Source of the DNA: Blastocatellia bacterium
GTDB taxonomy: Bacteria > Acidobacteriota > Blastocatellia > RBC074
Direction of reading: 5' to 3'
Length of the DNA stretch: 64,000 nt
Assembly (NCBI GenBank): GCA_016789725.1
Contig: JAEUQN010000011.1
Coordinates: 1,102 to 65,101 of the forward strand
Each line of letters begins with the position of its first letter. Within the stretch, counting starts at the first letter, position 1. Made by a program: the position numbers and the translations under genes. This document shows, piece after piece, positions 1-64,000 of this stretch. The notes beneath the pieces were generated by a model. That model worked only from the letters and a program-made list of their open reading frames with translations, did no database searches and was not told the origin of the DNA.

Positions 1-2625
1 AATCGGTACGGGCGGACGATTCGGTTTGAATTCCATCAGGCCGCGCAGCGTGTACAGTGTTTCCGCCTGCTTATCAATCAGCGCGCTGTATTGCTTGAAG
101 ACGTTGTAGTCATTGTTGCGCGTAGCTTTTTGCAGCAGGTGAATCGTTTCGGGATTGAACAAATGCGCTTCGCCTTCTTTGCGCCATTTGTATTGGCCGC
201 CGACGTCCAGCGTTTGCCCGTTGGTTTGCCGTTCGGGGAACGCGTGATTGTGGCGAATCCAAACTTCTTTGGCGATTTGTTCCAAACCCACGCCGCTGAC
301 GCGTGATGCTGTGCCGGTGAAGTATTTGTCAATTACATCCTGATTCAATCCAATCGCCTCGAAGATTTGCGCGCCTGTGTAGCTCTGCACGGTCGAAATG
401 CCCATCTTTGAGAGGATTTTGACGACGCCTTTGGTTACGGCTTTGATGTAGTTGTATACCGCTTTGTCGTGGTCTACGCCTTTCAGCAAGCCCGTATTGA
501 TCATGTCGTGCATCGTCTCGAACGCAAGGTACGGATTGATTGCCGCAACGCCGTAACCGAGCAGCAACGCAAAATGATGCACTTCGCGCGGCTCGCCCGA
601 TTCTAGCACCAGGCCGCATTGCGTGCGGGTGCCTTCGCGGATCAAATGATGATGCACGCCTGCAACAGCCAATAACGACGGGATTGCGGCGTGGTCGCGG
701 TCAATGCCGCGATCTGACAAAATGATGATGTCGAAGCCGTCTTTGATCGCTTGCGACGCCTGTTCGCAAAGCCGCGTCATCGCTTCTTCTAAGCCATTCG
801 CGCCGCGATTCACATCGAACAGCATCGGCAGTGTGATGGATTTGAAACCGAGCACACTGTCATCACGCAGGTTGCGCACTTTCTCTAAATTTTCGTTCGT
901 GAAAATCGGCGTCTTGAGCGCAATTTGACGCGCGACTTCGGGCGTCGGCTCCAGCATATTCGCTTCCGGCCCAATGGTCGTTTCAGCAGACGTGACCAAC
1001 TCTTCGCGGATGGCGTCAATCGGCGGATTCGTGACCTGCGCAAACAGTTGCTTGAAGTAACTGAACAGCGGTTGCGATTTATTCGACAGCACGGCGAGCG
1101 GCGTGTCAGTTCCCATCGAACCAATCGCTTCGGCTCCGCTTGCGCCCATCGGCGTCAACAGCATCGTCACTTCTTCAGCGGTGTAGCCGAACGCTTGCTG
1201 ACGCGTCAGCACCGTTTTGTGATCGGTTTCGTGTACGTGCGGCGGGTCGGGCAGGTCTTCGATCTTGACTGTATTTTGCGCCAACCATTCGCCGTATGGA
1301 TGCTCTTGCGCGAGTTTAGTTTTCAATTCTTCGTCATCAATGATGCGGCCTTCGTTCAAATCGGCGAGCAGCATGCGTCCCGGTTGCAAACGGCCTTTGT
1401 AGGCAATGTTTTCGGGCGCGATGTCGAGCACGCCGACTTCCGAAGACATAATCAGGCGATCATCTTTGGTGACGTAATAGCGCGCCGGGCGCAGGCCATT
1501 GCGATCCAAAGTTGCGCCGATTTGAATGCCGTCGGTGAAGGCGACCGCCGCCGGGCCGTCCCAGGGTTCCATCATGCACGAATGATATTCATAGAACGCC
1601 TTCTTCTCGGCGCTCATAGATTCGTGACCGCTCCACGGCTCAGGAATCATCATCATCAGGACGTGAGCAATTGAGCGGCCCGTGAGTGTCAGCAGTTCGA
1701 CGACGTTATCGAACATCCCGGAATCGGAATTGTTGACATCAATCACGGGACGCATCTTCTGCAATTCCTCATCTCCAAACAGTGCCGATTGCAGCCGTGA
1801 TTCGCGCGCGTGCATCCAGTTGATATTGCCACGCAGCGTGTTGATTTCGCCGTTGTGGCACAGATAGCGATAGGGATGCGCGCGGTTCCAGCTTGGGAAT
1901 GTGTTGGTTGAAAAGCGCGAATGCACCATGCCGAGCGCCGATTTCATATCGGGATCGCGCAGGTCAGGATAGTACGGCCCCAACTGCGACGAATTGAGCA
2001 TGCCTTTGTAGACGAGTGTTTTGTGCGACAGGCTGGCAAGGTAGAAGGTCTCGCCATTTGGAATTCCTGCCCGACGCACTTTGCGGATGCCACGTTTGCG
2101 AATGATGCAAAGCTTGCGCTCAAACGCGAGACCGTCGGGCGTTTCTTTGACTTTCCCTTTTTTGATGAAGACCTGCCGCATAAACGGTTCAGCATTCAAT
2201 GCCGTCGGGCCAATCATGGAATTATCGGTTGGCACATCGCGCCAGCCCAGCACTTCCTGTCCTTCTTCCGCGACGACATCTTCAAAGATTTTGACGCAAC
2301 GTTTCCGTGAGGCGACATCCTTCGGCAGAAATACATTGCCGACGCCGTACAGACCCGGCAGCGGCAAATCCATTCCCAGTTTCTCACATTCCTTTTTGAG
2401 AAAAGTGTGCGGCGTCTGAATCATAATGCCCGCGCCATCGCCCGTATTCTTTTCGCAACCACACGCACCGCGATGCTCAAGCTTAACGAGAATTTGCAGC
2501 GCCTGTTCAATGATGTCGTGCGACTTGCGATTTTTCAGATCCACGACGAAGCCCATTCCACAGGCATCATGTTCGTGCGCGGGATCGTATAAACCTTGCT
2601 TAGGAGGAAGTCCGAATTGTGTCAT
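1..2625 (-). CDS. gltB: glutamate synthase large subunit, N-terminal ~875 aa (3' part runs off the window)
   Basis: Absent from the supplied ORF track because there is no stop inside the window. My minus-strand translation from ATG (2625-2623) reads [28 protein letters not shown]...[34 protein letters not shown]...[11 protein letters not shown]...[17 protein letters not shown] and stays open in frame to base 1. These are classic GltB amidotransferase and central-domain motifs. The + strand ORFs listed here (925..1674 etc.) are antisense shadows. Confidence 0.93.
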
Positions 2626-2645
2626 AACGCAATACCTGAAGAAGG

Positions 2646-2700
2646 AAATCAAAAAGCCTCAGCGGTTTGTTTCTTTCGCTGAGGCTTTCTTTGCTTTTCG
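2646..2700 (-). promoter_or_regulatory. terminator-like hairpin inside the gltB 5' leader (candidate attenuator)
   Basis: 12-bp perfect stem AAAGCCTCAGCG (2653-2664) / CGCTGAGGCTTT (2677-2688). It is followed by a T-rich tail on both strands (minus: TTGATTTCCTTCTTC; plus: CTTTGCTTTTCGTTTTGGTTTT). It ends about 25 nt upstream of the gltB ATG. Confidence 0.45.
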
Positions 2701-3220
2701 TTTTGGTTTTGAAACCTAACTCTTGCCGTCAGCTACCAAATTATCTTTCGATTTAAGAAGAGTAAGTGAGACGTTTATCGCCCCACGTTTAGAGCTTTTG
2801 GCTGCCAACGGCGGCATTGCAACCATCGTTGCAGCGCAAAGCGCAGAGCCGATCTTAGTCTGATGAAGAGAAGAACCGTTGGGCATAACCCTTACTTAAA
2901 ATGACTACCAGGTTGATAGGGTACAAAGCAGATGGAACAAATAAATTACAAAATCTGAGCGTCGAACTATACGGTACACCGACTGGTTTGTCCAATGAGA
3001 TTCTTTTATCCAGCGATAAATTTCGATTATTTTTGTCGGATGAATCTGGGTTTCCGACAATTTTGTTGGAAGCTAAACTTCAGAGCAGGCAGAGCTTTTT
3101 GTTAGCTTCAAGGCGATGAATTTTTCGTCTCAAAATGGATTTCGCTCACGACGCGCTTTCTCGCTCTAGGGTTTTGCATTACGATTCCGCGCACCTTAAT
3201 TTTTATTGCGGCTTGTTTTT

Positions 3221-5281
3221 ATGGCTCGAACCTTCATCATTAAATCCGATCAGGCCCGTCCCGCCTCGCTTATCAATTACAGTCAAGAATTGAATGCGGA
3301 GCAGCGTGCCGTCGTCAATGCTGGTGGGGGGCCACTGCTTGTTATTGCCGGAGCGGGCTCCGGCAAAACGCGAACGCTCACGTATCGCGTCGCGCGGCTG
3401 ATTGAATTGGGTGTTGCGCCGGGGCGAGTCCTGCTGCTGACATTCACGAATCGTGCCGCGCGCGAAATGCTGAGCCGTGTTGAGTCATTGCTCAAAACTG
3501 ACACGCGCAAAACCTGGGGCGGCACGTTTCACTCCATTGGCAACCGCATCCTGCGCCGTCACGCCGTCAGCTTGGGCTACGAAAGCAATTACACGATTTT
3601 GGATTCCGAAGACGCGAAGGAATTGATTGAATCGTGCATCGAAGAAGCCGCGATTGACACGAAGGCGAAACGCTTTCCGAAAGGCGAAGTGTTGCGCGAA
3701 ATGTTCAGCTTTGCGACGAACACGGACACGATGCTCGAACAAGTCATCGCCAAACAATATCCGCATTTCGAGCCGCTGACAGCACAAATCAAGCGCGTAG
3801 ATTTTCTGTATCAGGATCGCAAACTTGCGCGCAATGCGATGGATTATGACGATCTGCTGGTGAACTGGAAAAAGCTGCTCGAAACCAAACCGGACATCGC
3901 CGCGATTTATCAGGATCAGTTTCAGCACATCCTGGTGGACGAATATCAGGACACAAACACGCTGCAAGCCGACATTATTGATTTGCTCGCCGCCAAGCAT
4001 CGCAACATGATGATCGTGGGCGACGATGCCCAAGCGATTTTTGGCTGGCGCGGCGCGAACATCGAAAACATTTTGAGCTTTCAGCAACGATACCCGGACG
4101 CCCAAATGTTCAAGCTCGAAAGCAATTACCGTTCGACGCCGGAAATCCTGATGCTGGCGAATGCGGCGATTCATCACAACCGCAAACAGTTTCCGAAAAA
4201 TCTGCAAGCGATTCGTCCGAGCCAGAATTTTCAGCCCGCGCTGATTCCGTGCCGCGACGCCGATCAACAGGCTGCCTTTGTTGCCGCGCGCATTTTGGAA
4301 TTGCGTGATGAAGGCGTACCGCTCGACGAGATCGGCGTGCTGTATCGTTCGCATTTTCACGCGATGGAATTACAACTGGAACTCACGCGGCGCGGCATCC
4401 CGTATGAAATTCGCTCCGGCGTGCGTTTCTTTGAGCAGGCGCATATCAAAGACGTGACTTCATATCTGCGCCTGATCGTGAATCCGCGCGACGAAATTGC
4501 TTGGAAGCGCGTGCTGAAGCTGATTCCGAAAATCGGCAACGCGACAGCGGCGAGAATTTGGGAACGGCTCGCGGAATCAAACGATGCGCTGGCTTTGGTC
4601 AAGCCTGATGTGTTCGGTCACGACGCGATTGCTCCATCATTGCCCAAAGGCGCACAAACCGGCTGGCAGGAATTCGTCGAACTTATCAAAGCGTTGACCG
4701 AAGAAGGCACGATCAACAATCCGACGAAACAAATCGAACTCATCCTGGAGCGCGGCTACAACGAATACTTGCAGTCTTCGTTCGACAACGCCGAAGCGCG
4801 CGAAGAGGATTTGAAACAGCTTGCCTTGTTTGCCGGACGCTACGACACGACCGAACAATTCCTGAACGAACTCGCGCTGATTCAAACCGAATCCGGCGCG
4901 TTGATGGGCGAAGATGTCGTGATGGGCGGCGACGAAGACGAACGCCTGGCGTTGTCTTCGGTGCATCAGGCGAAAGGCCTGGAGTGGAAAATCGTGTTTG
5001 TGATTTGGGTGACGGATGGTCGCTTTCCGTCCGCCCGAAGTTTGCGTGAACCGGAAGGCGAAGAAGAAGAACGCCGCTTGTTTTATGTCGCATTGACGCG
5101 GGCGCGCGATGAGCTTTATGTCACCTACCCCATCGTCGAAAACGAACGTGGGCGGCAGACCATTATTCAACGTCCCTCGCGCTTTGTCTTGGAAGTGCCG
5201 CGCAGTTTGTTTGAGATTTGGAATGTAGACGAAGAGCCGCTCGCATTTGATACCATCGAAGAAACAAAACTCATCAACTGA
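3221..5281 (+). CDS. UvrD/Rep/PcrA-family SF1 DNA helicase
   Basis: Walker A AGAGSGKTRTL plus TFTNRAAREM, DEYQDTN, SNYRS, VHQAKGLEW and LFYVALTRARDEL motifs. ATG 3221 preferred over upstream TTG 3206. Confidence 0.9.
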   Translation: MARTFIIKSDQARPASLINYSQELNAEQRAVVNAGGGPLLVIAGAGSGKTRTLTYRVARLIELGVAPGRVLLLTFTNRAAREMLSRVESLLKTDTRKTWGGTFHSIGNRILRRHAVSLGYESNYTILDSEDAKELIESCIEEAAIDTKAKRFPKGEVLREMFSFATNTDTMLEQVIAKQYPHFEPLTAQIKRVDFLYQDRKLARNAMDYDDLLVNWKKLLETKPDIAAIYQDQFQHILVDEYQDTNTLQADIIDLLAAKHRNMMIVGDDAQAIFGWRGANIENILSFQQRYPDAQMFKLESNYRSTPEILMLANAAIHHNRKQFPKNLQAIRPSQNFQPALIPCRDADQQAAFVAARILELRDEGVPLDEIGVLYRSHFHAMELQLELTRRGIPYEIRSGVRFFEQAHIKDVTSYLRLIVNPRDEIAWKRVLKLIPKIGNATAARIWERLAESNDALALVKPDVFGHDAIAPSLPKGAQTGWQEFVELIKALTEEGTINNPTKQIELILERGYNEYLQSSFDNAEAREEDLKQLALFAGRYDTTEQFLNELALIQTESGALMGEDVVMGGDEDERLALSSVHQAKGLEWKIVFVIWVTDGRFPSARSLREPEGEEEERRLFYVALTRARDELYVTYPIVENERGRQTIIQRPSRFVLEVPRSLFEIWNVDEEPLAFDTIEETKLIN

Positions 5282-5290
5282 TCGCATTCA

Positions 5291-5590
5291 TCATTCATTC
5301 TTCATCATTTCAATCGCTCTGAGCAGGCGTGCGGTGCAACGGTTCACGAAAATTCCTAATACAATCAGCCCTAAAATTACAATGGTGTAACTGCCTACTG
5401 TCCCAATCAGCAACAACCAATGGGTGCGGTTGTTATGTTCCATTGCAAAGAGGAATGTAACCAGGAAAAGTCCTTCAAAAAGCGCTGCGCCAACCAAGGC
5501 CCATTTAAATTGTCGCTCGGTTTTTTCAATGCGATCCAGCGCCGCCCCGCGCACGCGATTTAGATGGTTGTCTGCCATATGTTCCTCCAT
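5291..5590 (-). CDS. small membrane protein (99 aa), last gene of the ECF sigma operon
   Basis: Hydrophobic helices (ALVGAALFEGLFLVTFLFA, LLLIGTVGSYTIVILGLIVLGIF). Its ATG directly abuts the TAA of the upstream micro-ORF (TAAATG). Confidence 0.6.
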   Translation of the reverse strand: MEEHMADNHLNRVRGAALDRIEKTERQFKWALVGAALFEGLFLVTFLFAMEHNNRTHWLLLIGTVGSYTIVILGLIVLGIFVNRCTARLLRAIEMMKNE

Positions 5591-5695
5591 TTATTGACGA
5601 CGATATTGGTAGTACGCCGCAAACGCCAGTACTGCAAATTCAATGATTGCATACGCGATGACAGCGAGTTTCGTATGCTTGTCAGTGTTGTTCAT
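5591..5695 (-). CDS. 34-aa single-TM micro-protein (below the ORF-track cutoff)
   Basis: My translation: MNNTDKHTKLAVIAYAIIEFAVLAFAAYYQYRRQ*. Its ATG overlaps the TGA of the upstream 98-aa gene (ATGA at 5692-5695), and its TAA abuts the next ATG. Confidence 0.5.
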   Translation of the reverse strand: MNNTDKHTKLAVIAYAIIEFAVLAFAAYYQYRRQ

Positions 5696-5988
5696 TTTTG
5701 GACGGCGGATGCCGGTTTGCGTGTTAACAGATAGATCAATGGCCCGAAGGAGCCAAGTACCAGTGTGGCAATGATCCAGGGCCAGGCGTTGCGTCCCGTG
5801 GCTTTGGCATCGTGCCACATCCACACTATGGCAAGCGTCAGTGCGATCACTAAATCGGCCAAGACCTGACCTCCGCCAAAGCTTTGAAAGTGTGGTGCGA
5901 TGATGCCCCAGTAACCGTGTTGCCAAAGCGCCGTGACGGTGAGCGCGCCAAACAAGATAAGAGTGATCGTCAACAAGATGCGGTGCAT
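5692..5988 (-). CDS. small membrane protein (98 aa), 3 predicted TM helices
   Basis: ORF MHRILLTITLILFGALTVTALWQHGYWG...; starts 18 nt after the sigma-factor stop on the same strand. Confidence 0.6.
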   Translation of the reverse strand: MHRILLTITLILFGALTVTALWQHGYWGIIAPHFQSFGGGQVLADLVIALTLAIVWMWHDAKATGRNAWPWIIATLVLGSFGPLIYLLTRKPASAVQK

Positions 5989-6006
5989 AAATAAACCTTT
6001 CCTGCG

Positions 6007-6543
6007 TTACTTTTGTAATTGTTGGCGTAGACTGGTCAGCCCATACGACAACCTTGATTTCACGGTTCCAATGGCCACCCCTAGCACGTCTGCGATTTCA
6101 TCCAGCGTCAAATCGTGCAGGTAATGCAGTACGATTACGGCGCGACTTGCAGGCGAAAGCCGCGCGAGCAAATGCGGAAGCCGAGGCAGCAATTCAGCGG
6201 CGAAATGTTCTTCGTGTTGCGCGGGAATGGCTTGTAACAACTCTTCGTTACGTTCCTGTTCTTTCCATTGTTTTTCGCGCTTGAGCCACTTGAACGTTTC
6301 GCGCGTGGCGATGCGATAGGCCCACGGGCGAAACAATTCCGGTTCGCGCAGCCAACCAAGCTTGCGATAAATCAGCACGAACACTTCCTGCAAAATGTCT
6401 TCCGCCAATGACGCATCGTTCGTCAGACTGACAACGTAGCGATAAAGCGGTATTTGCACGGCCTGCAACAATTCATCGAAAGCAATGCGGTCGCCAGCCT
6501 GCGCGCGCAGCACCCACCGCATTTCCTGCTTGTCGCTTTCCAT
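6007..6543 (-). CDS. ECF-type RNA polymerase sigma-70 factor
   Basis: 178 aa. Region 2 ([29 protein letters not shown]) and region 4 HTH ([27 protein letters not shown]). Confidence 0.9.
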
Positions 6544-6663
6544 TTGCTGCCTCCACTACATAAGAGCCGAGAGCCAGGTGAAGTGTTCGGACGAAAAATG
6601 AATTGTTCGTTGGTTTGCGCCGCGAATCTTTGTACAATCAGGCGTCGCAGACGGAATTACATT

Positions 6664-7731
6664 ATGAACGAACTCGACACTACTCACGATCCCCGCACCG
6701 CGCGTTTCAATGGTCTCAGGCACATGGTCGGTAATACGCCTTTGCTGGCGGTGCATTTCAAATTCCGAGGCCAACATCGCGTCATTTACGCCAAAGCCGA
6801 ATACCTGAACCTGACGGGCAGCATCAAGGATCGCATGGCGTTTTACATTTTGAAGAAAGCGTATCAGACCGGAGAAATTCAGCCCGGTGATTTAATTGCT
6901 GAAGCGACCAGCGGCAACACCGGGATTGCGTTTGCCGCACTGGGCCGCGCGCTCGGTCATCCGGTGCGAATTTATATGCCCGATTGGATGAGCGTCGAGC
7001 GCGTGCGTTTGATTCAAAGCTTCGGCGCAGAAATCATTCCCGTCAGCCGCGAACAGGGAGGGTTTCTCGGCAGCATTCAGCAAACCGAAGAGTTGCAACA
7101 AACACGCGGCAACGTGTTTTTGCCGTGCCAGTTTTCCAATTGCGCGAACGTCGAAGCGCACGAACAAACAACCGGGCCAGAAATCCAGGCGCAGTTGCAA
7201 TCGCGCGGTTTGCAGCCGGATGCGTTTGTGGCCGGTGTTGGCACGGGGGGGACAATTATGGGGACTGGTAAATATTTGCGGCGCATCAATCCCAACATTC
7301 GCTTGCACCCGCTTGAGCCTGCCGAATCGCCGACGATGTCCACCGGACACAAAGTAGGATCGCACCGGATTCAGGGCATCTCCGATGAATTCATACCTGC
7401 AATTGTCGAACTGAATCAACTTGATCGAATCCTTGGCGTACCGGACGGCGATGCAATTCTGATGGCGCAGAAACTGGCGGCTGATCTCGGCTTGGCCGTT
7501 GGCATTTCATCCGGCGCAAATTTCATCGGTGCTTTGATGGCGCAGAATGATCTGCGCGACACCGCCGTGGTGGCGACCATTTTCTGCGATGACAACAAGA
7601 AATATCTCAGCACCGATTTGTTGCGCAAAGAACCTGTCAAAGACGGCTATCTCAGCCCGGAAGTGGAATTGCTGCACTACGAAGCTTTGCGCCGCGATTG
7701 CTTTTTGTGTCAGGAGCAACCACGCCCGTAA
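6664..7731 (+). CDS. PLP-dependent cysteine synthase family protein (CysK/CysM-like)
   Basis: PLP lysine motif [16 protein letters not shown] loop and GVGTGGT loop. ATG 6664 (MNELDTT) chosen; the longer ORF from 6454 overlaps the divergent sigma gene. Confidence 0.85.
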
Positions 7732-7880
7732 ACCGAAGATTTACTTTTGTAATTCGGCCTGAAGCCGTTACAATCTGATCCATCCCCGATAGGTGCCGAA
7801 CCAGAGACCCGACCCCGCCATTACGACGCACGCGCCCCACGTTTCTCACGACTACGCCGATTTCGCGTTCCTCATAATTT

Positions 7881-10800
7881 ATGAATCAAGCTACTTCCCC
7901 TCAACGCTGGCAACAGGTCAAGGCTATTTTTCAGGATGTGGTTGAATTAAAACCGCCAGAGCGCGCCGCGTTTCTTACTTCAGCTTGCAAGGGCGATCAG
8001 CATTTGCGCGCCCAGATTGAGCGAATGCTGGCCGCAGATGACAGCGCCGACAGCTTTTTGGAAAGCTCGCCCGTGCATCACCTGCTCGAAGCCACACAGC
8101 CCGTCAAAATGGGACAAGCCATCGGCTCATACCGAATCACCGACAATCTTGGTGTGGGAGGCATGGGCGAAGTGTATGTTGCGCAGGACCTGCGGCTTGA
8201 ACGCAATGTGGCGGTCAAATTGTTGCCTGCGGTTTACACGCTTGATGAATCGCGCGTGCAACGCTTTGTGCGTGAGGCCAAAGCCGTCTCGGCGCTGAAT
8301 CATCCGAACATCGTCACGATTCACGAAGTTGGTCAAAGCGACCAGACACATTTCATCGTGACCGAACTGGTCGCAGGCAAGACGCTGCGCCTTCTGCTGG
8401 ACGAGCGTTCCTTGCGTTTGACCGAAACGATTGACATCGCTATCCAAATTGCCAGCGCCCTTTCATCCGCCCATGAAGTTGGAATTGTTCATCGAGACAT
8501 CAAACCCGAAAACGTGATGGTGCGACCGGATGGCATTGTGAAGGTGCTGGACTTTGGGCTGGCTAAACTCACAGAACGACGCGGGGATGATGCGATAGAG
8601 CGACAGAGCGAAGAACCCGATACCTGGCTCGCCGCGTCGCACTCCACTACGCCCGGCTTGGTGATGGGAACCGCGCGATACATGTCGCCCGAACAGGCGC
8701 GCGGCGTGAGCGTGGACGAACGAAGTGACATCTTCAGTCTTGGCGTCGTGCTCTACGAAATGCTCGCCGGGCAGCCGCCGTTTCAAGGCGAGACGACAAC
8801 GGATGTCATCATTGCCGTAGTCGAAAAAGACCCGTGTCCGCTGTCGCAACTGGTTCCTGATGTGCCACGTGTATTGGAACAACTCGTGGTTAAGGCGCTG
8901 CAAAAAGATCGTAATGCGCGCTATCAAACCAGTGCTGACATGCTGGCTGATCTCAAAGCCTTTCGCCGCACGCTGGATGACGAAGAAAGTCGTGAGTTAC
9001 GGCGCGTGTCGTTGCCTGCGCCGCAAGATACAGCCTCGCGCTTTTCGTTCACGGCTGAATACGTCACGGCGCAAATCAAACAACACAAACGCGCTTCGGT
9101 TGCGGCGTTGGGGATCGTGATCGCGGCAATGGCAATCGTGACGTGGTTCTTCGCTTCTAACCGCACGTATGCGCTGTCAGAAAAAGACACCGTGTTACTC
9201 GCCGATTTCGTCAACAACACCGGCGAGGCGGTTTTTGATGGTGCGCTCAAACAGGCTTTGGCCGTGCAGTTGGAACAAACGCCGTTTCTGAATTTCTTTC
9301 CTGAAGAGCGCGTACGCGAGACGTTGAAGCTGATGAATCGCGCGCCCGACGAACGATTAACCCGCGAAGTCGCGCGGGAGATTTGTGTGCGACAGGGATT
9401 GAAAGCCGCACTCGTCGGCACGATTGCCAAATTTGATCGCAACTATTCGATCACGCTCGAAGCAGTCAACGCCGAAAATGGAGCGGCGATTGCGCGCGCT
9501 TTAGTCGAAGCCGAAGGCCGCGACGAAGTATTGCAGCAGCTCGGCAAAGCCGCTGATCAATTGCGCGAAAAGTTGGGCGAGTCGTTAAGTTCGATGCAGC
9601 GCTTTGCCGCGCCGATGGAACAGGCGACGACCTCTTCGTTGGATGCGCTGAAAGCCGTGTCGTTAGCGCGCGATCAGTTTCTGAAGGGCCAGCGCCTGGA
9701 AGCGATTGCACTCTACAAACGTGCGATTGAAATTGATCCGAATTTTGCGTTTCCATACTCGCGCTTGGCGAATGCTTACGATGGCGTTGGCCAGGCTGAT
9801 CTGGCGCGCGAGTATGCAGAAAAAGGCTACGCCCTGCGCGAACGGACAAGCGAACGCGAGAAGTTTTATATCACTTCGATCTATCACGATTGCGTGACCG
9901 GCGAGATTGAACAGGACATCGAAACGCTGAAGGTTTGGGCAAACACCTATCCACGCGACGTTTATCCGCACAACACGTTGGCGATGCGCTATCACTGCCT
10001 TGGTGCATTTGAAGAATCCATCAACGAAGCGCGCGAGGCGATGCGTCTTGACCCGAACTATGTGTTCCCGTACGGCAATCTGGCCGCTGGGTTGATGCGA
10101 TTGAACCGCTACAACGAAGCACAAACCACCTTGCAGCAGGCGCGCGAACACAAGCTGGATTCGATGCTCTATCACCTTGTGTTGTTCCGTGTCGGTTTTG
10201 CGCAGGATAATCAGGAACTAATCAATCAACAAATCAATTGGGGCAAAGGTCGCCTGGACGAAGTGTATTCGTTCGCGTGGCAATCGCTGACCGCTTCTTT
10301 TGGCGGACGGATGCGCGACGCGGACGACTTTACGCAACGCGCGATTTCATTGGCGGAGCAACGAAATCTCCGCGAGGCCGCCGCTTCGTTTTTAGTGGAT
10401 AGCGCCGCGCGGCAAGCTTTGGTGGGAAATCAGGAACTGGCCCAAATCAACCTGACCAAAGCGCAATCGCTTTCGTCATCTGTCCTGACACGCGGCTTTC
10501 GCAACGTGATCGTGTTACCACTTGGGCCGTTAGCGTGTGCTTTGAATGGCAACCTCGCACAAGCCCAAATGTGGATTGAAGAAACGAACAAACGGCATCC
10601 CCACAATTCGCTTTCGCAAAAAGTCTGGATTCCCGTCACCCGCGCTGCAATTGAATTGCGACAGGGGCGCGCGGACAGAGCGATTGAGTTGTTGAAGTCT
10701 GCGGAACCGTACGAACCCGCGTCGTCCTTCTGGCCCACGTGGCTGCGCGGACAAGCGTATTTACAGGCCAAACGTGGTCCCGAAGCCGCCGCTGAATTTC

Positions 10801-11006
10801 AAAAGATCATCGCCCATCGCGGCTGGGAGCCGACTTCGATGCTGTGGTCACTCGCGCATTTGGGATGGGCGCGCGCCGCCGCGCTGAACAACGACGCGCC
10901 GAAAGCAAGGCAACTGTACGAACAATTTTTCCAATTGTGGAAAGACGCCGATGCGGATGTGCCGTTGTTGATCGAGGCAAACAAGGAATTTGAAAAAGTA
11001 AGATGA
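7881..11006 (+). CDS. Ser/Thr protein kinase with TM segment and large TPR-like C-terminal domain
   Basis: Hanks motifs GVGGMGEV, VAVK, HRDIKPENVMV, DFGLA and SPEQ. TM AALGIVIAAMAIVTWFFA, then TPR-like repeats. Confidence 0.9.
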   Translation: MNQATSPQRWQQVKAIFQDVVELKPPERAAFLTSACKGDQHLRAQIERMLAADDSADSFLESSPVHHLLEATQPVKMGQAIGSYRITDNLGVGGMGEVYVAQDLRLERNVAVKLLPAVYTLDESRVQRFVREAKAVSALNHPNIVTIHEVGQSDQTHFIVTELVAGKTLRLLLDERSLRLTETIDIAIQIASALSSAHEVGIVHRDIKPENVMVRPDGIVKVLDFGLAKLTERRGDDAIERQSEEPDTWLAASHSTTPGLVMGTARYMSPEQARGVSVDERSDIFSLGVVLYEMLAGQPPFQGETTTDVIIAVVEKDPCPLSQLVPDVPRVLEQLVVKALQKDRNARYQTSADMLADLKAFRRTLDDEESRELRRVSLPAPQDTASRFSFTAEYVTAQIKQHKRASVAALGIVIAAMAIVTWFFASNRTYALSEKDTVLLADFVNNTGEAVFDGALKQALAVQLEQTPFLNFFPEERVRETLKLMNRAPDERLTREVAREICVRQGLKAALVGTIAKFDRNYSITLEAVNAENGAAIARALVEAEGRDEVLQQLGKAADQLREKLGESLSSMQRFAAPMEQATTSSLDALKAVSLARDQFLKGQRLEAIALYKRAIEIDPNFAFPYSRLANAYDGVGQADLAREYAEKGYALRERTSEREKFYITSIYHDCVTGEIEQDIETLKVWANTYPRDVYPHNTLAMRYHCLGAFEESINEAREAMRLDPNYVFPYGNLAAGLMRLNRYNEAQTTLQQAREHKLDSMLYHLVLFRVGFAQDNQELINQQINWGKGRLDEVYSFAWQSLTASFGGRMRDADDFTQRAISLAEQRNLREAAASFLVDSAARQALVGNQELAQINLTKAQSLSSSVLTRGFRNVIVLPLGPLACALNGNLAQAQMWIEETNKRHPHNSLSQKVWIPVTRAAIELRQGRADRAIELLKSAEPYEPASSFWPTWLRGQAYLQAKRGPEAAAEFQKIIAHRGWEPTSMLWSLAHLGWARAAALNNDAPKARQLYEQFFQLWKDADADVPLLIEANKEFEKVR

Positions 11007-11100
11007 GATGAGAGTAATGGGAGAAATGGGAATTAAGGGAGCGAAATAAAATTGTCTCTCATTACTCCCATGCACCCACTATCACATCTTGACTCTCATT
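11007..11100. repeat. imperfect long hairpin with roughly 7-nt periodic purine-rich arm (kinase-priA spacer)
   Basis: ATGAGAGTAATGGGAG (11008-11023) pairs with CTCTCATTACTCCCAT (11055-11070), 2 mismatches. A second match is ATGAGAGT/ACTCTCAT (11091-11098). The left arm reads GAGATGA GAGTAAT GGGAGAA ATGGGAA. Confidence 0.5.
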
Positions 11101-11125
11101 TATCGCCCGCCTACTCTCAGCGCGT

Positions 11126-13603
11126 ATGTTTGCCGAAGTCGCCATCCCTCTCTATGTTCACCAAACTTTCACCTATGCCTTGCCCGAAAGCTTTGCCGCG
11201 CAGGCGCAACCAGGCTGTCGCGCATTGATTCCGTTTGGTCGCCAATTGCTCACCGGCTACATCGTAGACATTCACAACACGCTCGAAGACGCCGGACTTG
11301 ATGCCGAAAGCACTGAGATCAAAGCGGTCGAGGAGCTTTTCGACACCGAGCCGCTGGTCACGCGCGAGTTGCTGGATTTGACCAAATGGATTGCGGATTA
11401 TTACTTTGCTCCGTGGGGCGAAACGATCAAAGCGTGTCTGCCCGCAGGCATCAACGCCGAAGCCGAAACGATGTTGTCATTGACGACCAACGCGCAAGCA
11501 GCATTGTCAAATCTGCCCGCCAAGCCCACGACGAAATTGCAAGCCTTGCAATTCATCGCCGCAAATCTGGACGAAAACGGCGCAATGAATTCGCGCCTGC
11601 TCATCAAAGAATTCGACAAAGCGAAAGCAGGTGCGCTGATTCGTGAGCTGGAAAAATCCGGCTACATCATCGTCACGCGACAGATGCAAGACGCCGCCGT
11701 GAAGCCGAAAAAACAGCAGGCCGTGCGGTTGCGCGACGGGGAGATGGGGGGAGGGGGAGATGGGGGGAGAGAAAAGCCGCTGAATGAGCAACAACAGCGC
11801 GTCATCAAAACGTTGCTGGAAGCAACCGAACCACTTGGTTTGACACAATTGACCGAAGCCGCCGATGTCAGCACTTCGGTGGTCAAAACCTTGGAAAAAC
11901 GCGGCCTCGTCGAAATCTTCGTGCGCGAAGTGCGCCGCGATCCGCTGGCCCATTTGAAGAATCTTTCCGCCGATGAATTGGAGCTGATGCCGCAACAAGC
12001 CGAAGCTCTCGACGCCATCACGACCGCGCTTGCAGCCAATAAATACGCGGCGTTTCTGCTGCACGGTGTCACCGGCAGCGGCAAAACCGAAGTCTACATT
12101 CGCGCGATGCGAGCCGCGCTCGAACAAGGCAAAACCGCGTTGATGTTAGTGCCGGAAATCTCACTGACGCCAATGTTTGCGCGCCGCCTCTCCGCACATT
12201 TCGGCGATGCCGTAGCGATTCTGCACTCGTCGCTGTCCGATGGCGAACGGCTTGACGAATGGAATCGCCTGCGCACGGGCGAAGCACGCATCTGCATCGG
12301 CGCGCGTTCCGGTGTGTTTGCACCGCTCGAAAATCTCGGCCTGCTGATCGTGGACGAAGAACACGAAGCCGCGTACAAACAGGACAGCGAACCGCGCTAT
12401 CACGGGCGCGATACGGCAATCGTGCGTGCGCTGAAAGCCAACGCTGTCGTCGTCCTCGGCAGTGCAACGCCTTCGATGGAGTCGTTTCACAACGCGCACA
12501 CAGGCAAGTACACATATCTGAAAATGGACACGCGCGTCAGCGGTCGTCCGCTCGCGCCCGTCGAAGTCGTAGACATGCGCGAAGTCTTTGCGCGCCACGG
12601 CAAGCAGCAAATCTTCTCTGACGAAATGAAAGCCGCCATCGCTGAAAATCACGAACGCGGCAAGCAAACGCTGGTGCTGCTGAACCGGCGCGGCTTCTCG
12701 TCCTTCCTGCTCTGTCGCGGCTGTGGCCACAAATCGCATTGCCCGAATTGCGATGTGGCGTTGACCTACCACAAATCCGAAGCGCGCCTCGTCTGCCATT
12801 ACTGCGGCCATCAGGCACGAGTCCCGCGCGCCTGCGAAAACTGCTCCGGCCCCTATATTTACTATGTCGGTGAAGGCACGGAACAAATCGAATCGTTGTT
12901 GCAGGAACTCTATCCCGATATGCGCATCGCACGTTTAGACCGCGACACGACGCGCCGACGCGGAGCCTTTGAAAAGCTGCTCGGAGCCTTTGCCCTCGGC
13001 GAAATTGATTTGATGGTCGGCACGCAAATGATCGCCAAAGGTCACGACTTTCATAACGTCACGCTCGTCTGCGTGATTTCGGTGGACGCGGGCTTAGCCA
13101 TCCCCGACTTCCGTTCGGCTGAGCGCACGTTTCAATTGCTCACCCAGGTCGCAGGCCGCGCCGGACGTGGCGAAGACCGAGGCCGCGTGCTGTTGCAAAG
13201 CTATCACCCAGAGCATTACGCGCTGGAATACGCGCAGACGCAGGTCTACGAAAAGTTTTACGAACACGAGATTCACTTCCGCCAGCAAATGCGCTACCCG
13301 CCATTCGTAGCGTTGATCAACGTCCTGATTCATCACGCCGAATACGCCAAAGCCACCACCGTCGCTGCCGAATTCGCCCGCCTGCTGAAAGCCGCCGACA
13401 AAGAACAAGCCTTACGCATCTTAGGCCCTGCGCCCGCGCCCCTTGCCCGCATCAAAGGCGAGCATCGGTTGCAGGTGTTGATTAAGACGAAGAACCGAAG
13501 AGTGGCAAGAGAAGCACTGGATGCGGCGATGCTGGCGTTGAAGGAACAGGCGTGGGATTTGCGGATGCTGAATGTCGAAGTTGATCCGGTGAGTTTGATG
13601 TAA
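11126..13603 (+). CDS. priA: primosomal protein N' (replication restart helicase PriA)
   Basis: N-terminal MFAEVAIPL...TFTYALP, Walker [14 protein letters not shown], and Cys-rich zinc module [21 protein letters not shown]...CHYCGH...CENC. Confidence 0.93.
11738..11769 (+). repeat. perfect 16-nt tandem duplication forming a canonical G-quadruplex motif inside priA
   Basis: GGGGAGATGGGGGGAG x2 (11738-11753, 11754-11769). Four G-runs of 4-6 with loops AGAT/A/AGAT. Encodes [10 protein letters not shown]. Confidence 0.8.
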
Positions 13604-13629
13604 TTTTTGATCAGTTTAGGAGGTAAAGA

Positions 13630-14397
13630 ATGAAGACCTTGATCGCAGTTTCTATTCTTAGTTTTTGTCTCACACAATCACCTATGACCATAAAAGAATC
13701 TGACAGACAACACGAAGGTTTTGTAGGAGATGTCAAAACAGTCACAACATATTTGTCTCTGGTGTCTGGAAATTGGCAATCAACACCGCGCAGGAAGCAG
13801 TGCAAGTTTAGGACGGTAAGATATGACTCAAATGGTCGGCTAATCCAGAGTTCTCTTTATCCTGATTGTGGACGGGGTGGCGAATTTCGTGACACGTTTA
13901 CTTACGACAAAGAAGGGAATCGTTATGACAAAAATGAAATGATTGAAGTCAAAAGTGGAATCCCTGCCGGGCCTCCGCCAATGGCCGGGAAACCAATTCT
14001 TGAAGATGAGGCTGTGAAGGCTCCCAGCGCGACATTCAAATATGACGATCAGGGAAAAAGAGCGGAACAAGCAGGGCTTTTTAGCGATGGAAAGCTTATG
14101 CACAGGTTCATTTATAAGTACGATGAGAAAGGGCGATTAGCTGAAATTTTGCGTTATTATCCCGAAGAAAAAACACCCCGCAAAACTGCATATTCATATT
14201 TCGCAGACCAACAATTTCCTGTGGCTTGGATAGAATATGACGCCAACGGCAAGCTATCGCAAAGGTATGTTTTTTCTGATTATTCTCTCAATGCAATGGG
14301 CGATTGGATCAAGCGCAAAGCGGTGATTGAAGACGGCGCGGGCAAAAGAGTTGGTTGGGAATCGCGCCAGATCGAATACCATCCAGTGAGGAAATAA
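13630..14397 (+). CDS. secreted protein with YD/RHS-like short repeats
   Basis: Signal-like N-terminus MKTLIAVSILSFCL. Recurring YDxxGR/K units (RYDSNGRL, TYDKEGNRY, KYDDQGKR, KYDEKGRL, YDANGKL). Good SD AGGAGG upstream. Confidence 0.6.
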   Translation: MKTLIAVSILSFCLTQSPMTIKESDRQHEGFVGDVKTVTTYLSLVSGNWQSTPRRKQCKFRTVRYDSNGRLIQSSLYPDCGRGGEFRDTFTYDKEGNRYDKNEMIEVKSGIPAGPPPMAGKPILEDEAVKAPSATFKYDDQGKRAEQAGLFSDGKLMHRFIYKYDEKGRLAEILRYYPEEKTPRKTAYSYFADQQFPVAWIEYDANGKLSQRYVFSDYSLNAMGDWIKRKAVIEDGAGKRVGWESRQIEYHPVRK

Positions 14398-14401
14398 ATC
14401 T

Positions 14402-15508
14402 ATGACAAAACCGAAAAAGCAAAACAAACTCGTAACAACCGAAACAAAAATCGCAGGCTATGACAACATCCTGAACGACCTTGTTGACTTGCTTGAATCT
14501 GCGCGTCGTACTTCAGCCCGCGCAGTCAACGCCGTGATGACCGCAACATATTGGGAAATGGGGCGGCGCATTGTCGAGTCAGAGCAAAAGGGGAAAAAGC
14601 GTGCTGAATATGGCAAAGAACTAATGGTGCAGCTTGGCACGGATTTGACCAAGCGGTTCGGTCGAGGCTTTAGTTGGCGCAATATTTTTCAGATGCGATC
14701 TTTTTATTTGGCCTATCCTGCAATTTTGCAGACAGTGTCTGCAAAATCTAATCTCTCAGAAATTGCGAAACAGTTTCCCCTGCCCTGGTCTCATTACGTC
14801 AAGCTGCTCGGTGTCAAAAGCAATGAAGCGCGGGCGTTCTACGAAGCAGAAGCCTTGCGCGGTGGCTGGACAGTGCGGCAGCTTGATCGTCAAATCAACA
14901 GCCTGTTTTATGAACGCACCGCGCTTTCGCGGAACAAGGCGGCGATGCTGACCAAAGGTGCGAAGCCGAAGCCCGAAGATGCCGTGACGCCCGAAGAAGA
15001 AATCAAAGACCCGTTGGTGCTCGAATTTCTCGGCCTAAACGACAGATTTTCCGAACACGAATTGGAAACCGCGCTGCTCGATCATTTGCAGGAATTTCTG
15101 CTTGAGCTTGGCAACGAGTTTACATTTGTCGGACGGCAAAAGCGGATGCGCATTGATGACCAATGGTATCGCGTAGATTTGGTGCTGTATCAGCGGCGAT
15201 TGCGATGTTTGCTGATGCTGGATTTCAAGCTTGGCAAGCTGACGCACGCGGATGTTGGGCAAATGCACTTGTACTGCAACTACGCGCGCGACCAGTGGAC
15301 GTTGCCGGACGAAAACCCGCCTGTGGGATTGATCCTCTGTTCCAGTAAAGGCGAAGCGTTGGCGCGCTATGCGCTCGAAGGTTTGCCGAACAAAGTGATG
15401 GCGGCGGAATATCGCGTGGCATTGCCGGACGAACAATTGCTGGTCGCGGAAATCGAAAAGACTCGTCACTTGCTTGAAACACAACGCATCATCAAAGGGA
15501 AACGCTGA
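14402..15508 (+). CDS. YhcG-family PDDEXK nuclease (DUF1016)
   Basis: Typical DUF1016 pattern: ATYWEMGRRIVE, GYGKELM-like segment, LSWSHYVKLL, IKDPLVLEFLGL, then nuclease core FTFVGRQKRMRIDDQWYRVDLVLY...LLMLDFKLGKL. Confidence 0.85.
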   Translation: MTKPKKQNKLVTTETKIAGYDNILNDLVDLLESARRTSARAVNAVMTATYWEMGRRIVESEQKGKKRAEYGKELMVQLGTDLTKRFGRGFSWRNIFQMRSFYLAYPAILQTVSAKSNLSEIAKQFPLPWSHYVKLLGVKSNEARAFYEAEALRGGWTVRQLDRQINSLFYERTALSRNKAAMLTKGAKPKPEDAVTPEEEIKDPLVLEFLGLNDRFSEHELETALLDHLQEFLLELGNEFTFVGRQKRMRIDDQWYRVDLVLYQRRLRCLLMLDFKLGKLTHADVGQMHLYCNYARDQWTLPDENPPVGLILCSSKGEALARYALEGLPNKVMAAEYRVALPDEQLLVAEIEKTRHLLETQRIIKGKR

Positions 15509-15539
15509 TGTAGGTTATAATGCCGCTGAGGTACGAGCT

Positions 15540-15869
15540 ATGAGTATTGTCGTTGAGGCTGAAAAATACATCTCGTCATTGACGCGCGCCGAAAAAGCGC
15601 AGGTCTTGCAATGGATCGTGCGCGACTTGGGCGATTCGTTTCCCGGCATTGAAAGCACAGCGGGCGTTTGCGGTGGTGCGGCACGCATTGTCCGCACACG
15701 CATCCCAATTTGGACGTTGGAGCAAGCGCGCCGATTAGGCACAAGCGAAGCGGATATTCTCAAGGCTTTTCCTACATTGCGCGCCGAAGACTTGGCCAAT
15801 GCCTGGGCATATGTTCGTTCGCACAAACAAGAGATCGAACAGGAAATTCGGGAAAACGAAGAGGCTTGA
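15540..15869 (+). CDS. DUF433 antitoxin-like protein
   Basis: VCGGAARIVRTRIPIWTL core typical of DUF433. ATG 15540; 3-nt gap to the partner gene. Confidence 0.75.
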   Translation: MSIVVEAEKYISSLTRAEKAQVLQWIVRDLGDSFPGIESTAGVCGGAARIVRTRIPIWTLEQARRLGTSEADILKAFPTLRAEDLANAWAYVRSHKQEIEQEIRENEEA

Positions 15870-15872
15870 GCG

Positions 15873-16214
15873 ATGGCGCGTTTATACTCGAACGAAAACT
15901 TCCCATTGCCTGTGGTGCAGGAATTACGACGCTTAGGCCATGATGTTTTGACCGTGCAAGAAGCGGGCAATGCCGATCAATCCATTCCTGACGACGCAGT
16001 TTTAGCATTTGCCTGTTCTGAACAACGCACTATCCTGACGCTCAATCGGCGTGACTTTATCAACCTGCATAACTCTCAATCACCGCACTTTGGCATTATT
16101 GTTTGCACGTATGACGCGGACTTTGCTGGACAAGCGCAAAGAATTCACCACGCTATCGAATTGCAGCCGTCTCTCCAAAATGAACTACTTCGTGTAAATC
16201 GCCCGCAGAAATAA
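15873..16214 (+). CDS. DUF5615/Mut7-C PIN-like toxin-like protein
   Basis: MARLYSNENFPLPVVQELRRLGHDVLTV...ILTLNRRDF; the usual partner of DUF433. Confidence 0.7.
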   Translation: MARLYSNENFPLPVVQELRRLGHDVLTVQEAGNADQSIPDDAVLAFACSEQRTILTLNRRDFINLHNSQSPHFGIIVCTYDADFAGQAQRIHHAIELQPSLQNELLRVNRPQK

Positions 16215-16270
16215 ATCGAAAAAATTAGCACTTGCTCGAAACGCAACGCATCATCAAGGGCAAAAGGTAA
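16213..16270 (+). pseudogene. displaced duplicate of the last ~14 codons of yhcG
   Basis: 16229-16270 translates HLLETQRIIKGKR*, identical to the real yhcG C-terminus (15467-15508). There are 7 nucleotide differences, all synonymous or stop-for-stop. An in-frame TAG lies immediately upstream. Confidence 0.8.
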
Positions 16271-16315
16271 CAACGGGTGAGGGAATTGCGAGAGACTCGC
16301 GCCTCCCTCCGCGTG

Positions 16316-17383
16316 TTAGTTTTTCTTCGCAGGCGGTTGGCGGAACGACCGCTCCACCCAATCCTTCACATCCGTAGACACCGGCCCATCGCGCCACAGC
16401 CAGCGCATCATTTCCGGCATAATCATCCCGCCGTATTTTTGCCCGTGCAGATTCATGCTCCACGAATAATTCACATCATAACCTTTCTGTGTCAGCGCCT
16501 TCATCAACCGGACGTTCTGATAAAACCAGTCGCGCTTTTCGTCATATTCACCATTCGCCCGCAGTCCGCGATTGTCGTTGCGCCCGTCACAGAGATACAC
16601 GCGAATTGGTTTCTTTTCGCTTTGCAGCACAAGGTCGGGATAGACGTGGCCGCCGCGCAGGTTCACGAAGCTGCCAACATTGCTCAGCACTTTGCGAAAT
16701 TCATTGGGGCGCTGCCACGCGACCGTGAACGCGGCAATCGCACCCGAGCTGGAACCGCCAATGCCGCGCATTTCCGGGTCTTTGGAAATGTTGTATTCCT
16801 TATTCAGCACGGGCAGCAGTTCTTCGGTAATCACGCGCGCGTATTTGTCATCCAGCGTGTTGTATTCCGTAGGCCGATTGACGGTGCGGTCACCCCATTC
16901 CTGCGCGTTCGGTTCGGGCTGTTCGGGCGTGCGACCGGGATTGATGAAGACGCCAATCATCACCGGAATCTCACGCCGATAGATCAAATTGTCCATCACA
17001 TTCTGCGCGCGAATATCGCCTTCGGGATGCATAAAGGCGTGGCCGTCCTGAAAGACCATCAGCGCCGCCGGAACTGCCGGATCATATTGCGCCGGAACGT
17101 AGACCCAATAGGTGTGCTGCGTGCCGGGATACGCGCCGCTCGTGCTCGGCAACGTGTACGGCCCGCGAATCTCCCCCTTAGGCACGCCTTCCTGCGGGAA
17201 CGAATCCGGCCCCAACCGATATTGCGAATTCGGATGCGGCCCCGGCGGCAGCGGCGGCGGGCCGGGGCGCGCGGCTTGTGGATTGGGTTGCGACGGAGTT
17301 GTTTGCGGTGTGACCGCTTGCGCGAACGCCATTGCGGCTGCGCCCGCGAGAATTAGGATGATGGATGTGAATGTTTTTTTCAT
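16316..17383 (-). CDS. secreted esterase, alpha/beta hydrolase (esterase D / enterochelin-esterase-like family)
   Basis: Signal peptide [22 protein letters not shown]. GxSxG-type [14 protein letters not shown] at 17383 preferred over 17419. Confidence 0.75.
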
Positions 17384-17415
17384 GTGCGATTCCTTATAGG
17401 TTGTATTTGAATTCA

Positions 17416-17784
17416 TCAAGCTGCTGGCAACGGGCCGGACGCGACGAGTTTCTTTTTGCGTGGGTCAACGGTTAAGCTTAGGCCTTCGAGCGTGCGCGCG
17501 CCGAGCAGCAATAAATCACCCTTTTCGGCGAAAACGACTTCATCAACAGTGAAGGATTTCTCCAAACGGACAATTGCAAACCCAACACTGCGCGTGATGC
17601 GCTGACCGTTTGCCATAATGAATTCCAAATCTTTTTTCTCGCGCTCAATGCCGATTTTTTCCAGCGTTGTGGCCGGAACCCAGGTGTATTCGCTGCCTGT
17701 ATCAACAAGCATGCGCGGCATCACCGCAGACTGATCGCGGGCGCTGATATTTTCAATTTTGCAGCGGACGAAAAATGTTCCCAT
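17416..17784 (-). CDS. retropepsin-like aspartyl protease
   Basis: 122 aa with [11 protein letters not shown] catalytic motif. Confidence 0.75.
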
Positions 17785-17855
17785 ACGATTTTCTTCCAGT
17801 GGCTGGCGCTAGAAAAAAAACGATTTCCCACCGCCAGCCGTTGTTAGATTATCAA

Positions 17856-19139
17856 CTATCTACTCGCCAACTGCCTGCCCGCTTGCCGTGCTTCATCCAA
17901 TGTCAGCCGTTGTTTCTTGCGATACGACAGATTGGCCATGTGCGCAGCAATCGCGGAACGATAGCCCAACTCGACGGACGAATTCGGCTCTTTGCGCGAG
18001 CGGACGCATTCGACGAAATTGTGATAGTGATTGACGCCTTTGGCTTCGCCTTTGACGACGACGCCATCGGGGTTGTTGAGTTTTTCCGGCGCGTAATTCC
18101 AACCGCTTCCGGCTCGGCCTGAAACCATATCCGTTGTGCCCATCAGCCATTCAATCGTGCCGTGGGAGCCGAGGATGCGCGCGCCTAAGCCATAACGGCT
18201 GTTGCTGAAGCTGGATTGCCACGTCACGACCAAATCATTGGGATAATCGAGCGTCACCGCAATTGTGTCCGGCACTTCGCGTCCATCTTTTTCGGAGAAG
18301 ACACCGCCGGACATATACGCTGCGGTCGGCACGCCCAAATCCAGTACGCCGATCAGCCAGCCGATTTGATGCACCATGTTTTCGGTGACATTGCCGCCGC
18401 TGAATTCCCAGAACAAACGCCAGTTGATGAACTTGTTTGCATCAAACGCCCGCTTTGAGCGGCCATTCAGAAACGCATCCCATTTGACGTTGTTGGCGTT
18501 GCAATCCGCCGGGATTGGGCGCACCCATTGGCCGACGCCGCGTTTGGAATTGCGGCTCATCCACATTTCGGCGTGCGTCACCGTGCCGAGTTTATTGGAC
18601 TTTGCCCATTCGCGCGAATCGGCGAAATAGCCTGCGCTGTTGTGTTGCAGACCGATGCCGACGACGCGATTGGAGGATTTCTTGGCGGCGGCGAGACACG
18701 CTTCGGCTTCCTCAATGGACCACGTCATGGTCTTTTCGCAGTACAAATCTTTGCCGGCGGCGAGCGTGTCAATAAAGTGGCGCGCGTGCGTGTGCAACGG
18801 CGTCGCAACGATCACGGCGTCGAGGTCTTTCATCTCCAGCATCTTGCGATGATCGGTGAAGGTTTTGACGTTGCTGGCATCGGCTCCGGCATTCGTGATG
18901 AGCTTTTTGGCCTGATCGAAACGCGCGTTGTAGACATCCGCCAGCGCGACGAATTCTGCGTTTGGTGCTTTTACGAAATCGCGCATCAATTCCTGTCCCC
19001 GCGCGCCGGGGCCGATGATGCCGAGTCGAACACGATCATTGGCACCCAACACACGAGAGGTCGGGAGTGTTAATCCAAGCGCCCCCAGGGTGGTTGAGGC
19101 GGCAGCCTGCTTGAGAAAATCTCTGCGTTCAAGAGTCAT
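17856..19139 (-). CDS. Gfo/Idh/MocA-family oxidoreductase with Tat signal
   Basis: MTLERRDFLKQAAASTTLGALG twin-arginine signal and GIIGPGARG Rossmann motif. ATG 19139 chosen. Confidence 0.85.
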   Translation of the reverse strand: MTLERRDFLKQAAASTTLGALGLTLPTSRVLGANDRVRLGIIGPGARGQELMRDFVKAPNAEFVALADVYNARFDQAKKLITNAGADASNVKTFTDHRKMLEMKDLDAVIVATPLHTHARHFIDTLAAGKDLYCEKTMTWSIEEAEACLAAAKKSSNRVVGIGLQHNSAGYFADSREWAKSNKLGTVTHAEMWMSRNSKRGVGQWVRPIPADCNANNVKWDAFLNGRSKRAFDANKFINWRLFWEFSGGNVTENMVHQIGWLIGVLDLGVPTAAYMSGGVFSEKDGREVPDTIAVTLDYPNDLVVTWQSSFSNSRYGLGARILGSHGTIEWLMGTTDMVSGRAGSGWNYAPEKLNNPDGVVVKGEAKGVNHYHNFVECVRSRKEPNSSVELGYRSAIAAHMANLSYRKKQRLTLDEARQAGRQLASR

Positions 19140-19379
19140 ACTGATATTCCTTTGTTGAGTTGAATTGCGGTTCAGTCCAGACCGTAATGATTTACCATCT
19201 GGTCGAATTTGACAATGCACGTAGTGGCAAATTTATTTGCTCGTCAAACAAAGCGAATGAATTCGCTACTACGTGCCGTATGGTTTGACCAGTTTGCAGG
19301 TGCATATTATGCTGATCGCGCATTTGGCGTTTCCGCCACTCAAATCTCGAAATCGAAACTACGCTCACCGGAGATCATA

Positions 19380-20669
19380 ATGAGTCAAAACGTTACGGGC
19401 GCTGCCGCGTCGGCAGCCGGAAAAATCAAACACTTGCGCTGGTGGATTTGCGGATTGTTATTTTTTGCCACCGTGGTCAATTACATTGACCGGCAAGTGT
19501 TAGGAACGCTTGCGCCGGAATTGCAAACCAAGATTGGATGGTCAGAGTCGGAATACAGCAACATCGTGATTTCGTTTCAGCTTGCCTACGCCTTGATGTT
19601 TCTGGTGTGGGGCGGCGTGCTGGATAAAATTGGCGTCAAGCTGGGCTTTGCCATTGCTTTGGTGATGTGGTCTTTCGCGGGAATGGGCCATGCCCTGGCT
19701 GCGAGCGCCTTCGGCTTTGGTGTCGCGCGTTTTATGCTGGGGATTGGCGAGGCGGCGAATTTTCCGGCTTCGGTGAAAACGGTCGCCGAATGGTTTCCGA
19801 AAAAGGAACGAGCGCTGGCCACCGGGATTTTCAATGCCGGGACCAATGTCGGCGCGATTATCGCTCCGGCCACGGCTTTGATTTTATCGGAACATTTCGG
19901 CTGGCAAAGCGCCTTTATTTTTACGGGCGCGGTCGGTTTTCTCTGGCTCATTTTCTGGTGGTATTTGTATCAGCGCCCGGAAGAGCATCCGCGATTGGCC
20001 CCGGAAGAGTTGACCTATATCCGCGACGGCGAAGTCGAAACTGTAACGCCGAAAATCCCGTGGCTCTCGCTGCTTAGTTATCGTCAGACGTGGGCCTTTG
20101 CGGTGGGCAAAATGATGACCGATCCGGTTTGGTGGTTTTATTTGTTCTGGCTGCCCAAATTTCTCAACAAGAATTTTGGGATCAAAGGAACGGCACTCAT
20201 TCCTTATTTGACGGTTGTCTACCTTATCGCCGACGTCGGTTCGGTGGGCGGCGGCTATTTGTCGTCGGCGCTGATCAAACGCGGCTGGACTGTGAATTGG
20301 GCACGAAAAGTCGCGCTGTTTTCATTCGCCGTGGTGATGCCATTGGTCACGATTGCGCATTTCACCACCAGCGTGTGGCTCGCCGTGATTATGATTGGTA
20401 TTGCGGCAGGTGCGCATCAGGGATGGTCCGCGAATCTGTTTACGCTGACCGCCGATCTGTTCCCGCGCAAAGCGGTCGGCTCCGTCGTCGGTATCGGCAG
20501 TTGTGCCGGGGCGCTCGGCGGAATCCTGTTACCGTTATATGCGGGCAAAGTGCTGGACCAAAACCCAAGCTATTACTTGCCGATGTTTATTGTGGCAGGT
20601 GTGACGTATGTCCTGGCCTGGGTGGCGATTCATTTGCTAGTGCCGAAGATGGAGCCAGCAAAGATTTGA
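19380..20669 (+). CDS. MFS transporter (anionic sugar / hexuronate-galactonate type)
   Basis: 12-TM pattern. NYIDRQVLG and GIGEAANFPA motifs typical of the ACS/ExuT-like subfamily. Confidence 0.8.
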   Translation: MSQNVTGAAASAAGKIKHLRWWICGLLFFATVVNYIDRQVLGTLAPELQTKIGWSESEYSNIVISFQLAYALMFLVWGGVLDKIGVKLGFAIALVMWSFAGMGHALAASAFGFGVARFMLGIGEAANFPASVKTVAEWFPKKERALATGIFNAGTNVGAIIAPATALILSEHFGWQSAFIFTGAVGFLWLIFWWYLYQRPEEHPRLAPEELTYIRDGEVETVTPKIPWLSLLSYRQTWAFAVGKMMTDPVWWFYLFWLPKFLNKNFGIKGTALIPYLTVVYLIADVGSVGGGYLSSALIKRGWTVNWARKVALFSFAVVMPLVTIAHFTTSVWLAVIMIGIAAGAHQGWSANLFTLTADLFPRKAVGSVVGIGSCAGALGGILLPLYAGKVLDQNPSYYLPMFIVAGVTYVLAWVAIHLLVPKMEPAKI

Positions 20670-20677
20670 TGGAAGGC

Positions 20678-20749
20678 TTTTTGACAGGATTCGCAAGATT
20701 GACAGGGTTAACACCCATCTTGTTTATCTTGTGAATCCTGTCAAAAAGT
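20678..20749. terminator. 16-bp perfect inverted repeat between convergent genes (bidirectional terminator or REP)
   Basis: CTTTTTGACAGGATTC (20678-20693) / GAATCCTGTCAAAAAG (20734-20749). A/T runs flank both sides. Confidence 0.55.
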
Positions 20750-20766
20750 CTGCTCCGCGTTTTCAG

Positions 20767-21918
20767 TCATTTCAAATCCAACGAATCCTGCGTGACTAAA
20801 TCCCGATAGCTCTCGAATTTTCCCTTCACAAAACTTTCCAATGGTTGCAGCAGTTGTACGCTGTAATAACCCGGCACGTTTTGCACGGAACGAATGCCGT
20901 AGCCGCCGCCGAACACGCTGCGAATCAGCACGCCGCGCGGGTCAATCGGCCAGCTTCGCACGTTCTCGGCATAACGATCAAAGCTGCTGTCGCCCATTAG
21001 ATAATATTCGACATTAGAGGTATAAAACGCGGTCACTTTATCGCCGCGTTCCTTGAGGATTTTACCGACTTCTGCGAAGGCTTTGTCGCCGGCAAAATTG
21101 CCGACGGTCGGGATCAGCAGGTTGCGATTTTCGAGCGAGCGGACGAATTGAAAGTCGTCTTCGGTGACCAGGTAATTGCATTGCTTGCCAGTCAAATCTT
21201 TTTCGAGCATTAAGTCACGATAGCTCGGATAATACGGGCGAGGGGCGCGATTGTGGCTGGTGAATTTCAAATCTAATCCCGCTGCAAAAAACTCTTCGTG
21301 AATGCGCGCAATCGTGGCGAAGTCTTTATCGTTGAGCTTCAACCCGAAGCTTTTGATCTTTGCCGCAATCTTCTCGCGCGAGGCATCAAATCGTTTGCGG
21401 TCGGCGGGCGTTTTATCAAGGTATTCGACGATTTGCGTGATGTTCCATTTCCCCGCATCCATTACGAGCGGCTTGCCAAACAAAAGGCACAAATACTCCG
21501 CCCGATTGTTCGCCAATGCAAACAGCCCCTTAAAAAACAAATGCTGCAATTGATTGTCGCGGCGAATGTCTACAATGAAAGCGATGCGTGGACGCACCTG
21601 CGCAATATATGAAAAGTTCTGATCCGGCCCAACGCCCACGTAGGCGCCGCCGGTCACATTCATCTTGCGCATCTTGCCCATCACGTGCAAATACGAGCTT
21701 TCGTTGGAAATCAAATTGTCAGTGTCGAAGTATCCATTCGCTTCCGAGATGCGCTCGACCAGTTGCGCAAACTCCGTCACCGAAAGCGCGTCGGTGGCCG
21801 GTTGTGCGGCTGCCGCTTGCATCGGTGCTGTTGTTATTTGGGATTGAGTATTCGTCGCAGAATTTTGCACCGAACAACTGAGCAACAGAAGCGAAAGCAA
21901 AAAGAAGGCACGCGACAT
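20767..21918 (-). CDS. hypothetical lipoprotein
   Basis: 383-aa ORF with lipobox LLLLSC; no family recognised. Confidence 0.6.
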   Translation of the reverse strand: MSRAFFLLSLLLLSCSVQNSATNTQSQITTAPMQAAAAQPATDALSVTEFAQLVERISEANGYFDTDNLISNESSYLHVMGKMRKMNVTGGAYVGVGPDQNFSYIAQVRPRIAFIVDIRRDNQLQHLFFKGLFALANNRAEYLCLLFGKPLVMDAGKWNITQIVEYLDKTPADRKRFDASREKIAAKIKSFGLKLNDKDFATIARIHEEFFAAGLDLKFTSHNRAPRPYYPSYRDLMLEKDLTGKQCNYLVTEDDFQFVRSLENRNLLIPTVGNFAGDKAFAEVGKILKERGDKVTAFYTSNVEYYLMGDSSFDRYAENVRSWPIDPRGVLIRSVFGGGYGIRSVQNVPGYYSVQLLQPLESFVKGKFESYRDLVTQDSLDLK

Positions 21919-21935
21919 GGAATCTCCTCAGAAAG

Positions 21936-22016
21936 AGTAGTGCAACCTGCCGAGGTTGCGTGGTTATCGTCAGGAATACAGTAGGAAGCACCGCAACCTC
22001 GGCAGGTTGCACTACT
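21936..22016. repeat. 25-bp perfect inverted repeat; each arm is itself a small palindrome
   Basis: AGTAGTGCAACCTGCCGAGGTTGCG (21936-21960) / CGCAACCTCGGCAGGTTGCACTACT (21992-22016). Each arm contains GCAACCT-N4-AGGTTGC. Confidence 0.85.
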
Positions 22017-22026
22017 TTTGCAAACT

Positions 22027-23298
22027 TTACGCCAACTGATCGGGCGTGATCGTCAATTCATCCACTTCGCCCAGCACTGTGACGGCCAATCGTTCCGGCT
22101 GGAAAATATCGTTCGCCAATCGTTGCACATCTTCGGCGGTGACCGTGTTGATGTGTTCGATGACTTCATCTGGAGTGACGAATTCGCCCCAGGTCATTTC
22201 CTGGGACGCGAGCGCGTTCATCCGCGCCGAACTGGATTCGAGCGCCAACATCAGACTGGTTTTCAATTGATCTTTGTTGCGTTGTAACTCAGCTTCGCTG
22301 ATGGCATCGGTTTTCAAACGGCGGACTTCCGCCATCGTCGCCGCAATGGTCGGCTCAATATTTTCTCCTGAAGCGCCCGCATAAATGCTGAGGAACCCTG
22401 TGTCCACGTATTCGGTCAGCGCCGAAAAAATCGTGTAGACCAATCCCTTGTCTTCGCGCACCGATTGAAACAAGCGCGAACTCATTCCGCCGCCTAAAAT
22501 CGTGCATAACACGTTCGCCGTGTAATGATCTGCGCTGAGCAATGAAGGGCAACGCGCGCCGATGACCAAATGCGATTGCTCTAACTCGGCTTTGTGGCGC
22601 AGCGTGATATGTGGCGTTGGTGCGGGATCAGGATGACTTGCTGCTACGATGCGCGGGCGCAAGTGTCCGAAGTGTTTGTTGACCAGCTCAAGCAATGCTT
22701 CGTGCGTCACATTGCCCGCCGCCCCGATGACCAGGTTTTCGGGCCGATAGGCGTCTTCATAATGCGCGCGCACATCGTTGGATTGAAACGTCGCCAGGGT
22801 TTCCGGCGTGCCTAAAATTGGGCGTCCGAGCGAATGATTCGGGTAAAAGCCTTCGGAAAAAATCTCGAACACCAGATCGTCCGGCGTGTCTTCGACCATC
22901 TTGATTTCTTCGAGGATGACGTTGCGTTCCTTGTCCAATTCCACCGGGTCGAATGTCGGTGCGGTCACCAAATCCGCGATCAATTCGAACGCCTGCGGCA
23001 AATGTTCATCTAAAACTTTGTTTGTGAAGCCAACCGATTCGCGCGACGTGAAGGCGTCTAAATACCCGCCGAGCGCGTCGGATTCATCCGCGATTTGCAC
23101 GGCGGAACGTTTGCGCGTGCCTTTAAAAAGCGTGTGTTCGATGAAATGGCTGATGCCATTAACAGCGGGCGTTTCGTGCCGTGACCCTTCGCGCAGGAAG
23201 ACGCCAAAGCTGACTGAACGCACATGCGGCATTTGTTCAGAAACGACAACCAGGCCGTTTTCAAGTCTAGTTTTACGAATTGAAAAATCTGTACTCAT
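22027..23298 (-). CDS. M16-family zinc peptidase (insulinase/PqqL-like)
   Basis: Inverted zinc motif HFIEHTLFKGT. ATG 23298 (MSTDFSIRKTRLENGL) chosen. Confidence 0.88.
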   Translation of the reverse strand: MSTDFSIRKTRLENGLVVVSEQMPHVRSVSFGVFLREGSRHETPAVNGISHFIEHTLFKGTRKRSAVQIADESDALGGYLDAFTSRESVGFTNKVLDEHLPQAFELIADLVTAPTFDPVELDKERNVILEEIKMVEDTPDDLVFEIFSEGFYPNHSLGRPILGTPETLATFQSNDVRAHYEDAYRPENLVIGAAGNVTHEALLELVNKHFGHLRPRIVAASHPDPAPTPHITLRHKAELEQSHLVIGARCPSLLSADHYTANVLCTILGGGMSSRLFQSVREDKGLVYTIFSALTEYVDTGFLSIYAGASGENIEPTIAATMAEVRRLKTDAISEAELQRNKDQLKTSLMLALESSSARMNALASQEMTWGEFVTPDEVIEHINTVTAEDVQRLANDIFQPERLAVTVLGEVDELTITPDQLA

Positions 23299-23393
23299 GT
23301 AACGATCACTGCTCACTTCAAAAATATCGAAGCGCAATCGTAACACGGTCTGATGGCAGGTGTCAGTAAGGCATCTTTTTTGTCAAAGGCATT

Positions 23394-23441
23394 TTCGCCG
23401 CAGAGGCGCAGAGGCAAGGCCGAGATTCGCGGAGAAAACCC
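23394..23441. repeat. REP/MITE-like element, truncated half copy (copy A)
   Basis: TTCGCCGCAGAGGCGCAGAGGCAAGGCCGAGATTCGCGGAGAAAACCC matches the first half of the 88-bp family at 27041, 29373 and 40460. Confidence 0.7.
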
Positions 23442-23539
23442 TTGTTTCTCGCTCATTGCGGCGAGCTTGGTGTATTCGATGATGCTGCCGCAATTCGGAA
23501 TTGCGGGTCGGAATAATTGGCGAGGAACGCCGATGGGAT

Positions 23540-24346
23540 TCAAGCTGAGAGCGTGGTGCTCAAGCCCCAGCCGAGGAAGATAATGAACAATAACGTATAA
23601 ACGGTTTCGGCGATGCCAATGTGCTTCAAGTTCAATTTGCCTTTTTCTTCTTTGAGGCCCGCGAATGTCCGCAGGGTGATGGGCAGAAACGCGAGCGCCG
23701 CCACTCCTGTAATCCAATTCATCCACAATAACGCGCCGATGCCTGCCGCCAGCAACATGTGATAGCCCAGGCATTGCCACGTCAAAGCGTTTGCATCTTT
23801 CTTTTTTGCAAAGCGACTGACGCGCATCTTCACGTAAAAAATCGAACTCGTGAAATACACGACATTCAACGCCCAGAGCAGCAAACAAAACTGATCCAGC
23901 TTTCCCGTCAGCACGTAATACGCGCTCGGCGCGGTGAGCGTCAGGCTAATGACGCCGAGGAGTTCACCGCCAATGGTGCGCTCTTCGCGTTTGGACGCGA
24001 GGTAAATATGCGCGCTCAACAGCACCAGCAAGACGACCCCAAACGGTGCAAGCCACCAGCGTTGATAATGCAGAAGCAATGGAACTGTAGCGGCAATGGC
24101 GATGGTCGAATAAATCGCCAGCCACCATTTGGATTCCCGAAAAATTTGCGGGCTGGAAGGTCGTTTGGGATTGAGTTTGACCAGCACTGAAAGTGGTTCG
24201 TGCGCGAGAAAAATCGTCGTTGTCGCAATCAAAAACAGGGTTACCGAAAGCTCGAAGCGGCCCAGCACCGCGACAGCAATTATCATTGGCGCATACAACA
24301 TTGCCCAGGCACCGTGTTCGTGCGGAATGGGTGGTTTGAATTTCAT
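23540..24346 (-). CDS. YwiC-like integral membrane protein
   Basis: N-terminal PIPHEHGAWAMLYAPMII signature; about 8 TM helices; 4-nt gap after nosY. Confidence 0.7.
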   Translation of the reverse strand: MKFKPPIPHEHGAWAMLYAPMIIAVAVLGRFELSVTLFLIATTTIFLAHEPLSVLVKLNPKRPSSPQIFRESKWWLAIYSTIAIAATVPLLLHYQRWWLAPFGVVLLVLLSAHIYLASKREERTIGGELLGVISLTLTAPSAYYVLTGKLDQFCLLLWALNVVYFTSSIFYVKMRVSRFAKKKDANALTWQCLGYHMLLAAGIGALLWMNWITGVAALAFLPITLRTFAGLKEEKGKLNLKHIGIAETVYTLLFIIFLGWGLSTTLSA

Positions 24347-24350
24347 AGCC

Positions 24351-25181
24351 TCAAATATCCTGCCGCTTTAGCAGGCGTTGCGATAACAAAAACGGCGCGA
24401 CGATCCAAACCAGCAGGCCCAGCACCAATAGCAAAATGCTGACCACTTCGCCGCCCAAAAACTTCGTCAACGCCGCCCCCGCCACGCCAAAGATTTCTTT
24501 GCCGTTCAGCACCATCAACGACGCGACGCGTGTCATGTCTACAGGATTGCCAAACAACGACGCGAAGATGAAGTGATTTGCCGTGCGCTCTTTGAGGAAA
24601 AATGTACCGCCAATGACGAGCAGGTCATAAAACAGTACAAAGAAAAACCACAGAAACATCACCACGCCGAAGGCGCGGTTTTTGCGCTGGCACAACGCCG
24701 CGATCAAGGCTGACAGGCTCAGGAATGCTAACGCCAACAGCAACGCGAAGCCCACAAACAACGGATAGCGAAGCGCCCCGGCTGTCCCGGCTTTCATCGC
24801 TATCACAAATCCGCCGAGGCCAAAGCCAATCAACGTCGCCGTCAACATCGAAGCGAATAACCCCAGCAATTTGCCGAGCCAGATTTCGCCGCGCGTCACA
24901 GGTTGCGCAAACAACAATTCGCTTGCGCTTTTTTCGCTGGTGAAGCTCAGCGTTCCCATCACCAACGCGACCAGCGGCACGATATACAACACCAGATTCA
25001 GTAAGCTGGCCGAGGTTCGCGTGAAGCCTTGAAAGCCGATTGAGCCTGCCGTCAGCAAGCCGAAATACGAAATTGCCAGCACCAGCACGCTGAAGACGCC
25101 CGCGAAAATCAGCGTCCATTTGTTGCGAATGTTGATGATCAATTCCTGCTTGGCGATGGTGATGACAGCGTTGATGTCCAT
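24351..25181 (-). CDS. nosY: N2O-reductase maturation ABC-2 permease NosY
   Basis: 276-aa 6-TM ABC-2 type permease within the nos cluster. Confidence 0.8.
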   Translation of the reverse strand: MDINAVITIAKQELIINIRNKWTLIFAGVFSVLVLAISYFGLLTAGSIGFQGFTRTSASLLNLVLYIVPLVALVMGTLSFTSEKSASELLFAQPVTRGEIWLGKLLGLFASMLTATLIGFGLGGFVIAMKAGTAGALRYPLFVGFALLLALAFLSLSALIAALCQRKNRAFGVVMFLWFFFVLFYDLLVIGGTFFLKERTANHFIFASLFGNPVDMTRVASLMVLNGKEIFGVAGAALTKFLGGEVVSILLLVLGLLVWIVAPFLLSQRLLKRQDI

Positions 25182-25192
25182 AATCTTTTCTT

Positions 25193-25300
25193 TGCTGGGA
25201 GCGCACGCGCCTCGCGTGCTAAGACCTGTGGAGCGAATTTGCTGCGATGAAAGGATTAGCTAATGAAGGCTCAGCACGCGAGGCGTGTGCGCTCCCAGCA
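25193..25300. repeat. 28-nt-arm inverted repeat (1 mismatch) in the spacer between gene X and nosY
   Basis: TGCTGGGAGCGCACGCGCCTCGCGTGCT (25193-25220) / AGCACGCGAGGCGTGTGCGCTCCCAGCA (25273-25300). Each arm contains GCACGCG-CCT-CGCGTGC. Confidence 0.85.
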
Positions 25301-25301
25301 A

Positions 25302-26630
25302 TTACTCCCGAAAATACGCAGGCAAATTCTTTTTCGTACTGCGCAAAATTTCCAGCACCGCTTTTCGATCAGCAAGCGAGATGCCCGCAAATTCTTTTCC
25401 CTGTGCCTGTCCCGTCAACACCAGCCACAACTTGCGATAAAGCACCTCCAGCGCGAGGGGCGGCAACGCATCGAAGGCTTCCGAGTAAATCAAATAGCTG
25501 CACGGGTAGCGAAACATTCGCTGCTGCAAGTCGAAGTCACGCAATGAACGGCCTTGCTTGTCTTTCACGCCTTGCGCCGAAAAGTCAGACGTAAATTTTG
25601 AAGTTCCTGCAATCGGCGCGGTCAATTTCGTTTCTTCAACGAAGAGCAGATATTTCAAAACTTCGTCTGCGGCATTGTTGATGCGACGTTTCGTGCTGTC
25701 GGAAACCTCATCTTTTGGACGTTGTAAGGCCTCATTCATCGCCGCATTATGATGCAGCGCGAGCTTGGTTTCGTATTGCAACCGCGTCAGCAGGTTATGC
25801 ATTTGCGTTTGATGTTCGAGCACCATCAACGCCACGATGTCGCTGTGCGCTGACGGATAACCGACGAGGTTTACTTTCTTTTCCAGATTGGTCACGTTCG
25901 CGCCGAGGGTCAAATCCAACTTTTCCAGATGATCGCGTTCGCTGAACAATTGATTGCCCAGATGCTGTTCTTTGCCGTGCGTGCCGGTGACGAACCATCC
26001 GCCCCAACGTTCTTTGAGCGGGTTCGTATGCCCAATCACGCGCGAGCCAAGTTGCGCAATCGGATAGCCGCGCTCGTCAGGAAACACCGACCGCACAATG
26101 TGACCGGGAACGTTGCGCGTCGTGCCGGAGGCGTGGCATTGCAGGCATTCGTTATTTCGTACGAAACGCGGCTTGTCGGTTTTGGTTTGTTCGAGCATGT
26201 AAAAAACGCCGCCAAGTTTCGGATCGGCGGTTGAAAGCTCGACAAAGTCTCCGCCGCGCACAAAGCCGACATACACATCGTCGTTGAAGTAAATGGCACG
26301 CGGGTTTTTCGGCGAAATGCGAAAGAGTTGGAAGCTGGTTTTTGAGAACACCAGACCTTGCGACGACACCGGCACCCTCAGCAATTTCAGTACCGAACCC
26401 AAATAGCCATCGGTTTCAGAGTATTCCAACCTCACTTCACCGCGATCCAATCGTTGTTGCAAGTGCGCGACCGCATCGTTTTGGCCCGCATTGTCATAGC
26501 CAATCGCCGGGCTTTCATACAACTGTTCCTGTTGGGCAACGGCAGAGTTGGCGTTGTGCAAAAAGTATACGAGCGACAGCACACACGCGCCCATCACAAT
26601 GATTATTTTGATCCCAGCAAAGCGTTTCAT
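25302..26630 (-). CDS. membrane-anchored protein of unknown family with a single CXXCH haem-c motif
   Basis: 442 aa. N-terminal TM IKIIIVMGACVLSLVYFL and a single CLQCH motif. Its ATG overlaps the nosL stop (ATGA 26627-26630). Confidence 0.65.
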   Translation of the reverse strand: MKRFAGIKIIIVMGACVLSLVYFLHNANSAVAQQEQLYESPAIGYDNAGQNDAVAHLQQRLDRGEVRLEYSETDGYLGSVLKLLRVPVSSQGLVFSKTSFQLFRISPKNPRAIYFNDDVYVGFVRGGDFVELSTADPKLGGVFYMLEQTKTDKPRFVRNNECLQCHASGTTRNVPGHIVRSVFPDERGYPIAQLGSRVIGHTNPLKERWGGWFVTGTHGKEQHLGNQLFSERDHLEKLDLTLGANVTNLEKKVNLVGYPSAHSDIVALMVLEHQTQMHNLLTRLQYETKLALHHNAAMNEALQRPKDEVSDSTKRRINNAADEVLKYLLFVEETKLTAPIAGTSKFTSDFSAQGVKDKQGRSLRDFDLQQRMFRYPCSYLIYSEAFDALPPLALEVLYRKLWLVLTGQAQGKEFAGISLADRKAVLEILRSTKKNLPAYFRE

Positions 26631-27151
26631 TGTTTCGTCAGTTCCTCAAAATTCAGCGTCTTGCCTTTGTACTTCGTGGCCGCCGCTTCGGCTTTGGCTT
26701 TGTCTTGAAAGGCAATAATGCCGCCGCCCATTGGCGAAGTGATTTCTTTCGATTTTACAAAGCTTGCGCCGTTGCCTTTGATCCATTGTTTGGTGTCGTA
26801 CTCGACAAAAAAGTGTGCAGCAATTTTGGAGTCGGGTTTTTCTTTTAAATAATCCTGCATACAACCGATGTCGTCAAACTTAACCGCATCCCCATCGGTC
26901 GTGATGAATTCTGACGCAAATTGTTTTTCCGAAATCGCCATCTTGCAATGCGCGCAGACATCTTCGGCGGCAATCTCTACGGGCTTGATTTCAGGAGCGC
27001 CGCAAGCGGTAAAACTTAGGGCCAAAAGTACGAGGAGTAGTTCACCGCAGAGGCGCAGACTTCGCGCAAAGGAACGCAGAGAAAACCTCTCCGCGAATCT
27101 CTGCGAAAACTCTGCGCCTCTGCGGTGAAAAACAATTATTGGTTGCTTCAT
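26627..27151 (-). CDS. nosL: copper chaperone lipoprotein NosL
   Basis: CAHCKMAISEKQFASEF...DDIGCM copper-binding region; lipobox LSFTAC. Its ATG overlaps the nosF stop (ATGA). Codons 8-37 are encoded by REP copy B. Confidence 0.85.
   Translation of the reverse strand: MKQPIIVFHRRGAEFSQRFAERFSLRSFARSLRLCGELLLVLLALSFTACGAPEIKPVEIAAEDVCAHCKMAISEKQFASEFITTDGDAVKFDDIGCMQDYLKEKPDSKIAAHFFVEYDTKQWIKGNGASFVKSKEITSPMGGGIIAFQDKAKAEAAATKYKGKTLNFEELTKQ
27041..27128. repeat. 88-bp REP/MITE-like palindromic element (copy B)
   Basis: TTCACCGCAGAGGCGCAGAC...TCTGCGCCTCTGCGGTGAA; terminal inverted repeats of about 19 nt. Confidence 0.85.
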
Positions 27152-28056
27152 TGTTCTTTCCTGATGTAGTTCAAATAAATATCTTCGAGCGATGGTTCTT
27201 CCGTCGCAAAGCGCACGATGTCGCCGCCCGCCGTTTTAATTGCTGCCAGGATGTCCATCCGCGTTTCGGGCGCAGAAGTAATCAATAACGAATTGCCCTG
27301 CCACACGGCTTCGCGTGTGCCAGCGACGAGCGCGGCCTCCGCCAGCTTTTCATCTGCTTGCGGCAACACCACACGCATTTGACTGCTCAGCATCAGGCCT
27401 TCGCGCAAGGCTGCGATGGATTCAAGCGCGACCAATTTGCCCTGCACTAAAATCGCCACGCGATCCGCCAATTGCTCGACATCGGCTAAAACGTGCGACG
27501 TGAAGACAATCGTTTTGCCCGCCTGTTTGAGCGTTGTCAGAAACTCGCGGAATTGAATGGCGCGTTCAGGATCAAGGCTTGCGGTTGGTTCGTCCAGCAA
27601 TAGAATCGGTGCATCCGGCAAACACGCGACGGCGAGTCCGAGACGTTGCAACATCCCGCCGGAAAATTGCTGCACGGGTTTGTCGGTGAAGCCGTTGAAG
27701 TGAAACTGCGGGCCACTCATCACTTTTTCAATGCGCGTTTCCGGTAACTTGCGCAAACGACAATAAAACTGCATCACTTCACGCGCTGTCAGATTGTCAT
27801 GGAAGTTCACGTATTGCGGCAAGTAGCTCATTAAACTTTTCGCGCGCCGTGCGTCTTTCCAAACGTCTAGCCCGTCAACTTTGATCTCGCCCGCAGTTGG
27901 CGGCATCAATCCCACCAAACATTTCAGCGCCGTCGTTTTGCCGCTGCCGTTTGGACCAAGCAAGGCGAACGTTTCGCCCGGCTTGATCTCAAACGACACG
28001 TCATTGACTGCCGTGAATTCGCCGAATGTTTTGGTTAAGTGATTGACCTGAATCAT
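27148..28056 (-). CDS. nosF: ABC ATPase NosF
   Basis: Walker A GPNGSGKTT, signature FSGGMLQRL, Walker B LLLDEP. ATG 28056 overlaps the nosD stop (ATGA). Confidence 0.88.
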   Translation of the reverse strand: MIQVNHLTKTFGEFTAVNDVSFEIKPGETFALLGPNGSGKTTALKCLVGLMPPTAGEIKVDGLDVWKDARRAKSLMSYLPQYVNFHDNLTAREVMQFYCRLRKLPETRIEKVMSGPQFHFNGFTDKPVQQFSGGMLQRLGLAVACLPDAPILLLDEPTASLDPERAIQFREFLTTLKQAGKTIVFTSHVLADVEQLADRVAILVQGKLVALESIAALREGLMLSSQMRVVLPQADEKLAEAALVAGTREAVWQGNSLLITSAPETRMDILAAIKTAGGDIVRFATEEPSLEDIYLNYIRKEQ

Positions 28057-29468
28057 TGCCGTTGCCCTTTCCAAATTGTTGCGACGGCGATGCCAAACAT
28101 CAACAATGAAATCAGCGCCAGCACGAGCTGTGATCCTCGTGTTGTTTCTGTCTGGTTGAATGGATAGTTGAACGAAACGGCTTTGGTAAGCGGCGCGGCA
28201 TCGGCTAATGACGAGCCTTTAATGATCGGAAAGGTTCGTTCTGCCGTTGCGAGAGCTTGCGCCGCCGGGCTGTTGAAGTACAACCGCAAGCGAGGGAAAT
28301 TGCCTTCCAAATACTCGAACACGTTTTGAACTTTGTGCGCGACATCGCCCGTCCCATTGCTGTCCAAATCGTAACCGTCGTAATCGCTCCAGAAATTTTG
28401 TTGCCACCGGGTGTTTGTTTCTCTGCCAACCAATTGTAACGGGCTTAGATTCTCGACAAAGTTATTGCCCGAAAATTCGCACCCATCGGCGCTACTGTAA
28501 ATTTGCATTGCCACATCATTTTCGGCAATCACATTGTTCGCAAAACGGCTTTTGCGCAAGGCTTCCAAAAATACGCCGCAGGCATTGTTAATGATGAAAT
28601 TGTTTTCGGTCACGCAATCATCGCAATCCTGAAACAGAATGCCGAACGAACTGAAACCGCGATTGTTGATGAAGGCATTGCGGCGCAGTGTAATACGTTT
28701 GGAATACATGATTGCCGCGCCTGCGACGTTGTCAGAGAAAATATTATCCTCAAAATTATTGTCGTCCGAATTCATGTAATGCAGGCCATAGCGCAGCTTG
28801 GTAACGCGGTTGTGAGTGATGAGATTGCCGGGGCTGCTCTGGATATACATCCCATCGCGGGTTTCAGTGATGGTGTTGTCCGTGATGGTATTGTTGGGGG
28901 AATTCCACAGATGCAGCCCCGCACCGCGATCTCCCATTTCAAGCTCTGGGCGACCGCGAATCACGTTGCGCTGAATCGTATTGCTACTCGCTTTCAGGAG
29001 GTAAATGCCATAGAGAATATCGCGCAGTTCGTTATCTTCGATGCGATTGTGATTCGATTTCAGTAACAGGCCGGAATCTTCCTGCTGCAAATCGCTGCCG
29101 CAATGTTCGATGAGAAAGCCCTGAATCGTGCAGTTGTCAGCGGCGACGATGATCGTGCTATGTTGGCCTGTGCCGCGTACGATAGGTTTGCCAATGCCTG
29201 TGAGTGTGAGGGATTTGTCGAGCGTGAGATTTTCAGTATAGGTTCCCGCTTGCACCTGAATCGTGTCACCGGGTTGCGCCGCATTGATCGCCGCTTGAAT
29301 AGATTGTGTGGGCGCGATGGTGTGCGTTTCGGCGTGAGCGATAGTTGAAAGCACGAAGAGCAGAAAGACGATTTCACCGCAGAGACGCAGAGTTCGCGCA
29401 GAGACACACAGAGAAAACCTCTCCGCGAATCTCTGCGTTATCTCTGTGCCTCTGCGGTGAAAAAACAT
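28053..29468 (-). CDS. nosD: periplasmic beta-helix copper-binding protein NosD
   Basis: Repeated parallel beta-helix units (NxIxxN pattern across about 300 aa). Position between nosB and nosF. Codons 3-32 are encoded by REP copy C. Confidence 0.85.
   Translation of the reverse strand: MFFHRRGTEITQRFAERFSLCVSARTLRLCGEIVFLLFVLSTIAHAETHTIAPTQSIQAAINAAQPGDTIQVQAGTYTENLTLDKSLTLTGIGKPIVRGTGQHSTIIVAADNCTIQGFLIEHCGSDLQQEDSGLLLKSNHNRIEDNELRDILYGIYLLKASSNTIQRNVIRGRPELEMGDRGAGLHLWNSPNNTITDNTITETRDGMYIQSSPGNLITHNRVTKLRYGLHYMNSDDNNFEDNIFSDNVAGAAIMYSKRITLRRNAFINNRGFSSFGILFQDCDDCVTENNFIINNACGVFLEALRKSRFANNVIAENDVAMQIYSSADGCEFSGNNFVENLSPLQLVGRETNTRWQQNFWSDYDGYDLDSNGTGDVAHKVQNVFEYLEGNFPRLRLYFNSPAAQALATAERTFPIIKGSSLADAAPLTKAVSFNYPFNQTETTRGSQLVLALISLLMFGIAVATIWKGQRQ
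29373..29461. repeat. REP/MITE-like palindromic element (copy C)
   Basis: TTCACCGCAGAGACGCAGAG...CTCTGTGCCTCTGCGGTGAA; same orientation as copy B. Confidence 0.85.
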
Positions 29469-29470
29469 GG

Positions 29471-30151
29471 CTAGACCTCGCTATTTTTCCGCGATAACCA
29501 AATCGCCAAAAACATCAACAGCCCAAACGCAATCAAGGCAAATGAAGCAATGTCCGGGTAACTGTAAACCGTGAAGTTGCCCACGATTTCTGTCCCCAGC
29601 AACGGCGGCGTGAATGGTTCCACCTTGATCGCGGCTTGCGGGTCAAGATTGTGACCATACAAATACATCCGATGGTAAAAGCTCCAGAATGAATACAGCC
29701 CAAACCAGGTGAACAACACGAACACATCTACCAGCTTCGACATCTTACCCAGCACCATGGCGCGCAAAGCCAAAATCATCAACCCGCCAATCGCAAACGG
29801 CAGCCAGATGAATTCGCTGAACTCGCTTTCGAGCAACGGACGCATGCCGATGTAATGATTCAGCGCATTGATTTCACGCAGGTCATCTCGATTACTGGTT
29901 TTCGCGCCGTCTAATTGATACGCGTAAATCGTGAGCTTCAACCCATCCGGGTACTGATTGGAAAAAAAGCTCATGCGCCAGAGCGGAAAGAGGAAAGCGG
30001 GAATCAGGACAACAACGGCCAGCAGAATGACGACGCGGCTTTTGAGCGAGAGCGAATGCTCAAAGAATTCATATTCCTTCAGCAAAAATCGCTTGAGCCA
30101 CGACTTTGATTCAACCTTTGGCAGATTGATGGATTCTTGTGCGGTTGACAT
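29471..30151 (-). CDS. nosB: clade II nos-cluster membrane protein NosB
   Basis: 226-aa polytopic membrane protein immediately downstream of nosZ, the conserved clade II position. Confidence 0.7.
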   Translation of the reverse strand: MSTAQESINLPKVESKSWLKRFLLKEYEFFEHSLSLKSRVVILLAVVVLIPAFLFPLWRMSFFSNQYPDGLKLTIYAYQLDGAKTSNRDDLREINALNHYIGMRPLLESEFSEFIWLPFAIGGLMILALRAMVLGKMSKLVDVFVLFTWFGLYSFWSFYHRMYLYGHNLDPQAAIKVEPFTPPLLGTEIVGNFTVYSYPDIASFALIAFGLLMFLAIWLSRKNSEV

Positions 30152-30161
30152 AAGTTACCTC

Positions 30162-30278
30162 GGTGGTTGGTGACTGGTGGTTGGTGGTTGGTTGAATTCC
30201 TATCCAGAAGGTAAGGCTTCGATAATGCTCTAACCTCGAAGACAGAAAATCAGCCACCAGCCACCAGCCCCAGCCACC
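30162..30278. repeat. long hairpin with heptamer-array arms (GGTGGTT units) in the nosZ-nosB spacer
   Basis: Left arm GGTGGTTGGTGACTGGTGGTTGGTGGTTGGTTG (30162-30194). Right arm CAGCCACCAGCCACCAGCCCCAGCCACC (30251-30278). Central small hairpin CTTCGA...TCGAAG. Confidence 0.8.
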
Positions 30279-30283
30279 ATTCC

Positions 30284-32182
30284 TCACTTCTTCGCCACCG
30301 CCCCGCCCGCAGGCTTGACGATCAAGTACGATTGCATCTCCTGATGCAACGCCGAGCAGAAGTTCGTGCAATAGTACGGAAACACACCCGGCTTATCCGC
30401 GACAAAGGTCACACTCTTCGTCTCGCCCGGATCAACAACGATATTGATGTTGTATTCATTGAGCCCAAAGCCGTGCAGTTCGTCGGTCGTTTGCTCAATA
30501 TTCGTGATGTGAATCGTGACTTTATCACCCTGATTGACTTCGAGCTTGATTGGCTCAAAGCTGCTGCGCACCGCCACCATTTTCACTGTCACATTATTGC
30601 CGCTGCGTTCCATCTTTGCGTCTTTGATGTCCCAAATGGCATTCGGATTTTTGTTTTCTGCTTGGGGATACACTTCAATCGGCTTGATCTTGTCCGCTTT
30701 AATCATCTGCGAATAATGCGGCTCCGGCTCGGTGAACGCGTCGTAAATCACCTTCATCTTGTCGCCGCCGATGTTGATAAGCTGCGAGCTTTCCGGCTGC
30801 GATGGGCCAACATTCAAATGCCGTCCGTGCGAAAGTTTATTGAGGGCAACCAGATATTTGCCATCAGGATTCACGGTGTCACCTTCGGCTGAAACCAGGT
30901 GACCAATGTTGTAGGCAATCGGCACTTTGTCCACCAGTTCCCAGGTGCCGAGTTTCCATTTGGCGACGGCGCTTTCGACAAACAGGCTCGTGTAAGCAAA
31001 GCCCTGATTGTCGAATTGCGTGTGCAACGGGCCGAGGCCGACGTTGACTTCGGCTTCTTTGACGCTCTCATATTTCAGCACCGGGATGCCGTCTTCTTCG
31101 CCCGCGAAATCCTTTGCCGAAATCGCTTTCAGCATCTTCTCAACACTGAACGAAGTTGTGATGGATTGCAGCTTGCCGCTGCCGACAAAGTATTTGCCAT
31201 CAGGAGTAACATCCACACCGTGCGGGGATTTGCTGCACGGAACCAAATAAACAATGCCGGGCGTCGCTTTCGGATCAATTACTTTTACGCCGCCAATGTC
31301 TTTGATCTTGCCTTCTTTGACAGCTTTCTCGGCTTCTTTCCAATTCACCGCTGCAATGTAATCGCGGTCTTTTTGTGTTGAAGTGACTTCCAATTTGCCA
31401 GTCGCGCGTTCAGAGTTGTAGCACGTCCAAAACGCCCAGCCCTCGCTTGGGCCTTTGCCTGCATCGCCGAGATCGAAGTTGAAGGGCGGCATCAGGATTT
31501 GCCAGCCAACACTCATCTCACCCGACTTCGCGTCAATTGCCACGCCCGACACAATGCCGTTGTACTTGGTGCCGTATTCTTCAAGCGCGGCCACCGAACC
31601 TTTCGGCAGTGGCACCGAGAAGCGTGACGCGGCCAACACGTATTCGGTGTTCGGCGTCACGAAGGCGCCGCCGTGCAAGCCGGAGATGTTCGGGATTGGG
31701 CCGAGGATTTGTTTGGTTTTGAAATCGCGCAGATCAATGCGGGCAACACGATTGTTGGCGTTGTCGTTCACGAACAGCCAACGCCCATCGTAATCGCCTT
31801 TGGTTTCGCTCGCCGAAGGATGATGCACATCGCCCCATCCAAATCCGCCGAGCATCTTCTTCGTTTCGTCATCGAAGCCGTAGCCCGTCGCCGGATATTG
31901 TGCAAACACTGGAATCGTGGAAATGTGCCGCATCGAGGGGACTCCGGCGACATAGACGTTGCCGGAATGACCGCCGGAATAAAACAGATAGTATTCATCC
32001 ATCGCACCGGGCGCGACATAAGATGCGACGGCAGCGGCGGCATCCCCACCGGCTGGCATCGCGGTTTGCAGCGGACCTTGCCCACAACTTACCAGACCGA
32101 AGGTGGCAAGAGCCACCAACAACCCACCCGCACCAAACCATTTGATTTTTGCTTTGTCTAAGTTTGAAAACGAACGTTTCAT
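30284..32182 (-). CDS. nosZ: nitrous-oxide reductase, clade II (Sec/lipoprotein-type signal)
   Basis: GDVHHPS (DxHH) CuZ-region motif. C-terminal CuA site CTNFCSALHQEM. N-terminus without twin-arginine and with lipobox GLVSC. Confidence 0.93.
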   Translation of the reverse strand: MKRSFSNLDKAKIKWFGAGGLLVALATFGLVSCGQGPLQTAMPAGGDAAAAVASYVAPGAMDEYYLFYSGGHSGNVYVAGVPSMRHISTIPVFAQYPATGYGFDDETKKMLGGFGWGDVHHPSASETKGDYDGRWLFVNDNANNRVARIDLRDFKTKQILGPIPNISGLHGGAFVTPNTEYVLAASRFSVPLPKGSVAALEEYGTKYNGIVSGVAIDAKSGEMSVGWQILMPPFNFDLGDAGKGPSEGWAFWTCYNSERATGKLEVTSTQKDRDYIAAVNWKEAEKAVKEGKIKDIGGVKVIDPKATPGIVYLVPCSKSPHGVDVTPDGKYFVGSGKLQSITTSFSVEKMLKAISAKDFAGEEDGIPVLKYESVKEAEVNVGLGPLHTQFDNQGFAYTSLFVESAVAKWKLGTWELVDKVPIAYNIGHLVSAEGDTVNPDGKYLVALNKLSHGRHLNVGPSQPESSQLINIGGDKMKVIYDAFTEPEPHYSQMIKADKIKPIEVYPQAENKNPNAIWDIKDAKMERSGNNVTVKMVAVRSSFEPIKLEVNQGDKVTIHITNIEQTTDELHGFGLNEYNINIVVDPGETKSVTFVADKPGVFPYYCTNFCSALHQEMQSYLIVKPAGGAVAKK

Positions 32183-32257
32183 GTGGTCCTCCTTTTCAGG
32201 ACTTGATTGATGAACCTCTGGCTACTGACGAATGAAGCCCCCCGTCCTTACCACAAA

Positions 32258-32650
32258 TTACTTGCCGGGTTTGTTTTCATGAGCGTATTTCAAAAGCTCA
32301 ATGACCTTGCGCTTTTCGTCATCAGTCAGTTTGATTTTGTCTTTAAGAACCATTTGCATGGTCCCGGTTGGGCTTTTCAGGAAGTTTTCCAATGATGTGC
32401 CGAACCGCTTTTGCACATCGGTGTAAGCGTCCGCGAGATCAGGGCCGGACTTGTTTTGTGAATCCAGTCCGAAGGTGCTGACCGCGTGGCATTCAGTGCA
32501 GCCTTTGGTTTGAAAGAACGCCTTACCTTCCGCCATCTCACTAGCGCCACCACAACTGATGAGAATGGCGCTGGTCGTGAGTGTGGTTGCCAGTAGGATC
32601 AGCTTGCCGAGTTGTATGAATCGTGCAGGTGTTGGGAGTGTTTTACTCAT
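32258..32650 (-). CDS. monohaem c-type cytochrome lipoprotein (NosC-like electron donor)
   Basis: CTECH haem motif; lipobox LISC; immediately upstream of nosZ on the same strand. Confidence 0.8.
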   Translation of the reverse strand: MSKTLPTPARFIQLGKLILLATTLTTSAILISCGGASEMAEGKAFFQTKGCTECHAVSTFGLDSQNKSGPDLADAYTDVQKRFGTSLENFLKSPTGTMQMVLKDKIKLTDDEKRKVIELLKYAHENKPGK

Positions 32651-32773
32651 AATGCCCTTTCTAAAAGATGAATGAAACCAGAGGGAAGCTATTCTTCATT
32701 CGTAGCTGAACAGCGTTGTGCAATGTTTGTGCCGTAGCAGGGCAAGCGAAAATCTTTCTGCACCTGGCGGCTG

Positions 32774-32831
32774 AAAAGTGAATTTTTCCGCAGTCATAAC
32801 CCACCTTTCAGGCTGGCTGGGGAAAATTCAC
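32774..32831 (-). terminator. hairpin after the RIC gene
   Basis: GTGAATTTTTCC (32778-32789) / GGGGAAAATTCAC (32819-32831), followed on the minus strand by TTTT. Confidence 0.45.
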
Positions 32832-32839
32832 AGGCCTGT

Positions 32840-33562
32840 TCATATTTCTTGCTCCATCGCCAACGCTTTCGGAAACAGCAGGTTGTTTTCCAAATGAATA
32901 TGTTGGTGTAAATCCGCTTCCAACTCCGCGAGGGCTTGATAGAGCGTTTGATAACTCATACAAACGTCGGCGGGGACTGCGTAATCCTGCGTGATGGTAC
33001 GCATCTCCTTGAGCAAATCACCCGCGGCCTCGTGTTCAAGCATCATCATCCGCACCGGATTTTGCACCGTCCCAAAGCACGACATTGGAATGAGAGTGCC
33101 CTTGGTAAAGGCGGCTTCCAGTTTGGTTACATAGGGGAACAGCACTTGTTCTTCTTTGAATAAATGTGGTTCCAGTTCTTGTTTCAAAGCCAGAAAGACG
33201 GGTTGGAGTTGCAGCAGTTCAGGATGTTGTGCGCCGTGGACAGTACAGACTTTATTCATCAACTTTTCCAGGCGCGGTAGTTCATCTTTAGTGAAGATGT
33301 GGTGGTTTTCGACAATATGTTGAATGAGCGTAGTCAGGGAAGCCGTTGACCAGTTGGCCTCTTCTTCTGGCGAGGCCCCGGCCTGTGCGAGCGAAGTCGT
33401 AACCTGCTCGACTGGCACTTTAGCTTTGACGCAGGCATCGGCGAGTGTGCGATGACCACCGCAGCAATAATCAATGCCCAGTTTCTCGAATACCCGAGTT
33501 GCCCCCGGCATTGTTACTGCTAAATCTCGGACGGTGGTTGTAACGTTAATATTCATTGCCAA
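32840..33562 (-). CDS. iron-sulfur cluster repair di-iron protein (RIC; ScdA/YtfE/DnrN family)
   Basis: N-terminal GIDYCCGG motif plus hemerythrin-like His/Glu-rich C-terminus (HHIFTKDE..., LEHEAAG..., HIHLENN). Confidence 0.88.
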   Translation of the reverse strand: MAMNINVTTTVRDLAVTMPGATRVFEKLGIDYCCGGHRTLADACVKAKVPVEQVTTSLAQAGASPEEEANWSTASLTTLIQHIVENHHIFTKDELPRLEKLMNKVCTVHGAQHPELLQLQPVFLALKQELEPHLFKEEQVLFPYVTKLEAAFTKGTLIPMSCFGTVQNPVRMMMLEHEAAGDLLKEMRTITQDYAVPADVCMSYQTLYQALAELEADLHQHIHLENNLLFPKALAMEQEI

Positions 33563-33619
33563 GCTCCTTTCAAGGTTGTTGCTGGGCGGAAGTGTAGCGG
33601 GCGGAAATAGGGTTGGCTG

Positions 33620-33631
33620 TGACTTAAGTCA
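33620..33631. promoter_or_regulatory. perfect 12-bp palindrome TGACTTAAGTCA in the divergent RIC / crp-fnr promoter region (candidate Crp/Fnr-family box)
   Basis: Lies about 58 nt from the RIC start and about 63 nt from the crp/fnr start. Half-sites TGAC-N4-GTCA resemble the TTGAT-N4-ATCAA / TTGAC-N4-GTCAA class. Confidence 0.35.
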
Positions 33632-33693
33632 TCGGGGCAAATATTTTTTCCGCCGCTTGCATCACCTTCGTCACCGCGCGAAGATAGGCGGCA

Positions 33694-34386
33694 ATGGCAA
33701 CCGATAAACTTTCTGCCTTACGACGTACCATTTTGTTTGGCGAGTTGAGCGACGCGGAATTACACGCGCTGGCTGACCGCGTGGTTGAGCGCCGCTTAGC
33801 GCGCGGTGAAGTCCTGTTTGTCGCAGGTGATGAAGCCGCCGGATTGTTTGTGATTGCCGAGGGAGCGTTGCGCGCCTATCGAGAAGGATTGGACGGACGC
33901 GAGCAGGTGATTCACGTCGAACGCGCGGGGGCGACGATTGCCGAACTGCCCGTCTTCGATAATCGTCCTTACCCTTCGACAGTGGCCGCAGAAGAAGAAA
34001 CGATGGTGCTGTTTATTGACAAGCGCGATGTGAAACGGCTGTGTCTGGAATATCCTAACATTGCGCTCGCCGCCTTGAAATTATTGGCGAGCCGCTTGCG
34101 CCGTTGTGCGGAACTGGTTGAGGCACTTTCCTTGCGCGAAGTGGATCAACGGCTTGCGCATTGGCTTTTGAGTGCGGCGCGAGTGCGGGGTACGCGTGTC
34201 GGCGAAAGCCTTCAATTCACCTTACATCTCACCAACCAACAAATTGCCGCGCGCATTGGTTCCGTTCGTGAAGTCGTTTCGCGTGCATTAACCCGTCTGC
34301 AAAATAACGGATTGATTGTTGTAGATGGGCGTGTCGTGCAGATTCCCGATGAAGAGGCGTTGGAGTTGTATGCCGACGGAAGTTAG
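33694..34386 (+). CDS. Crp/Fnr-family transcriptional regulator
   Basis: cNMP-binding fold followed by C-terminal HTH (LTNQQIAARIGSVREVVSRALTRL). No N-terminal Cys cluster, so Dnr/NnrR-like rather than Fnr. Confidence 0.85.
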   Translation: MATDKLSALRRTILFGELSDAELHALADRVVERRLARGEVLFVAGDEAAGLFVIAEGALRAYREGLDGREQVIHVERAGATIAELPVFDNRPYPSTVAAEEETMVLFIDKRDVKRLCLEYPNIALAALKLLASRLRRCAELVEALSLREVDQRLAHWLLSAARVRGTRVGESLQFTLHLTNQQIAARIGSVREVVSRALTRLQNNGLIVVDGRVVQIPDEEALELYADGS

Positions 34387-34622
34387 TTGTTGAGTTGCGC
34401 TTCGAGGTCGGCGAGTGCGCGTGCAAGGCTTTGTTTATGCACCTCCGAACGCGCTCGACTGAGTTGTTCGCGCAACCGCGACTGCGCGAGTTGTAAGTTG
34501 GCGATTCGTTCGCGTTGGGCAAGTTCTGCGGTAGACAGCTTGGGTGCAATTGCAGTGCGCTTGCGTTCCTCGGCTTCCGCGATTTGATCTTCAACCGATT
34601 TGCTTTCCCACCCACGAGCCAT
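34383..34622 (-). CDS. hypothetical coiled-coil protein (79 aa from ATG 34622)
   Basis: ORF MARGWESKSVEDQIAEAEERKR... The TTG extension to 34646 runs into the repeat arm. Confidence 0.45.
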   Translation of the reverse strand: MARGWESKSVEDQIAEAEERKRTAIAPKLSTAELAQRERIANLQLAQSRLREQLSRARSEVHKQSLARALADLEAQLNN

Positions 34623-34632
34623 AAAAAGCTTC

Positions 34633-34813
34633 AAATCAAAAGGCAAAAATCAAAAGGCAAAAGGCAAAAGCTCATTCGGAGGCAAAGCCATGTTTTTCAG
34701 ATTTCTAAACCCATCGTTGCAACCGAAGGTAAAACAAAAAGAAAATAAAGTGCCGACCTTTTGCCGCCAGTTGCGACTGTTTGAGATTTGCTTTTTGCCT
34801 TTTGATTTTTCGA
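34633..34813. repeat. MITE-like element with GCAAAAG-heptamer arms (copy 1)
   Basis: Left arm AAATCAAAAGGCAAAAATCAAAAGGCAAAAGGCAAAAG and right arm GCTTTTTGCCTTTTGATTTTTCGA. The core AGAAAATAAAGTGCCGACCTTTTGCC is the reverse complement (25/26) of the core in copy 2. Confidence 0.8.
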
Positions 34814-34814
34814 T

Positions 34815-36938
34815 TTACTTGAGGACTTTCACCAAAAAGCCCCATTTATCTGCAATTTCTTCAATGATTTTTGCGGTCGGTTTGCCTGCGCCGTGTCCGG
34901 CTTTGGTTTCAATGCGAATCAGAATCGGACTCGCTCCGGCTTGCGCTTCCTGCATGGTCGCCGCGAATTTGAATGAGTGCGCCGGTACGACGCGATCATC
35001 GTGATCCGCCGTTGTCACCATCGTCGCTGGGTATTTCGTGCCGGACTTGATGTTGTGCAGCGGCGAATACGCATACAACGCTTTGAATTCTTCGGCGTTG
35101 TCGGACGAACCGTAATCCGAAGTCCAAGCCCAGCCAATCGTGAATTTCTGAAACCGCAACATATCCATCACACCGACCGCAGGCAACGCCGCCCCAAATA
35201 AATCGGGTCGCTGCGTGATGCACGCGCCCACGAGCAAGCCGCCGTTCGACCCACCACCAATCGCCAGCTTTGGTGATGAGGTGTATTGGTTCGCAATCAA
35301 CCACTGCGCGGCCGCGATGAAATCATCGAAGACGTTTTGCTTCTTGAGCTTCATTCCCGCCTGATGCCAGTCTTCGCCGTATTCGCCGCCGCCGCGCAAA
35401 TTCGGTTGCGCATAGACGCCGCCCATTTCCATCCACACCAGATTGCCTATCGAAAACGCAGGCGTCAGCGACACATTGAAGCCACCGTAGCCGTATAAAT
35501 ACGTGGGATTCGTGCCGTCGAGCTTCAAGCCTTTTTTGTGCGTAATAAACATCGGGACTTTCGTGCCGTCTTGACTCGCATAAAAAACTTGTTTGGTTTC
35601 GTAATCGTTCGGATTGAAATCCACCTTCGGCGCGCGAAACACAAACGATTTGCCTGTCGTTAAATCCACGCCGTACACGGTGCCGGGCGCTGTGAAGCCG
35701 GTGAACACATAGAACAACTCTTTGTCTTTGCGCTTGCCGCTCAAGTTTGTTGCCGTGCCAAGCCCCGGCAATCCGATCTCGCGCACAAGCTTGCCGTTCA
35801 GATCGAAGACTTTGATTTGTGACCGTGCATCCTTCAGATACGGCACGATGAATTGATCGTTGATGAGGTTGACGCCGCTTTCGCTGTCAATCGTTTCGGC
35901 GGACTGCGGCACCAGCTCTTTCCAATGTTCGCGCTCCGGTTTGCGCGCATCAATCGCCATGATGCGACCGCGCGGCGCGCTCAAATCCGTGCGAAAGTAA
36001 AACACTGGGCCGTCATTGCCGATAAAGCTGAAGGCTGCGTCGAAATCTTTGATGAGTTCCACGACCTTCGCGCCTTTCGTTTTGAGGTCTTGATAAAACA
36101 CCAGATTTTTCGGGTCAGTGCCGCGCCACACGCTGATGATCAAATAGCGACCATCGTCTGTGACTTTGCCATCAAAGCCCCATTCCTTTTGGTCTTTGCG
36201 TTCGTAGACCAACACATCGTCGGATTGCTTCGTGCCGATGCGATGGTAATAAAGTTTATGAAAGTAATTTGCGTCTTCGAGCTTCGTCTTCTCGTTCGGC
36301 TCGTCGTAGCGGCTGTAATAAAACCCCTTGTGATCGCCCTTCTCATTTTTTGTCCACGCCGCGCCGGAAAACTTCGACCACTTCAGATGATCGTCGAGGT
36401 CTTTCCCTGTTTGGACATCGCGCACTTTCCATTCCTGCCAATCCGACCCGGCAGCCGCGAGCGCGTACGCCATCAACTTGCCATCGTGGCTGATCGCCAA
36501 GCCGGACAGCGCAACCGTGCCGTCTTTCGACAGCGTGTTCGGATCAAGCAAAACACGCGGCGCGCCTTCCAACGAATTCGCCGTGTAGAGCACGCTCTGA
36601 TTTTGCAGGCCATCGTTTTTGTAAAAGAAATAGCGCCCGCCTTCCTTGAATGGCGACGAATATTTTTCGTAATCCCAGAGCTTTGTCAGCCGCTCTTTGA
36701 TCTGCTGGCGTTCGGGGATTTGGTCAAGAAATCCAAACGTCAATTTGTTCTGCGCTTCGATCCACGCGCGCGAATCTTCGGCGTCCGGGTTTTCCAACCA
36801 GCGATACGGATCGGCGACTTTGGTGCCGTGATACTCGTCCACGTGGTCAACTTTTTTTGCTTTGGGATAGATGAATATTTGCGCCATAGCTGAAGTGAAA
36901 AGCAGGGCGAGGGAAGTGAGTAGGATGATTGCTTTCAT
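34815..36938 (-). CDS. prolyl oligopeptidase (S9A)
   Basis: DPYRWLE N-terminal signature, GGSNGGLL nucleophile motif, DDRV and signal peptide. ATG 36938 or 36950. Confidence 0.92.
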   Translation of the reverse strand: MKAIILLTSLALLFTSAMAQIFIYPKAKKVDHVDEYHGTKVADPYRWLENPDAEDSRAWIEAQNKLTFGFLDQIPERQQIKERLTKLWDYEKYSSPFKEGGRYFFYKNDGLQNQSVLYTANSLEGAPRVLLDPNTLSKDGTVALSGLAISHDGKLMAYALAAAGSDWQEWKVRDVQTGKDLDDHLKWSKFSGAAWTKNEKGDHKGFYYSRYDEPNEKTKLEDANYFHKLYYHRIGTKQSDDVLVYERKDQKEWGFDGKVTDDGRYLIISVWRGTDPKNLVFYQDLKTKGAKVVELIKDFDAAFSFIGNDGPVFYFRTDLSAPRGRIMAIDARKPEREHWKELVPQSAETIDSESGVNLINDQFIVPYLKDARSQIKVFDLNGKLVREIGLPGLGTATNLSGKRKDKELFYVFTGFTAPGTVYGVDLTTGKSFVFRAPKVDFNPNDYETKQVFYASQDGTKVPMFITHKKGLKLDGTNPTYLYGYGGFNVSLTPAFSIGNLVWMEMGGVYAQPNLRGGGEYGEDWHQAGMKLKKQNVFDDFIAAAQWLIANQYTSSPKLAIGGGSNGGLLVGACITQRPDLFGAALPAVGVMDMLRFQKFTIGWAWTSDYGSSDNAEEFKALYAYSPLHNIKSGTKYPATMVTTADHDDRVVPAHSFKFAATMQEAQAGASPILIRIETKAGHGAGKPTAKIIEEIADKWGFLVKVLK

Positions 36939-37161
36939 CGCCGCCTCCATTGCTTGCTGATAAAGGCGGCTAGCTTACATCGCAATGATAGAGAATCCAA
37001 GTATGATCTTGTTCATAGCGTGTGCAATACCGCAACACAAAAGTCTCGACAAGCTATGTGGTGCGGATTAAGATTCGCCTTCTCAATCATCTGGGTTACA
37101 TTTTATAAAAGCTGCTCAGCTCCATCGTCATTAACGACCATAACTTTTTGGGGGATTTACG

Positions 37162-38346
37162 ATGTCAATAACCGACAAGCCTTTGGATGCCGTAAACGAA
37201 GCTGATTTTCAATCAATCATTGGTTCCGAGCGTGAGACGAAAACAATGGAATTCAAAGTTTCTTTGCCCGGCAATTCCGACAGCGACAAAAAAGAATTTC
37301 TCTATGATGTTAGCTCATTTGCCAATGCTTCTGGCGGGCATGTGTTCTACGGTGTGAAAGAAGAAAACGGGATTGCTGCTGAATTGCCGGGCTTGCAAAT
37401 TGATAATCCAGATGCAACGGTTTTGCGGCTCGAAGAACTTATCCGTGCGGGAATAGAGCTAAGAATACCGGGAATTCAAATTAAACCGATTCCCCTACGA
37501 GACAACAAAACAGCCATTGTGATCCGCATTCCTCAAAGTTGGGCGTTGCCCCATCGGGTCAGGTTAGGAGGCAGTTCAAGATTTTACTCGCGCAATTCTG
37601 CGGGAAAGTATGAGCTTGATGTGTCAGAACTACGCAGTCTTTTCGTGCTTTCTGAAACAAGGGCAGAAAAGCTCAGAAATTTTCGGGTCGAAAGACTAAG
37701 CCGAATCATTGCTGATGAAACGCCAGCTCTATTAGAACAAAGAGCTAAAGTCATTCTTCACGCCTTACCTATAGGAGCATTTGATTCTTCAGCCAATATT
37801 GATCTTACGCGTATTACAAACATTTGGAATAATGACGCAAGTTTACTAGCACCTCTTCATAGTTCAAGCATTAATGGGCCTCGGTACAATTTCGATGGTG
37901 TATTTACTTTTTCGCGAACCCAAGAAGCCTCAAATTCCTACTTGCAAATCTTTCGTAATGGTAGTGTTGAGACAGTGAACGCTTCATTGTTAAGGGAGTG
38001 GGAGGGGAGAAAACAAATACCCAGCATCGCGCTTGAAGAGAGCCTGCTACGAAGTAGTAAGCGGATATTGGCTTTGCAAAAATTTCTAGCAGTCAGCTCC
38101 CCTGTATTTCTAATGCTGACACTACTTGGGGTGAAGGGATATACAATGGCTGTTAATGCAAATTGGGATAGTGAAGGCCACGCAATTGACCGGGACATCT
38201 TGGTAGTATCAGAAGTCCTATTGGAGAAATTTGAAGCGGATATTGATTCAACTATGCGCCCATTATTTGATGCCGTATGGAATGCCACAGGCTGGTCACG
38301 CTCAATGAGTTATGACCAGAATGGCAAATGGAGTCCGCAAAGATAA
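37162..38346 (+). CDS. AlbA_2 (divergent AAA / Schlafen-like DNA-binding) domain protein with unknown C-terminal half
   Basis: N-terminal ...ERETKTMEFKVSLP...KEFLYDVSSFANASGGHVFYGV pattern typical of PF04326. Visibly AT-richer than its neighbours. Confidence 0.6.
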   Translation: MSITDKPLDAVNEADFQSIIGSERETKTMEFKVSLPGNSDSDKKEFLYDVSSFANASGGHVFYGVKEENGIAAELPGLQIDNPDATVLRLEELIRAGIELRIPGIQIKPIPLRDNKTAIVIRIPQSWALPHRVRLGGSSRFYSRNSAGKYELDVSELRSLFVLSETRAEKLRNFRVERLSRIIADETPALLEQRAKVILHALPIGAFDSSANIDLTRITNIWNNDASLLAPLHSSSINGPRYNFDGVFTFSRTQEASNSYLQIFRNGSVETVNASLLREWEGRKQIPSIALEESLLRSSKRILALQKFLAVSSPVFLMLTLLGVKGYTMAVNANWDSEGHAIDRDILVVSEVLLEKFEADIDSTMRPLFDAVWNATGWSRSMSYDQNGKWSPQR

Positions 38347-38457
38347 TGATGGATGTACTTCGCTTTTTGGTTCCTTCGCTCGCGTACAGCCCATAACAAA
38401 GTCCTGTATCTTGCAACATCTATGCATACTTCGCCAAATTATCCATATTCTAGTTCC

Positions 38458-40179
38458 TTACTTCGCGTTACTTGCTACACGATACTGTGCCGCTTTTTCC
38501 TTGGCCGCGCGCATCTCTGGCAAATCTTCATCGGCCTTCGCCCAGGCCTGAACAAACTTCGCGTAAGTTTGTTTGGCGTCATCCTGTTTGCCCAAACCTT
38601 GTTGCGCTTGCAGGAGTCCGAAATAGGCGCGTCCGCTGCCGGGATCGCGTTCGAGCGCGGCGAGGAAAAACTCTTCGGCTTCTTTCCAGCGTTGGAGTTC
38701 CAGCGCCAGTTTTCCGGCGACTTCTTCCATCGGTTGCGGGTAAAGCGGCGGTTCGGAATAGCCAAGTTTGATTTCTTCTTCAATGGCTTCGCGTACGAGT
38801 TTGATCGCTTCATCGGCTTTGCCTTCGCGGGCGGCGAGGCGAGCTTTCAATTCGATGGGAGCGACACCGAGGGCACGTAATTGTTGGCGTTGACGTCCGA
38901 GTTGCGGCAGGTCTTTGGCTTTGGCGAGTTTGTCTTTCATCCACGCAATTTCGCGTTCGAGTGCATCCAGCGTGGTGCGTGTCGTGGCGATGTCACCTTT
39001 GCCAAGTTGCGCTAACGCGGTCGCGTAATGCCGCCAGGCTTTGAAGACTTCGTAATTGCCTTCGCCGGGCAATGACTGGCTGTCCAGAATTTCATTCCAT
39101 TTTTCAAAGCGTGTCAGGATGCGCAAGCGCGCGAGCCGGCCTTCAAATCCGGCGCGCGATTTGTCTTCGCCGGGTTGTTTGGCTACGTCGAGCAACTCCT
39201 GACTGACGCGGATGCCATCGCGGTAGCGGCCTTGATAGCCGTACACATTCGCCAAAAAATGCACGTTATGACCGTACGGTCCGGCGGCGTGATCGGTGGT
39301 TTCTTTGTTGTCGCGGATGTAGGCGCGATCCACTTCTGCCGAGCCTTCAAACGCTTTGGCGGCATCTTCCCAACGGTCTACGTGAACGTAAGTGTGGCCG
39401 GGCATGTGAACGGCGTGGCCGACCTTGGGTGCGAGCGAGCCATAGACATCGGCGGACGGAACACCGTCAATGGCGCGTTTGCCCGCTTCAGTCGCGTGAA
39501 TCATGTAGTGGTGCGCGGCCAAGTGATTGGGCGATTTGCTCAACACAACTTGCAAGAGCGCAATCGCTTCAATCGTGCCTGGGCGCGGCGTGCCATCGCG
39601 TTCGTAGCCGGACATAGACGCGAGCGCGAGAAACAATTTGGCTTCGAGATCATCGTTGTAAAACGAGACGAGTTTGCGCATCGCTTTTTGATAGCTATCA
39701 CTCGCGCCGAGGAAGCCGTTGTTTTGGACGGTACTCTTTTCGCCTGCGTAGCGTGCTTCGACGGCGGCGATGTACAACTGTTCGCGTTCGGTGACTTTTG
39801 GTGCTAATTCTTTGGCGCGTTTGATGGCGGCGTTGCGGCGCTCTTCGTTGACATCGCTCATTGCAATGCCCCACTGCGCCATCGCGCAATCAGGATCGAG
39901 CTGCGCTGCCCGCTCAAAGCTGCGATCCGCTTCGTAAAACCAGAACGAGTGCATCAGCGCCAAGCCTTGATTGAAGAACGCCTGTGCTTCCGTGGATTTC
40001 GTTGTGACGGTCATCTGCACTTTTCCGTAACCGTCCATCAACACCGCCGGTTTCGTTGCGGCTTTCGTGGCGTTTGGCAAGTGACAGATTTGTGTGTTGT
40101 CGGTGGGGGGCGTTTGGGTTTGCGCGAATGCGGTGGCGAAGCATAAACAAACAGCGGGCAAGAGAGCTATGCGTTTCAT
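38458..40179 (-). CDS. secreted TPR-repeat protein
   Basis: Signal peptide MKRIALLPAVCLCFATAFAQ and multiple TPR-like A/Y/L repeats. Confidence 0.75.
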   Translation of the reverse strand: MKRIALLPAVCLCFATAFAQTQTPPTDNTQICHLPNATKAATKPAVLMDGYGKVQMTVTTKSTEAQAFFNQGLALMHSFWFYEADRSFERAAQLDPDCAMAQWGIAMSDVNEERRNAAIKRAKELAPKVTEREQLYIAAVEARYAGEKSTVQNNGFLGASDSYQKAMRKLVSFYNDDLEAKLFLALASMSGYERDGTPRPGTIEAIALLQVVLSKSPNHLAAHHYMIHATEAGKRAIDGVPSADVYGSLAPKVGHAVHMPGHTYVHVDRWEDAAKAFEGSAEVDRAYIRDNKETTDHAAGPYGHNVHFLANVYGYQGRYRDGIRVSQELLDVAKQPGEDKSRAGFEGRLARLRILTRFEKWNEILDSQSLPGEGNYEVFKAWRHYATALAQLGKGDIATTRTTLDALEREIAWMKDKLAKAKDLPQLGRQRQQLRALGVAPIELKARLAAREGKADEAIKLVREAIEEEIKLGYSEPPLYPQPMEEVAGKLALELQRWKEAEEFFLAALERDPGSGRAYFGLLQAQQGLGKQDDAKQTYAKFVQAWAKADEDLPEMRAAKEKAAQYRVASNAK

Positions 40180-40459
40180 ATGATGACCTCAGTCAGAGTA
40201 GCGCAAACTTTTAATTTGCGTGGTTGGTTTCTGTACGCCTTGAATGAACGAGTGCGACTTCACTACGAACAAACGATTTGGAATTGAACGACGCAAACGA
40301 ACAACTTGCGCTGCCAATTGGCGAGAAATCTACACCTTGTCGGCGTGTGTGGCAATTCCTGAAATGCGGCGCTACACTGCGGCACGCTATCCGCCGAGCA
40401 CGATTCCAACAATTCTGAATACACGTATGAAAGCAACGCTGTCATTGTTTGCTGTCTTT

Positions 40460-40548
40460 TTTACCGCAGCGGCGCAGAGATTATGCAGAGATTCACAGAG
40501 GTTTTTTCTCTGTATCCCTTTGCGAGTTCTCCGCATCTCTGTGGTGAT
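40460..40548. repeat. REP/MITE-like element, degenerate copy D (opposite orientation to B and C)
   Basis: TTACCGCAGCGGCGCAGAGATTATGCAGAGATTCACAGAGGTTTTTTCTCTG...CTCCGCATCTCTGTGGTGATAA aligns with the reverse complement of copy B. Confidence 0.7.
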
Positions 40549-40795
40549 AACTCTTCTCTCGTTTTCCGCTTTACGTCGTGATGTTGGGTGGGGTCAGTAT
40601 GTTAATTGCCGCGTTGCTGGTGCTGCGATTGCAGGATATGAGCGATGTGATTGCCGCGCAGCAAGGCGTTACATTGGCGGCGGCGGCAGATTAAAGCACT
40701 GGCAATCGCGGCGCAAAAACGCTAAGCTTACGGCTTACTGGTTCCCGAAAGCCTCGTGGGAAAGGTTCTAGCCCCAATAAACATTCAATACATTT

Positions 40796-41374
40796 ATGGA
40801 GAAAAGAATCTTGCAATTAACCCTAGAGAAATTCGTTATTTCGGTGTTCGGCGTGGTTGTTTCGGTGTCACTGGTGTTTGGACAAGTCGCCGCGAGCAAA
40901 ACAGCTTCCACGACAGCGCCTGGTACTGCGACAAAACCAGCGCCCGCCAATCCGAATCTGGTTGTCCTTCAGGAAGCGGGGGTTCAGTACGAAATCCCGC
41001 AAGGATGGCGCACCCAATCGCATAAAGACGCACTGCAAATCACTTCGCCGGATGGTGGCGTTTCGATCATTATCGGCTTAGCTGTCAACGATAATACCGA
41101 AGCGATGATTGCGGGGCTGAAAGAATATTTGAAGAAGGATTACCAAAACTTCAAAGCGGGCAGCGACCTGCAAAAAGAAACGATCAATGAATTGCGCGCC
41201 GTCATTGAAAACGGTTCCGGCGAAACCAGTGAAGGTGTGATGGAATGGAACATCGTGATGCTGGTCGGGGGCAAGCGCCCGGTCATTGCCTTCACCGTCG
41301 CAGAACAAAAAGCTTTTCGTAATAGCCAGGGCGATTACATCAAACTGGTGCAGAGCATTAAGAAAGTGAATTAG
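40796..41374 (+). CDS. hypothetical secreted protein
   Basis: 192-aa ORF with a hydrophobic N-terminal segment FVISVFGVVVSVSLVFG. Confidence 0.55.
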   Translation: MEKRILQLTLEKFVISVFGVVVSVSLVFGQVAASKTASTTAPGTATKPAPANPNLVVLQEAGVQYEIPQGWRTQSHKDALQITSPDGGVSIIIGLAVNDNTEAMIAGLKEYLKKDYQNFKAGSDLQKETINELRAVIENGSGETSEGVMEWNIVMLVGGKRPVIAFTVAEQKAFRNSQGDYIKLVQSIKKVN

Positions 41375-41451
41375 TGAGCGGGGGCCGATAGTCGGCCACC
41401 AGTTGCAACCCCGCAATTATCATCTAATCCCCAATCAAAGGAGTCCAGAAC

Positions 41452-42396
41452 TTGAAACCACTAGCCCTGTTTTTCCTTCTCGCCGTTTTTACTGTCTCGA
41501 CCGCTGCACAAGACAAAGCATTTTTAGGTAAATGGGACATTATGGGCGATACGCCCAATCAGAATGTTGTCTATTGGCTTGAAGTCAATAAAGAAGCCGA
41601 TGGCAAGCTGAGCGGAAAATTCCTCAATCGCGGTGGCAGCGTGTTGCCGTTGCATTCCATCAAACTTGAAAATGACGAATTGGTGTTTGCTGTCAACAAC
41701 CGTCCCAATTCGCCCATTCATCGCGCCAAAGTCGTTGGCAAAGAATTGAAAGGCTCTGTTCAGGCCGGACAGAACACGATCAATTGGACCGGCGTACGTC
41801 CGCCGAAGTGGGGCAAATACAATGCGAACGGCAAACATAAATTTGGCGCGCCGGTCGTGTTGTTCGATGGCAAATCGCTGGACAACTTCACCGCGCAAAT
41901 GACTACGCGCCCCTTTGGCTGGAAGCTGGTAGATGGCGTGATGACGAATGATGTGCATGGTAACAATCTTGTCTCCAAGCAAAAATTCCAGAACTTCAAA
42001 ATCAACTGTGAATACAAGCTTGAACCGAAGCAACCTGGTGGCAATGCGGCGAACAGCGGCATCTATTTGCGCGGCAGATACGAGTTGCAAGTGCTGGACG
42101 ATGAAACGGCGAATTCAGATGGCCTGCACAATCACATGGCGCTTTACAGCCGGGTCGCGCCGAAAGTCAGCGCCAGCAAAAAAGCCGGTGAGTGGCAAGA
42201 GATGGAAGCCATCATTGTCGGTAATCGCCTGACGGTGAAGTTGAACGGACAACTCGTTCACGACAACATCGTGATTGATGGCATCACGGGCGGCGCATTG
42301 GATTCGCGCGAAGGCGAGCCGGGGCCGATTATGATTCAAGGCGATCACGAAAAAGTCTATTTTCGCAAAGTCATTGTGACGCCCATCGTGAAGTGA
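41452..42396 (+). CDS. DUF1080 (3-keto-disaccharide hydrolase-like) domain protein
   Basis: Signal peptide. C-terminal NSGIYLRGRYELQVLD...LNGQLVHD...GPIMIQGDHEKVYFRKV signature. Confidence 0.85.
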   Translation: MKPLALFFLLAVFTVSTAAQDKAFLGKWDIMGDTPNQNVVYWLEVNKEADGKLSGKFLNRGGSVLPLHSIKLENDELVFAVNNRPNSPIHRAKVVGKELKGSVQAGQNTINWTGVRPPKWGKYNANGKHKFGAPVVLFDGKSLDNFTAQMTTRPFGWKLVDGVMTNDVHGNNLVSKQKFQNFKINCEYKLEPKQPGGNAANSGIYLRGRYELQVLDDETANSDGLHNHMALYSRVAPKVSASKKAGEWQEMEAIIVGNRLTVKLNGQLVHDNIVIDGITGGALDSREGEPGPIMIQGDHEKVYFRKVIVTPIVK

Positions 42397-43322
42397 AAAG
42401 CAAAAGGCAAATAACAAAAGGCAAAAGGCAAAAGGTCGGCAGTTTATTTTCTCAGATTGAGAGAAAAGTAAATTCTGCTCTTATCACTTTTGCCTTTTGC
42501 TTTTTACCTTTTACCTTCGCGCACGCGCAGCAGGGCTTTGGCACCAGCACCCTACCCGATTCCAAAGTATGGTTTACGTTGCGCGATGGTTTGCTCGGCG
42601 AAGCGCATTACCCCAACCTCAAAACCAATAATCTGAGTTCACTCTATTTCGTCGTCACTGATGGCAAGAGCTTTGCTGTGTCGGAGCGCGATGCCGATGT
42701 GACGAAACAATTTGTGCCAACGAATCCGCGCGCGCTGAGCTTTCAGCAAATCACGTCTCACGCAAAACGTAAATTCACGCTCACGAAACGCTACTGCGCC
42801 TATCCCGATTACAGCACGGTTTTGATAGATGTTGAGTTGCGCGCGCCTGCGAATTACAAGCTCTACGTCGTATTTGATCCTGCATTGGCAAATACTGAAG
42901 CGAACGACACGGCGGCGGCGTTTGGTGGGCAAGGCGCATTCAGTGTGTACGAAGGTGATCTATGTGCGGCGCTGATTGCCGCCCAGGGATTTGCCGAAAT
43001 GAATGCTGATTTGGTTGGTACGAACGATGGGTTGCAAACGTTGATGCAGAAATTCAAACTCGCCAAAACAAGCCCACGTGCTGACAACGGCAATGTCATT
43101 TGCGTGGCACGGCTCAAGCGAGCAAAGAATTTTTTACTCGCGCTATCGTTCGCTGACACGCCAGAGAAAGCGTTGATTGAGGCGGAGCATTGTTTGGAGG
43201 CAGATTTTGCCGACACGCTGGCAGAATATGAGAAAGGCTGGAGCGATTGGTTGGCGCAAAAGGGAATTACGACCGACCCGCTCGCAGCAATGTTGCGTCA
43301 AGCGCGGGAAGAGAAACGGTGA
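42393..43322 (+). CDS. GH15 glucoamylase/glucodextranase N-terminal domain only (probably truncated gene)
   Basis: WFTLRDGLLGEAHYP...YFVVTDGKSF...QITSHAKRKFTLTKRY...YVVFDPAL pattern of the GH15 N-domain. Only 309 aa, no catalytic barrel. Ends 9 nt from the convergent mtnC stop. Confidence 0.6.
   Translation: MKSKRQITKGKRQKVGSLFSQIERKVNSALITFAFCFLPFTFAHAQQGFGTSTLPDSKVWFTLRDGLLGEAHYPNLKTNNLSSLYFVVTDGKSFAVSERDADVTKQFVPTNPRALSFQQITSHAKRKFTLTKRYCAYPDYSTVLIDVELRAPANYKLYVVFDPALANTEANDTAAAFGGQGAFSVYEGDLCAALIAAQGFAEMNADLVGTNDGLQTLMQKFKLAKTSPRADNGNVICVARLKRAKNFLLALSFADTPEKALIEAEHCLEADFADTLAEYEKGWSDWLAQKGITTDPLAAMLRQAREEKR
42396..42515. repeat. MITE-like element with GCAAAAG-heptamer arms (copy 2)
   Basis: Left arm AAAAGCAAAAGGCAAATAACAAAAGGCAAAAGGCAAAAGG, core TCGGCAGTTTATTTTCT, right arm CTTTTGCCTTTTGCTTTTTACCTTTTACC. 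Confidence 0.8.
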
Positions 43323-43331
43323 TGAGTTTTC

Positions 43332-44045
43332 TCAATGGAATTGCGTGAGTTGCGCAAACGCCTCTGCATAAGGCTGCGGCGGATTGCCAGTGCGCAGCGA
43401 TAAAAACGTTTGCATTCCGGCTTGCTGGGCGGCTTCCAACTCGGCTGTTACATCCGAAATAAACGCCACCTCGCGCGGTTCGCAATCTAGGGCGGCGGCA
43501 ATGTGACGATAACTTTCAGCCTCTCGTTTCGCGCCGATATTCGTATCAAACCACCCGCTGATAAATCCGCTCAAATCGCCTTGTTCGGTGTGCGTGAACA
43601 ATAATTTCTGTGCCAGCACGCTGCCCGAAGAAAAGATAGCGATGCGCTTGCCCTGCTCGCGCCAAGCTGCGAAGGCGGGCGACACATCAGCAAACATCTG
43701 GCTTTTCAACTCGCCGCTTGCATAACCTTCCTCCCACACCTTGCCTTGCAGCGATTTTAACGGCGTAGATTTGCGATCCTGCTCCATCAGCCAATGCAAG
43801 TATGCGATGACAGATTCGGGCTGTGACGAATCCAAAACAGGCGGCTGTAAGCCTTGCTGCATATCGGCGGTGTATTCGATTTGCAACAGGGCGACGTCGG
43901 CTTGTGCCTCGTCCCAATGCTGCATCAGATAGGATGGAAGGCGTTTGCGGGCGTAGGGGAACAGCACCTGATAGACAAAATCTATCGGCGTGGTGGTGCC
44001 TTCGATGTCAAGCAGGATGACTTGAATATGTGGGCCAAGTTGCAT
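43332..44045 (-). CDS. mtnC: enolase-phosphatase E1 (methionine salvage)
   Basis: HAD motif I LLDIEGTTT. ATG 44045 lies 2 nt after the mtnD stop. Confidence 0.85.
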   Translation of the reverse strand: MQLGPHIQVILLDIEGTTTPIDFVYQVLFPYARKRLPSYLMQHWDEAQADVALLQIEYTADMQQGLQPPVLDSSQPESVIAYLHWLMEQDRKSTPLKSLQGKVWEEGYASGELKSQMFADVSPAFAAWREQGKRIAIFSSGSVLAQKLLFTHTEQGDLSGFISGWFDTNIGAKREAESYRHIAAALDCEPREVAFISDVTAELEAAQQAGMQTFLSLRTGNPPQPYAEAFAQLTQFH

Positions 44046-44047
44046 CG

Positions 44048-44614
44048 TTATTGAGCGGAAAGGCTGGCGGGGAGATAAGCCGGGCTGAAGCACACAGGTT
44101 GATACCCCGCATCCACGCCGCTTTCGGTGTAGCGCGGAACCCAACCCGCCGGATCAGCAAACAGGCGTATCGCTCGGATGCGCAAGTCTTCGCATAAATT
44201 GAACCAATGCAAAGTGCCACTTGGCACGCGGATCAAATCTCCGGCGGTGACTTCAATGGACGTGACGACACCGTTGCTTGGATGAATGTGGAAGATGCCG
44301 CGTCCTTCAATAATGAACCGCACTTCGTCATCGTCGTGCCAATGTTCGGATTTGAATTTCGCCAGCATTGCGTCCAGCCCCGGTGTGTTCGGTGTTACGT
44401 CAATCACGTCTGCCGTGACGTAGCCATCCAGTTCTTTCAGTTTGTTGATGTCGGCGGCGTAGGCGGCGAGAACTTCTTCAGCGGACGCATCGGATGCAAG
44501 TGGATGCGAAGGCTGCCATTGCTCGTAGTCAATATCAATGCTCGCCAGATAATCCGTGATTTCCGCCGCGTCAGTGATGGTGCGATTTTCGTCAGGAATC
44601 GTTACGATTGCCAT
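44048..44614 (-). CDS. mtnD: acireductone dioxygenase (ARD)
   Basis: Cupin with [15 protein letters not shown] and GTLHWF motifs. Confidence 0.88.
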
Positions 44615-44621
44615 AGGTTTT

Positions 44622-45281
44622 TTACCTCGCTACTCCTGCTTCGGGGACCGTGCCGATAGTTCGTCCCGTCACCTCCAGCAGGAATTCAAAAATCTCAATG
44701 TGGCGTTTAGCCTCTTGTACATCTTTGCCCCAAGTATACAGCCCGTGTCCGCGTAGCAAAAAGCCGTGTGCGTCGGGAAATCGTTGCAACGTTGCTTCGA
44801 CCCTGTGGGCAAGCTGGTCCATCTGTTGCGAATTTTCAATGATCGGCAGCCATTCCGTATGATCGTGGGTTTTGACACCCGCTAAACCTTTCAGCATTTC
44901 ATAGCCTGAAAGCGCGATGCCTTCGGCCTGGGCAAAGACGGTTTGGGAAAGCAGGGTTGACCAAATGGAATGCGTGTGCAGCACGGCCCCAGCCCCGCGC
45001 AATTTGACGGCGATCAGGTGAAGTTTTGTTTCGTCGGATGGTTTGCCGTGGCCTGCGGTGACTTTGCCATCGGCATCAATTTGCAGGATTTGCTCAGAGG
45101 TCAGATTACCCTTGTCCATGCCGCTGGCGGTGATCGCCAATTGTAAGGGAGCGTGGCTCAGCACGGCGCTGAAATTACCGCTTGTACCCAGCACCCACCC
45201 TCGTTGATAAAAGTTCCTGCCGATGTCCGCCAACATTACGGCAGTCTCAGTCAATCTGGAGTTTTTTTCTGCGTGGATCAT
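44622..45281 (-). CDS. mtnB: methylthioribulose-1-phosphate dehydratase (class II aldolase fold)
   Basis: GTSGNFS, LHTHS and GHGLYTWG motifs. Confidence 0.88.
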
Positions 45282-45522
45282 GCTTCAATTTGCCTTCAGA
45301 AATAGAGGGGAATTTGCGCTGACAAAGCCATTGCTCTACGCCAAACAGTTGGGTGACTTCCGGTTTTTCTGAAGTCATCATAGAGCTTGCCTCAAGGAAT
45401 GTGTTGTCTTGGACGTGACGAATTTACCATACCTCTCTCGGAGCCAGAAGAGGGTTGAAAAAATCCCTCGTGTCTGAAAGAGGAAACCAACCGCGAGAGC
45501 ACCGATGAAGACCGTCAAGAGT

Positions 45523-45568
45523 AAATAGAAAACACCCGGCGGTGATATGTCGCTATCACCACCGGGTG
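45523..45568 (-). terminator. rho-independent terminator of the 778-aa gene
   Basis: The minus strand reads CACCCGGTGGTGATA-GCGACA-TATCACCGCCGGGTG followed by TTTTCTATTT. Confidence 0.8.
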
Positions 45569-45601
45569 AGCTTTCTTCAGTTTGTTGATTAGGACGCAGG
45601 T

Positions 45602-47938
45602 CTATTTGACCGTGACTTCAAATTGGTTGCTTTCGACTGCGGTGCCTACACTGGTTGCTTTGACCTTCACTTTAACGGTTCCTGCCGTGAAATCCGTCGG
45701 CAAAAGCACATTGATTTGATCCAGACCGGGAAACTGATTCTGGCTGCCAGCGTAGACCGGGACGAGCGAGGTGGTGGTCTCTCCTCTTGTGACATCAAGC
45801 GTCACAGATGTTAGGTCAGCAAAGCGGAACCCGGTACCGAAGAGTAGTAAATAGCTTTCTTTCTTATCCGCACTGATTTCGCAGGGAGGCGCAGGATAGG
45901 TGTTGCTTGTAGTGTTGCCATCCGCATCTTTGAGTACAAGCTGACAGGCGATAGCGCCTGCGCCCTTACCATCCTGTGTCGTGGTAAAAATGCCGGGTTG
46001 CGCGTCCAGCACTTTGACCTTTCCCTTGGATACCACGCCTTTATTGTTGATCGTAAACTCAACGCCATCCCCTGCTAATAGACCATTTGGGACGACGAAA
46101 TTAATTTGCGATGGCGAGACATAGATGAGCCTGGCGGCGATGCCTGCTATTGTGACTCCGACACCATTCAGTTCAAAATCCAGATTGGTGTCCGTTGAAA
46201 TTGCCGGAGCATCTGCCAGTTTGGTTCCGAAAATTGAGCCGAGTGAACCGCGCCCGATAGGATTTGTTTCGGGCTTGGTGGGATCAGGTGAAGCAAAGCT
46301 GGCTGCATTGACCATTGCCGGGATCACTTCATTCGTTTGAGTGATAGGACGGATCAGCGCCCGATAGATTTCAAATGAAGTGTCCGGGTTTGAGCCGAGC
46401 ATATCAATATCGTTATTAAAGAACAGATCGGTTCCCGCTGCATTAGAGTTGACTTGCAGAATGGCTTCACGTTGATCCAATACGCGTGGGGATAGAGGCG
46501 TATAAGTGATCTGCCGAAACTTGGCTGCCGCAATATCATAACGAAAGACCTCGCGGCTGCCATCTGCATTGTCCGTCAAAATTGCACTCGTCCCACCCGA
46601 AGCAACCGGCACAATGTTGAGGATAGAGCCAATAAATACATATTGCCCATTTGGACTGAGAGCAGGTGTGAAATCGTAATCAATCTTGTCTATGTCTGTT
46701 TGGGTTGGAGTCGCCGGCAGGGGGGAATTGCTTGTGATTTGCGTGAATTTGCTGGTTGTGCGGTTATACAGAAACACTTCACGCGTTTTGTCTGAATTTT
46801 TGCCTGACTCCAAATCACCCGCAGATTCAAACACCAACAAGTTTCCATCACGGCTCAGATGTTTAGTGTTCGGATTCAGAATATTCACGGGGCGATCCGG
46901 GACCAGCGTTCCAATTTGGCTGATGCTTGCCGGAAATCCTGCGAATCCAGAGGTGGCGGTGATTTGAGTGAGGGCTTTGGTCGCCACCTCATAGAGGAAG
47001 ATCTCACCATTAAAGTCTTTGTTATTGATGGATGCGGTTGGAGCGTGATCGAAGCCCGCAATAAAAACCATCACGTTGCCGTTGGCGCTGAGTTGCGGAT
47101 TGCTGTTGAATCCTTTGAAGACAAACCCGTCCATCGCATCCACCTGGTTTTTGGTAGTCACTTGGGTGAATTGACCGGTTGAGGTGCTGTAGAGAACGAT
47201 TTGCCCCAAGCCATCGGGATTGTTGATACCTGGCAGTTCTTTTCGTGTGGTAACAAAGCCCAACAACGTGCCATTGAAGTTAATGGTTGGCGTATAGTTA
47301 TCAAATACTTCAATACGTCCGCTGGCCGCAGTGGAAGCTGTCGTCGTGGTGATTCGCTGGAAGAACGGGGTTGTACTATTTAGTGGCAAGGTTGCCAAAT
47401 AAATTTCCTGATTGCCATCGTCATTTCTTCCGGCCTCGCCGGAAATCAACGTCCCGCTGTTAGAGGAGAAAACAATCTTTGTCCCATCACCACTAATGGC
47501 CGCATTATTGTTGGAAACAGAGATCAAAATTCTACGCTGAGCGAAAGGCAAGTCCTTATCCGCCGGGTCATAGATATGTTCGGTCTTAGTGATTTGAATG
47601 ACTGAGCGTTTGTCTATCTCATAGACAAATACCTCAAGATTGAGGTCGGGGTTGCTGCCTGTCAGGTTGGCAGCCGATTCAAAAATCACCCGCTTGCCAT
47701 CATCGCTAACTCCGCGCACAGGGCTGGCGGGAGTGTCCTGAATATCGGTGATTTGGAAGAGGGAAACTTCATCATTCGTTTGCACAAATTGTGCCTGTGA
47801 TGAAAAGCTGAAAAAACAAAAGACTGCCGGGACAATCAAGAAACGGACAAAAGCTTTCACTTGGGTCTGGCTCCTCTGAATAGTAATTATGGCGTGACGT
47901 AACCAATCGGGGTTGCGATGCAATCCAGGTTGTTTCAA
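45602..47938 (-). CDS. secreted beta-propeller (PD40/TolB-like repeats) protein with TIGR03437 Solibacter-type C-terminal domain
   Basis: Repeated S.DG..(V/I)F.S units. C-terminal NAASF...GSLGSIFG..L...LNGVGVTIAGIAARLIYVSPSQINFVVP...PGIF pattern. Confidence 0.8.
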   Translation of the reverse strand: MKQPGLHRNPDWLRHAIITIQRSQTQVKAFVRFLIVPAVFCFFSFSSQAQFVQTNDEVSLFQITDIQDTPASPVRGVSDDGKRVIFESAANLTGSNPDLNLEVFVYEIDKRSVIQITKTEHIYDPADKDLPFAQRRILISVSNNNAAISGDGTKIVFSSNSGTLISGEAGRNDDGNQEIYLATLPLNSTTPFFQRITTTTASTAASGRIEVFDNYTPTINFNGTLLGFVTTRKELPGINNPDGLGQIVLYSTSTGQFTQVTTKNQVDAMDGFVFKGFNSNPQLSANGNVMVFIAGFDHAPTASINNKDFNGEIFLYEVATKALTQITATSGFAGFPASISQIGTLVPDRPVNILNPNTKHLSRDGNLLVFESAGDLESGKNSDKTREVFLYNRTTSKFTQITSNSPLPATPTQTDIDKIDYDFTPALSPNGQYVFIGSILNIVPVASGGTSAILTDNADGSREVFRYDIAAAKFRQITYTPLSPRVLDQREAILQVNSNAAGTDLFFNNDIDMLGSNPDTSFEIYRALIRPITQTNEVIPAMVNAASFASPDPTKPETNPIGRGSLGSIFGTKLADAPAISTDTNLDFELNGVGVTIAGIAARLIYVSPSQINFVVPNGLLAGDGVEFTINNKGVVSKGKVKVLDAQPGIFTTTQDGKGAGAIACQLVLKDADGNTTSNTYPAPPCEISADKKESYLLLFGTGFRFADLTSVTLDVTRGETTTSLVPVYAGSQNQFPGLDQINVLLPTDFTAGTVKVKVKATSVGTAVESNQFEVTVK

Positions 47939-47993
47939 TCAAAGGGCGCGATTATAGCTGAGAGACCATCTGCTTGTCGAACTGGGAAGGATG

Positions 47994-48030
47994 AGAAAAA
48001 AATAAGGGACGCCGAAGTTCGACATCCCTT
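47994..48030 (-). terminator. rho-independent terminator of the 87-aa gene
   Basis: The minus strand reads AAGGGA-15 nt-TCCCTT followed by ATTTTTTTCTC. Confidence 0.6.
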
Positions 48031-48069
48031 TTCCAACATAACAGGAGGCTATTTCCTCACCCAAAACTT

Positions 48070-48333
48070 TTAGGCTGCCTTGGGGCTAACATATTGATCG
48101 TAATGGCGGACTTCCCATTCACGGAAGGAGTCCTTCTTTACTTCCGGGAATTTGGTTTCCATTTCAGCAACGTCTATCGCTTCTAAGTAAACCCGATCCA
48201 TGCTTTCCGTCGGGCAGCCATTCTTGGCGCAAGCTTTCAGATGGCGTTTGACGATCTGAATGACCTTGGCGCGCTTTTCTGCCGATAGGTTGTTCACTTT
48301 TCTCAAAGTATCGTTGGTAATCGTTAGTTGCAT
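48070..48333 (-). CDS. hypothetical protein (87 aa)
   Basis: Clean ORF with its own terminator; no family recognised. Confidence 0.5.
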   Translation of the reverse strand: MQLTITNDTLRKVNNLSAEKRAKVIQIVKRHLKACAKNGCPTESMDRVYLEAIDVAEMETKFPEVKKDSFREWEVRHYDQYVSPKAA

Positions 48334-48657
48334 AGTTCGCTCCCTCTCAAGAATCCTAATTTGGATAACTACCTAATTGACCGCTATTTGGCTTGATGAT
48401 AGCGAGCGACTGTTTCGTCTTTATCGAAAATTTGTGTCGAACCGTTTAATTTCATCCCTCAGCGCTAGACCCATCTCAGCCAAAATGAGTGACCCTTAGT
48501 TGCGGGAACTTAGAGAAGGTTTGCCTTATCTCAATTATTTTCGGCTAATAATCCCAGGAGGCGAGTTCCGGCCAAACGACTTGACCTCCCTGCATCGCTG
48601 AGGCACACTGTCGCATCTCCCTCGACCTAGCCCCTTGAAGAAACATCGCTCCCGGAC

Positions 48658-49008
48658 ATGCCGAAATTTGAACATCACATTTTCATTTGTACCAATCAAC
48701 GTCCTCCAGAAAATCCACGCGGCTGTTGCGACCCCGCCGGGTTGGGACAATTGCAGTTACTGTTCAAAAAAGAACTTGCCGCGCGTGGGGTAAAAGGCAA
48801 AATTCGCGCCAATAAAGCCGGTTGCCTGGATCAATGCGAACACGGTCCGACGGTGGTTGTGTATCCCGATGCTGTTTGGTACAGCGGCGTAACCGTAGAT
48901 GATGTCCCTGAAATCGTCGAGTCCCACTTGATAAATGGTGTTCCTGTGGCGCGCTTGCAGATGCGCGAAGCATGTCTCAACACTCAACAGTGCGAACACC
49001 GGAAATAA
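48658..49008 (+). CDS. thioredoxin-like [2Fe-2S] ferredoxin
   Basis: HIFICTNQR...GCC...GCLDQCEHGP Cys pattern. Confidence 0.85.
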   Translation: MPKFEHHIFICTNQRPPENPRGCCDPAGLGQLQLLFKKELAARGVKGKIRANKAGCLDQCEHGPTVVVYPDAVWYSGVTVDDVPEIVESHLINGVPVARLQMREACLNTQQCEHRK

Positions 49009-49032
49009 TCTCAAGGGTGAGATTTAAAATTT
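49008..49032 (+). terminator. small hairpin after the ferredoxin gene
   Basis: ATCTCA-AGGG-TGAGAT followed by TTAAAATTT. Confidence 0.4.
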
Positions 49033-49082
49033 GAGAGTTATACGCTTCTCCTTACTATTTGAAGTCCGGAATTCAAATTTCT

Positions 49083-50135
49083 ATGCAGCCCGTCACCACT
49101 CCCTTAAAGCTCGTCGCACTTGGTGGTGGTACTGGTTTGTCTACGCTTTTGACAGGCCTCAATCCTTATTTGAACGCCGGGCAGCGTGCTATGGATCCGC
49201 CGTGTCCCGTGATTCGATTGCAAACAGACTTACCCTTCAATCACGTTGAGCTTTCGCTGACGGCGATTGTGACGGTGACGGATGATGGCAAAAGTTCCGG
49301 GCGTTTGCGCTCAGAATTCGCGGTGTTACCGCCGGGAGATATTCGCAATTGTCTGGTTGCGCTGGCACGAGAGGATCGTTTTCTGAAGGGCTTGTTCAAG
49401 CACCGATTCGCGGGCAACGGCACACTGGGCGGCCACTCATTGGGAAATCTGATTATCGTGGCGCTGTCGCAGATGAGCGATAACTTTCTGGAAGCGATTG
49501 AAAAAGCGAGCGCCTTACTCGGTTGTGCGGCGCGTGTGCTCCCTTCAACGCTGGATTCGGTTGATCTGGAGGCGCGCATCGGCGGACAAATGGCGTATGG
49601 GCAAAGAGCCATCAAAGCGTTGAGCGCCGCGCGTGGAAAGCCCATTCGCAATCTGGCCGTGACGCCTGCTGATGCGCACGCTTTGCCCGAAGCTGTGAAC
49701 GCGATTTTGGAAGCCGACCTTATCACGCTCGGTCCCGGTTCCTTGTTTACCAGCGTGATGCCGAACCTGTTGATTGATGGGATTGCCGAAGCCATTAGCG
49801 AATCAAAAGCCCGGAAAATGTATATCTGTAATCTCATGACTGAGGTGGATGAAACAGATGGGTTTTCTGCCGAAGCCCACGTTACTGAATTGTTGCGCAC
49901 CTGCCCGACATTGAAGTTGGATTATGCGCTGTTCAATTCCAGCCCGATTTCGTCGGAAATGCGTGCCCTGTATGCCGAAGAGGAAGCCGTTATGCTGGAG
50001 CCGCCCACAGTCTCGCATTTTGCTTTCGGTGACGTTCAATTTGTGTGCAAGCCGCTGGCGACGGAAGCCCGTTCGGTACGACACGATCCGGTAAATTTGG
50101 CTCGCGCAATTTTTGAAATTTACTATAATGCCTGA
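49083..50135 (+). CDS. yvcK: YvcK/CofD-like gluconeogenesis factor (UPF0052)
   Basis: LGGGTGLSTLL, VTVTDDGKSSGRLR and PPGDIRNCLVAL motifs. ATG 49083 (alternative TTG 49059). Confidence 0.85.
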   Translation: MQPVTTPLKLVALGGGTGLSTLLTGLNPYLNAGQRAMDPPCPVIRLQTDLPFNHVELSLTAIVTVTDDGKSSGRLRSEFAVLPPGDIRNCLVALAREDRFLKGLFKHRFAGNGTLGGHSLGNLIIVALSQMSDNFLEAIEKASALLGCAARVLPSTLDSVDLEARIGGQMAYGQRAIKALSAARGKPIRNLAVTPADAHALPEAVNAILEADLITLGPGSLFTSVMPNLLIDGIAEAISESKARKMYICNLMTEVDETDGFSAEAHVTELLRTCPTLKLDYALFNSSPISSEMRALYAEEEAVMLEPPTVSHFAFGDVQFVCKPLATEARSVRHDPVNLARAIFEIYYNA

Positions 50136-50217
50136 GTTTCGCATCTGCCCCCATCATGCCCCCGCCCTGATCTTTCAAATTCAACCTATCTTCAGAACTA
50201 TTTAGAGGAATACTTCA

Positions 50218-51597
50218 GTGAGCAACCCAACCAATGTTTTGATTTTAGCTGCGGGCCTTGGTACGCGCATGAAAAGCGAGCAAGCCAAAGTCCTGCACAA
50301 ACTCGGCGGGCAGCCGTTAATTGCCCATGTTCTTCGCCGTGCGATTGCTTTAAATCCCGAAAAAATGATTGTTGTCACCGGCTATCAGGCTGAGGCTGTT
50401 GAAGCCGCTGCCCGCGTCGCACTCGCGCCCGAGATGGCTGAGCGATTGGTGTTTGTGCGACAAACGGAGCAACGCGGTACAGGGCACGCTGTGATGTGTG
50501 CGCGGGAGGTTTTGAAAAATGCCAAGGGATCATTGATTGTCAGTTACGGCGATGCTCCTTTGGTCAAATCTGCGACCCTGCAAAAGCTCAAAGCGGCACA
50601 CGAAGCAGGGAAGCACGCGGCCACGCTCATTACCATCAAGATGGAAATCCCGCCTGCCTATGGTCGTATCATCCGCGATAGCGAAGGCCAATTCGTCAAA
50701 ATCGTCGAGGATAAAGATTGCACACCTGAGCAAAAAGCCGTCAAAGAAGTGAATCCCGGCTTTTACTGTTTTGATATTCCGTCGTTGCTGCCAGCGCTGG
50801 ATCGGCTGACGACGAAGAATGCCCAAGGTGAATATTACCTGACCGACGTGCCGGAAATTCTGCGCACCGATGGCAAATCCGTTGGCACTGTTTTGCACGA
50901 TGATGACCTGGAACTACAGGGCTTCAACAATCGCGCCGAAATTGCCCTTGGGTGGAAACGTCTGCGCCATGAAATTTTGGAGCGATTGATGGCTGAAGGC
51001 GTGACCATCGTTGATCCCGATTCGACCTACATTGACGCCGAGGTTGAAATCGGACGCGACACGACAATTCACCCACAAGTGATTATTGAAGGAGCGTCGC
51101 GCATTGGCAGCTATTGCGAAATCCATTCGTGGTCACACCTGACGAACGTCGAAATCGGCGACAATTGCACGGTCAATAATTCGTGCGTGATCGAAGACAG
51201 CAAACTCACCGCAAATAACACGGTCGGCCCATTCGCACGGTTACGGATGCATGCCGTGCTGGATGATTCCGCCGTCGTTGGCAATTTCGTCGAACTCAAG
51301 AAATCCAAACTCGGTCGCAAATCGAAATCCATGCACCTGACCTATTTGGGCGATGCCACGATTGGCGAGCGCGTCAACATTGGCGCAGCGACCGTGACGT
51401 GCAATTACGACGGCAAAAACAAACACCAAACCATCATCGAAGACGATGTCAAAATCGGCTCCGACACGATGCTGGTTGCTCCCGTCAAAGTCGGACGCGG
51501 CGCAATGTCCGGCGCCGGTTCGGTGATTATCGAAGACGTGCCGGAAGACACGCTAGTCGCAGGCGTTCCGGCGAAAGTGAAGAAGAAATTGAAATAA
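50218..51597 (+). CDS. glmU: bifunctional UDP-GlcNAc diphosphorylase / GlcN-1-P acetyltransferase
   Basis: [13 protein letters not shown] motif, followed by a left-handed beta-helix hexapeptide C-terminus. GTG start. Confidence 0.92.
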
Positions 51598-51603
51598 TGA
51601 ATT

Positions 51604-51672
51604 GAGTAGACGGTAGATGGTAGACAGTAGACGGTAGAAAAACGTCCCCAAGCTACCGACTACCGTCTACTC
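51604..51672. repeat. hairpin with heptamer-array arms (GTAGACG units) in the glmU-glmS spacer
   Basis: Left arm GAGTAGACGGTAGATGGTAGACAGTAGACGGTAG (about 4.5 units). Right arm CTACCGACTACCGTCTACTC (about 2.5 units). The outer 13 bp are perfect. Confidence 0.8.
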
Positions 51673-51687
51673 CCTACGGAGTTACTT

Positions 51688-53556
51688 ATGTGTGGAATTG
51701 TTGGATACGTCGGACATCAACAGGTCGTAGATGTTGTCATCGAAGGCTTACGCAAACTGGAATATCGTGGCTATGACTCCGCCGGAATCGCCGTCATCAA
51801 TCGCGAAGGCGAAATGCAGGTGCGCCGCGCCGAAGGCAAATTGCGCAACCTCGAAAACGTCCTCGCCAAAAATCCGATTGAAGGCGATTACGGCTTAGGT
51901 CACACGCGCTGGGCTACGCACGGACGACCGACCGAAGAGAACGCGCACCCGCATCGTTCCAGTGATGGCCGCATTTGCGTCGTGCATAACGGCATCATCG
52001 AAAACTATCTGGAACTCAAACGCGAGTTGCAAAAGCAGGATCATCGCTTCCAGTCCGAAACCGACACCGAAGTCGTCGCGCACCTGATCGAAAAGCATTT
52101 GCGCCAAAATCCCGACCTCGGTCTGGAAGGCGCATTCCGCGCAACGCTCAAGGAAATTCGCGGCATCTACGCGCTCGTAGCGATTTCTGCCGACGAACCG
52201 AACAAGCTTTGCGCCGCGCGTTTAGGCCCGCCCGTCGTCGTCGGCCTTGGCGAAGACGAATACTTCGTCGCGTCGGACATCCCCGCGATTCTCGAACACA
52301 CGCGCAACATGTTTTTCCTCGGCGACGGCGAAATGGCGACGCTCACGCGCGAAGGCGTAAAAGTCGAAGACGCCAGCGGCAAGCCCGTCAATCCAAACGT
52401 CCAACGCATCAACTGGGATCCGATTCAGGCGGAAAAAGGCGGCTTCAAGCATTTCATGCTCAAGGAAATTTATGAGCAACCGCGCGCCGTCCGCGACACG
52501 ACACAGAACCGCGTTTCGCTCGACACTGGCCACGTTTATCTGGACGAAATCAACATTCCCGCCGCCTATTTCCGCAGCTTCAGCGACATCAAAATCGCAG
52601 CTTGCGGAACGGCGTGGCATGCGGCGTTGGTCGCCAAATATTTGATCGAAGAACTCGCGCGCGTCCCGGTCGAAGTGGATTACGCTTCGGAATTCCGCTA
52701 TCGCAATCCGATCCTGACGCCGAGCACGTTGATGATGGTGATTTCGCAATCCGGCGAAACCGCCGACACGCTCGCCGCCTTGCGCGAAGCCAAAGAAAAA
52801 GCCTGCCGTTCGATTGCGATTTGCAACGTGCAAGGCTCAATGATGACGCGCGAAGCCGACGGCACAATCTACACGCACGCTGGGCCGGAAATCGGCGTCG
52901 CTTCGACGAAAGCCTTTACGTCGCAAATGGTCGCGGCCTATCTGTTCGCGCTCTACCTCGCGCAGGAACGCAAAACGCTTAGCGAAGAACAATTGCAATG
53001 GCACGTGCGGCATTTATCCGAACTGCCCGTGAAGATGGAAAAGCTGCTCAACGATCCGAGCATTGATTATGAAGACCTGTCGAAACACTTCGTCCTATCG
53101 AGCGATTTTCTGTATTTGGGACGCGGCATCAACTTCCCGATTGCGCTCGAAGGCGCATTAAAGCTGAAAGAAATTTCCTACATCCACGCCGAAGGCTACG
53201 CCGCCGGAGAAATGAAGCACGGCCCGAACGCGCTAATTGATTCGCGTCTGCCCGTTGTCGTCATCAACACGCTGGATTCCGACGACGAAAAATCAAAACT
53301 GCGCTACGAAAAAACCCTCTCGAACATTCAAGAAGTCCGCGCCCGCGACGGCATCGTCGTTGCGATTGTGACAGAGGGCGATCAAGACACGCGCGACATG
53401 GCTTCGTTCACCATTGAAGTCCCACCGTCGAGCGAATTACTCTCGCCCGTGCTGTCCACGATTCCGATGCAGTTGCTGGCCTATCACATCGCCGTGCGCC
53501 GAGGCTGCGACGTGGATCAGCCAAGGAATTTGGCGAAGAGTGTGACGGTGGAATAG
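51688..53556 (+). CDS. glmS: glutamine--fructose-6-phosphate aminotransferase
   Basis: MCGIVGY N-terminus, two SIS domains, C-terminal [15 protein letters not shown]. Confidence 0.96.
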
Positions 53557-53583
53557 TTATACAAAAAACTCTAAAACTTCATT

Positions 53584-53650
53584 TGTATGGGGAAAATAAA
53601 GTCGTACAACGAGAAATAAAGTCGTACAACGAGAAATAAAGTTGTACAAA
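53584..53650 (+). repeat. Tn7R-like end: terminal TGTATGG plus three abutting 20-bp direct repeats (putative TnsB binding sites)
   Basis: GGAAAATAAAGTCGTACAAC (53591-53610), GAGAAATAAAGTCGTACAAC (53611-53630), GAGAAATAAAGTTGTACAAA (53631-53650). Confidence 0.85.
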
Positions 53651-53669
53651 CCTAGATCGTTTCATAGAA

Positions 53670-53702
53670 TGCCCCTGGCCTATTTGGGTCAGGGGCATTT
53701 TT
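53670..53702 (+). terminator. terminator-like hairpin inside the transposon end, abutting the tnsA ATG
   Basis: TGCCCCTG (53670-53677) / CAGGGGCA (53690-53697) followed by TTTTT, then ATG at 53703. The only SD-like AGGGG lies in the 3' arm. Confidence 0.55.
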
Positions 53703-54545
53703 ATGAAGAAAAGTCGTTACGCTTGGGATGAAGCCAAATACAAGAGGTTTCTGAAGAAAGAAGGCCGTGGTCAAGGAACCGGGCAAGATTATCGTCCTTG
53801 GTTAGCAATCTATGACGTTTCCTCTACAGGTCGTGTGCATAGAATAAAGGGGTGGAAAACAAACCGGACGCATCATCTGCTATCCGATCAAGAAAGAAAT
53901 TTCTTTTATTTGCTTGAGTGGTCAGATTCGGTCATTGATGTCAGAGAACAATTCCCCCTCGATTTAGACGAAACCCAACTAATAGCTAAAGATATGGGAA
54001 TCAAGCACCCAGCGGATCAATCAAGTGGGTTTCCTTGGGTTTTTACCACTGATTTTCTCATTACAGTTCGTAATCAAAATCAAATCTCACAAATTGCAAG
54101 GACAGTTAAGCCCTCAGATTTTTTAGAAAAAGATCGAATCATCGAAAAGTTTGAGTTGGAAAGACGTTATTGGGTTTCCAGAGGTATTGATTGGGGGATC
54201 GTCACAGAAAAAGACCTGCCACAGGTACTTGTAACAAATATTGGGTTTATACACGGAGACTATTGGCTTGAGGCTACAAGTGAAACAAGTGCTGTCGAAA
54301 TGCTGGCTTTAGTAGATTCGTTCAAATTACGGCTACTGAACTATACAGGAACGGTACATCATTTTACAGATGCCTTTGATATAGACTTTAACCTGAAAGC
54401 TGGAACCGCCCTACGATTGCTAAAATATCTGATTGCAAAGAAACAAGTCACTGTAGATATGAATGAAAAGATAAAATTTACAAAATCAGTTCAATCACTT
54501 ATTTGCCAGGATGTCCGATCTCAATATAAGGCTCGTATTGCTTGA
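53703..54545 (+). CDS. tnsA: Tn7 transposition protein TnsA (endonuclease subunit)
   Basis: Collinear with Tn7 TnsA: EGRGQGTGQDYRPWL, HHLLSDQE, LEWSDSVIDVREQFPL (E), TTDFLI (D), RTVKP (K), ELERRYW. Confidence 0.92.
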   Translation: MKKSRYAWDEAKYKRFLKKEGRGQGTGQDYRPWLAIYDVSSTGRVHRIKGWKTNRTHHLLSDQERNFFYLLEWSDSVIDVREQFPLDLDETQLIAKDMGIKHPADQSSGFPWVFTTDFLITVRNQNQISQIARTVKPSDFLEKDRIIEKFELERRYWVSRGIDWGIVTEKDLPQVLVTNIGFIHGDYWLEATSETSAVEMLALVDSFKLRLLNYTGTVHHFTDAFDIDFNLKAGTALRLLKYLIAKKQVTVDMNEKIKFTKSVQSLICQDVRSQYKARIA

Positions 54546-56731
54546 TCATTATGATTGCTGTCAATTCACTTCTGAAAATTAAAGAGGGCAGTGTCCACCT
54601 CTCTGTTGTCCGGGTGTTATGGGTAGATGAATTAAATGATGAGGGGTGGGTTATCAATGTAATAGAAGATAAGGGGGTTCCTTATCTGATGTCTCTTTCT
54701 GCCTTGAAAACAAACATCGCTAACGAAGCTATCGAGTTAATGAAGGAAGACCCTTGGGCTCCAATTGTTGGGGATGAGACGCTTACAACAAAACAGCGAG
54801 AACTCAGAGATAAAGGTTGGTCGGCTATAGAAGGGCTTGTCAAACCTGAGCTTGAGCCACAAATATTCCAAAAAGATTTCCGTGGAGAGTTAATCAAGAA
54901 AGCAGCCGAAAAAAGTGAACTAGAAATAAAAACAATTTACAAATACCTACGCAAATTCTGGCAAAGAGGCAAGGTTCAGAATGCACTGATTCCTGATTTT
55001 TTTAATTGCGGAGGAAAAGGAAAAAACAAAAGTGACGGGGCAAAGAAAAGAGGGAGACCGAGAAAGTTTGGTAACGATCCTGAGATTGGTGAAGGAATAA
55101 ACATTAACGAAGAGATCAGGAGAATCTTTCATACGGCACTCAAAAGATTTTATCTAAATGAGAAAGAAACGCCTTTGCCCGTAGTCTATGATTTGATGGT
55201 AGGGGAATATTTTGTAGACAAGCTTATCTATGAAAATGGGCAGGCTAAAACAGTACTCGTTCCCGATAGTGAAAAGCCTTCTTATGGGCAATTCAAGTAT
55301 TGGGCCAGCCAAATTATTTCACCCGAAACAGCCCAAAAGGCGCGCAAGGGCGGTATTGCTTATGATAGAGAAAACAGGGCGCATCTTGGCAGTTCAACAG
55401 GTGAGGTATATGGGCCAGGCGAAAGATGTCAGATTGATGCCACAGTAGCAGATATATACCTAGTTTCTCGCTATAACAGAAAATGGGTCATTGGCAGACC
55501 TGTAATATATGTAATCATAGATGTTTTCAGCCGCCTTATTGTTGGAATTTATGTAGGGCTTGAAGGGCCTTCATGGTTGGGCGCAATGATGGCTATCTGC
55601 AACGCCGCTAGAGATAAGTTTTCTTTCTGTCAGGAGTATAAGGTTCCTATGGATGCGGCTAAATGGCCTTGTGCAGGGCTTCCGCAGATATTGCTGAGCG
55701 ATGGAGGGGAAGTAAAAAGTCGGAAGGCAGATCCTATTGTTAGGAATCTTGGTGTTCACCTTGAGGCGGCAAAAGCCTACGCCCCCGATTGGAAAGGAAT
55801 TATTGAAAGACATTTCCGTACTATTCAAGAGAAAGTAAAGCCATTTGTTCCTGGTTATGTTGAAAAAGACGCGCTGAAAAGAGTGGGAAACGCTTATCGC
55901 TTGGATGCCAAGTTGGACATTTTTAAATTCACACAAATTATCATTCAGTGCGTGTTACAACACAATTCTAGCTACCTCCCTACTTATCCAAGGGATGAAC
56001 AGATGATAGCTGATGATGTTTCTCCTATACCACTGCATTTATGGGACTGGGGAATTAGAAATCGGTCGGGGTCGCTGAAGTATTTTCCTGAAGAAATCGT
56101 CAAGTTAAACTTGATGCCAGTTGGAATGGCAAATATAACATCGCGTGGCATCCTTTTTGAAAAAATGAGGTATAGCTGCGAACGAGCTATACGTGAGCAG
56201 TGGTTTGATCGAGCAAGTATTAAGGGAAATCAAAAAATTGAGATTTCATACGATCCGAGGACAACAAACTATGTGTATTTGAAGTCTTCTGATGGTAGAA
56301 GCTATGAAACTTGCTATTTGCTTGACCCTGACAATAGGTACTCTAATAAAGACATATATGAAATTACATACTTACATCAGTATGAAGAATATATGAAGCA
56401 GCGAAATAGAGGAGCGAAGCAGCAAGAAAACGTAAATCTTTATGGATATATTAAGCAAAAAGTTCAAGAAGCTGAAAATCAAGCAAATTTGGTTTCTGCC
56501 ATTCCTGAGTCTAAAAAGAACGTTTTGAATATTCGAGAAAATCGTGAGCAAGAAAAAGCGGAGTTACGCAAAGAACAAGTTTTTGACCTTTCTCCAGTTG
56601 CAAATAATACTAAAGAAACAACGGGAACCATGTTTTCGCCTGAAAGAGCAAGGGACATTCAAGAGCGAGCGTCGCCTGACTTTCTAAATTTATTAAAGCA
56701 AAAGCGAAAAGAGATAAAAGATGGAGAGTAA
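54542..56731 (+). CDS. tnsB: Tn7 transposase TnsB (DDE)
   Basis: DDE triad candidates CQIDATVADIYL, ILLSDGGE and WKGIIERHFRT. TTG 54542 overlaps the tnsA stop (alternative ATG 54551). Confidence 0.9.
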   Translation: MIIMIAVNSLLKIKEGSVHLSVVRVLWVDELNDEGWVINVIEDKGVPYLMSLSALKTNIANEAIELMKEDPWAPIVGDETLTTKQRELRDKGWSAIEGLVKPELEPQIFQKDFRGELIKKAAEKSELEIKTIYKYLRKFWQRGKVQNALIPDFFNCGGKGKNKSDGAKKRGRPRKFGNDPEIGEGININEEIRRIFHTALKRFYLNEKETPLPVVYDLMVGEYFVDKLIYENGQAKTVLVPDSEKPSYGQFKYWASQIISPETAQKARKGGIAYDRENRAHLGSSTGEVYGPGERCQIDATVADIYLVSRYNRKWVIGRPVIYVIIDVFSRLIVGIYVGLEGPSWLGAMMAICNAARDKFSFCQEYKVPMDAAKWPCAGLPQILLSDGGEVKSRKADPIVRNLGVHLEAAKAYAPDWKGIIERHFRTIQEKVKPFVPGYVEKDALKRVGNAYRLDAKLDIFKFTQIIIQCVLQHNSSYLPTYPRDEQMIADDVSPIPLHLWDWGIRNRSGSLKYFPEEIVKLNLMPVGMANITSRGILFEKMRYSCERAIREQWFDRASIKGNQKIEISYDPRTTNYVYLKSSDGRSYETCYLLDPDNRYSNKDIYEITYLHQYEEYMKQRNRGAKQQENVNLYGYIKQKVQEAENQANLVSAIPESKKNVLNIRENREQEKAELRKEQVFDLSPVANNTKETTGTMFSPERARDIQERASPDFLNLLKQKRKEIKDGE

Positions 56732-58418
56732 TCTTTCTGACTCACTTATTAACTATATTGCCAAGATAGCAGAATATCGTGACCCACTTCTTCGTGACTA
56801 CAGGGGTAACCCTATGATCGAAGCTCTTCCACCGATCTTGAGCAAAGATGAGTTTGTTAAAAAGGTTAGCTCGTATCCCACATTTGATGAAACCGAAAAA
56901 CTATTGCCTGCTGAAATCAGGATGCACTGTGTTTACAGGCTCACACGATATTTTCAACCGTTAGATCGGCATATTATATTAGAGCAGAAACTCACACAGC
57001 TTATTAGACAAGGCTATATTGCTCGAAATCCGTTGGATCCCAAGTTTGCATTACGCTTGAGACAAATTGGAGAGGTGTTGAGCCAAGCTATACAACGAAA
57101 AGAGCTACCTATTAATGAAATTGTGGATGTACAGTCATCCGCGAATAGTTATACTTTAATCGGTATTTCAGGTTTGGGAAAAACTACTGCTGTAGAAAGA
57201 ATTTTGCGACTGTACCCCCAAGTAATCCTTCATGGTGAATATAAAGGCATACCGCTTAATTTCTACCAGGTCGTATGGGTCAAGGTTGAGTGTCCACATG
57301 CAGGAAGCCTGAAAGACATCTGTGGAGATTTCTTCAAGGAGATTGATGATCTGTTAGGAACACCCTATTACAAAAAATTTGGCGACCCTCGGATTACCGA
57401 ATATGTAATGCTCGCACACATGTGTTTGATTGCAATTAGACATGGAGTAGGTGCGATAGTAATTGATGAACTTCAAAACTTAAGCCTTGCCAAAAGCGGG
57501 GGGGCAGAGGCGGCCATGAATTTCTTTGTAAAGATGGTCAATAAAATTGGCGTACCTGTTATCAGAATTGGTACCAATAAGGTAAAGGATATTTTACAAG
57601 TTGACTTCAGACATGCAAGAAGATCTATTGGAGACTACTGGGATCGTTTTAAATTAGACAACGAATATGACATGGCGCTGTGGGATTTTCTAATCGAAGA
57701 ATTATTCTCTTATCAATGGACACAGGAAAAAGCGACGCTGACAACAGAGATCAAAGAGGCTCTCTATGATGAAAGCCAAGGCATTATTGATATTGGAATT
57801 AAACTTTATATGATGGCGCAATGGCGGGCCATTTTATTTGATCGAGATCAGATTTCTGCTGAAGATATCAGGCTCGTTGCCAGAGATGGTCTGAAAATGG
57901 TTCAACCGATGATCCAAGCCCTTCGCTTAAATGATCTCAAACAACTCGAAAAATATGATGACATCAAATCTTTAGATATAAAGTCATATTACGAAGAGTA
58001 TATTGACGACATCAAGATTTCACATACCAAGAAGATTGAGAAGGCCAAAAAGGCTATTACGGTATCTGCCTTAGACTCCCTCAATTCTCTTATAATAGGC
58101 TTGGTTGATTTGGGAATCACACCAACATTGGCCAAAAAACACGCTGGTCTAGTTTGGGCTGGAAGGGATGAGATTGAGACTATGGAAGAATTACTGGGGA
58201 AAGCTTACAAAGCAGCCTTAATTGACAGCGGCGGTACAGCGCAATCCCCAAAAGACTCTTCAAAAAAGAAGCCCCTCTCACAAATTGATTTCCCTAACGA
58301 CATCAGACAAATAGTTACAAAAGGCCGTGACCAAAAACTATCTGCCTATGATGCATTAAAACATGGCGGATTTATTAAATCCCCGGTGAAGGACTTCCTG
58401 GATGAAAAAGCCGCGTGA
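56721..58418 (+). CDS. tnsC: Tn7 AAA+ regulator TnsC
   Basis: Walker A GISGLGKTT and Walker B AIVIDELQNL. Overlaps the tnsB stop by 11 nt. Confidence 0.9.
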   Translation: MESNLSDSLINYIAKIAEYRDPLLRDYRGNPMIEALPPILSKDEFVKKVSSYPTFDETEKLLPAEIRMHCVYRLTRYFQPLDRHIILEQKLTQLIRQGYIARNPLDPKFALRLRQIGEVLSQAIQRKELPINEIVDVQSSANSYTLIGISGLGKTTAVERILRLYPQVILHGEYKGIPLNFYQVVWVKVECPHAGSLKDICGDFFKEIDDLLGTPYYKKFGDPRITEYVMLAHMCLIAIRHGVGAIVIDELQNLSLAKSGGAEAAMNFFVKMVNKIGVPVIRIGTNKVKDILQVDFRHARRSIGDYWDRFKLDNEYDMALWDFLIEELFSYQWTQEKATLTTEIKEALYDESQGIIDIGIKLYMMAQWRAILFDRDQISAEDIRLVARDGLKMVQPMIQALRLNDLKQLEKYDDIKSLDIKSYYEEYIDDIKISHTKKIEKAKKAITVSALDSLNSLIIGLVDLGITPTLAKKHAGLVWAGRDEIETMEELLGKAYKAALIDSGGTAQSPKDSSKKKPLSQIDFPNDIRQIVTKGRDQKLSAYDALKHGGFIKSPVKDFLDEKAA

Positions 58419-60331
58419 GATTGACTTTCTTCCCCACCCCGTATCCGGATGAATTACTGTACAGCGCGCTTGCCCGCTATCATTTGCGTAGTGGAAATCT
58501 CAGCGCCAAAGAAACCCTTCAAGAATTATTTGGCTCTACCACTGTCATAGCAACTATTGATCTTCCCTCGCATCTTGATTCCTTAATCGCGCGCCTTCCG
58601 CCTCTTGCCAGTTTTTCTTCAGAGGGACTAATTTGCAACCATACGCTCCTTCCCTACTACGCTCCATTTTTGAAGCCAGAGATTGTGGCCCAGATCAAGC
58701 AATCGATGAAGGGGCATCAGTGGGGCGACATCCACACTCGGTGTGGAATTGTTGCAAGCAGCATCAATCGCCCAATGTATTTACGATTTTGCCTTGTCTG
58801 TTTTCAGGCCGATGTAAAGACCTTTGGCGAACCATACTGGCATCGTGTTCACCAACTTCCTGGCGTACTCATCTGCCCGACACATGAGGCATTGCTTCAC
58901 AACAGCACAATCCGTGTTTTAGGTAGAAATCGGCACGAATTTGTGGCAGCGGATTCCAGATGTTGCATTCCCAAACCACAAGCAGTTTCAGTCAAGGCTG
59001 CCACTTGGGGCAAACTTCTGGTTCTGGCGCAAGATTCAGCCGCGCTTCTGAAACATGCTTTCCCTATTAAGGGATCGCACTGGTTTCGGCAGCAATATGG
59101 CGCGCTGTTAATTGACCGGAAATTAGCGAATGTTTCAGGGCGCGTGCGGCAAAAAGATTTCCGGGATCAATTCCGACAATTTTACGGAGATGAATTGTTA
59201 CGCTTGGTCAATTCAGAACTTGAAACCGACAAAGATATTGATTGGCTTGCCAGCATTGTGCGCAAACATCGCAAAGCATTCCACCCGCTACGACATTTAC
59301 TCTTGCTTCAGTTTTTTGATCTGACACCGGAGATACTTTGGAACTCGGTGTTTACATCTCAACCCTTTGGAATCGGCCCGTGGGCTTGCTTCAATGGCGC
59401 GGCCAATCATTACCGTGAGTGCGTCATTACCAAGTTCACCATTTCCTGGTCAGCAGATACAAAACGTCCGCTGGGGCATTTTGTTTGCGCTTGTGGATTT
59501 GGCTATACGACCAGCGATCCCAAAGTTGCAGGAGGCTTGTCTTTAAAGCCGCTCCGTGTAAAATCCTTTGGGCCAACCTGGGAAAATAAGCTGAAACAAT
59601 TGACAGAGAAAACGCTGGGCTTGAGAGAGACAGCAAGGCAGATGAAAGTAGACCCGAAAACGGTTTTACATCAATGCCAGCGTCTGGGCCTATCGTTAGG
59701 TAAAAATCAGGTTATTGAGCAGAAACAAAGTGCCACGACTCACAGTGATTCCATTGAGGTACTTCAGGCTACAACGCGGGATCGAAGAAAAGAATGGCAA
59801 GAATTGTGTGTGCAATTTCCGCAGGCATCAGTAACAGAGCTGAGACGAAAGGCCCCCGCCCTTTGGACTTGGTTGTACCGACATGAAAAAGACTGGTTGC
59901 GACAGAACGTTCCTGCTCCAATTCGCCAAGCCCCACAGGTCAAAAGAGTAGATTGGCAAGTACGAGATCAGCAAACCGCCACTGAAGTGCAAGCTGTCAT
60001 ACAACAAATTCTGGCAACAGTCCCCTTGCAGCGTGTCACCAAAAGTCGGATTGGCAAAAAGATAGGAAGGCTCGCATTACTTGAGCGGTTATTGGACAAG
60101 TTGCCGCGAACGAAATCACTACTGGAAAAGCGTTGTGAATCCCCTGCGCAGTACCGAATTCGTCGTATCCGATGGGCAGTTCAGCAGCTTCTTCGCCAAA
60201 ACTCCGCCGTTCGAGTTTGGGAAGTTGTTCGGCTTGCGCGTTTACGAAAAGAATACGCTACTCAACTCGAAACATTTATCCAGAGAGAAATTAAACGTTC
60301 CGTAACCTCACTGCGCGAACAGGCAAAGTGA
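58415..60331 (+). CDS. tnsD: TnsD/TniQ-family target selector
   Basis: TniQ N-terminus FFPTPYPDELLYSALARYH. CCCH zinc finger CLVCF...ICPTH. GTGA overlap with the tnsC stop. Confidence 0.88.
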   Translation: MRLTFFPTPYPDELLYSALARYHLRSGNLSAKETLQELFGSTTVIATIDLPSHLDSLIARLPPLASFSSEGLICNHTLLPYYAPFLKPEIVAQIKQSMKGHQWGDIHTRCGIVASSINRPMYLRFCLVCFQADVKTFGEPYWHRVHQLPGVLICPTHEALLHNSTIRVLGRNRHEFVAADSRCCIPKPQAVSVKAATWGKLLVLAQDSAALLKHAFPIKGSHWFRQQYGALLIDRKLANVSGRVRQKDFRDQFRQFYGDELLRLVNSELETDKDIDWLASIVRKHRKAFHPLRHLLLLQFFDLTPEILWNSVFTSQPFGIGPWACFNGAANHYRECVITKFTISWSADTKRPLGHFVCACGFGYTTSDPKVAGGLSLKPLRVKSFGPTWENKLKQLTEKTLGLRETARQMKVDPKTVLHQCQRLGLSLGKNQVIEQKQSATTHSDSIEVLQATTRDRRKEWQELCVQFPQASVTELRRKAPALWTWLYRHEKDWLRQNVPAPIRQAPQVKRVDWQVRDQQTATEVQAVIQQILATVPLQRVTKSRIGKKIGRLALLERLLDKLPRTKSLLEKRCESPAQYRIRRIRWAVQQLLRQNSAVRVWEVVRLARLRKEYATQLETFIQREIKRSVTSLREQAK

Positions 60332-60335
60332 GATT

Positions 60336-62009
60336 GTGGAAATACTAAAAGTAAAGCCGTGGCCTTTTGATAAAAATGAGCCTGCTACGCTGAATTGGAT
60401 ACTATCCCCTATACGCAAGATTAGTGGATACGAAGTCATTGCTATATTCAAAACCCTTTTCACCGGTAAACTAGAACGAGTTCCGCTCCCCTTGGGCATA
60501 TTGCCCGCCCTGAGAATTGGCCGGGTATATATTGATGGAAAATTAGCAGACCAAATCCCCCAACCACAAAAACTCGATATTCCCAATATAAGAAATGGCA
60601 CACTGGTAGACGGCTTCAAAATGCCGCCTTCTCTCTATAGCCTCCTAGAGCAACGATCATCTTGCGAGGAAAACCTGTGGCGCTTTGAATTGAATGCCAA
60701 TACATATTTTCTTCCTTGCCTGGAAATGATCAGAGCGTTTTTCATTCACACGAAAACACTGGCAAATAAAATTCTTATACCCAATGGTTTGGACACATTA
60801 ATCGGCGATGAAGAGATCAAGGGAAACGAGTTGATCCTACATTTGGATGAAACATTCCCTCTCAATTTGCTAAAAACTAAGGAAATGGAAGCAGCGCACC
60901 TCAATCATTTGATCTGGCTGAGACATAATCCTTCAGCACGTATGGCTTGGGAGTTTGTTGCCCGCAAATTATATGCTCAAGCGATTAAGAACAATCCATT
61001 CGATTTGTTTCAGGCATTAAGCGAGCGAATTCCTTTACAAGTTATCCCGCCTTTTGCTGAATCGCTCAGGATGGAGTTCACCAGCGTTTCGCACGGAAAT
61101 CAACATCTGGTTTTAGAAATCTTAGGATTTGAAGAAACGACACCTCTGCCCTTTGATCGAGTTAGTTATACGCACCCTCGGCTTGAAGAGCCTCGAAAAA
61201 CCACCGTTACGAAAATCCGCAAGATTCCGATTGAAGTAGGAGAAGAAATTGAATTGGACACTTCTGGCCTTCCAGCCAAAAATGAATCAAACCCAACAAT
61301 CGTGAAAACGCCTGCCGTTGAATTCCGGCTCTTACATTTCGTTCCACTGAAAAGAATTTATCAGAAGCGACCGGATGACAATTCTCCCAAGAGAATCACA
61401 GTAGCGGAGGAAACGCCCGTGTCCTCGGTTGTTAGAAGCGCCAATCCAACCGTTTATGGTGGCCTGCATAACCCGCTCGAGTTTGCAGGACTAACAGCAC
61501 CTGCCCCCGACCTTCCCGACTATCAAGAAAAAGGACTAAATCAATTTCTTACGGCGGTGAATGTATTGGCTTCTCACTACCAGCAAGAGTTGATGGTCTA
61601 TCCTTTCATTGGAGAATTGGCCTATGACAAATCGTTCTCGAAAGACGAGCAAAATCACCAGCGAAAATATGCTTGGGTGAGCATTCAATCGCGCCAATCA
61701 ACCGCACATTGTTTTATCCTCGAACTGGCACGAGTCGAAGGGCGACAAATTGCAACGCTATTCATCAAAGCGCCTCAAAAAGTTTCCAGCCCGCTACAAG
61801 AAAAACTGACTGAATCTTTGAATAAAAATAATGGGCATTTTAACCCTGACAACTTTTCATGCGATTTAGCAGAAAAAGTGGAAACACTTCGGCATTCCAG
61901 TTTGGGCGTAAAAGAAGGGGAAAGCGAGAAACGAAGGGCTTGGCGTGAGATTTATCACTGGGCAAATAGGATGGCTTCTGTGCTAGAGAACCTGAGATTC
62001 AAGATATGA
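60336..62009 (+). CDS. fifth tns-operon protein, probable distant TnsE-like target selector
   Basis: 557 aa. GTG lies 4 nt after the tnsD stop. No TniQ or NTPase motifs. NTYFLPCLEMIRAFFI at residues about 122-137 resembles the clamp-binding motif recalled at TnsE 121-131. Confidence 0.55.
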   Translation: MEILKVKPWPFDKNEPATLNWILSPIRKISGYEVIAIFKTLFTGKLERVPLPLGILPALRIGRVYIDGKLADQIPQPQKLDIPNIRNGTLVDGFKMPPSLYSLLEQRSSCEENLWRFELNANTYFLPCLEMIRAFFIHTKTLANKILIPNGLDTLIGDEEIKGNELILHLDETFPLNLLKTKEMEAAHLNHLIWLRHNPSARMAWEFVARKLYAQAIKNNPFDLFQALSERIPLQVIPPFAESLRMEFTSVSHGNQHLVLEILGFEETTPLPFDRVSYTHPRLEEPRKTTVTKIRKIPIEVGEEIELDTSGLPAKNESNPTIVKTPAVEFRLLHFVPLKRIYQKRPDDNSPKRITVAEETPVSSVVRSANPTVYGGLHNPLEFAGLTAPAPDLPDYQEKGLNQFLTAVNVLASHYQQELMVYPFIGELAYDKSFSKDEQNHQRKYAWVSIQSRQSTAHCFILELARVEGRQIATLFIKAPQKVSSPLQEKLTESLNKNNGHFNPDNFSCDLAEKVETLRHSSLGVKEGESEKRRAWREIYHWANRMASVLENLRFKI

Positions 62010-62078
62010 GTGGTTCTGCTCCGACTTCATAAGAGTAAAATCGTTAGATAAGCAACCAATTCTCATTGAATTGGTCGG

Positions 62079-63587
62079 CTAAAGATTGCGGCTAAACAAG
62101 CGTCTTTGCAAAGAAGCGGATTCGAGGTCATCTGAAACAGTAGGAGTTTCTTGTCGCTCTGGCTTCAACCTGGCGGCGGCTTTTTTCTTTGGCAGATTGG
62201 CCGGCGATCCTCGGTCATTACGAATACGTTCCAGCAAGGCCACAGCCGGTTCATAGTCGCGCCCTTCTCGTCGCGCCAATGCCGCTTCGGTCGGCACGAG
62301 TTCGCCGCGAAAGGCTTTCGCTAAAATGGATTGTTGCAACTTGTCCACCTGCCCTTTGGCGCGTTGGTAGCGGGCTTCCAATTGGTCGGCCAGTTGAAAC
62401 ATTGCTTCGATGCGACGGACGAGTTCTTGTTGCTCAGCGAGTGGCGGTACTGGCGTAGGAAAATTCTTGATATCTCTCACATTGAGGTGTGGTGATGCGC
62501 TTCCACCTGTCAATTCTCTAACTTGTGTAAGTATTTCTGGGCTGTTTAGCCAGTACATCAAAAACGAGGATGAATAAGAATGATTCGTTCGCATTAACAT
62601 CATTCGCTGCCCTAAACATAACTTTACGTTTGATGGGATAATGCAAGCAATTCCTAAAATCCCTCCTTCTCGACTATACAAAACATCGCCCGGCATAGGG
62701 GTAAGCCTTTCAATTCTACGTTGATAGGTTTCCTCAGAAACAAATCTGACTTCAGTAAGATCAAGAAACCCAGGCTTGAAATTTGTAGTTCGGACGCAAA
62801 TATGACCAGAATCTGCCCACTTAGGCGTCGAATGAGGGCAATCAACAACAGCCTCACAAATTGATTCGAGCGAACACCACTGCCAAGTTTCAGGGATTTC
62901 AAAAAGAGATGTTGCCGTCTCTTGCTTATTCTCTTTTTGAAATCGTTCCTCATTCTCTGAATACTTATTACGCCAATCAACCGTCAATTCTCCCGAACAC
63001 GCCGCCGCCAGCACGGCCTGCCGAAAGCGTTTGAGGATCACGGGAATTTTCGCCAGTCGTTGCTGACAAGCTTCCACTTTGCCGAGCAGCGTTTCCAGCC
63101 TGGCTACGATGCGGCGTTGTTCGGCGAGAGGAGGTAAAGTAAAGATTAGTCCTGATAGTTTTGTCGCGTTGCAATTAGGCTGAGCCGAACCTGAGATATT
63201 TTCAGAAATCTGATCCCAATATGATTTTGATTGGAAGAAACAAGCAAGGAACTCAGGCAAAACGCTTAAAGAAGGTCTGACTCGAATCAGATAAGAAGCG
63301 AAGACCGTCACAGGGCAAGACTTGATAAGAAAACTCTTTCCGGTAGTTGCTCCGGTTCTGGCAAATACGAGATCTCCCGGCGTTAATTCATAGTTTGAGA
63401 TTTTGTTTTCAGGAATCGCACAGTATGGAACGGTTTCCCAATTGACAGAACCATTTTGAATATCAGTTATCCTGAGATACTTTGGCCCCTTCGGCTCCTG
63501 AATCGCGCTGGCAGTGTATCCATAGCTTATATTATCAGAGACTTGCCCAACATTAGCCTCACCCCATCCTTCAGGCAATTGACTCAT
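62079..63587 (-). CDS. hsdS: type I restriction-modification specificity subunit HsdS
   Basis: Two target-recognition domains, each followed by a conserved coiled-coil repeat (PPLAEQRRIVARLETLL... and PPLAEQQELVRRIEAMF...AKAFRGELV). Confidence 0.9.
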   Translation of the reverse strand: MSQLPEGWGEANVGQVSDNISYGYTASAIQEPKGPKYLRITDIQNGSVNWETVPYCAIPENKISNYELTPGDLVFARTGATTGKSFLIKSCPVTVFASYLIRVRPSLSVLPEFLACFFQSKSYWDQISENISGSAQPNCNATKLSGLIFTLPPLAEQRRIVARLETLLGKVEACQQRLAKIPVILKRFRQAVLAAACSGELTVDWRNKYSENEERFQKENKQETATSLFEIPETWQWCSLESICEAVVDCPHSTPKWADSGHICVRTTNFKPGFLDLTEVRFVSEETYQRRIERLTPMPGDVLYSREGGILGIACIIPSNVKLCLGQRMMLMRTNHSYSSSFLMYWLNSPEILTQVRELTGGSASPHLNVRDIKNFPTPVPPLAEQQELVRRIEAMFQLADQLEARYQRAKGQVDKLQQSILAKAFRGELVPTEAALARREGRDYEPAVALLERIRNDRGSPANLPKKKAAARLKPERQETPTVSDDLESASLQRRLFSRNL

Positions 63588-64000
63588 GCAGCAACGCCCT
63601 CTTCTTTCTCAATCAACGCAATGATCTCGCGCAAATCATCCACCACAGCTTCGAGTTCGGTGATGGCTTCGCTCGCCAAATCCTGCGGCTCTGGCAAAGT
63701 GTCAGCATCTTCCAGCGATTCATCCTTGAGAATTGGAATATCAAGTTTGTAATCACGAGCTTTGATTTCGCTGATATGAAACTTGCGGAAGCGGGTGCCT
63801 TCTCCTAAATCTGCGCGCTCGCTCCTGCCGTTCGGGTCTGCGCCGTAGCATTTTTCAAAATCGGCAAAATGTTCATCTGACAACGGGCGTTCTTTTTTCG
63901 TCACGCCCGGCACGTTGGAGCGTCCGTCATAAATCCAAACGTTTTCGGTCGGGAAGCCTTTCTGCAAAAAGATGACGTTGGCTTTGACGCCCTGGCTGTA
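63584..64000 (-). CDS. hsdM: type I R-M methyltransferase HsdM, C-terminal part (5' end outside the window)
   Basis: FLQKGFPTENVWIYDGRSNVPGVTKKERPL... typical HsdM C-terminus. The frame stays open to the window edge. The stop overlaps the hsdS start (ATGA-type overlap). Confidence 0.85.
   Translation of the reverse strand, partial: YSQGVKANVIFLQKGFPTENVWIYDGRSNVPGVTKKERPLSDEHFADFEKCYGADPNGRSERADLGEGTRFRKFHISEIKARDYKLDIPILKDESLEDADTLPEPQDLASEAITELEAVVDDLREIIALIEKEEGVAA

Follow-up and report, generated by a model that had tools for sequence, protein, structure and literature searches.

A probable prototypic Tn7-type transposon with five tns genes downstream of glmS in a Blastocatellia bacterium

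The target gene and the insertion site

The window, i.e. the whole analysed stretch of 64,000 nt, belongs to a contig of 67,953 bp, so that at most ~4 kb of the source sequence lie outside it. It contains the gene glmS (51688-53556, plus strand; Pfam GATase_6/7 and SIS), which encodes glutamine-fructose-6-phosphate aminotransferase. As originally predicted, its stop codon TAG at 53554-53556 is followed by a spacer of 27 nt, which is AT-rich, and by the trinucleotide 5’-TGT at 53584. GlmS shares its 15 C-terminal residues with the E. coli protein, and the alignment of the last 63 nt of the two genes shows 40 identical positions. Based on the E. coli numbering of the TnsD site (+23 to +58), which we take to be transferable to the glmS of the window, the predicted TnsD-binding site corresponds to the last ~35 nt of the gene (about 53523-53558).

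The five bases directly 5’ of the terminal TGT, TCATT (53579-53583), are the right-hand copy of a candidate 5-bp target-site duplication. The centre of this putative duplication is located 25 nt past the end of the stop codon, compared to 23 nt in the Tn7-bearing E. coli chromosome, and the spacer between glmS and TGT has a length of 25 nt in E. coli and of 24-25 nt in related elements. The spacing was expected to match that of E. coli attTn7; it is indeed close, but not identical, since both distances are 2 nt longer in the window. At position 53500 the GC content drops from 0.52-0.57 to 0.37-0.44 (~0.54 versus ~0.40 across the junction), confirming the decrease noticed originally inside the element.

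The host belongs to the Blastocatellia (Acidobacteriota), and the acidobacterial context suspected at first is corroborated by the GlmS of a Blastocatellia MAG, with which the GlmS of the window shares 95% identity. At the same site, this MAG harbours a different sister element, the TnsB of which is 50% identical to that of the window. When the region downstream of glmS was compared in related genomes, as had been proposed, nothing Tn7-like was found in two genomes with 91-92% identical GlmS. The distribution of insertions among related genomes is therefore patchy. The original prediction also placed such a host outside the usual range of this type of element (Proteobacteria/Firmicutes). The implied novelty was overstated: Acidobacteria (4 species) are among the hosts of Tn7-like elements reported by Benler et al. 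2021 (PMC8649781), and the element in the window is a divergent member of this family. In addition, we identified tnsABCDE homologues adjoining glmS at four further loci, in the Blastocatellia assembly GCA_043775925.1 (L001), in two Pyrinomonadaceae MAGs (L210 and L211) and in the JGI metagenome contig 3300066608 (L085).

The right end and the leader of tnsA

The transposon right end (53584-53653, plus strand) consists of the terminal 5’-TGT (53584-53586), 8 nt, and three directly abutting 20-bp repeats. On the basis of repeats and register, these repeats are predicted TnsB-binding sites (53594-53613, 53614-53633 and 53634-53653). Their sequence is twice AAATAAAGTCGTACAACGAG and then AAATAAAGTTGTACAAACCT (about 53594-53653). 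The 17-mer core of the repeat has three matches in the 64-kb window with 0.10 expected, and none of 100 shuffled sequences reached this number; a copy on the opposite strand was not found within the window. The register TGT-N8-AATAAAGT is common to E. coli Tn7R and six related ends, including those of L085, L040, L209, L210 and L211. Thus, of the claim that the right end is fully resolved, the part concerning the terminal TGT and the array of sites holds; the 5-bp duplication would also require the left end, which is not within the window.

Between the sites and tnsA, a strong hairpin followed by a U-run (53663-53702, plus strand) ends right at the tnsA start codon. Its predicted RNA fold has -28.4 kcal/mol (z = -6.05), and none of 200 shuffled sequences was as good. 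L001, L085 and E. coli Tn7 also have a hairpin with U-run at the matching position, but of different sequence. The hairpin of the window looks like an intrinsic terminator or a structure occluding the ribosome-binding site, and may act as one of them. A simple scan for terminators did not pick it up, and the promoter scan gave a single sigma-70-like match (53643-53670), which is no better than chance. In the whole window, the Rfam scan gave no match and the tRNA scan found nothing.

tnsA, tnsB, tnsC and tnsD

The right end is followed by five open reading frames on the plus strand, which overlap or nearly abut. The first gene, tnsA (53703-54545), encodes a heteromeric transposase endonuclease subunit of 280 aa with the Pfam domains Tn7_TnsA-like_N and Tn7_Tnp_TnsA_C. 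It matches Tn7 TnsA (PDB 1f1z) with E = 2e-48, and its catalytic residues E64/D117/K136 align with E63/D114/K132 of Tn7. The second gene, tnsB (54542-56731), encodes the end-binding DDE transposase of 729 aa (start at TTG 54542) or 726 aa (start at ATG 54551), for which precomputed Pfam matches to HTH_TnsB and TnsB_N exist. Its DDE triad D299/D387/E422 aligns with D273/D361/E396 of Tn7 TnsB (PDB 7pik, E = 1.5e-110). The product of tnsC (56721-58418) is an AAA+ regulator/adaptor of 565 aa (Pfam AAA_22/TniB), which matches Tn7 TnsC (PDB 8glu/7mbw) with E = 3.4e-81 and contains Walker A (GLGKT, K154) and Walker B (DE, D249/E250) motifs. The fourth gene, tnsD (58415-60331), encodes a protein of 638 aa homologous to the sequence-specific selector of attTn7 in glmS (Pfam TnsD, E = 6e-103, and TniQ; PDB 8glu_X, Tn7 TnsD, E = 1.7e-39). 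Its residues C126/C129/C154/H157 correspond to the CCCH zinc-finger motif defined for TnsD in PMC2918618. Thus, the gene order with tnsA nearest glmS as in Tn7, the identities of the genes and the intactness of the TnsA, TnsB and TnsC motifs proposed originally are upheld by the alignments to E. coli Tn7.

We considered whether the locus could belong to another type of element. Tn5053/Tn402-type transposons (tniABQR) lack TnsA and use the resolvase TniR in replicative transposition; this type was rejected, since TnsA is intact and no resolvase was detected among the scanned ORFs. We also considered an RNA-guided, CRISPR-associated element, or another Tn7-like element of non-prototypic type, with extra selectors past the window, because cargo beyond position 64000 is outside our view. 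However, no Cas domain was detected in the ORFs scanned across the 10.4 kb (53703-64000), the match of TnsB to Tn7 is far stronger than those to the TnsBs of type I-F3 or V-K CASTs (1e-20 to 1e-14), and full-length TnsD together with TnsE already supplies both classical pathways. We therefore rejected a CAST and assign a negligible probability to elements of this kind.

The fifth gene is a divergent tnsE

The fifth gene (60336-62009, plus strand) encodes a protein of 557 aa without a direct Pfam or NCBIfam match. A PDB sequence search with this protein, alone or together with four close relatives, gave no match, and in a global alignment the protein is 21% identical to E. coli TnsE. This raises the question whether an unrelated, new target selector occupies the position of tnsE. 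However, a profile built from the protein and four relatives retrieved 307 representative relatives (E <= 0.001), many of them past the TnsE_C threshold. Pfam TnsE_C is carried by 48 of 81 aligned relatives, and the profile matches the TnsE C-terminal domain (PDB 5d16) with E = 2e-8. The hhalign comparison with E. coli TnsE resulted in a probability of 99.6% (E = 1e-24, 495 columns) and extends over residues 8-533 of E. coli TnsE, which has 538 aa.

The predicted fold is in agreement with this. The AF2 model, which had a pLDDT of 37.6 when five sequences were used, reached 90.1 when the prediction was repeated with 81 sequences. In the Foldseek search of the PDB, its top seven matches are all TnsE C-terminal domains (E = 8e-5, TM 0.70), and such structures are the sole matches at E < 0.001. 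Furthermore, residues 127-137 (PCLEMIRAFFI) align with PQLELARSLFL of Tn7, indicating conservation of the N-terminal motif, which Parks et al. are said to have found in 2009 to bind the beta-clamp. Since profile, hhalign and fold all point to TnsE, we rejected a new selector, which we consider very improbable. The gene thus encodes a divergent homologue of the Tn7 selector for replicating or conjugating DNA, and the element is of the full tnsABCDE type. This clade goes undetected by the Pfam TnsE model, which means that surveys under-count tnsE, as was already suspected by Benler et al. 2021 (PMC8649781).

Cargo genes and the left end

Downstream of tnsE, two genes on the minus strand are probable transposon cargo. 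The first, hsdS (62079-63587), encodes a type I restriction-modification specificity subunit of 502 aa with two Pfam Methylase_S domains; its match to the NCBIfam type I S subunit (E = 4e-77) is under the curated cut-off. The second is the 3’ part of hsdM (63584-64000), a type I methyltransferase gene (C-terminal part of Pfam N6_Mtase), which overlaps the start of hsdS and is open to the window edge, so that the gene runs off the window. In the related contig L003, an HsdS fragment 63% identical to that of the window follows a TnsE 80% identical.

The window ends within these restriction-modification genes, and neither the left end nor the second copy of TCATT is contained in it. We searched for a left end in several ways. 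Inverted copies of the repeat were not detected within the 64-kb window, nor were they found in L001-L004, L085 and L209-L211. L003 shows a GC jump at ~4.9 kb, near which no end is recognisable, and this contig may be chimeric or decayed; in L004, which has a frameshifted tnsE, no transposon end was found either. Scanning the genome collection with a 16-mer yielded ~119 matches, essentially the chance level, and the exact 50-mer from the window edge is absent from this collection. The exact-protein look-up of TnsE and HsdS returned no record. The double-site right-end pattern is absent from the JGI metagenomes, and a TnsB-based metagenome scan yielded two irrelevant fragments only. We did not find a close relative that has both ends, and a left-end structure was observed only in a miniature relative in L040. 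This element of 290 bp has a right end of three abutting sites, a left end of three inverted sites that are spaced, and the terminal ...ACA, and is flanked by the 5-bp direct repeat GCAGG.

These results raise the possibility of a stranded or truncated element, which has kept an intact right half but lost or rearranged its left end and is now a fixed and immobile island. In line with this, no left end was recognised in the 64 kb searched, and related loci show decay: tnsC is split in L001, tnsE is frameshifted in L004, and the deletion derivative L040 retains a TnsD fragment only. In L209, tnsC and tnsD are separated by an additional ORF. On the other hand, in the window the five tns frames are open and close-packed, every catalytic residue is kept and the right end is undamaged. 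Moreover, the fact that the closest genomes have either no element or a different one speaks for a recent arrival. Thus, we consider a stranded element unlikely.

Overall reading and proposed mechanism

The gene identities, conserved motifs, right-end anatomy, site, orientation and patchy distribution point to the reading that the 10.4 kb are the right, glmS-proximal part of a prototypic transposon of the Tn7 type that is inserted into attTn7 on a Blastocatellia chromosome, a reading to which we assign a probability of roughly 85%. A Tn7-family element at the glmS attachment site, as originally proposed, is in agreement with the matches of all five proteins to E. coli Tn7 proteins.

By homology with E. 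coli Tn7, TnsD would bind the conserved last ~35 nt of glmS via its CCCH zinc finger and recruit the AAA+ protein TnsC, which would activate the transposase composed of TnsA (E/D/K) and TnsB (DDE). TnsB would occupy the three abutting 20-bp sites of the right end and sites at the left end. Cut-and-paste transposition would then place the element ~25 nt 3’ of the glmS stop, with the right end nearest glmS and with a 5-bp duplication, presumably TCATT. A second pathway into replicating or conjugating DNA could rely on TnsE, with its N-terminal motif PCLEMIRAFFI and its DNA-binding C-terminal domain.

Sister elements and significance

In all four sister elements, glmS is followed, as in the window, by a spacer, a TGT, two or three abutting repeats, a hairpin and tnsABCDE, but their TnsA, TnsB and TnsC are only 44-57% identical. 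L001 differs from the window in the sequence of the right-end repeats and in its cargo (YD-shell and ankyrin-repeat genes), and L085 carries methyltransferase and helicase genes. According to the core proteins, the nearest named relatives are Tn7-like elements from different phyla, namely those of cyanobacteria and Bacillus, for example on Bacillus cereus plasmids: TnsA shares 52% identity with its counterpart on a plasmid of Nostoc punctiforme PCC 73102 and 46% with that of B. cereus, and many Nostoc/Anabaena proteins are 44-47% identical to TnsB.

A bolder reading, which we put forward tentatively and consider possible rather than likely, is that the element is active and represents a deep branch of prototypic Tn7 in Acidobacteriota that has hardly been sampled, and that its tnsD-tnsE module was exchanged with a different resident Tn7 lineage. 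The deep branching is suggested by TnsB, whose nearest relative among 5.8 billion proteins is just 51% identical. The module exchange is suggested by the comparison with L001, in which TnsD (68%) and TnsE (76%) are more similar to those of the window than TnsA, TnsB and TnsC (only 50-57%), while the opposite order applies to every other pair compared. If true, this would be an example from nature of a single selector module that works with core machineries and end sequences of two strongly different kinds, and would also suggest TnsE-type targeting of mobile plasmids in a phylum in which conjugative plasmids are little known.

The understanding of Tn7 is not changed by the element in the window. 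It extends complete-looking, well-documented tnsABCDE elements at attTn7 into the Blastocatellia, a soil group which is hard to culture and for which few genetic tools exist. As natural variants with distinct TnsB/end pairs and similar TnsD and TnsE, these elements could show which Tn7 components are interchangeable. Last, a Tn7 native to Acidobacteria could serve as a tool for single-copy integration in these bacteria.

Comparison with E. coli Tn7

The five genes of E. coli Tn7 and their order are as in the window, tnsA lying by the right end and the right end by glmS. Both elements share the catalytic, Walker and zinc-finger residues, the terminal TGT followed by 8 nt, AATAAAGT and abutting TnsB-type sites, and the hairpin with U-run just 5’ of the tnsA ATG. 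In both cases the insertion lies 24-27 nt past the glmS stop. The two elements differ, however, in that the identity of TnsA/B/C/D/E is only 40/33/38/33/21%, the right end has three sites in the window and four in E. coli Tn7, and TnsD is 130 aa longer in the window. Finally, the visible cargo is a type I restriction-modification system instead of the class 2 integron of E. coli Tn7, and the host belongs to the Acidobacteriota.

Insertion site and right end of the element

The element downstream of glmS is a member of the prototypic Tn7 family; each defining feature that could be examined was found. The original prediction of a Tn7-family transposon at the glmS site was real and correctly interpreted. 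The glmS gene (51688-53556, stop codon TAG at 53554-56, Pfam domains GATase and SIS) encodes a protein whose 15 C-terminal residues are identical to those of E. coli GlmS. It is followed by an AT-rich spacer of 27 nt and then by TGT at 53584-86, and exactly at this glmS/transposon junction the GC content changes from 0.52-0.57 to 0.37-0.44. Eight bases past the TGT lie three head-to-tail repeats of 20 bp (53594-53653), two of which are identical (AAATAAAGTCGTACAACGAG), while the third deviates in the central and 3’ bases. The 17-nt core of the repeat occurs three times in the 64-kb window (0.10 copies expected; no shuffled sequence gave three), and no copy was found on the opposite strand. Five closely packed ORFs follow the right end. 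The stop codon, the 27-nt gap, the TGT, the three repeats, the packed genes and the GC drop are all present as originally described.

The terminus can be placed by comparison with other right ends. The end of E. coli Tn7 reads TGTGGGCGGAC-AATAAAGTCTTAAAC... and that of the window element TGTATGGGGAA-AATAAAGTCGTACAAC..., and in both AATAAAGT begins at position 12 when the T of TGT is taken as position 1. This register is likewise kept in L085 (JGI contig 3300066608), in L210 and L211 (loci of Pyrinomonadaceae MAGs), and in L209 and the miniature element of L040, which are two loci of one Pyrinomonadales MAG. With this common register, 53584 can be assigned as the terminus far more securely than from the repeats alone. 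The number of sites differs: four are present in E. coli Tn7R, three are predicted in the window and two were found in L210.

The spacer between the glmS stop codon and TGT measures 27 nt in the window, 25 nt in E. coli and in L001 (the locus of a sister element in the Blastocatellia MAG GCA_043775925.1), and 24 nt in L085 and L040. The centre of the candidate target duplication TCATT lies at +25 in the window and at +23 in E. coli. Therefore, the earlier statement that the spacing matches that of E. coli attTn7 is approximately right, but the two are not identical.

Proteins TnsA to TnsD

Four of the five ORFs are directly named by Pfam as TnsA (both domains), TnsB (solely the Mu-transposase C-terminal domain), TnsC (AAA_22/TniB) and TnsD (TniQ and TnsD, E = 6e-103). 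For each of the four, the top PDB match is the E. coli Tn7 protein: 1f1z for TnsA (E = 2e-48), 7pik for TnsB (E = 1.5e-110), 8glu/7mbw for TnsC (E = 3.4e-81) and 8glu_X for TnsD (E = 1.7e-39). Matches of TnsB to the TnsBs of CRISPR-associated transposons were weaker (E 1e-20 to 1e-14).

The window proteins were aligned pairwise with those encoded by the Tn7 copy in an E. coli chromosome (L206). We take the functional residues of Tn7 to be E63/D114/K132 in TnsA, D273/D361/E396 in TnsB, and K142 (Walker A) and D232/E233 (Walker B) in TnsC. They align with E64/D117/K136, D299/D387/E422, K154 and D249/E250 of the window proteins, respectively, in line with the prediction that the TnsA E/D/K residues, the TnsB DDE triad and the TnsC Walker motifs are intact. 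The zinc finger of TnsD, as defined in PMC2918618 (C124/C127/C152/H155 in E. coli Tn7), corresponds to C126/C129/C154/H157.

Among 5.8 billion clustered proteins, TnsB of the window (54542-56731) has no relative with more than 51% identity. TnsBs of named cyanobacteria (Nostoc/Anabaena; 44-47%) are nearly as close to it as those of acidobacteria.

The fifth gene is tnsE

The ORF after tnsD (60336-62009) encodes a protein of 557 aa which, used alone, gave no match in Pfam, NCBIfam or PDB sequences. Among 5.8 billion proteins it has just four close relatives (72-80% identity); two of them come from Blastocatellia MAGs, and no named isolate is among their sources. When the five sequences were combined into a profile, 307 relatives were detected at E <= 0.001 among 1.84 billion representatives, mostly 500-570 aa long among the matches listed. 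The Pfam domain TnsE_C was found at E <= 0.01 in 48 of the 81 relatives that were aligned, and the resulting 81-sequence profile matched the C-terminal domain of Tn7 TnsE in the PDB (5d16, E = 2e-8). Comparison of the same profile with the full-length TnsE of E. coli in hhalign gave an alignment of 495 columns (probability 99.6%, E = 1e-24) that covers residues 8-533 of 538. An AlphaFold2 model built from the 81-sequence alignment reached a pLDDT of 90.1 and a pTM of 0.74, compared to a pLDDT of 37.6 with the five sequences alone. When this model was compared to the PDB with Foldseek, all seven matches below E = 0.001 were structures of the TnsE C-terminal domain (TM 0.64-0.71 on the target; next match E = 0.09). 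Thus, profiles, hhalign and the predicted fold independently identify the fifth gene as tnsE.

In the hhalign alignment, residues 127-137 of the window TnsE (PCLEMIRAFFI) correspond to PQLELARSLFL of Tn7, presumably the processivity-factor motif reported by Parks et al. 2009. Within the family E130 never varies, and P127 and R133 hardly do. A conserved N-terminal motif of TnsE mediates the interaction with the processivity factor (PMC4678854).

A hairpin upstream of tnsA

Between the last right-end site and the ATG of tnsA, a strong hairpin followed by U5 is located at 53663-53702 (-28.4 kcal/mol, z = -6). A hairpin with a U-run is also present directly before the tnsA start in L085 (3468-3503), L001 (3301-3342) and E. 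coli Tn7 (L206, 14093-14133). The position of the four hairpins is conserved and their sequences are unrelated, from which we infer a conserved role. The hairpin may stop read-through from glmS, whose own terminator is displaced by the insertion; judging from its title, the study of Gay et al. 1986 (cited in PMC2918618) places the insertion of Tn7 in the glmS terminator. The hairpin of the window was not recognised by a simple scan for terminators. Alternatively, it may limit the translation of tnsA by translational occlusion.

Left end and cargo

The window stops inside hsdM and includes neither the left end nor a second copy of TCATT; the source contig has a length of 67,953 bp. The left end would be expected to carry inverted AATAAAGTYGTAC sites and a terminal ...ACA, followed by TCATT. 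The sole complete pair of ends found in the wider group belongs to a miniature Tn7-like element of 290 bp right after glmS in L040 (region 6550-7430 of JBBQUS010000084.1). It extends from TGT at 6574 to ...GACA at 6863, has three abutting right sites and three inverted left sites about 65 bp apart, and is flanked by the 5-bp direct repeat GCAGG. One base past it a second right end starts, after which just a TnsD fragment remains. It seems that a non-autonomous mini-element inserted in tandem beside a decayed older element. The miniature element is evidence for the end architecture and the duplication length expected in this group, not for those of the copy in the window.

Two genes lie convergent with tnsE: hsdS, whose product has two Methylase_S domains, and hsdM, of which the 3’ part is seen before the window ends. 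Defence cargo is typical for Tn7-like elements (PMC8649781). Since contig L003 harbours both a tnsE 80% identical to that of the window and an HsdS fragment 63% identical, the restriction-modification genes seem to travel with the element. Downstream of tnsE in L003 (1808-4952) there are a gene for a 280-aa protein of unknown function, a gene for a 543-aa ATPase of the AAA_15/SMC_N type and, adjoining the latter, the HsdS fragment, possibly a different defence cargo. At about 4.9 kb the GC content of L003 leaps from 0.45 to 0.65 with no recognisable transposon end, and therefore this contig may be chimeric.

Host and distribution

The best 80 GlmS relatives among species-representative genomes are nearly all Acidobacteriota by title (one is just ‘bacterium’), and the nearest, with 95% identity, is from the Blastocatellia MAG GCA_043775925.1, which bears out the acidobacterial host proposed originally. 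This MAG (L001) likewise carries tnsABCDE after glmS, but it is a different element with end repeats of different sequence and different cargo. An extra ORF of 263 aa without Pfam hit lies between glmU and glmS in this sister genome (L001:512-1303); in the window, glmU (50218-51597) is directly followed by glmS.

The proposed comparison with the region downstream of glmS in related genomes revealed nothing Tn7-like there in the next closest genomes (GlmS 91-92%); in one of them a terminator-like hairpin is followed by an unrelated reverse-strand ORF. Altogether, Tn7-like sequence adjoins glmS in two of the 80 loci. Such patchy insertion among close relatives is what a mobile element would show, and not an island of ancestral origin. 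The TnsE search added loci with tnsABCDE homologues adjoining glmS in three MAGs, two of Pyrinomonadaceae and one of Syntrophomonadaceae, and a separate look-up of one TnsE relative yielded another such locus on a 495-kb JGI contig.

A further tnsABCDE copy (L209:1-16456), with the right-end TGT at about 141 and a 430-aa reverse-strand ORF between tnsC and tnsD, does not have glmS upstream. Read by eye, its upstream 140 nt resemble part of an HD-domain gene on the reverse strand, and its distal 4 kb share 91% identity with the sequence that follows the decayed element in L040. The copy may represent an insertion away from glmS, or else a variant between strains.

Mosaic pattern and comparison with known elements

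Between the window element (53703-62009) and its sister (L001:3346-11668), TnsA, TnsB and TnsC are 53, 50 and 57% identical, TnsD 68% and TnsE 76%, with 95% identity for GlmS of the two hosts. The other five pairs compared show the opposite: TnsB is better conserved than TnsE in each (47% versus 30% in the case of L085), and TnsE is the least conserved protein. This suggests that a tnsD-tnsE selector module was exchanged between Tn7 lineages using the same attachment site. Since no sharp DNA breakpoint was found between the two elements, we treat this exchange as a lead.

The original prediction placed the host outside the usual Proteobacteria/Firmicutes range, but Benler et al. 2021 already recorded Acidobacteria (four species) among the rarer hosts of Tn7-like elements, and considered tnsE to be probably under-detected owing to its poor conservation (PMC8649781). 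The window element contributes a clade in which TnsE goes unrecognised by the Pfam model, together with a TnsB lineage without close relative. Faure et al. 2023 report that tnsE is confined to two sets of elements, the close relatives of Tn7 and the Tn6022 group (PMC10293859); of these two, the window element fits with the close relatives of Tn7.

Follow-up and report, generated by a model that had tools for sequence, protein, structure and literature searches.

The window, by which we mean the whole stretch of 64,000 nucleotides that was analysed, carries on its forward strand glmU (50218-51597) and glmS (51688-53556), followed by five genes in the order tnsA, tnsB, tnsC, tnsD and ORF5. Clear Pfam matches were obtained for glmU, glmS, tnsA, tnsC and tnsD, with tnsB as the exception. 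The product of tnsA (53703-54545; 280 aa) matches Tn7_TnsA-like_N (E 7e-20) and Tn7_Tnp_TnsA_C and is 38% identical to Tn7 TnsA; that of tnsB (54542-56731; 729 aa) matches Mu-transpos_C weakly, and phmmer aligns it with Tn7 TnsB at E 6e-113; tnsC (56721-58418; 565 aa) encodes an AAA+ adaptor with matches to AAA_22 and TniB and, by phmmer, to Tn7 TnsC (E 1e-83); and tnsD (58415-60331; 638 aa) encodes the selector for attTn7 at glmS (Pfam TnsD, E 6e-103; TniQ, E 2e-27). A hairpin at the start of tnsA was seen on folding, and a simple terminator scan made no call there; an Rfam search of the 64-kb window gave no match.

The right end of the Tn7-like element lies at 53584-53649 on the forward strand, starting with the terminal TGT at 53584-53586, 28 bp downstream of the glmS stop (53556). 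It contains three direct repeats with 20-bp units, whose AAATAAAGTCGTACAA core recurs at 53594, 53614 and 53634, and these are presumed to be TnsB-binding sites. No copy of these repeats on the opposite strand, that is, no inverted TTGTACGACTTTATTT, was found anywhere in the 64-kb window, and the left end therefore lies beyond position 64000. The sole insertion visible in the window is of the TnsD type, at glmS. The first cargo gene, on the reverse strand at 62079-63587 and thus convergent with ORF5, encodes an hsdS-like specificity subunit of a type I restriction-modification system (Pfam Methylase_S, E 2e-24; NCBIfam PRK09737, E 4e-77, below the cut-off of that model), and next to it on the same strand (63584-63967) lies a coding fragment of 127 aa from an N6 methylase (N6_Mtase, E 2e-5).

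ORF5 occupies 60336-62009 on the forward strand and encodes 557 aa from a GTG start. The TGA stop of tnsD is at 60329-60331, leaving a spacer of 4 nt (GATT), and ORF5 is translationally coupled to tnsD. The GTG start is supported by three orthologues that begin with GTG at the same aligned position. No frameshifts or stops were found when looked for, so that the frame is intact and full length, and a dN/dS of 0.14-0.18 at dS 0.6-1.1, calculated against two orthologues, indicates purifying selection; ORF5 is therefore a genuine gene rather than a frame left open by chance. The first-pass annotation, made from the sequence alone, had already placed a 557-aa frame 4 nt after tnsD on this strand and assigned it to the tns operon, and both points stand, with tnsA, tnsB, tnsC and tnsD lying directly upstream. 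Its further remark that the gene shares the low GC content of its neighbors holds only roughly: the GC fractions of ORF5 (0.441), tnsD (0.484) and tnsABC (0.40) are all below that of glmS (0.56) and are unequal, with a step in GC3 between tnsC (0.39) and tnsD (0.46).

Searched as a single sequence, ORF5 has no significant match in Pfam, NCBIfam or the PDB sequences (phmmer). The Pfam model for the TnsE C-terminal domain, TnsE_C (PF18623), does not match it even at E<=10, and phmmer gives no direct pairwise link to Tn7 TnsE. The silence of NCBIfam is uninformative, because canonical TnsE itself is not represented by any model in that collection. The sole Pfam match, to DUF6829, has an E-value of 0.006, below the cut-off, and was discarded. 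A word-indexed protein search over 5.8 billion clusters returned four close homologues at 72-80% identity, one of which, from a Blastocatellia MAG, bears the name “hypothetical protein”; a profile of the five close sequences gave a chance PDB match to PgpB (E 0.25), which was likewise set aside.

More distant relatives do carry a name. In a tblastn search against plasmids, ORF5 matched genes annotated “Tn7-like element transposition protein TnsE” on Exiguobacterium, Bacillus cereus and enterobacterial plasmids, and BLASTP against the Exiguobacterium protein gave an E-value of 1e-21 with 25% identity over residues 4-479; this protein in turn matches TnsE_C at E 7e-13. When the five close sequences were used as the query of an exhaustive HMMER search, 307 representative clusters were collected at E<=0.001, nearly all of 500-580 aa and matched almost end to end, and from these 75 sequences were chosen for a family alignment. 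PF18623 is matched by 40 of these 75 and no other family by any. The 75-sequence profile matches the Tn7 TnsE C-terminal domain in the PDB (5d16/5d17) at E 1.4e-7, and hhalign aligns it with canonical Tn7 TnsE (the plasmid R721 copy, L007:7972-9585) at 99.6% probability and E 3.3e-24 over 494 columns, from profile columns 20-535 against Tn7 TnsE residues 8-533. Identity between ORF5 and Tn7 TnsE is about 15%, and their homology, as judged from these comparisons, rests on profiles and fold.

With the 75-sequence alignment, AlphaFold2 produced a model of ORF5 with pLDDT 90.9 and pTM 0.76; with a five-sequence alignment instead, the pLDDT was 37.6. Foldseek against the PDB gave seven significant matches to the model, all of them TnsE C-terminal domains (5d16, 5d17, 9d5l), with probability 1.00 and target TM scores of 0.64-0.72, and the next match had a probability of 0.18. 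The matched fold, a five-stranded antiparallel sheet plus helices in 5D16, 5D17 and 9D5L, the last being the C-terminal domain of Thiopseudomonas alkaliphila TnsE with DNA, is predicted at about residues 396-557 of ORF5 (61521-62006, forward strand), on the evidence of the Foldseek result and the profile match to 5d16. [quoted passage not shown] Sequence and model together show a layout of two domains as in Tn7 TnsE, an N-terminal one with a clamp-motif segment and a C-terminal one with the TnsE_C fold and its V-loop. Between them, long beta strands are predicted at residues 291-307 and 352-368 with pLDDT 81-94, and these are strongly conserved among close homologues, whereas the corresponding regions of Tn7 TnsE are reported to be disordered (DR1, 270-307; DR2, 332-379; PMC12153342).

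The segment NTYFLPCLEMIRAFFI (residues 122-137) had been singled out in the first-pass annotation for its likeness to the sliding-clamp motif of TnsE. The likeness is borne out by alignment, in which YFLPCLEMIRAFFI (ORF5 124-137) falls on YHIPQLELARSLFL (Tn7 118-131) by both hhalign and hmmalign, so that PCLEMIRAFFI (residues 127-137; 60714-60746, forward strand) is aligned to the Tn7 motif at 121-131; one residue of that motif, given as Ala128 in the first-pass annotation, is Ser in the R721 copy (PQLELARSLFL). The two proteins share P-x-L-E-x-x-R-x-x-F at this position: P127, L129, E130, R133 and F136 of ORF5 correspond to P121, L123, E124, R127 and F130 of Tn7 TnsE, and within the family P127 is conserved in 72/75, E130 in 75/75 and R133 in 71/75 sequences. 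The Gln of the Tn7 motif is Cys in ORF5, as it is in 53 of the 75 relatives. In the model the segment forms the end of a strand and a helix, at pLDDT ~98, well packed and unlike a flexible peptide, and its conservation could consequently be structural; the putative sliding-clamp motif is conserved at the level of sequence only.

For the C-terminal domain, residues were compared on an alignment built by hmmalign from the family HMM, with which both hmmsearch and hhalign concur; mafft --add shifted Tn7 TnsE by two residues in this domain and was not used. The stretch CFILELARVEGRQIATLFIK (residues 459-478), in which a resemblance to the C-terminal region of TnsE had been noticed by eye, does fall on the homologous Tn7 segment and comprises the beta3/V-loop/beta4 region of the DNA-binding switch. 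Within it, E463-T474 (61722-61757, forward strand), which runs from the last part of beta3 through the V-loop into the first part of beta4, corresponds to Tn7 E450-T462 and is one residue shorter. E463 (Tn7 E450) is invariant in the family, G469 and T474 are the equivalents of G456 and T462, and E468 and R443 occupy the positions of the D455-R432 salt bridge, which in Tn7 TnsE is highly conserved and functionally important (PMC4678854). Further along, H520 is the equivalent of H510, a DNA-backbone contact in 9D5L (PMC12153342), and is invariant in the family; W542, R545 and K497 are the equivalents of W527, R530 and K486. Since both the fold of the TnsE C-terminal domain and the V-loop were found in ORF5, we regard its absence from the PF18623 matches as a limit of the sensitivity of that model and not as contrary evidence.

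Other positions in this domain differ from Tn7. The toggle residue A453, where A453V/T changes the activity of Tn7 TnsE (PMC4678854), is R466 in ORF5 and Arg in 61/75 family members, and the shorter V-loop is without K458, the aligned residue being Q471. Comparison of the basic residues of the DNA-binding groove (Tn7 K417, R420, R422, K486, K512, R530 and R533, together with N509/H510) shows K497, R545 and H520 kept at the positions of K486, R530 and H510, with R519 at that of N509, and five positions lost (K417 to Y430, R420 to D431, R422 to S433, K512 to S522, R533 to S548). Some two to three of the seven basic residues are kept and most groove Arg/Lys are not at the Tn7 positions; K432, between D431 and S433, and a K/R-rich insert are near the lost positions. 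This insert, 13 residues rich in K/R/E, is found in the window clade in the beta5-alpha5 loop before the last helix, the loop in which gain-of-activity mutations of Tn7 TnsE cluster (PMC4678854). F502 stands in the place of Tn7 W491, where 71/75 family members have Trp.

Locus scans with a 13-sequence alignment yielded 12 genome and 8 metagenome loci, and in all 18 with enough flanking DNA (10 genome and 8 metagenome) the tnsE homologue adjoins tnsD; most of the 18 carry the full glmS-tnsABCD array. P0004 is found in the same glmU-glmS-tnsABCD-ORF5 array as in the window, the tnsE homologue is convergent with tnsABCD in L019 and L027, and tnsD is interrupted in one related locus (L009). The named hosts of the related loci are Blastocatellia and Pyrinomonadales/Pyrinomonadaceae, both Acidobacteriota, and Bacillota MAGs, and the GlmS of the window shares 95% identity with its counterpart in L003, 67% with that of Pyrinomonadaceae and 45-50% with those of Bacillota. 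From the similarity of GlmS and TnsE to those of named MAGs, the host of the window is probably a Blastocatellia-like acidobacterium.

Homology, fold, context and dN/dS taken together therefore make ORF5 a divergent TnsE, predicted to be functional, rather than a new selector. We put the probability at about 0.85 that it is the tnsE gene of a tnsABCDE Tn7-like transposon residing in attTn7 downstream of glmS, and that it encodes the second target selector of this element, one that acts independently of TnsD. Tn7 TnsE is likewise encoded by the fifth gene after tnsABCD, is of similar size (538 versus 557 aa, as had been remarked at the outset together with the position of the gene) and is collinear with ORF5 throughout; the host is probably an acidobacterium, as against Gammaproteobacteria for Tn7. 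Selectors of the TnsD/TniQ type are also encoded in the same operon and, like TnsE, hand the target to TnsC; they differ from ORF5, which has no TniQ domain, no zinc finger (correctly observed in the first-pass annotation) and no other significant Pfam family. As the TniQ/TnsD protein of the element is the product of the preceding gene, ORF5 is not a second TniQ.

TnsE directs the insertion of Tn7 to DNA that is being replicated, conjugating plasmids among it (PMC12153342, PMC4678854), and by analogy a course of events may be proposed for ORF5. Its C-terminal domain would bind duplex DNA without sequence specificity by means of the V-loop switch, and its N-terminal domain would read a 3'-recessed end or a single-stranded part and contact the beta clamp (PMC12153342, PMC4678854). 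The complex would recruit TnsC and then TnsAB, so that the element would insert at replication structures of the lagging strand, with a preference for conjugating plasmids. On this model TnsE would serve horizontal spread and TnsD would provide a safe chromosomal site.

It is against this mechanism that the differences from Tn7 have to be weighed, because they could also be read as signs that ORF5 derives from TnsE and has drifted in its targeting, still recruiting TnsC and responding to another DNA structure or another host factor, for instance through independence from the clamp or a DNA-binding switch that is constitutively “on”. The Arg at the toggle position, the V-loop shortened and deprived of K458, the few groove residues kept, the Cys in the clamp motif, the confidently predicted and conserved strands in place of DR1 and DR2, and the insert in the loop where gain-of-activity mutations cluster all lend themselves to such a reading. 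We nevertheless think it distinctly unlikely: both domains are full length and retain their invariant core residues, the position in the operon is unchanged, and at 15% identity substitutions of this kind are expected and need not imply another mechanism.

Two further explanations do not regard ORF5 as a working TnsE at all. That a new selector unrelated to TnsE merely occupies the TnsE position, which was one of the two readings left standing by the first-pass annotation, could be argued from the failure of the single sequence to match Pfam, NCBIfam or the PDB directly and from its ~15% identity to Tn7 TnsE; we consider it refuted by the full-length hhalign result, the match of the family profile to the solved C-terminal domain, the Foldseek search that gave TnsE C-terminal domains only, and the PF18623 matches of 40 of the 75 relatives. 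The other of these readings, a very distant TnsE, is the one upheld by the full-length profile-profile match to Tn7 TnsE, by the structural comparison, which returns TnsE C-terminal domains only, and by the adjacency to tnsD in all 18 informative loci; matches to an unrelated family and, in those loci, homologues outside Tn7-like elements were looked for and neither was found. It is hardly credible either that ORF5 is decaying or has lost its function and merely persists as a remnant within the operon. The scarcity of close homologues, four among 5.8 billion clusters, and the interrupted tnsD of L009 might hint at decay, but the intact frame under purifying selection, the start coupled to the tnsD stop and the retention of the family-invariant residues all speak for a maintained gene.

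The closest annotated relatives of ORF5 are the Bacillota TnsE proteins encoded on Exiguobacterium acetylicum plasmid p1 (WP_214813959.1) and on Bacillus cereus plasmids. They share with it a W-P-F-D N-terminus, the YFLPxxExxR segment and an LLEVERxGRxxSTL V-loop that includes the toggle Arg; they differ from the window clade, which has the C-terminal insert and Phe for the near-invariant Trp at 502, and the Exiguobacterium protein is matched by PF18623 whereas ORF5 is not. The spread of tnsE has been suggested to be probably underestimated because the gene is weakly conserved (Benler et al., 2021; PMC8649781), in a survey that used PF18623 for the detection of tnsE and in which only four species of Acidobacteria were reported to carry Tn7-like elements. 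ORF5 is a concrete case, in a full five-gene Tn7-like element, of a tnsE invisible to Pfam and NCBIfam as well as to pairwise search with Tn7 TnsE, and PF18623 misses 35 of the 75 aligned family members. As undetected, weakly conserved tnsE genes had been anticipated (PMC8649781), we see in ORF5 a member of a known family, belonging to a clade that is divergent and has been poorly annotated: the gain lies in better annotation and a broader profile, with knowledge of Tn7 targeting otherwise unchanged. The residues that survive at ~15% identity, namely P127, E130, R133, R443, E463, T474 and H520, are candidates for an essential TnsE core.

Comparison of the individual Tns proteins suggests that they do not share a single history. 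Against L003 (GlmS 95%), identity is 53% for TnsA, 50% for TnsB, 57% for TnsC, 68% for TnsD and 76% for TnsE; against L026, L010 and L011 (GlmS 67%) it is 51-52%, 44-51%, 43-48%, 44-47% and 30-39%, respectively. TnsA and TnsB are equally distant from L003 and from the latter three, whereas TnsD and TnsE are far nearer to L003, and the window and L003 do not have the same right-end repeats. Judged from these sequence comparisons, the operon seems to be mosaic, the history of tnsD-tnsE differing from that of tnsAB, and the pattern of identities, the differing right-end repeats and the GC3 step between tnsC and tnsD suggest that elements have exchanged the selector module. A broader proposal combines two ideas, that the Acidobacteriota/Bacillota TnsE clade is a mechanistic variant and that tnsD-tnsE forms an exchangeable selector cassette recombining onto unrelated tnsAB cores; jointly we hold them to be unlikely, if worth stating. 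The features that may mark such a variant are the Arg at the toggle position, the shortened V-loop, the redistributed basic surface and the structured inter-domain beta region, and if the variant is real, DNA binding could be constitutively “on” or a different replication or repair intermediate could be read. In all comparisons other than that with L003, TnsE is the fastest-evolving protein.

Comparison of the transposition operon (53703-62009) with the element at L003:3346-11668 and with those of L026, L010 and L011, all of them related loci carrying TnsE homologues, indicates at the sequence level that the window operon is a mosaic. Using host GlmS identity as a gauge of host relatedness, the L003 host is close to the window host (95% identity), and the hosts of the other three elements are at 67%. 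TnsA and TnsB of the window are 50-53% identical to those of L003, no closer than to the elements in the 67%-GlmS hosts, whereas TnsD shares 68% identity with L003 and 44-47% with L026, L010 and L011, and TnsE shares 76% with L003 and 30-39% with the other three. GC3 steps up within the operon from 0.34-0.39 in tnsABC to 0.43-0.46 in tnsDE, and the right-end repeats of the window are unlike those of L003. Taken together, the contrast in identity, the step in GC3 and the differing right-end repeats suggest that the tnsD-tnsE selector module has been swapped between elements; the exchanged segment perhaps also took in part of tnsC, from approximately residue 80.

Residues 284-392 of the window TnsE (60336-62009) include the counterparts of the DR1 and DR2 linkers of Tn7 TnsE. 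While these linkers have been called disordered in the Tn7 protein, the AlphaFold2 model of the window TnsE predicts long β strands in the equivalent regions (residues 291-307 and 352-368), and does so confidently (pLDDT 81-94). The DR1/DR2-equivalent regions are nearly invariant across the close homologues of the window protein, and a conserved L-x-L-D / A-K motif at residues 305-315 is common to both proteins, reading LQLD in Tn7.

Curated models capture this family incompletely: 35 of the 75 members of the TnsE clade in our alignment fall short of E 0.001 with the Pfam model PF18623, and NCBIfam lacks any model for TnsE, including the canonical Tn7 protein. Surveys built on these models therefore under-count tnsE.

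At the other end of the operon, a strong RNA hairpin is predicted at 53660-53708 (-32.5 kcal/mol, z -6.5), ending in a U-run and enclosing both the ribosome-binding site of tnsA and its AUG (53703). The sequence at 53643-53670 (TGTACA-16-TAGAAT) resembles a sigma-70 promoter and overlaps with the third repeat of the presumed TnsB sites; transcription from this promoter match would begin within the hairpin's 5' arm. This layout (53643-53708) could shield tnsA from glmS read-through while still permitting TnsB-autoregulated expression.

Beyond tnsE, cargo occupies the minus strand from 62079 to 63967 and reaches the window edge. Its first gene encodes a type I R-M specificity subunit of 502 aa; because only a 127-aa ORF comes after it, with a match to the C-terminal portion of N6_Mtase, the hsdM gene may be disrupted or may continue in another frame.

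Several related loci have unusual layouts. Two Clostridia-type loci (L019:6261-13789 and L027:6333-13861) carry the gene for the TnsE homologue in convergent orientation to tnsABCD, tail to tail with tnsD rather than downstream of it on the same strand. The tnsD match at L009:5018-8281 is split into two pieces approximately 1.2 kb apart, which could reflect an insertion or an assembly problem, and gaps of 0.6-1.0 kb between tnsD and the TnsE homologue (L013:8388-8974; L014:7992-8995) could hold an extra small gene. One Bacillota element with a TnsE of the window protein's clade does not adjoin glmS (L012:627-1979); an AAA_21 (AbiEii-type) ATPase gene lies upstream of its tnsA, and the arrangement could be a non-attTn7 insertion or a tandem island.
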